Positions 1-11,639 of a stretch of 11,639 nucleotides of DNA are shown piece after piece. Within the stretch, counting starts at the first letter, position 1, and the number at the start of each line of letters is the position of its first letter. The stretch covers positions 1-11,639 of the forward strand of contig NW_021826928.1 in assembly GCF_006345805.1 (NCBI RefSeq), given 5' to 3'. This DNA comes from Octopus sinensis (Eukaryota). A model generated the notes under the pieces. That model was not told the origin of the DNA. It saw only the letters and a program-made list of their open reading frames with translations, and made no database searches. The translations under genes were made by a program, and so were the position numbers.

Positions 1-207
1 TATTTTTTTCAGAATTTGCATTTCCTTTCCAGCTAAAAGGAATTATTGTTTTGTTAAAAATTAAATCAATCTAAACAACTTATATACCATCTCTAAGCAA
101 GCACATCATATTTACAATGCTTGGAATATATTATCGAGAGAAATGAACGTTACTCAAGTGTATATAAAGGTTTTATATACTTGATATATACACTTGATAT
201 ATATATA

Positions 208-620
208 GGCGCTGGAGTGGCTGTGTGGTAAGTAGCTTGCTAACCAACCACATGGTTCCGGGTTCAGTCCCACTGCGTGGCATCTTGGGCAAGTGTCTTC
301 TGCTATAGCCCCGGGCCGACCAATGCCTTGTGAGTGGATTTGGTAGACGGAAACTGAAAGAAGCCTGTCGTATATATGTATATATATATATGTGTGTGTG
401 TGTTTGTGTGTCTGTGTTTGTCCCCCTAGCATTGCTTGACAACAGATGCTGGTGTGTTTACGTCCCCGTCACTTAGCGGTTCGGCAAAAGAGACCGATAG
501 AATAAGTACTGGGCTTACAAAGAATAAGTCCCGTGGTCGATTTGCTCGACTAAAGGCGGTGCTCCAGCATGGCCGCAGTCGAATGACTGAAACAAGTAAA
601 AGAGGAGAAAAAAAAAAATA
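208..620 (+). mobile_element. tRNA-derived SINE, family A, apparently full length
   Basis: Pol III A box TGGCTGTGTGG (218-228) and B box GGTTCAGTCCC (261-271). CORE-like CTTGGGCAAGT segment, internal (TA)n(TG)n at 371-420, 3' GCTCCAGCATGGCCGCAGTC tail and A-rich end. Two more copies at 11178-11290 and 11462-11639. Confidence 0.9.
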
Positions 621-1321
621 AAGATTTTGTCAACTTATTGTTTTATGAAATACAAAATTGAAGAAAGTAAGCGAGGAAACTAACAGAGCCAGCATGGGAA
701 AGGAAAAAGAGGCTAAGTGAACGGCAAATTTGATAAAAGTTAAACGATAGTTAACGTATATATGCCATATTACTTGATATAAAACAGAGTGACAAAAGCA
801 TGCTTTTTAAGTTATTTGTCATAGGACGGGTAATACACTAGTATGATGAATATTGCCTAATACTGTGGTATTTATTCAGTTCTTTTTACAGTCCTGACAT
901 CATTCTAATCGACAACACAGCTTACCCATAAAAGAATGTATAAACATTGTAACAATAATGGAAATCTGGACAGGCCTTACATCATATACTTACAGCACAA
1001 TTGTCATAAATACCTTAATGATGTTGTATTTATCTACTTTTTGTTCATTTTTCAAAGTGCTCCAGTACCACCGTTGACGTGCATGTGTGGTTAAATACAA
1101 CGAAATGTTTATATGTTTCTACATGTAAATCAAAACAGCCGTGATCACTATGCATATCTCTTCCTTTCTCCTTCCTGTATCCAATTTCTCACTTCTAATA
1201 CTTCCTGATTATGTATGCAAGCTCACGTTGATTCACGTTTCCCATCTTCTGCAGTCAGTTCCTCAAACATAGAGGATATACAACTTTGCTATTTTTCTTT
1301 TATTTCCTTTCTGTCACCTTT

Positions 1322-1354
1322 TCCTTGAAGAAGGACTTTATCCGAAACGTTGGA
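1322..1354 (+). ncRNA. Minimal type I hammerhead-like motif (PLE type, C3U variant)
   Basis: tcc-TTGAAGA-A-GGA cttta TCC-GAAA-CG-TT-gga. Helix I tcc/gga, helix II GGA/TCC, palindromic helix III ACGT. Preceded by a pyrimidine-rich tract. Confidence 0.55.
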
Positions 1355-1841
1355 TACTCCATTTATCACGACAATTTCACTAGGCACTTTGGATCTGTTT
1401 TATATGGAATGCATGTATAAGTGTATGAATGAATATGCATACGCATGTATGAATATAAGTATGTTTATATGCTTATATGTATGTGTGAGTGTGTATATGA
1501 GCTATAAGCGTGTATCTCATTACTGGATCGTCGAGAAAACCTTTTTTCAAATATTCTCCTGCTGTAACGATTCCATAACCTTACTCAGATATACTATATC
1601 CAAGAATAGGTTATGCTGAATGTCCTTTCTTTGATAGAGACTTGGCTGCTATTTCAAGTAGAGGCTCTTTCTTTGGGATTTTCACAAGCAGCAGTGTATG
1701 TAGCAGAGAGCTTGCACACATTTTTCTCTGTCTCGACTTTGAAGCCATATGCCACAAAATTGCGATTGGAGATTGAGAAAATTCTCCTGTAAATGTACGT
1801 AGATGTGTCTTAACCAGCTCAGCTATTAATATAATATCTGT

Positions 1842-1922
1842 CACACACAAACACCACACACACACACCACACCAACACAACACACCACACACCACACACG
1901 CACACACACACACACACACACA
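1842..1922. repeat. Imperfect (CA)n/(CACAC)n microsatellite
   Basis: Directly visible CA-rich simple repeat. Confidence 0.95.
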
Positions 1923-1986
1923 AGTTTTTATTTTTAGGGTTATATTATTTGACTGTCGCTGTGTTGGAGTACTTCTTTCTAATATA

Positions 1987-2212
1987 TATTTCTCTACTGC
2001 CCTGAAGGGGCTAAACATAGAGGGGACAAACAAGGGCAGACAAAGGGATTAAGTCGATTACATCGACTCAGTGCAAAACTGGTACTTTATTTATCGACCC
2101 CGAGAGGATGAAAGGGAAAGTCGACCTCGGCGGAATTTGAACTCAGAACGTAACGGCAGACGAAATACGGCTATGCATTTCGCCCGGTGTGCTAACGATT
2201 CTGCCAGCTCGC
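1987..2212 (-). mobile_element. tRNA-derived SINE, family B monomer
   Basis: Reverse complement of 4807-5033 at about 90% identity by eye. A box-like TGGCAGAATCG, B box-like GAGTTCAAATTCC, central GGTCGACTTTCCCTTTCATCCTCTCGGGGTCGATAAATAAAGTACCAG domain. Confidence 0.9.
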
Positions 2213-2231
2213 GGATTCCAACCATTTCATT

Positions 2232-2330
2232 ACTTATTTTACTGACCTTAGAGGGATGTAATGCGAACAGTCCTGGGAGGAATTTGAACTCAGAATCTAA
2301 AGCTCTTTTGTCCAACGGTCTATCAATTGC
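2232..2330 (-). mobile_element. Old degenerate family-B-related SINE head/core fragment
   Basis: GGAATTTGAACTCAGAA is identical to the adjacent copy; the flanking sequence is a decayed match to 2084-2212. Confidence 0.7.
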
Positions 2331-2447
2331 GCAGTCAATCTAACATTCATACATATACTCCTACATATATATCCATCCATCTATACACACAGACTCGTAG
2401 ACATATGTACTTACTAACGTACGTAAACCCACACACGCACCCTCGCC

Positions 2448-2530
2448 TATATACTTATATATATATATACATACATTTATATATATGTGTGTGTGTGTGT
2501 GTGTGAGTGTACGTATGTATGTATGTATAC
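2448..2530. repeat. Compound (TA)n/(TG)n/(TATG)n microsatellite
   Basis: Directly visible. Confidence 0.9.
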
Positions 2531-2763
2531 GGATAGACATGGATACATACATAAGTTCATGCGTAGACACCCGGCGTGAACAGACGCAAACTTTAACGTA
2601 GGAGAGTATTCATTGAATTTTCGACAATATCTATTCTCAAACAATAATGGTACGACTACTACCTTTACTAAATAACTGCTTATTCTTCTGAAGACATTTG
2701 CTAAATCAACCTTTTATTCAACGTCGTAGTGGTACATGTCTGAAACTTGCATTCACCTTGCAG

Positions 2764-2836
2764 AGATGCGTTACAAGCAACAGGCTGGACACAACAATAG
2801 CGACACCGGAGGAAAGAAGAAACGGTATTGTAAAAG
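2764..2836 (+). CDS. Candidate internal coding exon (73 nt), product unknown
   Basis: Acceptor attcaccttgcag| and donor AAG|gtaaat. Two open frames: RCVTSNRLDTTIATPEERRNGIVK or MRYKQQAGHNNSDTGGKKKRYCK. No homology recognised. Confidence 0.4.
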
Positions 2837-3167
2837 GTAAATTGTAATTATAGAAGAAACTGAAACAAGAAAACACATTTTCTTAGAGTAGAACTCAATA
2901 ATGACTTATATAATTGCTATAAAATGGCAAAAGGTTCCCTCGGCTATGTGAATTGAATGACAGTCTACTGAGACGAACTTCACTCAGAGTTGAAGTATTT
3001 CATGAGAAAACTGTTACGCTAACAGGCAACATTTGCTGAACATAGGAAAAGCGTTGATGAATGTAGTTCTACACCCCAAAGTACGAAGAGTACAGTAGGT
3101 GAAGTAAATTCCTGGAATACATATGCGGACTCTACGTGTGACAACAAATCTGATTCTAATTGCTGCT

Positions 3168-3551
3168 GTTGCTGTTGTTGTTGAGCGAACGGTCTTCGTC
3201 CCAGAGCTCGCAAGATGGGAGAAGTCCGAAACGTGGTCCTTTGCTATTCGTAAGACCCGCGGAAAGAGAAAGCAGGTCAACCGCCGACACCGAGAGCATC
3301 GACGGATGGATGAATGCGCATCCAGGCTCAGCGGTTGCGTAGGAAGTCGGGGACAAGAAACAGGAAGAAAGATTGAGAGAAAGTTGGAGCGAAAGAGTAC
3401 GACAGGGGTCGCTACCACCCCTTGCCGGAGTCTCGTGGAGCTTTAGCTGTTTTCGCTCAATAAATACACACAACGCCCGGTTTGGGAATCGAAACCGCGA
3501 TCCTCCGACCGCGAGTCCGCTGCCCTAACCATTGGGCCATATCGCGTCCAC
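3168..3551 (-). mobile_element. tRNA-derived SINE, family C, full length, with 13-bp target-site duplication
   Basis: The minus strand starts with a tRNA-like head (A box TGGCCCAATGG, B box GGTTTCGATTCC) and ends in a (CAA/CAG)n tail. Exact direct repeat TCTAATTGCTGCT at 3155-3167 and 3552-3564. GC- and CpG-rich. Confidence 0.92.
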
Positions 3552-3578
3552 TCTAATTGCTGCTATGTTCCTTTGCAG

Positions 3579-3663
3579 TAAGCCTCATGTTTCATATCCA
3601 ACTGCCAGTGACTATAGTAGCAACCACGATAATAAGTATATTACTATGAGGTGGGAAGAATAG
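3579..3663 (+). CDS. Candidate exon (85 nt) containing a stop codon
   Basis: Branch-like CTAAT (3553-3557), acceptor atgttcctttgcag|, consensus donor TAG|gtaagt. Spliced to 2764-2836 it reads VSLMFHIQLPVTIVATTIISILL* (stop 3647-3649), or in the other frame SKPHVSYPTASDYSSNHDNKYITMRWEE*. Confidence 0.42.
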
Positions 3664-4044
3664 GTAAGTAATTGTAATTTATTCTTAATGAAATACTTCA
3701 AGAGAAGATTTTTGTTTTGACACACCAGGTACAAGGTAAGCTTTACCTGATCAGCGTTGATAAGAGACGCAGTGAGTTGATGTCGTTAATGATTTATGAT
3801 ACAGATACGAAATATTTATAAAAAGACTCATATCACTTCATTTTGGCGAACATATTCCTATTTATATGCGCTTTTCACAACTGCTTAGCAGTATCATGAG
3901 GACAATACACAAAGCCAGAACATTAAAAAAAGTTGCATGCCATTATTGATCTATTGAAGACTAGCATTTATGTGGCGATACTACATGTACGTAGGCAAAT
4001 AATTACGCTTCTCTGCTGCAAAAATTGAAAAATAAATAGAAATG

Positions 4045-4580
4045 ATGTTTGGAGATCGTAAAAACGAAACGCTTGAAGTTTCGCTCTGATACACGCAAAC
4101 AGGAGTTTGAGGGTGTCAGTGACAAACGCTGATAACAGATGTGAGTCTCTAAAAAAGAAAGGCCTTAAGAATTTTCAGTGAAAATCAATTAGCAGTCTAC
4201 AGAGATATGAGAAAGAGAGTGAGAGAGAGAAAGAGAAAGAAAGAAATAGAATAAGAGAGAGAGAGAGGGAGTAAGAGAGAACAGGTAATAAAAATGACAT
4301 TGACCCATTTTCAAGAGCCTAAGATTCATCTTGGAGAAAAAAAGGAGTTTAACCTGAATACAGTGTGGCTAGAAGGTACCGAAAAAAATGTAAGAGGAAA
4401 AGAATTGTGGCTACTGCAGGACAGGAAGAGAATTGATTGATAGTTACTGATGCAAAAAAAAACAAAAAAAAAAGAAAGAAATTTGACCATCTCATTGATC
4501 TTTGTTAGCAAGCACTCAATGTTTGGCGATAATAAAAACGAAATGCTAGAAGTTTTGCTCTGATACACGTGAACAGGAGT
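4045..4580 (+). repeat. Dispersed 62-bp direct repeat pair (4045-4106 and 4519-4580)
   Basis: 54/62 identical, ungapped, 474 bp apart; weaker similarity continues about 50 bp downstream of each copy. Confidence 0.85.
4201..4280. repeat. Imperfect (GA)n purine tract
   Basis: Directly visible. Confidence 0.85.
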
Positions 4581-4805
4581 AAATATACTAATGACTGACA
4601 TTGGTAGAAATGAGTGATACTAAAAGACAAAACACACACAAAAATCAAAAATGAACAAACAAAGAAAACTGCTCACATGGCCAACAATTACTGACCAAAA
4701 GCGAATGCAGCCTGTCTGAACTTATTCCTCCAGGATTACCGCGAAAGTAATAATACCGTTGCAGTTTAAGGAGCATCGGGGAAGAAGGGAGTTTACAGAT
4801 ATATT

Positions 4806-5218
4806 GGCGAGCTGGCAGAATCGTTAGCACGCCGAGCGAAATGCTTAGCGGTATTTCGTCTGCCGTTACGTTCTGAGTTCAAAATCCGCCGAGGTCGACT
4901 TTGCCTTTCATCCTTTCGGGGTCGATAAATTAAGTACCAGTTACGCACTGGGATCGATGTAATCGACCTAATACCTATGTCTGTCCTTGTTTGTCCCCTC
5001 TGTGTTTAGCCCCTTGTGGGTAATAAAGAAATAGGTATTTCGTCTACCGTTACGTTCTGAGTTTAAATTCCACCGTAGTCGATTTTGCCTTTCATCCTTT
5101 CGGGGTCGATTAAATAAGTACCAGTTACGCACTGGGGTTCGATACAATCGACTTTATCCGTTTGTCTGTCCTTGTTTGTCCACTCTGTGTTTAGCCACTT
5201 GTGGGTATTAAAGAAATA
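4806..5218 (+). mobile_element. Family B SINE with tandemly repeated 3' unit, inside one target-site duplication
   Basis: Head 4806-4849, unit 1 4850-5033, unit 2 5034-5218 (about 89% identical). AGATATATTG occurs at 4797-4806 and 5218-5227. Confidence 0.92.
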
Positions 5219-5925
5219 GATATATTGTGTTACTTCTAAACAACAAAACTGTCAAAATAGCGAAGGGCAGCTGAAATTTGGTTTGAACTTAACTGAAGAC
5301 CAGAAATGCACATTCTGATATGTTGCATATTCAGATCAGTTGTAACAAGATTGCAAATGAAAGCAATTCTACTTGTCATCAGAAGGTCATACATGGTGTT
5401 GCTCAACGCGCGGTCAAGTCTTCATGAAGCATTTTAATTTTCAAGTCAATTAGTGTGGTAGCAATAAAGCCACTTCGAACTGAATTGCAAGATCGAACTT
5501 CTAACGGAGCAGCTGCCCCCACGCAAAACTATAGCACAGATTTGTGTAATATATATAAAAAATATCGTTCATTTAGCAGCTTGTTATTGTAAACACGCAA
5601 ACTCACACATACACAAATGCACACATTCATACACTTACGTGCGCTCGCAACCCCTGCACAAACACGCACAGGTGAGCACATAGGTGCCAAACAAATTAAA
5701 AGAAATAGCACACGATCGTCAACTTCACAAATCATCACTCAAAGATTTACGGAACCGATTCTCAGGCTCTCTGAACTGCCTGATGAGCGGTTACGCACTG
5801 AGTTAAAACTCATTTATCGTCCGGGTTGGACGATAAATAATATTCCTCTACCGGTATTGATTCTTCCTTATTTCTCTTCTTTTCTTTCACCCTCTCTTTC
5901 TCTCAGTCTCTTTGCCTCTCTTGCC

Positions 5926-6167
<242 letters not shown>

Positions 6168-6275
6168 CTGAAGATTTTCTATTTTGGATATATTTGGGGT
6201 ACTTAGGTCTGCTCAGGACTTAGTGTTTGCTTTTTCCATAGGTATGAGTAAGTATTTCATTTATGTCTTACGTAT

Positions 6276-6336
6276 TTATCGCTGACGAAGGGAAAATTCT
6301 TATGAATTAACCCCGAAATTGGGACCAATACGGTAA
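6276..6336 (+). ncRNA. Type I hammerhead ribozyme motif (PLE type), core intact
   Basis: ttatcg-CTGACGA-A-GGG aa aattc ttat gaatt aac CCC-GAAA-ttgg ga ccaa-TA-cggtaa. Helix I 6 bp (one G-U), helix II GGG/CCC plus aattc/gaatt, helix III Attgg/ccaaT. Predicted cleavage after A6330. Confidence 0.8.
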
Positions 6337-6604
6337 TAACAGAATTTTTTAGAAATTTCTATCGGCATGTTTCGGGACGCATAAATTATAATGGTTATTG
6401 ACAATTTTGTCTTTTTTTCGGCATATTTGGCATTATAATTTTTCTTTTGCCCTTATTTTACAAGTTATTTATATATTTTAACCTTTAAGGGTATTTTTTG
6501 ATATGCTGGCCATTGATAAAATTTGTTTTCGAGAAAAAAATTTATCGTTTTACTCCTGCTGTTCTATATGGTGTTTCGACTAACTTCATTCCGTATTTTG
6601 CATT

Positions 6605-6696
6605 TACTTTTCGTTTTCTTTCTTTTTTTCTTGCATTCTTGTTCGCTTTCTTGCTTCCCTGCTTTCTGATTTTTCTAATGTCGTTTCTTTTTTCGT

Positions 6697-6732
<36 letters not shown>

Positions 6733-6797
6733 ACTCCTTTCTTCTTTTCCTTTCAGTCACTTTTCTTCTTATCTCTCCTTTCCTTTCTTTCTTTCTT
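6605..6797. repeat. T/C-rich low-complexity tract with (TTTC)n
   Basis: Directly visible; the source of the F/L/S-rich ORF. Confidence 0.9.
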
Positions 6798-7058
6798 ATA
6801 ACATCGACTCTATTTCATATTTTATCGATTCAGGAAAAGAAACGAAAAGTGGAACTGAGCTGGATTTGAACGCAGGATATAAGAAGATGAAACCAAATAC
6901 CAGAAGGTACACTGTCGAACGTCCTAACGATTTTTGAAGCCAACCCAGTATAATACACGTACACATACACATGTGTGTGCCTATGTGTTTGTGTGTCACT
7001 GTGTAGGTATATATGTATAATTCACTCTCTCTGTCTGAATTTATATGTATAAGTATTT

Positions 7059-7060
<2 letters not shown>

Positions 7061-7100
<40 letters not shown>
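7061..7100. repeat. (AC)20 microsatellite
   Basis: Perfect dinucleotide run. Confidence 0.98.
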
Positions 7101-7104
<4 letters not shown>

Positions 7105-7195
7105 TGTGCTGAAAAGGTCTTGGCTCTAAGGGTGCCGTGAAAGCCCGATCAGGGGCTCAAACTTCCAAATACTTTTACAGGGCTTAAAAAAATGA
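7100..7195. mobile_element. One end of a mariner-derived non-autonomous element (fragment)
   Basis: Begins CGAGGTGTGCTGAAAAG, resembling the mariner TIR pattern TA-CGAGGGNNGNCTGAAAAGT (recalled). No partner TIR in the window. Confidence 0.5.
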
Positions 7196-7822
7196 TGTGT
7201 TTAATCCTTGCCCGCATGAAGAAAGTACATTCTATCGTACCTGCGCGACTCACCATGACTGTAACTACGGTTCCCCTGCCTCGACCTTCTGCAAACGACC
7301 TTACACCAATGTCCTTGGGACCAGCATAAAGAGTTTGACCAAGACACGCACCAATGCACCCAAGTAGACATACGTACACTCCCATAAGGCAGACACCCCG
7401 CAGTTAACTATCCCTCCAAGCACATACTTCAAATGCAAATTATAACCCCACACAAATGCATTATACATTACACATTATACTTTATACACCGCACGCTAAT
7501 ATATACTCCCCATCCAACTTTACAATTTACAGAAAGAAAACATAATGAACACAGTGTTAGGTATGTTTACACCCCCAGAAAAGTTTATACATATAACATC
7601 GCTACACACACCACACACCCATCCTTACAGAGTAACCACATTAATAAAAACTTTCCCCACTCCTATGTTGACTCTTGCTGGCTCCACAACATAGCTAATC
7701 AAAGGACATAACTCCTAGTAAAATGCCCTGGGTCTTTTTTCATTTCACCACCTTTTTACAGCAGATGCCGACCGGTCGTGCTAATCCATCGCCAGCAGTG
7801 GAGAGCAGTCACCATATTCTTT

Positions 7823-7943
7823 TCCATGTCGGCTACATCTGATGAACGTATGTATATAATTAGTTTTATATAATTACTTTGTTGCTTAACACTTCACTGT
7901 ATTTTTTGCGCGAAATCAATTGGTGAAGACCATCCGAGATGGA
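7823..7943 (+). ncRNA. Degenerate hammerhead-like motif with long helix II insert
   Basis: CTGATGA at 7839-7845, GAAA at 7912-7915, near-palindromic ATCAATTGGT, distal stem tccatgtcgg/ccgagatgga (9/10 pairs). The cleavage-site base is G and proximal helix I is broken. Confidence 0.4.
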
Positions 7944-8215
7944 CACTTAACACTACAAAATTCGGATAATATATATATATATATATACACACAAAGTATG
8001 GGGGTTTAGTTCACAGGTGATCTAAATGATCAAGTACGCTAAGTAAGTGCTGTAACGTATTACTAGGGCTCCAAGGTTATAGCTGAGATTGTAGTTATGG
8101 AGTCATTGCTAATTTCCGATGCAGCAGATATAAAATTGTTAAACAAGACAACAAACCTTAAGGCAAAGCAAACATCTCAAGTCGTATACAATATTATTAT
8201 AGGAAAAAATTCTAA

Positions 8216-8271
8216 ATCTTACAGCTGTTTCTGGAATATCCCCAAGTATGGAATATATCGTCGTCAGAGAC
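8216..8271 (-). ncRNA. Type I hammerhead motif, left arm of the palindrome
   Basis: Minus strand: gtct-CTGACGA-cgatatattccatacttggggatattcca-GAAA-CAGCTG-TA-agat. Helix I gtct/agat, palindromic helix III ACAGCTGT, GUA cleavage triplet; base of helix II imperfect. Confidence 0.75.
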
Positions 8272-8605
8272 AAATAAGGAAAAAAATAGGGAAAATGAGA
8301 ATGGTATATATTAATAAAATAACGACAGAGAGGAAGAAAGTAAAAGAGTAAGGAGATAGAAAGAAAGAAGGAAAGAGACGCATAAACGTTCATAGTTCAA
8401 TTTTCCGAAGTTATAGAAATCAGAGCATGAGACCTTAGATGCAATCCTGCGTAGATTGATGAGAGTAAGTCAGGATTTTAACCCCCATAGATCTACACAG
8501 GATTGCACCTGCTCTGACTTCCATAACTTCGGAAAGTTGAACTATGATCTTTTATGCTTATTTTTCTTCTTTCTTTCGTATTCTTCTCATTTTCCCTACT
8601 TTTTC

Positions 8606-8656
8606 CTGATGACAGAATATTTGTACTCGGGGATATCCCAGAAACAGCTGTAAGAT
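8606..8656 (+). ncRNA. Type I hammerhead motif, right arm (5' strand of helix I lost)
   Basis: CTGATGA-cagaatatttgtactcggggatatccca-GAAA-CAGCTG-TA-agat. An ~11-nt deletion relative to the left arm removes the gtct strand. Confidence 0.65.
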
Positions 8657-8742
8657 TTTGAATTTCTTCCCATAACAATATTGTATACGACTTGAGATGT
8701 TAGCCTCGCCTTAATGTTTGATGTCCTACTTAACAATTATCT

Positions 8743-8765
8743 ATATATATATATACATATATTAC

Positions 8766-8817
<52 letters not shown>
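8743..8817. repeat. (TA)n microsatellite
   Basis: Directly visible. Confidence 0.97.
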
Positions 8818-8820
<3 letters not shown>

Positions 8821-8963
8821 GTTATATTTAGGAATGGTCATTTTGCCAGTTTAGCCAATAAAAACAACACGCACCATATATTTGGAGTTACTTTGCTTCA
8901 CCAAATATATAGTGCGTGTGTTTAATTGGCTAAACTGGCAAAATGACCATTTCTAAATACAAC
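8821..8963. mobile_element. Near-perfect 143-bp hairpin, MITE-like
   Basis: Arms 8821-8885 and 8901-8963 differ by 4 mismatches and 2 single-base indels; 15-nt loop; lies between TA arrays. Confidence 0.8.
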
Positions 8964-9011
8964 CATGTTTGTTTCAATACACGATTTCACATAAAAAATC
9001 TTGTACAACAA

Positions 9012-9071
9012 ATATATATATATATATCTATATATATATATATATAGTATATATATATATATGTATATATG

Positions 9072-9105
<34 letters not shown>

Positions 9106-9155
9106 TGTATGTATGTATGTATGTATGTATGTATGCATGTATATATACATATATA
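9012..9155. repeat. (TA)n/(TATG)n compound microsatellite
   Basis: Directly visible. Confidence 0.97.
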
Positions 9156-10027
9156 CAGGGTGCAGTGAATGAACTGTCGTCTAAATTACGCTAAAATGAA
9201 AATAACACTGACTTCTCATTTTAAGATATATTTACCAAAAGGCACTTGATGTAGGCCCCCGAATCGAGTATGAGGCCGTGTGGGAAGATGAATGGATGCA
9301 TAACGTCGCCATCACTAATGATCACTTAAAACTCCATGATATTGACTGGAAATTTGATTTTTTCACACTCGGTACATGTTTTGGGGTCACAGTAAGTCAA
9401 CGATTGCTCTTTGTGTTCACCGTCTCATCCTGACAGAAATTTTTATCGTCTGAGAAAAACTAAAGTATGTTCGGTTGCAGGGGTTGCTTCAGTTTTCTCA
9501 AAAGCTTCGTAGCACGGTCTTTCCTCTCATCCTCAATAGCTTAGAATAAAAATAGGCCCTTTCTCATCTTGCATGAGGAATACCGAATGTCTTCATGCAT
9601 TACCTACCTGATAAGAAACTTAGACACTCCCATGTCTCTGGCGATGGTCGTCATTGACTTGAAGGGGTTCTTGTCAATCTTGACCAGGTGCTCTTTTCTT
9701 ATCAGAACGATCGGAGTGTGTTTTCCGAGCTGCCGTACCTTCGTAATCACCATTAGCCTCACCCAACTCTTGCCGAATCTTCTGCACTGTTTTTGACACC
9801 AAAACAGTCTGAAAGGTTCGTGTTGGAGCTTCCGGTGCGAATACCAAGCAATACAGCATGTATTTATCAAATTTCTGGCAGAGTGAATTTCGTCATGGAG
9901 CTGTTTTTTCTAACAGACGGTGCCCAACTGACCCTACTATACTGTGTAGTTGACAAAATCAAAAACAAACAATTTGCGTGCACAAAATTAAAAAATATAG
10001 TGTCGACCATATAGCCATTGCGGTCTG
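9156..10027 (-). mobile_element. Internally deleted Tc1/mariner DNA transposon
   Basis: TA|CAGGGTGCAGTG at the left end; degenerate reverse-complement TIR CATTGCGGTCTG|TG at the right end (about 16/28 matches). Contains a transposase remnant. Confidence 0.85.
9240..9896 (-). pseudogene. Tc1/mariner transposase pseudogene (HTH region plus first catalytic Asp)
   Basis: Across two frameshifts and several stops: MTKFTLPEI**IHAVLLGIRTGSSNTNLSDCFGV / KTVQKIRQELGEANGDYEGTAARKTHSDRSDKKR / IDKNPFKSMTTIARDMGVSKFLIR*VMHEDIRYSSCKMRKG...IL*FFSDDKNF...KFPVNIMEF*VIISDGDVMHPFIFPHGLILDSGAYIKCL. FSD(E/D)K is the first DDD/E motif. Confidence 0.9.
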
Positions 10028-10544
10028 TGTAAATATATATATATATATATATATATAGGTTGGTGCAAGGCCTGCAATTACACCCACACACATGCAACCA
10101 CAAATATATATATATATATATATTATATTATATATATATATAATATATATATCGTTGCTATTGTGTTAAACTGTCCTATGTCCAAATTTGGCCAAATGCG
10201 TTTTCTTTCAATTTAAATTTTGCTTGCAATAAACGGTTCTTTTGGTCAAACTATCCCTTCTCTAGCTGTTCAGGTAAAAATTAGCAAAATGTAGTACAAC
10301 GTTTAGCATTTTTTAAAGGATACGACAGTTTTGCAGAAATATTTCTGACTGAGAATATCATACAAGCAGGGAATTACGATTTTATGCTCCCAACAAATTG
10401 TTATTGCTAAAGTGAAACTGTTGGTAATGTAAAAAGAACTGGAATGGTGAAATTATTTTTTCGTTTCCTGAAAAAGCAAAGCTTTGGACTTACGACACGT
10501 TTTACATAATAGCATCGATATATATATAATATATATATATATAT

Positions 10545-10690
10545 AAATCGTTAGCCACTACACACATTTTTTCTCTCCCTGTTTTTTCTGTGTCCCTTTC
10601 TGTAGAAGAGCGTAGGCTCGAAACGTAAAAGACTTTTTCTATTCCTGAGCATTATACTTCGTCTTTTGTGCTTTTCGTAAACACTCCTTA
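10545..10690 (+). mobile_element. Short PLE pLTR-like remnant between microsatellites
   Basis: About 145-bp pyrimidine-rich unit flanked by (TA)n and (CA)n(TA)n, centred on a hammerhead-like motif. Confidence 0.55.
10596..10631 (+). ncRNA. Minimal type I hammerhead-like motif (A6U variant)
   Basis: cttt-CTGTAGA-A-GAGC gtag GCTC-GAAA-CG-TA-aaag. Perfect 4-bp helix I and helix II, palindromic ACGT helix III. Confidence 0.7.
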
Positions 10691-10729
10691 CACACACACA
10701 TACACACACACATATATATATATATACAT

Positions 10730-11040
10730 CGAAATTTAAGGCAGTGGAGCAGGTAAAATCCGATCTACATATGTTTCCTAGATAGTATATCCTCTGATGT
10801 AATATTTACTCAATGAGGGATACTCAATTACTCAGCTAGCTACACATATGGCTGAAGATACCTTAACGGCAATAGGATTCCTTAACGACGATGTAACCTT
10901 CACATAATTAAGGTATCTCTGGCCTGCTGATTAGCTAGCTGAATATTGCTCGTTAAGTCCTTATTAGATCAGAGGATATGCTAGCTAGGAAACATACGAA
11001 GCCTAGTTTTTACCTGCTCTACTCCATCAATTTGGTTTTT
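10730..11040. mobile_element. About 310-bp old imperfect palindrome with a decayed hammerhead in each arm
   Basis: Arms ~10730-10866 and ~10908-11040 (e.g. GAGCAGGTAAAA/TTTTACCTGCTC, ATATCCTCTGAT/ATCAGAGGATAT, GATACCTTAA/TTAAGGTATC). Confidence 0.85.
10921..11003 (+). ncRNA. Decayed type I hammerhead, right arm (mirror copy at 10763-10853, minus)
   Basis: ggc-CTGCTGA-TTAGCTAGC...GCTAGCTAG-GAAA-CATACG-AA-gcc. The left arm supplies GAAA-CATATG-TA and A6, so the two arms combine to a canonical CTGATGA...GAAACATATGTA core. Confidence 0.55.
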
Positions 11041-11177
11041 TATTCGCATTCATAACAACACAAGTTGCTAACCGTGAGTTATAAATTTTAAAAAAATCTT
11101 TCAGCTTATCGAAATTCAATATGGGGAGAATCCCACAAAGTTTGACGCCAAAGAATTATTATTGCTCCTGAAAGTTG

Positions 11178-11290
11178 ACTCACAAGATTTTGGTCGAACC
11201 GAGGGTAGAGCAGAAGGTACTTGCCCAAGATGCCACGTAGTGGGACTGAACCCGGAACCATGTAGTTGGGAATTTCTTTTCTCACAGTCA
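11178..11290 (-). mobile_element. Family A SINE, 5' fragment
   Basis: The reverse complement contains CATGGTTCCGGGTTCAGTCCCACTACGTGGCATCTTGGGCAAGT, matching 251-294. Confidence 0.88.
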
Positions 11291-11461
11291 AACCTTCACC
11301 GGTAAAAAAGTGGCTAGAATCGAACCCTATACCTCTGAAATTCTGTATGAGCGCTTGTACCATTAAGATAAACGGCCATTGATATTTATACACACGCACA
11401 CACACACACAACACACCCACACACACACACCCACACACATACGCACAAATAAATGTTCATA

Positions 11462-11639
11462 GGCGCAGGTGTGGCTGTGTGGTAAAAAGCTTGCTTCTCA
11501 AGCACATGGTTCCAGGTTCAGTCCCACTGTGCGGCATCTTGGGCAAGTACCTTCTACTACAGACTCTGGTCGACCAAAGCCTTGTGAGTGGATTTGGTAG
11601 AGTGAAACTTAAAGAAGCCCATCGTATAGATATATATAT
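11462..11639 (+). mobile_element. Family A SINE, cut by the window edge
   Basis: Colinear with 208-385, including A box, B box and the start of the internal (TA)n. Confidence 0.9.

Follow-up and report, generated by a model that had tools for sequence, protein, structure and literature searches.

In a contig of Octopus sinensis (NCBI RefSeq assembly GCF_006345805.1, NW_021826928.1), a long palindrome with almost no spacer carries a hammerhead motif in each arm, which raises the question whether the palindrome is a mobile unit in its own right or the product of another element's insertion. The window, that is, the whole stretch of DNA analysed here, comprises 11,639 nt of AT-rich sequence dense in microsatellites. 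An earlier note on this DNA had proposed an ORF-less head-to-head pair of Penelope-like element (PLE) terminal repeats with minimal hammerheads, and had likened it to a MITE. The first part of that proposal is supported by the arms, the motifs and the contigs of the repeat family described below. With a probability of about 0.8, we consider the locus to be a head-to-head pair of truncated, hammerhead-bearing repeat copies with a one-sided extension, made once and long ago by a Penelope-like insertion between (TA)n tracts. The palindrome, its motifs, the abundance of the family, the extension, the run of family sequence beyond the centre and the TA flanks are observed; a parent PLE with its ORF and the priming route are inferred components of this explanation, and the silence of the ribozymes is a prediction.

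For the repeat family, assembled contigs from 4 of 24 runs were matched to positions 7640–8740 at a likeness of at least 80%, and gave 7673 contig pieces, of which 32 were listed. The listing also covered 15 of the 128 joints, 24 of the 1164 loose ends and 12 of the 41 linker rows.

The palindrome and its hammerhead motifs

Self-alignment confirmed an imperfect inverted repeat of 617 nt (8128–8744; Table 1). When the arms were aligned (8128–8466 against 8481–8744), 224 of the 264 paired columns were identical (85%), and the 75 gap columns fell mainly into gaps of 12, 44, 7 and 10 nt, each consisting of letters absent on the right-arm side. The predicted fold of 8128–8744 reached –279.5 kcal/mol, compared with –118.9 ± 6.5 kcal/mol for shuffled sequences (z = –24.85; 0 of 20 shuffles equalled it). 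The long, nearly spacer-free inverted repeat is thus real. The extent first given, 8134–8738, is too small for the element: contig matches carry the repeat family leftward at least to 8001. ADAR hyper-editing was considered for the arm differences, 16 of which have A in the left arm and G in the right as against 4 of the reverse kind, and was rejected, since the polarity is mixed in what is a small, selected subset. Nine of the 16 sites have a family row; at these the derived letter lies in the left arm 4 times and in the right arm 4 times, with 1 mixed case, which gives no one-directional A-to-G signature.

Table 1 Features of the insert and its flanks
Feature	Position	Strand	Description
(TA)n tract, left end of insert	7968–7987	.	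Seen in the sequence; likely part of the insertion target
One-sided 3' extension	8001–8127	–	Beyond the left arm only; at least 127 bp, up to ~140 bp; tail-like
Left arm	8128–8471	–	Family copy truncated at its 5' end, with the minus strand as sense; arm alignment and gapless collinear family contigs over 8260–8470
Left motif, minimal type I hammerhead	8216–8271	–	Helix I GTCT/AGAT, core CTGACGA, extra C, putative GTA cut triplet
37-bp unit	8435–8471	.	Present twice in tandem elsewhere in the family; the left arm ends after the first unit
Head-to-head junction	8470–8471	.	Two 5'-truncated copies, spacer-free, apparent 2-nt overlap; left-arm contigs match to 8471, right-arm contigs from 8470
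Right arm	8470–8744	+	Family copy truncated at its 5' end, with the plus strand as sense; internal deletions make it the shorter arm; arm alignment
Right motif, degenerate	8602–8656	+	CTGATGA and GAAA-CAGCTG-TA retained; 5' strand of helix I gone; fails the descriptor
(TA)n array abutting the right end	8738–8817	.	TRF period 2, 41 copies

Both arms hold the core boxes CUGANGA and GAAA, a NUH cut triplet, a C-AGCT-G palindromic loop 3, an extra unpaired C after the core and an extra A before GAAA. The two cores are ~340 bp apart on opposite strands and face outward. Their positions are those that the earlier note had given (CTGAYGA..GAAA-CAGCTG-TA on the minus strand at 8216–8271, and a plus-strand core from 8606), with the difference that the motifs are not at the tips of the palindrome: they sit ~90 bp inward of the arm ends. 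In the left motif, which reads CTGACGA..GAAA-CAGCTG-TA on the minus strand, the core begins at 8267, helix II has 8 of 10 pairs, an extra A stands ahead of GAAA, loop 3 contains the palindromic AGCT, and the predicted cut site lies after 8220. In the right motif the core begins at 8606 on the plus strand and helix II retains 7 of 10 pairs, with the first pair (G-C) broken; accordingly, the G10.1-C11.1 pair is present in the left arm and absent from the right. The GTCT/AGAT helix I, which agrees with the 3–5 bp and U-rich upstream flank of metazoan PLE hammerheads, is found in the left arm and in the family majority, not in the right arm.

We scored the motifs with our own type I hammerhead descriptor, which was written after the motif had been seen. 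It matched the window twice, at 8267 on the minus strand and at an unrelated site at 6282 on the plus strand, against a mean of 0.02 matches in 300 dinucleotide shuffles (at least one match in 4 of 300, at least two in 2 of 300). The two motifs are thus unequal: both arms hold the core boxes, only the left motif passes the type I descriptor, and the right one fails at helix I. The suggested check against hammerhead models did not support the motifs, as Rfam reported no hammerhead among its 52 matches in the window or its 4 matches in 8190–8300; the matches in or near the element were below-threshold miRNA-type hairpins. The published PLE hammerhead consensus runs U-rich, CUGANGAH, G..C helix II, GAAAN, palindrome, NUH, AU-rich (PMC4209133, supplement 2). 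With the exception of the extra A, the left motif agrees with the consensus line in Fig. S3 of Cervera and de la Pena; the text of that figure contains one 'AGAAA' box, in a row that is not assignable (PMC4209133).

The family form of the motif was read from contig loose ends. At 8624 the majority consensus kept GTCT-CTGATGA in all 4 runs (42, 23, 3 and 48 contigs; among the 24 of 1164 loose ends listed), and the majority letters, counted by eye, give helix II 9 of 10 pairs. The motifs of both arms have thus decayed from the family form. A reading frame passes through the left motif (8139–8396, minus strand); a Pfam scan of this frame gave no match, and the family-majority letter at 8213 gives a stop directly after the motif. 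The 3' strand of helix II at 8630–8639 is, in the right arm and in the family majority, a perfect 10-base palindrome, GGGATATCCC, and could form a second dimer contact beside AGCT.

Predicted folds of 7990–8744 on either strand buried the motif in the arm duplex, paired with its antisense copy, as expected from the earlier proposal that fold-back would silence cleavage on either strand. Because each strand's transcript carries just one sense motif, a cis dimer, the arrangement that such motifs presumably need, cannot form. On both grounds the ribozymes are predicted to be silent passengers. Minimal PLE hammerheads are described as having low in vitro activity even as dimers (PMC4209133). We also scanned viral and metagenome contigs for the motif, which returned 2 and 31 loci, respectively; 0 of the 33 were blastn-similar to 7988–8744 (E 1e-3), and all 33 were dismissed as chance, since by inspection none combined a hammerhead-like helix II with helix I.

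The repeat family and the central junction

The contigs matching 7640–8740 numbered 2644, 1655, 46 and 3050 in the four runs and were mostly less than 95% alike; contig depth does not equal copy number, and summed depth was not used. Judged from these matches, the arms derive from a repeat family that is abundant and old and may already be catalogued in repeat libraries (Repbase, Dfam). In the run guessed as RNA, 36 of the 46 matching contigs were less than 90% alike. The left flank (7640–7861) is itself a lower-copy repeat matched by many diverged contigs, and in the putative RNA run 188 nt of it (7660–7847) are matched exactly.

The family spans at least 127 bp beyond the left end of the palindrome, its matches starting at 8001; the earlier note had overlooked this one-sided extension. 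Seven of the 32 listed pieces cross 8128 with at least 31 letters on each side, 5 of them gapless and all four runs represented. The 24 of 1164 loose ends listed show no accumulation of family ends at 8128. Family depth is near zero over 7862–7972 and very high from 7973–8009 on; as 7962–8000 was skipped as repeat, the left end is approximate. The whole insert, ~7990–8744, thus consists of extension, arm and arm between two (TA)n tracts, which would mask any target-site duplication. Over ~480 bp the family sequence has no ORF and contains simple-sequence and 37-bp tandem parts. A joint leading from 8471 back by 37 to 8435 was seen in one contig each of runs X3 and X17 (among the 15 of 128 joints listed), and 13 contigs of X17 had loose ends behind 8471, with a consensus similar to the sequence from 8435 onward. 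A Pfam scan of 16 of the 30 listed window ORFs found no match to RT or GIY-YIG, and short motifs of the element are absent from the supplements of PMC8557442 (1 file) and PMC4209133 (all but file 1).

These properties bear on whether the family has a full-length parent at all. It could instead be a non-autonomous short retroelement with a hammerhead, retrozyme- or SINE-like and mobilised in trans by a PLE, in which case the inversion would still be insertional; we regard this as unlikely. The great abundance of the family, its lack of an ORF over ~480 bp and its simple-sequence and 37-bp tandem parts would suit such an element, as would the reported origin of retrozymes as pLTR derivatives (bioRxiv 10.64898/2026.07.22.740005). 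Like the animal non-LTR retrozymes (PMC7229834; bioRxiv 10.64898/2026.07.22.740005), the insert is ORF-less, AT-rich, PLE-related and equipped with a type I hammerhead. Those retrozymes, however, are built of head-to-tail repeats that permit dimer cleavage and circles, whereas the palindrome is head-to-head, which precludes both. The window holds no head-to-tail unit of retrozyme type (150–450 bp, each with a type I hammerhead), the family runs past the centre of the palindrome by up to 231 letters, and in having a long helix II the motif follows the minimal PLE type and not the canonical retrozyme type (PMC7229834).

We then consider the centre. Eight of the 32 listed pieces stop at 8452–8470, of which 5 continue for 70–231 letters unlike the right arm and 3 just end; in X3, a loose end with a median of 81 nt precedes 8470 in 10 contigs. 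From the loose ends and the run-on sequence, the family continues past both inner ends of the arms. Since family copies run past 8470/8471, both arms were cut from longer sequence, at different points. The junction itself was bridged by 1 of the 32 listed pieces (X3 record 24; 8388–8585, 198 nt, 1 difference). The depth of this contig is 6.35, that of the remaining listed X3 contigs 5.08–8.28, and by its sequence we read it as the same locus as the palindrome.

Nine other joints lead from left to right on the same strand among the 15 of 128 listed: 8026/8679, 8056/8624, 8069/8529, 8070/8525, 8072/8519, 8200/8634, 8203/8704, 8206/8687 and 8438/8525. Each was found in one contig where a count is given, with sides of 23–29 nt where given and with short or no linkers in several; joints at 80% likeness with sides shorter than 30 nt are often spurious, and the nine are weak singly. 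We read them as probable traces of other head-to-head insertions with other junctions. The X17 joints 8069/8529, 8070/8525 and 8072/8519 have near-identical positions, with linkers of 34, 17 and 5 letters. The stretch 8072–8083 resembles 8405–8416, and an inversion hot spot or a subfamily feature is possible. Joints labelled as opposite-strand at the mirror positions 8207/8666, 8282–8286/8624, 8374/8563 and 8417/8525 were discarded, being single copies that match one arm and then the other.

The symmetry might also have arisen from two independent insertions, separated in time, back to back in one TA tract, or from later DNA fold-back or gene conversion. The 15% difference between the arms, with its large indels, would agree with this, and so would the short helix I leader of the right arm, which is seemingly common to other dispersed copies. 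Such an origin is nevertheless improbable: between the two 5' ends lies neither TA nor a host remnant, and the listed joints include several more of the head-to-head kind with a short spacer or none, which is what a routine insertion product would give.

It is very improbable that the palindrome moves as a unit, either MITE-like or as a hairpin retro-unit. The strong fold (z –24.85) is in line with such a unit, TA on both sides would also suit a Tc1/mariner-type TA target, the junction is present in a separate run labelled as another organism (X3 record 24), and 32 of 7673 pieces were listed, so that shorter diverged contigs bridging 8470/8471 could be hidden among the pieces beyond those listed. 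Yet the sole listed bridge is one letter off at ordinary contig depth, as expected of the same locus; diverged copies depart from the reference at 8452–8471; the one-sided extension means that the ends are not terminal inverted repeats; and the other inversions have other junctions. Many copies with the same junction and symmetric termini, which would mark a MITE or mobile palindrome, were not seen among the 32 listed pieces. Although the insert shares with MITEs and foldback DNA elements a long inverted repeat, the absence of coding sequence and TA flanks, its arms exist as longer monomers, its ends are asymmetric and its junction is unshared among the listed copies. The mobile MITE-like unit of the earlier note is thus not upheld, the junction occurring in 1 of 32 listed pieces as a one-difference match. 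A junction private to this locus, which the same note had named as evidence against its proposal, is largely what the 32 of 7673 listed pieces display. A literature search by title and start of abstract, with subscription papers mostly outside its scope, found no hammerhead palindrome moving as a unit.

Palindromes between microsatellites are liable to mis-assembly, but a fold-back read or mis-join is practically ruled out here because 198 nt of an independent run span the junction with a single difference, and because the arms are just 85% alike with large indels.

A probable Penelope-like insertion

The insertion reading draws on a published anatomy. Endonuclease-positive PLE insertions are described with an inverted 5'-truncated copy, a one-sided tail of 30–40 bp and microsatellite targets (PMC8557442), and the head-to-head arrangement is given as the commonest among PLE copies (PMC3846280). 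At this locus we see 5'-truncated inverted copies and, at both ends, (TA)n as a likely microsatellite target. The insert resembles the pLTRs of Penelope/Poseidon, Neptune, Naiad and Hydra in that its copies are inverted head to head and truncated unequally, that the extension is confined to one end and that (TA)n masks the target duplication; it differs in that its extension measures at least 127 bp and not 30–40 bp, and in that both copies are truncated ahead of any ORF. As Naiads are reported to be without canonical hammerheads (PMC8557442/PMC3846280), the clade is, on this comparison, more likely Neptune, Poseidon or Hydra than Naiad. The divergence between the arms falls in the range of an octopus PLE expansion reported at ~0.2 divergence (PMC13282606). 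Several points count against the insertion reading: the length of the extension relative to the published tail, the absence of a listed accumulation of family ends at 8128, the unreadable target-site duplication, the negative RT and GIY-YIG result for 16 of the 30 window ORFs, the negative Rfam result, and the extra A before GAAA, a deviation from the consensus core.

Dual minimal hammerheads on opposite strands, 100–700 bp apart, have been read as truncated PLEs in Schistosoma mansoni (Cervera and de la Pena 2014, PMC4209133). The octopus palindrome shares with them two opposite-strand minimal type I motifs, a long helix II, a short helix I, an unpaired base before helix II and a palindromic loop 3. 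Unlike the S. mansoni set, it belongs to a different sequence family, has the extra A before GAAA in both arms and is known without an associated ORF.

The mechanism that we propose is taken from the Poseidon element PAc of Anolis. The PAc protein, a predicted dimer, introduces nicks into both strands of AT-rich DNA, the tail is defined by two RT start sites that lie downstream of the hammerhead, and hammerhead cleavage is dispensable for insertion in vitro (Frangieh et al. 2024, PMC11167929). The PAc ORF starts at helix II, whereas the frame 8139–8396 has no Pfam match. By analogy, the GIY-YIG endonuclease of the octopus element would have nicked both strands of an AT-rich target, and reverse transcription would have been primed at each nick in the 3' region of the element's RNA. 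One cDNA would have begun at ~7990 and the other at the point equivalent to 8128, which would give the one-sided extension. Both cDNAs would have halted early at unequal places and been joined at 8470–8471 across a 2-nt overlap. The copy has decayed after insertion. The same product could also have come about by self-priming on an antisense template, as proposed in PMC3846280.

This anatomy of insertion is already published, and in the light of these comparisons the stub is a known kind of genomic debris and no new mobile unit. The palindrome had been correctly recognised as Penelope-like, but it is an ordinary decayed fold-back stub, and, taken alone, it is of little importance. It does call for caution in annotation, since such stubs mimic MITEs or miRNA hairpins. 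With a family of this abundance, fold-backs could supply much long double-stranded RNA if they were transcribed.

We further considered, as a tentative and rather doubtful possibility suggested by sequence comparison, that the two arms were copied in one insertion event from separate RNAs belonging to two subfamilies. An 11-nt helix I leader is missing from the right arm, and the left arm has the long form; upstream of the right-arm core, the loss can be resolved into one base and 11 nt that lie between two CT repeats. In X3 record 19 the net change is –11 over 8182–8352, so that this record is without the 44-nt gap, and in X17 record 11 it is –10. Also in X17, a loose end of 12 contigs behind 8256 (agreement 0.64, median 11 letters) matches the leader-less form. 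Net lengths of this kind, for which gap positions are not given, suggest that the 11-nt leader loss is common to other dispersed copies. The pattern could also stem from deletions recurring at the CT repeat, from gene conversion or from two insertions. One-template and two-template models of PLE inversion could be told apart by arm pairs that come from different subfamilies. If mixed pairs proved common, PLE inversions would be made by a dimeric enzyme priming two templates and not by a single RNA folding back; a subfamily with a crippled hammerhead would have spread nonetheless; and fossil fold-backs would let genome sequence alone test how PLEs build inverted insertions.

Other elements in the window

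A further, unrelated type I hammerhead motif lies at 6276–6336 on the plus strand (CTGACGA, helix II, GAAA-TT-GGGACC-AA-TA, helix I of 5–6 bp) and passes the descriptor. This motif, the match at 6282, stands ~110 bp after a TA tract (6100–6164), with a splice-donor-like AG/GTATGAGT at ~6240. It looks more intact than either arm motif and is likely the terminal repeat of another PLE family.

Two more palindromes were observed. The first, at 8821–8963, directly follows the TA array, has arms ~86% alike (84% by self-match) and a one-sided extension of ~48 bp to 9011, lies between TA tracts and is without a hammerhead core; it has a below-threshold Rfam miRNA match. In sequence, 8821–9011 would fit a fold-back stub with a tail, of another family. 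The other, at 10730–11043, is older, with 105 of 136 paired columns and a ~40-bp spacer, and directly follows a TA tract.

ORF fragments at 9545–9909 resemble a decayed Tc1/mariner transposase; they had no Pfam support, and a PDB search with ORF 9604–9909 gave nothing below E 0.1. A short interspersed repeat is present in three copies 85–90% alike, at 1981–2212 (minus), 4807–5039 (plus) and 5034–5223 (plus), two of them partly tandem; it resembles an octopus SINE, and no tRNA genes were called in the window. Another dispersed repeat has three copies, 83–87% alike, at 205–385, 11178–11272 (minus) and 11459–11639.
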